Assembly: GCA_937907055.1 (NCBI GenBank) | Contig: CALCTW010000031.1 | Location: 1-12,860 of the forward strand | DNA length: 12,860 bases | Origin: an uncultured Clostridia bacterium | GTDB taxonomy: Bacteria > Bacillota > Clostridia > Christensenellales > Aristaeellaceae | Direction of reading: 5' to 3' | Shown here: positions 1 to 12,860 of the stretch, piece after piece | Layout: each line of letters begins with the position of its first letter | Position numbering within the stretch: the stretch's first letter is position 1 | The notes under the pieces: generated by a model | What the model was told of the DNA's origin: nothing | The model's input: only the letters and a program-made list of their open reading frames with translations | Database searches by the model: none | Program-made: the position numbers and the translations under genes

Positions 1-44
1 ACGATACAGATCTCCCCTGCCGCGTTTACAGAAAACTGCATCCG

Positions 45-75
45 CAGATAATAAACCGGTCTCCTGAGAGACCGG
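45..75 (-). terminator. Candidate intrinsic terminator of the minus-strand secreted-protein gene
   Basis: Perfect 8-bp stem CCGGTCTC (56-63) / GAGACCGG (68-75) with a 4-nt loop. On the minus strand it is followed by TTTATTAT (55-48). It lies about 55 nt past the TGA at 132-134. Confidence 0.45.
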
Positions 76-131
76 AAAGCATACGATGCAGATAGATCGA
101 TCATGTTCCCCTGTGAAACAGCACGGAACGG

Positions 132-1298
132 TCAGGGATTGGCGTACAGGCGGGTCGCGCCGCCGGGCGCGTCGGACAGGCTGTTACCATAGTAGATCGT
201 GCCGTTTCCGCCCTCCCATACATAACTGTACGAGGTAGGCACCTTCACACTGCTGCCGGAGGAAGTCGTGTAGTCATTCTGATCAAACATATAATCCGAG
301 AAGCGGTCGGAGGAATAGCTGCCGGTGTATGTATAGGACATGGAGTTTTCCACCATGGAGAAGGTCAGGGCGGTCATGGAAGCCATGTAGGCCGAGCTGG
401 CCGCGCACATCATGTTGATCTCGGTGATCACCTTCTGCGCGATCTCCGCGGTCAGCCGGTCATTCAGCGCCATCATTTCGTCATTGACCGATGTATTTTC
501 CACAAAGGTGCTGAACGCCCCGTCGTGGATCCTCTCATAGCTTTCAAAGGGGCACCACAGCACATAATAGCAGGGCACCTGCCATACGATATTGGTGATA
601 GAAGCGCCGTAATCGGCAGATGAATAACGATAGGCATCCACCTCCGCCATCACGCAGATGCAATACTTTTTGCCGTTTTCGGTGTAGGTGTACACACGCT
701 GCGCCGCGGTCGTCTCGATCCAGTCCACATACATCCCGTACGTTGCCAGACCGGGCGCCACATTGGTACGGATGAGTTCATAGTTATCATTCAGCCGTCC
801 GGCACAGGCGGACATGTCTTCACTCCTGTAATACACGGCATCAGCCGCCCATTCCCTGGCCAGCGCGTCGCAATAGCCGTCCGCGTCCACATAGGTGCGC
901 ATGAAGCTCATCGTCTGAAGATCCAGCCCGCCCTCCTCATGCTGCAGCAGCGGATGGCTGGAATAAACACGCTGGATATAATCTTCTCCATAATAATACT
1001 TCATCCGCGCGTCGTCGGTCTTGCTGTCCAGAATGACCGATACGCGAACAGGATGCCCCAGCGTGGTATTCTCATCGCAATTGTTGATGATGCGCACCGC
1101 GGTATAACCATCCGGCAGCGCGTATTGCCCCATCACGGCTGTATCCCAGTCAATGGGCCTGATGGTAAAGCCGGCTGTGCCGGACGAGCGCGCGGGAGTC
1201 GGAGAGGGCGCTTTTGTGCTGATCCCGGGAACAGCCGCGTTTGCGGACACGGTAAACAACAGCAGCACCGCAACTAAAATGGAAAGAACACGTTTCAT
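132..1298 (-). CDS. Secreted protein of unknown function (388 aa; Sec signal peptide, 8 Cys, Ser/Tyr/Thr-rich C-terminus)
   Basis: Long ORF in the track (132..1481). I place the start at ATG 1298-1296 because AAAGGAG (1312-1306, minus strand) sits 8 nt upstream. The product then begins MKRVLSILVAVLLLFTVSANA-AVPG, a classic signal peptide with an ANA-A cleavage site. The longer track start would overlap the AraC gene end. I recognise no family motif. Confidence 0.8.
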   Translation of the reverse strand: MKRVLSILVAVLLLFTVSANAAVPGISTKAPSPTPARSSGTAGFTIRPIDWDTAVMGQYALPDGYTAVRIINNCDENTTLGHPVRVSVILDSKTDDARMKYYYGEDYIQRVYSSHPLLQHEEGGLDLQTMSFMRTYVDADGYCDALAREWAADAVYYRSEDMSACAGRLNDNYELIRTNVAPGLATYGMYVDWIETTAAQRVYTYTENGKKYCICVMAEVDAYRYSSADYGASITNIVWQVPCYYVLWCPFESYERIHDGAFSTFVENTSVNDEMMALNDRLTAEIAQKVITEINMMCAASSAYMASMTALTFSMVENSMSYTYTGSYSSDRFSDYMFDQNDYTTSSGSSVKVPTSYSYVWEGGNGTIYYGNSLSDAPGGATRLYANP

Positions 1299-1380
1299 CC
1301 GGAAAACTCCTTTCATCTTTGGGATGGCCGTTCTATGTCTTGTGACAAAAGAACAGCCGTCTCCGTTCGTCTGTGATCGC

Positions 1381-1386
1381 ATTATA
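1381..1386 (-). promoter_or_regulatory. Candidate -10 box (perfect TATAAT on the minus strand) for the secreted-protein gene
   Basis: The AT-rich 130-nt gap between the AraC stop (1429) and ATG 1298 contains attata at 1381-1386, which is TATAAT on the minus strand. TTGAAA (1420-1415) is 28 nt upstream, too far to be its -35. No convincing -35 was found. Confidence 0.3.
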
Positions 1387-1428
1387 TTACTTATGATTCC
1401 ATATTTATATCCGATTTCAATAAAATCC

Positions 1429-2397
1429 TTATTCCTCGGTATAGATCTTCCTGAATTCGGTGGGCGTGCAGTTATGCACATTCATAAACACGCGGCTGAA
1501 GGTGGCCAGCGAACCAAAGCCCACGCGTCTCGCGATCTCATTTACAGGCTCCCGCGTGGAGATCAGCAGAAAATCTGCCTGCGCCAGACGGCGGCGGTTC
1601 AGGTATTCGGTAAAGGACATACCGGCATAGGCGTTGAACAAACGGGAAAAATAGAACCGTGAAACACCGGCGACCTCGGCCACCCTGTCCAGCGAGATGG
1701 GACCGGTCTGGTTCTGCTCGATATATACCAGCACACGGTTCATCATCTCCGCGTTGGCGGTATAGGCCACGGTTCCTTCTTCCGCGTTCTGTTCCTTCAG
1801 GATCCTGCGGCCTACGATCGCGTAGAACTGCATCAGATAGCCGTAACACTCCATGTTCCACATGGGACGCGCCTGTTCGTAGCATTCCGCCAGCTTCAGC
1901 AGCAGGTCATACGCCTCACGGCCGTCCGGGGTATCATTGCCGAAATAGACAGGACTGCGCAGACGATGACTGATGAGCGGCATATCACGCAAAACCCCCA
2001 GACTGTCCGTTTCAAAAATGAACAGATAGCGCACCGTGCCGTCTTCATTTTTCATCGCGTGACCGGCCATGGACGGCACGATCAGTATGTGGCCGGCCTC
2101 CACCCTGCAGGAGATATCCTCTACCGTGTATTCGATCTCCCCCTCCACACACAACGCGATCTCCACAGCGCTGTGATGGTGTCCCGAGCAGGCATAGCCC
2201 TTATCATAGGGCCACACACGAATCGTGGAATGCTCCCTGTAGGAAGGCACCTCCTTGGTGCCCATCAGAATGCGGAAGCCCTGCGGATAACGGGAAGGCC
2301 ACGCGTCCGGCCCGGATTCACCCGCCCTTTCATTACCGGATCTGAGCTGCAGCGCGGCCGCGGCCTCCGGCAGTGTTTTTCTTTCTTTGTCTGGCAT
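1429..2397 (-). CDS. AraC-family transcriptional regulator (N-terminal cupin/AraC-binding-like domain, C-terminal double HTH)
   Basis: 322-aa ORF. The C-terminus reads ISLDRVAEVAGVSRFYFSRLFNAYAGMSFTEYLNRRRLAQADFLL...EIARRVGFGSLATFSRVFMNVHNCTPTEFRK, the canonical AraC/XylS HTH pair. The N-terminal half has a His-rich cupin-like segment (GHHHSAVEIALCVEGE). GGAG lies 7 nt upstream of ATG 2397. Confidence 0.9.
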   Translation of the reverse strand: MPDKERKTLPEAAAALQLRSGNERAGESGPDAWPSRYPQGFRILMGTKEVPSYREHSTIRVWPYDKGYACSGHHHSAVEIALCVEGEIEYTVEDISCRVEAGHILIVPSMAGHAMKNEDGTVRYLFIFETDSLGVLRDMPLISHRLRSPVYFGNDTPDGREAYDLLLKLAECYEQARPMWNMECYGYLMQFYAIVGRRILKEQNAEEGTVAYTANAEMMNRVLVYIEQNQTGPISLDRVAEVAGVSRFYFSRLFNAYAGMSFTEYLNRRRLAQADFLLISTREPVNEIARRVGFGSLATFSRVFMNVHNCTPTEFRKIYTEE

Positions 2398-2567
2398 ACT
2401 TGTTCTCCATGATTGATTGTGATAATATATTCTCCGCGAATGGATGTTTTTCCTGCTTTTGGCCTGACGGATCCGTCTTTTCCGGCCGGATGACCGCCTT
2501 TCTTCCGGCCGCGGAGAAAAAAGCCGAAAAACGCCCCTTCAAATACGCGAAGACGGCAAAAAAATGC

Positions 2568-2596
2568 TTGACGCGGTCAACGCGTTATGGTAATAT
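2568..2596 (+). promoter_or_regulatory. Sigma-A type promoter of the infC-rpmI-rplT operon
   Basis: TTGACG (2568-2573), a 17-nt spacer, then TAATAT (2591-2596) preceded by TGG (2588-2590), giving an extended -10. An A-tract (AAAAAAA, 2558-2564) just upstream of the -35 resembles an UP element. Confidence 0.7.
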
Positions 2597-2602
2597 ATTT
2601 CT

Positions 2603-2753
2603 GCATGAAGCAGAGGCTGCCCGCCTCTCACCCGGCGAATTCCGTTTTGCCGGTGTTACAGGCAATCATTTTTGTTTGCACGCGGCGGGTAGTATGCCCG
2701 CCGCTTTTCATGTATTCACCCTTTTAAGCGCGCCGTATGGCGCCGAATTTCCC
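2603..2753 (+). promoter_or_regulatory. Structured 5' leader of infC-rpmI-rplT, consistent with a ribosomal-protein L20 leader (transcription attenuation)
   Basis: About 150 nt lie between the predicted transcription start and the infC RBS. It contains hairpins AGAGGC/GCCTCT (2612-2628) and CCGGC/GCCGG (2632-2653) and a terminator-like hairpin at 2682-2708. The position matches the L20-responsive leader known upstream of infC in Firmicutes. I cannot run a covariance model. Confidence 0.55.
2682..2708 (+). terminator. Leader attenuator (intrinsic terminator-like hairpin) upstream of infC
   Basis: GCGGCGGG (2682-2689), loop TAGTATG, CCCGCCGC (2697-2704), followed by TTTT (2705-2708). It lies about 60 nt upstream of the infC start. 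Confidence 0.6.
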
Positions 2754-2766
2754 GGAGGTGTTACAC

Positions 2767-3318
2767 ATCAGCGCTGAATTACTCATTAATGAAGAGATCC
2801 GTGACCGTGAAGTGCGCGTGATCGACGCGGAAGGCAATCAGCTGGGCATCCTGCCCACCGACAAAGCCATCCAGATGGCTGAAGATGCCGGCCTGGATCT
2901 GGTCAAGATCGTGCCCACCGCGCAGCCCCCCGTTTGCAAACTGATGGACTATGACAAGTATCGCTTCGAGCAGAGCAAGCACGAACGCGAGATGCGCAAG
3001 AATCAGAAGGTCATTTCCCTCAAGGAAGTGCAGCTGAGCGCCACCATCGAAGAAAACGATGTCAATGTCAAGGCCAAGGCTGCCATCAAATTCCTGCAGA
3101 ACGGTGACAAGGTAAAGGTCTCCATTCGCTTCCGCGGCCGTCAGATCGCTCACAGTGATATCGGCATGAAGGTCATGCTGGACTTTGCCGAGCGGGTCAA
3201 GGATGTTTCCATCGTGGAAAAGCGCCCCGCCATCGAAGGCCGTAACATGATCATGATCCTGGTTCCCAAGACGGAAAAAGCCGCCAAGGCCGCGTCCAGC
3301 GCCCCCAAGAAGGCTTGA
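2767..3318 (+). CDS. infC: Translation initiation factor IF-3, probably initiating at a non-AUG codon (ATC 2767)
   Basis: The translation ...[86 protein letters not shown]...[14 protein letters not shown] is unmistakably IF-3. GGAGGTG (2754-2760) sits 6 nt upstream of in-frame ATC 2767. The track's ATG at 2737 has no SD and would add about 10 residues ahead of the usual IF-3 N-terminus. Confidence 0.9.
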
Positions 3319-3383
3319 CCATAGTGTGTCCCTCCATCGGGACACGCCACAATCTCACTATTCCCGGAAGGAGGAACTCTCGT

Positions 3384-3584
3384 ATGCCCAAGCAAAAGAC
3401 TCATCGCGGCGCCGCAAAACGCTTCTCCCTCACCAAGACCGGTAAGGTAAAGCATAAGAAGATGAACGCCAATCACATCCTGAACAAGAAGACGACCAAG
3501 CGCATTCGTCACCTGCGTAAGGGCGGTATGCTGGCCAACAACGCCGAAGCTGCCACCATCCGTACGCTGATCCCTTACAAATAA
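3384..3584 (+). CDS. rpmI: 50S ribosomal protein L35
   Basis: [46 protein letters not shown]... is canonical L35. GGAAGGAGGAA (3366-3376) precedes ATG 3384. The track's longer ORF start (3315) overlaps the infC end and lacks an SD. Confidence 0.95.
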
Positions 3585-3611
3585 GCCGCGCCTTAGAGGA
3601 GGAAAACAACA

Positions 3612-3959
3612 ATGGCAAGAATTAAGAGGGCTGTGAATGCCCACAAGAAGCGCCGTAAGGTGTTTAAGCTTGCGAAGGGTTACTTCGGAAGCAAATCCAA
3701 GCAGTACCGCACCGCGAGTGAACAGGTACGCCGTTCTCTGCGTTATGCCTATGCCGGCCGCAAGATGAAGAAGCGCGACTTCCGCACCCTGTGGATCGCC
3801 CGTATCAACGCCGCTGCCCGCATCAACGGCATCAGCTACAGCAAGTTCATCGATGGCCTGAAGAAGAACGGCATCGAAGTGAACCGCAAGATGCTGGCTG
3901 ACCTGGCTGTGAACGATCCCGCTGCTTTCGCTCAGCTGGTCGAGATCGCCAAGGCTTAA
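3612..3959 (+). CDS. rplT: 50S ribosomal protein L20
   Basis: [39 protein letters not shown]...[15 protein letters not shown] is canonical L20. GAGGAGG (3596-3602) is upstream. Confidence 0.97.
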
Positions 3960-3970
3960 GTCGCTTTCTC

Positions 3971-4004
3971 AGCACTTTCCGCAAGGAAAGTGCTTTTTTG
4001 TTTT
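3971..4004 (+). terminator. Intrinsic terminator of the infC-rpmI-rplT operon
   Basis: Perfect 10-bp stem AGCACTTTCC (3971-3980) / GGAAAGTGCT (3985-3994), GCAA loop, then TTTTTTGTTTT. Confidence 0.85.
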
Positions 4005-4194
4005 CGTACCAACTATCAACCTTTTCATTATCAAACTTTATAAATAATCCACGCAGCGCAGTCATTAATCATCATCTGTCACTGACCGTTCCTTAAATAT
4101 AAACATTGTTTATGTTTCCAAAAACTTTTCGAGGCGAATAAGCATCTATATAGTGTAAACCTTGCTTGAGGAATGCACAGAAAGGAGTGAAAAC

Positions 4195-4491
4195 ATGGAC
4201 GCAGAGGTATTCCAATCCCTTGTGCTTGCAATCGAACCACTTTTATACCGTGTCAGCTGTACATATTTGAAGCAAGAAGCTGACCGTGCCGACGCAGTGC
4301 AGGAAGCATTGATGCGCGCGTGGTCCAAGAGAAGCCTTTTGAGAGATTCGGAACATTTTAATGGCTGGATCGTCCGCATTTTAATCAACTGTTGCAAAGA
4401 AATATTACGAAAGCAAAAGCGTCATGCGCATGACCAACTGGATCCGGAGTGGGGCGGCGATGTTTCCACCATCAGCTCGTCACCACTTTAG
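4195..4491 (+). CDS. ECF-type sigma-70 family factor, region-2 part, ending at an in-frame TAG (4489-4491)
   Basis: AAAGGAG (4181-4187) lies 7 nt upstream of ATG 4195. The translation is MDAEVFQSLVLAIEPLLYRVSCTYLKQEADRADAVQEALMRAWSKRSLLRDSEHFNGWIVRILINCCKEILRKQKR, a sigma-70 region 2 pattern. Under code 11 it stops after 98 aa, before any region 4. Confidence 0.85.
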   Translation: MDAEVFQSLVLAIEPLLYRVSCTYLKQEADRADAVQEALMRAWSKRSLLRDSEHFNGWIVRILINCCKEILRKQKRHAHDQLDPEWGGDVSTISSSPL

Positions 4492-4677
4492 GATGCGCTA
4501 TCCATGCTTACTCCGGAGCTGAGGCTGATTATCACCCTACACTATATGGACGGCTACTCCATCGAAGAAATCAGTCGTCTGTTCGCCTGTCCGACCGGCA
4601 CTGTAAAGAGCCGTATGCGAGCCGCCCGTCTTAAACTTCGCGATATCATGAACATGGAATGGAGTGATGAAGAATGA
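4492..4677 (+). pseudogene. Same-frame continuation of the sigma gene encoding region 4 (HTH); a separate piece only because of the TAG at 4489-4491
   Basis: The codon directly after the TAG continues in the same frame: DALSMLTPELRLIITLHYMDGYSIEEISRLFACPTGTVKSRMRAARLKLRDIMNMEWSDEE, then TGA at 4675-4677. This is the textbook sigma region 4.2 motif. The stop overlaps the next ATG as ATGA (4674-4677). Confidence 0.8.
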
Positions 4678-6224
4678 CAGAGAAAAAGATCAATGAGTTA
4701 TTCAAAACCAATACCGCATCTCCCTCCCCTCTTTTTTCAAGCACAGTTCGTGAGACACTTCATACGATCACGACTTGTTCCGAAATCAGCCGGACGGCAC
4801 ATCATTTTTCGATGAGAGGTGTATTAACGCTGGCGTGCGCGCTAATGTTAATTTTACCCGCTGCACTTATTCCTCTGTTTTCAGTGCAGATGTCTTCAAG
4901 CACTACGCATACCCCACTGCCTTCCGATGGTGAATGCAAGCTTCATCGCGTGACCGAAAATCTGATCGTACAGCCAAGCGACCTATGTGATCCTCTGGCG
5001 ATTCATTTATCCATCTCCTCCGGTCTTTACCATGAACCCTTTCAGTTAAAGATCTCATCTGCCGATCCGGCAGACACGATTCTGTATACGATTGATGGTA
5101 GCATTCCCTCAGTTGAAAACGCGATGATTTACAACGATCCGATCACGATTGATCACTCTGCTGTGATCCACGCGTGTGTGTTGAAAAAAGACGGCAGTAC
5201 AGGGGACGTTTGTGTCGGTAACTATCTGATGTTGTCCAAAGAGCCCACAGTAGATGTGATCTCACTTGTCGTTGATCCCGAGAGTTATCATGATTCAAAG
5301 AAAGGTTACACTTCAAAACATAACAACATCGGCACACTTTCAGCTGATGAAGTTGAGAAGATTGCGATGAACGGAAGCATGCTCTATATTCCGCTCACCG
5401 GCAACACAGATGCATTTTCACGGGATCTGCTTCTGAGCAGAAGCAGATACTATATCAGCACCCATGACATCTGCTATCCGCAGGACAATATGCAGATTGA
5501 CATGACAGCTGATCTTCTTCCGCCTTCTCTGTTTGATGAGGGCGGGACCCTTGGATACTCTGCCTGTCAATTATGGAACGGTGGATTTGATTCCGCGGCA
5601 ACACGCATTTCCAATGCCTTGGGAGTGCAAGCCCTCCGGCGTTTCTCTTCCCTGGATATCATATATCCATCCTGCAAGCCAGTCTCTGTCTATGTAAATG
5701 GTGATTATATCGGACAATACTGGCTCAAGGAAGTCATCGGTCCTGAAATGATCGCGCGAAAGACAGGCATACCGGCAGAGCAATTCGAGGGCGATGCATT
5801 TTATGAAAGTGTATATCATCAGGGTAAACTCGATACGATCATCAATGAACTGAGCGCATTATCAACCGGCACCGATGAAAAAGCACGCGAATATCTTGAT
5901 GAGAACATTAACATTGACAGCTTTCTTGACTGGTATACAACCGCGATCTACTTCGGAAACTGTAACTTCTATATGGACGCATATCGTGAACCTGTAAGCG
6001 GAAAATGGAAGTTCATTGCAGTTGGTTATGACTCTGCATTCTTCAGTTCCAATACATATCGAGAGTTTTTCCTGGCTGATAATTGGAAGGCTTCCGAAAC
6101 ACTATACAGAAAAATCATCGCAGTCGACGAATATAGGGAACTGTACCTTCAAAAACTCGGTACTTTGATTCAAACCATCACACCCGAGGTGCTTATGGAA
6201 GAAGTCGATCAATGCATTGCGTAG
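4674..6224 (+). CDS. Single-pass membrane protein (anti-sigma-like position) with extracytoplasmic chitobiase/hexosaminidase-C-like and CotH-kinase-like domains, ending at an in-frame TAG (6222-6224)
   Basis: ATG 4674 overlaps the sigma stop (ATGA). There is a short N-terminal segment, then a hydrophobic helix VLTLACALMLILPAALIPLFSV. GLYHEPFQLKISSADPADTILYTIDGSIPSVENAMIYNDPITI resembles the CHB_HEX_C-type module common at CotH N-termini. VSVYVNGDYIGQYWLKEVIGPEMI and FLDWYTTAIYFGNCNFYMDAYREPVSGKWKFIAVGYDSAFF match the CotH family pattern. These calls come from memory of the family, not a search. Confidence 0.8.
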   Translation: MTEKKINELFKTNTASPSPLFSSTVRETLHTITTCSEISRTAHHFSMRGVLTLACALMLILPAALIPLFSVQMSSSTTHTPLPSDGECKLHRVTENLIVQPSDLCDPLAIHLSISSGLYHEPFQLKISSADPADTILYTIDGSIPSVENAMIYNDPITIDHSAVIHACVLKKDGSTGDVCVGNYLMLSKEPTVDVISLVVDPESYHDSKKGYTSKHNNIGTLSADEVEKIAMNGSMLYIPLTGNTDAFSRDLLLSRSRYYISTHDICYPQDNMQIDMTADLLPPSLFDEGGTLGYSACQLWNGGFDSAATRISNALGVQALRRFSSLDIIYPSCKPVSVYVNGDYIGQYWLKEVIGPEMIARKTGIPAEQFEGDAFYESVYHQGKLDTIINELSALSTGTDEKAREYLDENINIDSFLDWYTTAIYFGNCNFYMDAYREPVSGKWKFIAVGYDSAFFSSNTYREFFLADNWKASETLYRKIIAVDEYRELYLQKLGTLIQTITPEVLMEEVDQCIA

Positions 6225-6476
6225 ATTGTAACAGAGATGAGCGCTCATTTTGAACACTATTCCGAATCCCTGTACACAGTGATGAACGATATACCCGAGA
6301 TGGTCTTCATCCCGGATTTCGACACATGGTGTATAAGGATTGATCAACTGCAAAACAGCGTGATCCTCAATCGCCCCGCTCGTCTTATCAAGCGCGTACA
6401 ACAGGATTTTTCACTCAACGAAGAAGAGCTGATCCGATACTTCGGTCCGTTCGCAGAAACCGCCTTAGCCAAATAA
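6225..6476 (+). pseudogene. Same-frame continuation of the CotH-like gene (83 codons to TAA 6474-6476); contains the track ORF 6237..6476
   Basis: 6222 and 6237 are in the same frame as 4674. After the TAG the frame reads IVTEMSAHFEHYSESLYTVMNDIPEM...QLQNSVILNRPARLIKRVQQDFSLNEEEL, which looks like the C-terminal tail of CotH-family proteins. No SD precedes ATG 6237. The only terminator follows 6476, not 6224. Confidence 0.7.
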
Positions 6477-6500
6477 CATCGTTCGTTCTTCGCATCCTCT

Positions 6501-6533
6501 CGCCTGTCGGTCTTTTCCGGCAGGCGTTTTTTT
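6501..6533 (+). terminator. Intrinsic terminator after the sigma/CotH-like gene pair
   Basis: 10-bp stem CGCCTGTCGG (6501-6510) / CCGGCAGGCG (6517-6526) with one G-U pair, loop TCTTTT, then TTTTTTT (6527-6533). Confidence 0.8.
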
Positions 6534-6608
6534 ATTTACCACTCAGTTTTTCGTGTTTTTCTGCCGGACACGGCAAAATCAGGTAAGTTGGTGACCATTT
6601 TTTCCGTC

Positions 6609-6637
6609 TTTTATTTGAGCGATCCATCTTGTATAAT
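6609..6637 (+). promoter_or_regulatory. Candidate promoter (extended -10) of the solute-binding-protein/kinase genes
   Basis: TGTATAAT at 6630-6637 (TG plus a perfect TATAAT). With 17-nt spacing the -35 is only TTTTAT (6609-6614), which is weak. It lies about 35 nt upstream of the RBS GGAGG (6659-6663). Confidence 0.5.
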
Positions 6638-6671
6638 ATGATAGTATTCCTATGCTGAGGAGGTTTATGCT

Positions 6672-8186
6672 TTGCTGAAAAGATGCTTCTCCACGCTGAT
6701 GACCATCATCATGCTCTTTGGCACAACGGCTATTGCCGCCGAAACCAACACCGAAAGCACCCCCGAGAAGACGTTTAAAATGGCGGGTTATGAATCCTAC
6801 ACCACCCGTACCTGGGCCAAAAACGCCTTTTTTGCCCGGATGGAGGAAAATACCGGTATCCACTTTGAGTTTGACGAGTACACCGACAAAAACAACTGGG
6901 ATACCTATAAGAACAGCCTGACAGCCGATGCCGCGCTGCCCGATGTGCTTTTCAAGGCCAACCTCAGCGGCGGCGAGGCCATTGACCTGATGGAAAAGGG
7001 CGTGCTGATCGATCTGAAGCCCTACATCACGGCCGAAAAGATGCCCAACCTCACCGCGCTCCTTCAGCAGTTCCCGGATGTGATGGATGCCATCACCCTG
7101 CCGGGCGGACAGGTCGCCGCGCTGCCCTATATCAACGAAACGCCCCTTAACTGCGGTATCTGGGTCAACAAGACCTTCCTCTCCGCCTGGGGGCATGATA
7201 TGCCCACCGATAAAGACAGCTTTACCGAAATGCTGCGCTTCTTTGTAAACGGTGATCCCAACCGCAACGCCAAGAAGGATGAAGTGGGCCTTTCCTTCAT
7301 CGGCCCCTTCGATCTCAAGTTCCTCATGCACGCGTTCGGGCTGAATGCCAATAACTACAACATGGCCGCCCGGAACGGAGAAGCCGTCTTTGTTCCTGAA
7401 GAACAGGCGTATTACGATTTCGTCTCCTGGCTGCACGATCTGTACACCGAAGGTCTGATCGATCAGAAGGGCTTTATCAACAATACCACCACCCGTACCG
7501 TGACGGATGAGAATGCCACCGCCACCTATGGTGTCTTTATCAGCCAGAGTCCTACAGATGTCATTCCCGCCTCGTGGGACAGCAGATACACCCTGATGAT
7601 GCCGCTCACCTATCAGGGCAAACAGGTCTACCGCGATTACTTCGGCAACTGCCTCACCGGCACCTTTGCCATCACCGCGGCCTGCACGGATGTGGACAGC
7701 ATCATTGCCTGGGTGGATCTGCTTTACAGCCCCGAAGGCGCTACGCTGGCCAATGCCGGTAAGCAGAACGTGGAATACGTGATCGAACCGAATGGCACCT
7801 GGGTGCTCACCGATCCTCAGAACAGTTATTATATGCAGATCTCGCAGCTGATCTCCGGAAGCAATCCCTACCCGGGATATTCCTGCGATGATTTCCAGAT
7901 GAAGTATAATCAGAACAGCGTGGTCGATCGTTACGCGGAATACCGCGCGCTGAACGTGATCGCCGTCCGACCCTTCCCCTATTTCACCCTCAGCAACGCG
8001 GAAGAGAGCGAAGTGTTCGTGATGCAGCTGGATCTCGGCCGCGAAGTGGATGTGCAGCTGGCACGCTGGGTGCGCGGGGATGAAGAACTGACGCCCGACA
8101 GCTACAGGGCCTTCATTGACAAGCTTTATACCGAATACCGCCTTCAGGAATTCAAGGATTTCTGGCAGAACATTCTGAGCCGATAA
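6672..8186 (+). CDS. Extracellular solute-binding protein (large family-1 ABC-type carbohydrate-binding protein), TTG start
   Basis: 504-aa ORF. GAGGAGG (6657-6663) lies 8 nt upstream of TTG 6672. The nearby ATG 6667 is out of frame and stops after 3 codons. Signal peptide is MLKRCFSTLMTIIMLFGTTAIA-AE. Size and composition match the roughly 500-aa LplA/LipO-like sugar-binding proteins. The family call is from general resemblance only. Confidence 0.75.
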   Translation: MLKRCFSTLMTIIMLFGTTAIAAETNTESTPEKTFKMAGYESYTTRTWAKNAFFARMEENTGIHFEFDEYTDKNNWDTYKNSLTADAALPDVLFKANLSGGEAIDLMEKGVLIDLKPYITAEKMPNLTALLQQFPDVMDAITLPGGQVAALPYINETPLNCGIWVNKTFLSAWGHDMPTDKDSFTEMLRFFVNGDPNRNAKKDEVGLSFIGPFDLKFLMHAFGLNANNYNMAARNGEAVFVPEEQAYYDFVSWLHDLYTEGLIDQKGFINNTTTRTVTDENATATYGVFISQSPTDVIPASWDSRYTLMMPLTYQGKQVYRDYFGNCLTGTFAITAACTDVDSIIAWVDLLYSPEGATLANAGKQNVEYVIEPNGTWVLTDPQNSYYMQISQLISGSNPYPGYSCDDFQMKYNQNSVVDRYAEYRALNVIAVRPFPYFTLSNAEESEVFVMQLDLGREVDVQLARWVRGDEELTPDSYRAFIDKLYTEYRLQEFKDFWQNILSR

Positions 8187-8203
8187 CAGAAAGGGGTACG
8201 AAG

Positions 8204-9490
8204 ATGAATCACTATTCGCAGATGATGTCCCGACTGAAAACGCCCGAGGCCATGAAGCGCTTCTTCACCCTGTATGGCAAGCGCGAAGGTGAACTGGCTC
8301 GCCAGCTCACCCGCTATACGGAACTTGTCAAGCGCCATGAAGATATTTTCCATTCCGATAAACCCCTCTGCATGGTATCCGCCTCCGGCCGTACGGAGAT
8401 CGTAGGCAATCACACCGATCACCAGAACGGCCGTGTGATGGCCGCCGCGGTAAATCTGGACACCGTGGCCGCGGTCACGCCCCGCAGCGATATGCTGGCC
8501 GAGGTCCATTCCGCCGGTTTCCCGGTCGTTCAGCTGGATCTGTCCGATCTTTCCGTCCGTGAGGAGGAAATGGGCACCAGCGCCGCGCTCATCCGCGGTG
8601 TCGCTGCCGGCATGGCAGAAAGAGGTTATCAGGTGGGCGGCTTCGATGCCGCCATCACCAGCGATGTGCTGGCCGGAAGCGGTCTTTCCTCTTCTGCCGC
8701 CTTCGAAGTGCTGATCTGCACCATTCTGGATAAGCTCTATAACGGCATGACGGTGGATGCCGTCACCCGCGCCAAGATCAGCCAGTACGCTGAAAACAGG
8801 TATTTCGGCAAGCCCTCCGGATTGATGGATCAAATGGCTTCCTCCGTGGGCGGCCTCGTCTATATCGATTTTAAGAATCTCCCTGCCGATGTGGAGATCT
8901 CACCCCTGAACTTCGATTTTGCCGCTGCCGGTTATTCCCTTGTCGTTGTCAATACCCGCGGCAGTCATGATGACCTGACAGACGCTTACGCTTCCATCCG
9001 CACTGAAATGACGGCTGTGGCGGAATGCATGGGCGAAAAGGTGCTGCGCAGCGCGAACAGTGAGGAATTCCGTGTGAATATCCGCGCAGTCGCGGAAAAG
9101 TGCGGTGAACGCGCCTGTCTGCGCGCCCTGCACTTCTTCCAGGAGAATGACCGTGTGAAGCAGATGAAGACCGCCGTCCAATCCGGGGATCTTCAGAAGA
9201 TGCTCTCCCTCATCACCGCCAGCGGCCGCAGCAGCTGGGAAAAGCTGCAGAACGTGTATATGCCCGGCACGCATCAGCCCATGGCGCTCGCGCTGGCTTC
9301 CAGTGAGGATCTTCTGGACGGCAAAGGCGCGTGGCGTGTGCATGGCGGCGGTTTTGCCGGCACTACGCTCAACTTTGTGCCGGATAACACTCTGAACCTC
9401 TTCATTTCCCGCATGGAAGCGCTGTTCGGAAGCGGCTGCTGCTTTGTGCTGAATGTGCGTCCCGAAGGCGCCGGTGTCGTTTTTGACTGA
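8204..9490 (+). CDS. GHMP-family sugar kinase, galactokinase-like
   Basis: GRTEIVGNHTDHQNG corresponds to the galactokinase N-terminal signature (GR.N.IGEHTDY). LAGSGLSSSAAFEV is the GHMP ATP-binding motif. GGGFAGT lies near the C-terminus. AAGGGG precedes ATG 8204, 17 nt after the upstream stop. Confidence 0.8.
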   Translation: MNHYSQMMSRLKTPEAMKRFFTLYGKREGELARQLTRYTELVKRHEDIFHSDKPLCMVSASGRTEIVGNHTDHQNGRVMAAAVNLDTVAAVTPRSDMLAEVHSAGFPVVQLDLSDLSVREEEMGTSAALIRGVAAGMAERGYQVGGFDAAITSDVLAGSGLSSSAAFEVLICTILDKLYNGMTVDAVTRAKISQYAENRYFGKPSGLMDQMASSVGGLVYIDFKNLPADVEISPLNFDFAAAGYSLVVVNTRGSHDDLTDAYASIRTEMTAVAECMGEKVLRSANSEEFRVNIRAVAEKCGERACLRALHFFQENDRVKQMKTAVQSGDLQKMLSLITASGRSSWEKLQNVYMPGTHQPMALALASSEDLLDGKGAWRVHGGGFAGTTLNFVPDNTLNLFISRMEALFGSGCCFVLNVRPEGAGVVFD

Positions 9491-9538
9491 CACAGGCTTA
9501 TGGGATGGGCTGTATCCCTTTCCCGGAGGAAACTGAGT

Positions 9539-9991
9539 ATGATCTCAAACAACCGTGAAATGACAGAAAAACTGGGCAGGGCGCTGGCAGAACAGCTGCA
9601 GCCCGGCGACACCGTGCTGCTCGACGGCCCCATGGGCGCCGGGAAAAGCGAGCTGGCCCGCGGGATCGCGCGCGGGCTGGGCGTGCAGGGTCCTGTCCCT
9701 TCACCCTCCTTCACCATCCTGAATTGCTACAATGAGGGAACCATCCCCCTTTTCCACTTTGACTGGTGGCGCATCGGGGATGAAAGCGAACTGTACGATA
9801 TCGGCGCGGAGGAATATGTGTCCGGCTCCGGCGTGTGTCTGATCGAATGGTATCAGAACGGTCCGTCTCTTGTGCCGGAGGATGTTCTGCGGGTGCGTAT
9901 CGTACCGCTTGATGATGAAAGACGTGAGATTACCCTGATCCCCGAAGGTCATTTCCGGGAGATCACACTGAAGGAAGATGACATCCAATGA
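9539..9991 (+). CDS. tsaE: tRNA t6A37 threonylcarbamoyladenosine biosynthesis protein TsaE (YjeE ATPase)
   Basis: P-loop LDGPMGAGKSELARGIARGLG, then SPSFTI and HFDWWR motifs. GGAGGA (9525-9530) lies 8 nt upstream of ATG 9539. The track's ATG 9500 lacks an SD. Confidence 0.88.
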   Translation: MISNNREMTEKLGRALAEQLQPGDTVLLDGPMGAGKSELARGIARGLGVQGPVPSPSFTILNCYNEGTIPLFHFDWWRIGDESELYDIGAEEYVSGSGVCLIEWYQNGPSLVPEDVLRVRIVPLDDERREITLIPEGHFREITLKEDDIQ

Positions 9992-10692
9992 ATCTGTTAC
10001 TGATCGATACATCCGGTCCCGTCTGCGGCGTGGCTGTGCTGAAGAACGGCGCTGTCCTTTACGAGGCGCATGCCATCAATAAACTCACCCATTCCGTCAG
10101 CATGATGCCCATGGTGGAAGAAGCGCTGATCCGCAGTGCCCTTACCATCGAGCAGATCGATCTGTTCGCCTGTGTGAAAGGTCCCGGTAGCTTTACCGGC
10201 GTCCGCATCGGCGTGAGCGCTGTGAAGGCGCTGGCGCATGTGCATCAGAAGCCCTGCATCGGCGTGGACGCGCTGGAAGCGATGGCGCAGGGCGTCAGCA
10301 TGTTTGACGGTCTCATCTGCCCTGTACAGGACGCGCGCGCCGGTCAGGTGTACGGCGCTGTTTTTGAAGGGTTCTCCATGAAGCGCCTGATGGCGGATAC
10401 CCCGATCCGCGTTGAAGAATTCTGCGAGCAGGCAAAAGCGCTGGCGAACGGCAAAAAGCTGCTGTTCCTGGGCGATGGCATGCCGGTCCAGAAGGATCGT
10501 ATTGCCGCGCTGCTTGGGGATCAGGCTGTCTTCGCGCCGCAGAACGCTTCCTATCTGCACGCTGCCGCGGCGGCTGTACTGGCCGCGCGTGACACGGACA
10601 AGGCGGAATCTTATCTCACGCTCTCCCCTCTGTACCTGCGTCCCCCGCAGGCGGAACGACAGAAGAATCTGAAGGAGTTGGGTCATGAGTGA
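9988..10692 (+). CDS. tsaB: tRNA t6A37 biosynthesis protein TsaB (YeaZ)
   Basis: MNLLLIDTSGPVCGVAVLKNG...GPGSFTGVRIGVSAVKALA is typical TsaB. Its start overlaps the tsaE stop as ATGA. Confidence 0.9.
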   Translation: MNLLLIDTSGPVCGVAVLKNGAVLYEAHAINKLTHSVSMMPMVEEALIRSALTIEQIDLFACVKGPGSFTGVRIGVSAVKALAHVHQKPCIGVDALEAMAQGVSMFDGLICPVQDARAGQVYGAVFEGFSMKRLMADTPIRVEEFCEQAKALANGKKLLFLGDGMPVQKDRIAALLGDQAVFAPQNASYLHAAAAAVLAARDTDKAESYLTLSPLYLRPPQAERQKNLKELGHE

Positions 10693-11179
10693 CATCATCT
10701 GCCGCCGCATGACCATACAGGATGTCGAACAGGTGCAGGCCATTGAAGCCGCCACCTTTGCCATGCCGTGGACTGTGCAGGATTTTGTTAAGGAAATGAC
10801 CACCAACAAGTGCGCGCGTTATATCGTGGCGCAGGATGGTGATGAGATCGTGGGGTTCGCCGGCGCGTGGCTCATTCTGGATGAAGGTCATATCACCAAT
10901 ATCGCCGTCCGGGCGGATCACCGCGGGCGCGGCATCGGCAATTTGCTGACCGCAGCGCTTCTGCAGTACGCCGCCAATATGGGCGTGGCGTATATGACCC
11001 TTGAGGTACGAAAGAGCAATCTGATCGCGCAGCAACTGTACACCACCTACGGCTTTGTCAAGCTGGGCGTGCGCAAGAAATATTATGAAGATAACGGCGA
11101 GGATGCCCTGCTGATGGTGTGTGACCATATGCCGGATGCCGTGGCCGATTTCACCGAAGAAGAAACCGTATCAGAATAA
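10685..11179 (+). CDS. rimI: Ribosomal-protein-alanine N-acetyltransferase RimI (GNAT)
   Basis: Contains the GNAT core ITNIAVRADHRGRGIGNLLTAALLQYA...MTLEVRKSNLIAQQLYTTYGF. It sits directly after tsaB with an 8-nt overlap. AAGGAG (10672-10677) is upstream. Confidence 0.85.
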   Translation: MSDIICRRMTIQDVEQVQAIEAATFAMPWTVQDFVKEMTTNKCARYIVAQDGDEIVGFAGAWLILDEGHITNIAVRADHRGRGIGNLLTAALLQYAANMGVAYMTLEVRKSNLIAQQLYTTYGFVKLGVRKKYYEDNGEDALLMVCDHMPDAVADFTEEETVSE

Positions 11180-11190
11180 GGAGCTGTACC

Positions 11191-11658
11191 ATGGAAAAGA
11201 TCGCAAGCTTCACCATCGATCACAACCGTCTCCTCCCCGGCCTGTATGTCAGCCGTGTGGACAAGGCCGGCAGCGAATATGTGACCACCTTTGATATGCG
11301 CATCACCGCGCCGAACCGCGAGCCTGTCATCGATATGCCCGCCCTGCACACGCTGGAACATCTGGGCGCTACCTTTCTCCGCAATTCCGCCTGCAAAGAT
11401 GAAGTGCTCTACTTCGGCCCCATGGGCTGCCGCACCGGCTGCTATATCCTGATGCACGGCAAGCTGACGAGCGAAGATGTTGCCGGTCTTGTGACCGAAA
11501 TGTGCGATTTCATCTTAAACTTTGAGGGTGAGATCCCCGGCGCGCGTCCGGAGGAATGCGGCAACTACAGCGAGCAGAACCTGAACATGTGCAAATATTA
11601 CGTGCGCAGATACCGCGATGAATTGATCCTCGAAAAGCGCTATACTTATCCGGACTGA
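11191..11658 (+). CDS. luxS: S-ribosylhomocysteine lyase (autoinducer-2 synthesis)
   Basis: FTIDH, the HTLEHL metal-binding motif, and GPMGCRTGCY. AAGGAG (11178-11183) lies 7 nt upstream of the ATG. Confidence 0.95.
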   Translation: MEKIASFTIDHNRLLPGLYVSRVDKAGSEYVTTFDMRITAPNREPVIDMPALHTLEHLGATFLRNSACKDEVLYFGPMGCRTGCYILMHGKLTSEDVAGLVTEMCDFILNFEGEIPGARPEECGNYSEQNLNMCKYYVRRYRDELILEKRYTYPD

Positions 11659-11674
11659 GCCGTTTTCGCAAAGC

Positions 11675-11712
11675 AAAAGAGGCATTCTTCGATCTGAAGA
11701 AGCCTCTTTTTT
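11675..11712. terminator. Bidirectional intrinsic terminator between the convergent luxS and thioesterase genes
   Basis: AAAAGAGGC-A-TTCTTC (11675-11690), loop GATCT, GAAGAA-GCCTCTTTT (11696-11710), with the T run extending to 11712. The A-tract on the other side gives a T-run for the minus strand. Confidence 0.8.
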
Positions 11713-11741
11713 GTATATGCAGGCGTGTTTTTAACGCTTTT

Positions 11742-12197
11742 TCAGCGTGTTTTTCGTCTTTCCGCCGCTTCGTCCCACAGCCGTTGCTGTTCTTCGTTTT
11801 CAATGATCAAGCGCGGGATCATGACCGGCTTTTCGTGCTCATCCAAAGCGACCATGGTGAAAAACGCTTCATTGATCAGTTCCTGTTCACCGTCCAGCAG
11901 TTCCAGATAACAGCACACGCGGATATCCATGCTGGTACGGCCTGTATAGACCACCTCGCCCGTCAGCACCAGCGTGTCATTGGCACGGGCCGGCGCGCGG
12001 AAACTGAGATTCTGCACACGCGCGGTCGTCACATTGGTACCGGCGTGCCGTCTGGCGGTAACCGCTGCCACGATGTCCATCCAGCTCATCAGCTGACCGC
12101 CGAAAAGACGGGAATAGCCGTTCAGGTTGGCCTGTGTCAGCAGCTGTACCTGTGTGGTAAAGGAATCTGACACATGTTTTTCAGTTCTTTCAGCCAT
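11742..12197 (-). CDS. Acyl-CoA thioesterase (hotdog fold, YciA/BFIT-like)
   Basis: ANLNGYSRLFGGQLMSWMDIVAAVTARRHAG.NVTTARVQNLSFRAPARANDTLVLTGEVVYTGRTSMDIRV is the typical hotdog thioesterase pattern. I prefer ATG 12197, with GGGAGGG at 12213-12207 upstream, over the track's GTG 12206. Confidence 0.8.
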   Translation of the reverse strand: MAERTEKHVSDSFTTQVQLLTQANLNGYSRLFGGQLMSWMDIVAAVTARRHAGTNVTTARVQNLSFRAPARANDTLVLTGEVVYTGRTSMDIRVCCYLELLDGEQELINEAFFTMVALDEHEKPVMIPRLIIENEEQQRLWDEAAERRKTR

Positions 12198-12239
12198 CTG
12201 TCTCACCCTCCCATGTTGTCTGTCTGTATGCCTGTCGGA

Positions 12240-12860
12240 TCAATAGACCAGATAATCGCACTCCAGCCGTCCGTTGTACAGGCGCTTTTTGTAGGTGGCG
12301 CGCCGTCCTACGCACTTTTCAAAGCCCACATAAGCCGTGATCGCGCACAGGCGGCTCTCTCCGGTACGGGCGCGGAGCTTCATCAGATCCTTATACAGGT
12401 ATTCACAGTGCTTACGATCACTCATACGCTCACCGTAGGGCGGATTGCAGATGAAACACAGCGGCTTCTCAGGTGTCAGTTCCAGTTCCTTCAGATCCTT
12501 CTGAAATACGGTGATCCGACCGCCGAGCCCGGCCTGTACGATGTGCTTTTTGCACAGTTTCAGGGCTTCGGGATCGATATCGCTGCCGCTGATGTCGTGG
12601 ATCTTCTCCGGATCGAAGCGCTGTTCCGCTTCCTCGCGCAGGGCGCGGATCGCCTCGCGGTCCACTGTCTTCCAGCCCTCCATAGCAAACACGCGGCGCA
12701 GACCGGGAGCGCGGTCGCTCTGGATAAACGCCGCTTCGATCAGCAGTGTGCCTGTGCCGCAGCAGGGATCGTGAAGGGCGTTTTCCCTGCGCCAGGGGGA
12801 TTGCAGCACCAGCGCGGCGGCCAGTGTCTCACGCAGCGGCGCTTCGCCGTTCCAGGTGCG
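12240..12860 (-). CDS. Class I SAM-dependent methyltransferase of the THUMP/UPF0020 (RlmL/YpsC-like) type; 5' end lies outside the window
   Basis: HDPCCGTGTLLIEAA is the SAM-binding motif I and ICNPPYGER is the NPPY catalytic motif. The frame stays open from 12809 to the window edge (12860), reading ...TWNGEAPLRETLAAALVLQSPW, typical of this family, so the track's M at 12809 is internal. Confidence 0.8.
   Translation of the reverse strand, partial: RTWNGEAPLRETLAAALVLQSPWRRENALHDPCCGTGTLLIEAAFIQSDRAPGLRRVFAMEGWKTVDREAIRALREEAEQRFDPEKIHDISGSDIDPEALKLCKKHIVQAGLGGRITVFQKDLKELELTPEKPLCFICNPPYGERMSDRKHCEYLYKDLMKLRARTGESRLCAITAYVGFEKCVGRRATYKKRLYNGRLECDYLVY

Follow-up and report, generated by a model that had tools for sequence, protein, structure and literature searches.

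We analysed a window of 12,860 nucleotides from an uncultured bacterium of the Clostridiales R-7 group of the rumen (GTDB Christensenellales CAG-74), in which two neighbouring genes, encoding a sigma factor and a CotH-domain protein, are each interrupted by an in-frame TAG codon (Table 1). The best reading of our data is that ribosomes read through or translate UAG in the lineage of this species: TAG lies inside many other intact genes of conspecific strains, and the lineage is therefore probably without a reliable TAG stop. For the two window genes themselves, we consider it reasonably likely that the host ribosome reads through UAG, and that both yield full-length proteins. An earlier, sequence-only reading had reported one premature TAG per gene, and neither a frameshift nor an in-frame TGA or TAA; the frames re-derived here agree, with the TAGs at 4489 and 6222. 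Its tally of the terminal stops of the 15 genes in the window (9 TGA, 6 TAA and 0 TAG) was likewise reproduced in our own count.

Table 1. Positions of the cassette, its genes, the in-frame TAG codons and the flanking terminators in the window.
Feature	Position	Strand	Description
Intrinsic terminator of infC-rpmI-rplT	3971..3994	+	Stem-loop followed by T-run; left edge of the cassette
Strain-variable low-G+C cassette, sigma and anti-sigma/CotH operon	~4003..6564	+	Presence/absence among conspecific contigs
ECF-type sigma-70 factor gene	4195..4677	+	160 codons including one in-frame TAG; Pfam
In-frame TAG, sigma codon 99	4489..4491	+	Linker directly before region 4
Membrane-anchored anti-sigma-like protein, CHB_HEX_C/Fn3_assoc and CotH	4674..6476	+	600 codons including one in-frame TAG
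In-frame TAG, CotH codon 517	6222..6224	+	Inside the CotH domain
Intrinsic terminator of cassette operon	6501..6526	+	10-bp stem (8 G-C pairs) and T-run

The sigma frame runs from ATG 4195 to the TGA at 4675-4677, with the TAG as its sole in-frame stop, and its product contains Sigma70_r2 (residues 10-76) and Sigma70_r4_2 (residues 98-148) Pfam domains, the latter match extending across the TAG. An intact orthologue of 160 amino acids (P0151) is 76% identical. The same TAG is kept in three further contigs (L001, L006 and L010), and codon 99 is CGG (Arg) in the allele of the conspecific contig L012; the corresponding column is variable across 119 homologues (Y32, R26, E22, K11 and others). The gene encodes no sigma regions other than 2 and 4, and an overlapping membrane-protein gene comes next, as in ECF sigma/anti-sigma pairs. 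The next-closest sigma homologue lies on a contig (L099) from an unrelated organism of 60% G+C, beside a different anti-sigma gene.

The CotH frame begins at ATG 4674, overlapping the sigma stop (ATGA), and continues to the TAA at 6474-6476, again with the TAG as its sole in-frame stop. Its product, which we infer to be a putative anti-sigma factor, has an N-terminus of ~45 residues followed by a hydrophobic stretch (approximately residues 49-69, by eye from the translation), a CHB_HEX_C_1 domain (residues 115-179) and a CotH domain (PF08757, residues 324-533; scoring 63 bits at a threshold of 23.8). CotH homologues can be aligned over residues 111 to 592, and 18 full-length homologues align past the column of TAG 6222 to the C-terminus. 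Invariant residues of the family are retained both before and after the TAG, six of them downstream. Codon 517 is GAG (Glu) in L012, such that both sites are sense codons in that allele, and the column reads Q5, M3, E2, A2, V2, L2, W and G in the 18 homologues. The operon terminator lies 25 nt downstream of the TAA that closes the full-length CotH frame, and no terminator was found after TAG 6222. We considered decay of the CotH tail from H528/Y529, where the family has R/W, and rejected it, as the same residues are present in the allele that lacks this TAG.

Both genes belong to a strain-variable cassette, which the sequence-only reading had described as a compositionally foreign insert; the difference in composition holds, with 41-50% G+C in the cassette and 53-63% in the flanking DNA. 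Homology to cassette-free contigs stops at 4002. The cassette is missing from four conspecific contigs (L002-L005), where ~150 bp stand in its place, and from the sister-genus locus L016; it is found in L001, L006 and L010, and L012 has an allele of it that is deeply diverged. The chromosomal neighbours on the TAG-bearing contigs include infC-rpmI-rplT, hisS, aspS, tsaB/E and luxS. Exact look-up of a 516-aa CotH fragment and of a 504-aa binding protein gave no match, a word-indexed search for homologues of the CotH protein returned the self-match only, and a search of GTDB representatives with the 504-aa binding protein gave only a 46%-identical locus.

We identified further in-frame TAGs elsewhere in the species. 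Across ~80 kb of conspecific contigs (core ~97% identical), we counted 33 non-redundant genes, 10,142 codons and nine distinct in-frame TAGs, and no in-frame TGA or TAA, no frameshift and no TAG terminator in these 33 genes. Random nonsense mutation would give nine TAGs out of nine with a probability of ~2-5e-3; since TAG represents ~50% of the nonsense opportunity, this is significant yet not overwhelming. An alignment to a domain or homologue spans seven of the nine TAG sites. These include a DUF4230 gene in L001, and two ABC exporters and a thioredoxin in L012, with Pfam or PDB matches across the TAG. L012 additionally carries a TAG in a 295-aa protein without a family match, and its CotH allele has its own TAG at codon 264. 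The TAG-bearing DUF4230, ABC exporter, thioredoxin and 295-aa genes are host-like in G+C (~50-55%), and those in L012 also in GC3. Six TAG-interrupted genes lie on one 25-kb contig, and eight of the nine TAGs fall in strain-variable segments. In-frame TGA and TAA codons flanked by coding-like sequence were also counted automatically, but the hits were mostly adjacent genes in the same frame and repeated antisense artefacts, which makes the count uninformative.

The sole core gene seen with a TAG is the essential aspS, in which codon 20 is TAG in L014 (one MAG contig) and CAG in L002. The two sequences differ at 21 of 1427 nt (98.5% identity). The alignment of the aspS product to its domain or homologues begins one residue past the TAG. 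A 670-aa AspRS (P0272) contains internal duplications and is an artefact of assembly. We rejected two technical or mutational sources for the TAGs. Both window TAGs recur in L001, and the sigma TAG in L006 and L010, in independent assemblies from other samples, so these are not sequencing errors; and the nine TAG contexts have no common motif, contrary to an origin in Dcm-type hot spots (CCWGG to CTAGG).

Selection on the cassette genes extends beyond the TAGs. L012 is conspecific (its flanks are ~97% identical to L002), and its cassette allele is separated from that of the window by dS > 1.2. Between the two, all segments have dN/dS of 0.09-0.24, those downstream of each TAG among them, and the value for the 83 codons past TAG 6222 is 0.13. 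The window and L001 cassettes are ~2% diverged, with 47 differences, a sole indel of 3 bp that is in frame, and dN/dS of 0.18 and 0.35. All five codon changes past TAG 6222 in this comparison are non-synonymous and partly clustered at the extreme 3' end, which could reflect a relaxed tail. Neither the mixed lesions nor the dN/dS near 1 past the lesion that are expected of pseudogenes were found.

We also surveyed ~480 kb from relatives of the species. None of 70 called genes in the relatives L015-L018 ends in TAG, and our own gene caller found 9 TAG terminators among 313 genes in R-7 relatives, compared with 35 among 161 in outgroups; TAG thus accounts for ~2-3% of gene ends in R-7 and ~22% in outgroups. 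TAG is also the rarest stop triplet in all frames in R-7 relatives, so its rarity at gene ends is partly compositional. A few R-7 genes do, however, end in TAG where orthologues have TGA. In another R-7 genome, the gene of a GlnQ-type ABC ATPase contains TAG as its codon 64, a site at which a hydrophobic residue is usual in E. coli GlnQ/HisP/ArtP.

R-7 relatives retain RF1 (TIGR00019, 458 bits), in an altered form. The motif HCVKRVPxT was found in all 57 R-7-like loci, as opposed to HRVQRVPxT in all 23 outgroup loci; that is, every one of these relatives has Arg179Cys and Gln181Lys, where the outgroups are canonical. Gln181 contacts the third base of the stop codon (PMC3974865), and is mutated in algal mitochondria that use UAG as sense (PMC6821328), although UAG remains a stop in one algal lineage in which Gln181 is mutated (PMC12574857). 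Lys181 of the R-7 factor might still bind guanine.

We found no tRNA with a CUA anticodon (ARAGORN) in the ~80 kb from the species or the ~480 kb from its relatives, and no pyl genes, tRNA-Pyl or methylamine methyltransferase in the loci examined. All of the TAG columns are variable, and Gln and Glu score slightly above Lys and Tyr as the inserted residue. The column of AspRS codon 20 contains Q, T and K, and CotH codon 264 is H or Y in other alleles.

Of the origins that the sequence-only reading had offered for the two TAGs, decoding by the host is favoured as far as read-through is concerned (by the nine TAGs, the purifying selection, the TAG-poor gene ends and the RF1 of the relatives), and its pyrrolysine variant is unsupported; its proposals of decay and of a recoded donor are both disfavoured, as discussed below. 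A broader scenario, which we advance tentatively and at less than even confidence, is that the whole R-7 group lost UAG as a stop through fixation of RF1 Gln181Lys and Arg179Cys after a near-purge of TAG, and that this species is now re-using UAG as sense, midway through codon capture. For the read-through that we favour, the proposed path would begin with the near-purge of TAG seen in the relatives. RF1 would then have acquired Arg179Cys and Gln181Lys, as observed in 57 relatives and presumed for the species. Residue 181 makes the hydrogen bond to the third stop-codon base, so its alteration would leave UAG poorly terminated or not at all, and UAG within genes would be tolerated and decoded, either by a dedicated CUA-anticodon tRNA or by near-cognate tRNAs. 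The return of TAG to the reading frames of nine different genes, aspS included, would represent the latest step.

The TAGs might instead record ordinary decay, with independent nonsense mutations (e.g. CAG, GAG or TGG to TAG) in a cassette under loss, and pseudogenes wherever else TAG was found. We consider this unlikely, even though the cassette is dispensable, as its absence from L002-L005 attests, TAG offers about half of the single-step nonsense opportunities in the genes of the species, and recoding is known to be called falsely from in-frame stops in pseudogenes (PMC8629427). The variability of the TAG columns, the location of the TAGs mostly in strain-variable genes and the five non-synonymous changes past TAG 6222 would also fit with decay. 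Against it, all nine interruptions are TAG and ~10,000 codons contain no frameshift, dN/dS stays well under 1 both before and after each TAG, and 9 of 33 genes would have to be dead, six of them on one 25-kb contig and the essential aspS among them. Decay moreover leaves the family-level change in RF1 and the avoidance of TAG stops as coincidences. A further possibility, to which we give very little credence, is that the genes are functionally split, with termination at the TAG and restart at ATG 4504 (sigma region 4) or ATG 6237 (CotH tail) to give two associating polypeptides. SigO-RsoA of Bacillus is a two-subunit sigma factor and would be a precedent for a split sigma. Both ATGs lie four codons past the respective TAG, and that at 4504 has an AGGA 10 nt upstream. 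The intact L012 allele has Lys in place of the Met at 4504, indicating that this Met was derived together with the TAG; that at 6237 has no good Shine-Dalgarno sequence and corresponds to Met522, which is invariant across the CotH family and hence not a new start. Split genes would also leave unexplained aspS codon 20, the thioredoxin tail, the ABC ATPases and the exclusive use of TAG.

Transfer from a donor that uses TAG as sense (phage, plasmid or bacterium), leaving the cassette and other islands untranslatable in a standard-code host, is very unlikely in our view. Gut phages with recoded TAG are known (10.1101/2021.08.26.457843), the cassette as it occurs in the window has a foreign composition (45% as opposed to 55% G+C), and the concentration of TAGs in strain-variable segments is as such islands would predict. 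However, the TAG-bearing genes of L012 are host-like in composition, one TAG lies in the core gene aspS, and the dN/dS between the window and L001 points to selection within the host population. The TAG-bearing contigs contain no phage hallmark genes, and searches of 50,697 phage records, 72,556 plasmids and IMG/VR gave no match to the cassette. Insertion of pyrrolysine at UAG by a host pylTSBCD system, a sub-variant of read-through without positive evidence, is very improbable. It would account for the rarity of TAG terminators, as in archaea that use pyrrolysine (10.1101/2024.09.30.615893; PMC12626013), and Lys-like polar residues are tolerated in the TAG columns, but the loci examined contain none of its components, and the TAG-bearing genes all lie outside the known families of pyrrolysine proteins.

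Read-through or translation of UAG in this lineage, if true, would be without a described precedent in free-living bacteria and would mean a new bacterial code variant in an abundant and cultivable rumen family; the broader scenario would amount to their first reassignment of UAG. R-7 isolates with complete genomes are available (FE2010, FE2011, XBB3002, R-7 and WTE2008). The data suggest an intermediate of codon disappearance and capture, in which the codon is rare, the release factor is altered and sense use has just begun. Genes would be systematically mis-called, with the sigma factor, the ABC exporters and aspS split or truncated by standard callers. It would also provide a natural RF1 variant for genetic-code engineering, and would bear on the interplay of the host with TAG-recoded phages.

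Known bacterial reassignments to date all involve UGA and RF2 (PMC8629427). Shared with these (code 4 in Mycoplasmatales and some endosymbionts; code 25 in Gracilibacteria/Absconditabacteria) are in-frame occurrences of the codon within ordinary genes of the chromosome, its scarcity as a terminator and, as far as the R-7 relatives show, an altered form of the release factor concerned. In contrast, the codon here is UAG and the factor RF1, which in the relatives is kept in altered form and not lost, and in-frame UAG occurs about once per 1,000 codons and almost never in core genes, pointing to an early or leaky stage. The mitochondria of sphaeroplealean green algae similarly have a substitution of Gln181 (T. 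thermophilus numbering) in an RF1-type factor, mtRF1a (PMC6821328), and share the proposed order of events, from scarce UAG, to loss of the release-factor contact, to UAG as sense again, although the sufficiency of the Gln181 change has been questioned by a later paper (PMC12574857). These are organelles that encode few genes and whose cognate tRNA has been identified, whereas the R-7 family is free-living, with genomes of ~3.5 Mb, Lys together with Arg179Cys, and no tRNA found.

Gut phages that read TAG as Gln (code 15; crAss-like, Lak and others) also have in-frame TAG in genes from gut and rumen metagenomes, but these are phage genomes in standard-code hosts and use a suppressor tRNA with a CUA anticodon; the contigs of this species are chromosomal, and those examined contain neither phage genes nor a suppressor tRNA. 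Tolerance of UAG within genes would be shared with supE-type strains and the RF1-deficient E. coli C321.deltaA, in which it is decoded by suppressor or near-cognate tRNAs (Gln, Tyr, Lys, Trp), and in amber-suppressing and RF1-deficient strains the scarcity of TAG terminators cuts the cost (PMC6207430, PMC4333366). Those strains are engineered or laboratory-selected, whereas this would be a natural population state with an RF1 variant fixed family-wide. Finally, the decoding of UAG as pyrrolysine, which extends to an archaeal code that assigns every TAG to Pyl, would resemble the present case in reading UAG as an amino acid and in very rare TAG stops, but it requires pylTSBCD, is tied to methylamine methyltransferases, and is archaeal or known from only a few bacteria.

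The window is a piece of chromosome, and its only interrupted genes are those of the cassette, a strain-variable low-G+C segment at ~4003-6564. The sequence-only reading had placed one TAG in each of these two neighbouring genes, and every detail was borne out, with Pfam matches spanning both TAGs; its count of the stops of the 15 window genes (9 TGA and 6 TAA) was likewise confirmed. A full HMMER search identified 4,932 proteins related to CotH. Those matching in a single stretch align across residues about 111-592, and six residues 3' of the TAG are invariant in an alignment of 18 of them. The strong intrinsic terminator sits after the TAA of the full-length CotH gene, not after the TAG. The 504-residue solute-binding protein, which matched no Pfam family, has an apparent TTG start (window 6672) in all strains.

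Coordinates of genes, alleles and loci, with their TAG codons
Feature	Contig	Position	Remarks
Gene order, start	window		388-aa protein of no known identity, AraC regulator, infC-rpmI-rplT
Gene order, middle	window		ECF sigma factor, membrane CotH protein, solute-binding protein, GHMP kinase
Gene order, end	window		tsaE, tsaB, rimI, luxS, thioesterase, rlmL
Sigma frame	window	4195-4677	single in-frame stop, TAG 4489-4491
CotH frame	window	4674-6476	single in-frame stop, TAG 6222-6224; start overlaps sigma stop
Diverged cassette allele	L012	~9800-12400	counterpart of window 4003-6564
Tandem DUF4230 genes	L001	7406-8687 (-)	between AraC gene and infC; one with TAG codon 177, domain match residues 49-207
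Island, ~7 kb	L012 (L014)	~150-7230 (~220-7300)	between AraC gene and 388-aa gene
Thioredoxin	L012 island		TAG codon 92; domain match residues 5-99
ABC exporter 1	L012 island		TAG codon 99; ABC_membrane match residues 75-298
ABC exporter 2	L012 island		TAG codon 445; BmrA-type PDB chains align residues 27-570
295-aa protein	L012 island		in-frame TAG; no Pfam family matched
aspS	L014		TAG codon 20; OB-fold domain begins residue 21
RF1 with H-C-V-K-R-V-P-x-T	L018	1666-2727 (-)	prfA, adjoining prmC and sua5
RF1 with H-C-V-K-R-V-P-x-T	L019-L074, L083
In-frame TAG, R-7 contig	L051	~6713 (-)
In-frame TAG, R-7 contig	L035	~4263 (-)
tRNA-Trp (CCA)	L058	1635-1708	few kb upstream of prfA
tRNA-Trp (CCA)	L064	7904-7975	few kb upstream of prfA

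Conspecific contigs, like every sequence analysed metagenomic, were retrieved by exact look-up of ribosomal protein L20. The cassette is present with the same TAGs in three contigs (both in L001, the sigma TAG in L006 and L010), and is replaced by ~150 unrelated bases in L002-L005; in L016, from a relative, the gene order of the window is kept and the cassette is absent. Across the cassette region 47 positions distinguish the window from L001, the sole indel being an in-frame one of 3 bp, with dN/dS values of 0.18 (sigma) and 0.35 (CotH). All five codon changes after TAG 6222 in this pair are non-synonymous, and since several bunch in the last 20 bases, alongside changes just past the stop, they argue only faintly for a relaxed CotH tail.

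The nearest intact sigma orthologue (P0151, 76% identity) comes from a 25-kb MAG contig (L012/L014) of the same species as the comparison strain L002 or nearly so, as its flanks are ~97% identical to L002. This contig carries a diverged cassette allele, with 62% amino-acid identity to the window in CotH and a dS of 1.2-1.8 vs ~0.07 in flanking genes. One chromosomal site holds two cassette alleles (dS > 1.2), and none in other strains; the locus is hypervariable or frequently exchanged. The L012 allele has CGG (sigma) and GAG (CotH) at the window TAG sites, and its own TAG at CotH codon 264 (CAT in the window, TAT in L001). Between alleles dN/dS is 0.09-0.24 in all segments, and 0.13 downstream of each of sigma TAG99, CotH TAG264 and CotH TAG517, indicating that the downstream sequence was translated for most of its history.

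Re-reading the conspecific contigs with TAA and TGA as the only stops, we identified further in-frame TAGs, those of DUF4230, the L012 island and aspS. With the TAGs of the cassette alleles, the tally for the species is nine in 33 non-redundant genes (10,142 codons), which were free of in-frame TGA or TAA, frameshifts and TAG terminators. As ~50% of the single-step nonsense opportunities in these genes give TAG, random nonsense mutation would produce nine of nine with a P of about 2-5e-3. No motif is common to the TAG contexts, which makes a methylation hot spot an unlikely source. The TAG at codon 445 of the second exporter precedes both the ABC signature and the Walker B motif; for the 295-aa protein, support for continuation is limited to the open frame and coding score. 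Codon 20 of aspS is CAG in L002, the gene differing from that of L014 at 21 of 1427 positions. The other core genes seen are without TAG, so UAG decoding, if real, would be recent or costly.

The island of L012 contains a TetR regulator, two ABC exporters, a thioredoxin and small unknown proteins, four genes having a TAG, and possibly serves the export of a peptide or bacteriocin; its genes are host-like (G+C about 50-55%, GC3 0.60-0.69). The 961-aa Ig-like gene and 164-aa gene of L001 and L002 are missing in L012, and the tandem DUF4230 genes of L001 are absent in the window and L002.

By its AspRS homologues the species falls next to uncultured Clostridia from rumen or gut (87-88% identity) and next to Clostridiales bacterium FE2010 (83%), which belongs to the R-7 group (family CAG-74 of the GTDB Christensenellales; PMC8248865); the species was not found among the GTDB representatives searched. 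The 670-aa AspRS of a related genome (P0272, from a 16,090-bp NCBI contig) is most likely an artefact of assembly, as two internal stretches of ~40 residues are duplicated in tandem.

The 82 kb from four relatives (L015-L018) yielded 70 pipeline-called genes, not one of them interrupted or ending in TAG. TAG terminates 9 of 313 genes in the R-7 loci (codon-usage-scored ORF caller) and 35 of 161 in outgroup loci (a different, length-based caller). Genuine terminal TAGs do occur in a few R-7 genes: prmC, sua5 and one gene with TGA in its orthologues. In all frames of the R-7 loci (L015-L074 and L083) TAG is likewise the least frequent stop triplet, at 2.4 per kb against 10.3 in the outgroup (L075-L098), and is 8-fold rarer than TGA at equal base composition; its avoidance is therefore partly compositional. 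A bias in mutation or repair, or avoidance of restriction sites, may lie behind the depletion. At R-7 gene ends its share is 2-3%, 3-4 times below its 8.8% share of the three stop triplets. Two further in-frame TAGs were identified in R-7 contigs, one at codon 64 of a GlnQ-type ABC ATPase (match over residues 6-243), preceding all catalytic motifs but Walker A, and the other in an unknown secreted protein, close to its C-terminus.

The RF1 of L018 is bona fide (TIGR00019, 458 bits), and its decoding loop reads HCVKRVPDT, against HRVQRVPxT in E. coli, T. thermophilus and S. mutans, giving the changes Arg179Cys and Gln181Lys (numbered on the T. thermophilus chain of that alignment). A scan of JGI metagenomes with this protein gave 80 loci: Cys179 and Lys181 occur in 56/56 at 63-77% identity (57/57 including L018), and Arg179 and Gln181 in 23/23 at 48-53%, outgroup proteins that all read H-R-V-Q-R-V-P-x-T. 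Through a hydrogen bond Gln181 (Gln185 in E. coli) contacts the third stop-codon base, and replacing it by Ala weakens binding 20-fold (PMC3974865); the residue has been called critical for reading G there (PMC6821328). RF1 can do without the exocyclic group at position 3 (PMC5776981), and in one algal lineage Gln181 is mutated and UAG is still a stop (PMC12574857).

These data fit, with moderate confidence, a lineage where UAG has ceased to be an efficient stop, given the TAG-only in-frame interruptions, selection downstream of them, the few TAG gene ends and the clade-fixed substitution at an RF1 stop contact. Nonsense hits in a decaying locus are disfavoured by the exclusive use of TAG, the absence of frameshifts, the dN/dS values and the TAG in aspS. 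That gene also speaks against a fossil from a TAG-recoded donor, likewise disfavoured, as do the host-like composition of the other TAG-bearing genes, selection operating within the host and the lack of any match among phages or plasmids. Split proteins made by re-initiation could apply to the sigma gene: the Met at window 4504, which opens a 57-aa region-4 ORF after the TAG, is Lys in the intact allele (L012 10310-10312), so that the potential restart codon is, like the TAG, a derived state of the window lineage; re-initiation fails to cover the whole TAG set. The earlier suggestion that the host itself reads TAG is the favoured one, as read-through, and its pyrrolysine variant has gained no positive evidence.

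Under inefficient UAG termination, this species would share the RF1 variant of its relatives, the variant would weaken UAG recognition, and some agent would decode UAG. The ~560 kb examined contained no tRNA with a CUA anticodon. The residues aligned to the TAG sites vary in every column, and near-cognate tRNAs acting at a poorly terminated UAG would suit such a mixture no less than a dedicated suppressor would. Bacteria are known to use three codes (10.1101/2024.09.30.615893), every known bacterial change being a UGA reassignment (PMC8629427), and our literature searches found no report of TAG/UAG recoding in Christensenellales or the R-7 group. The closest mechanistic parallel is in green-algal mitochondria using UAG as sense, where the same release factor residue is altered (PMC6821328), and decoding of UAG by near-cognate tRNAs is known from RF1-deficient E. 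coli (PMC6207430, PMC4333366).
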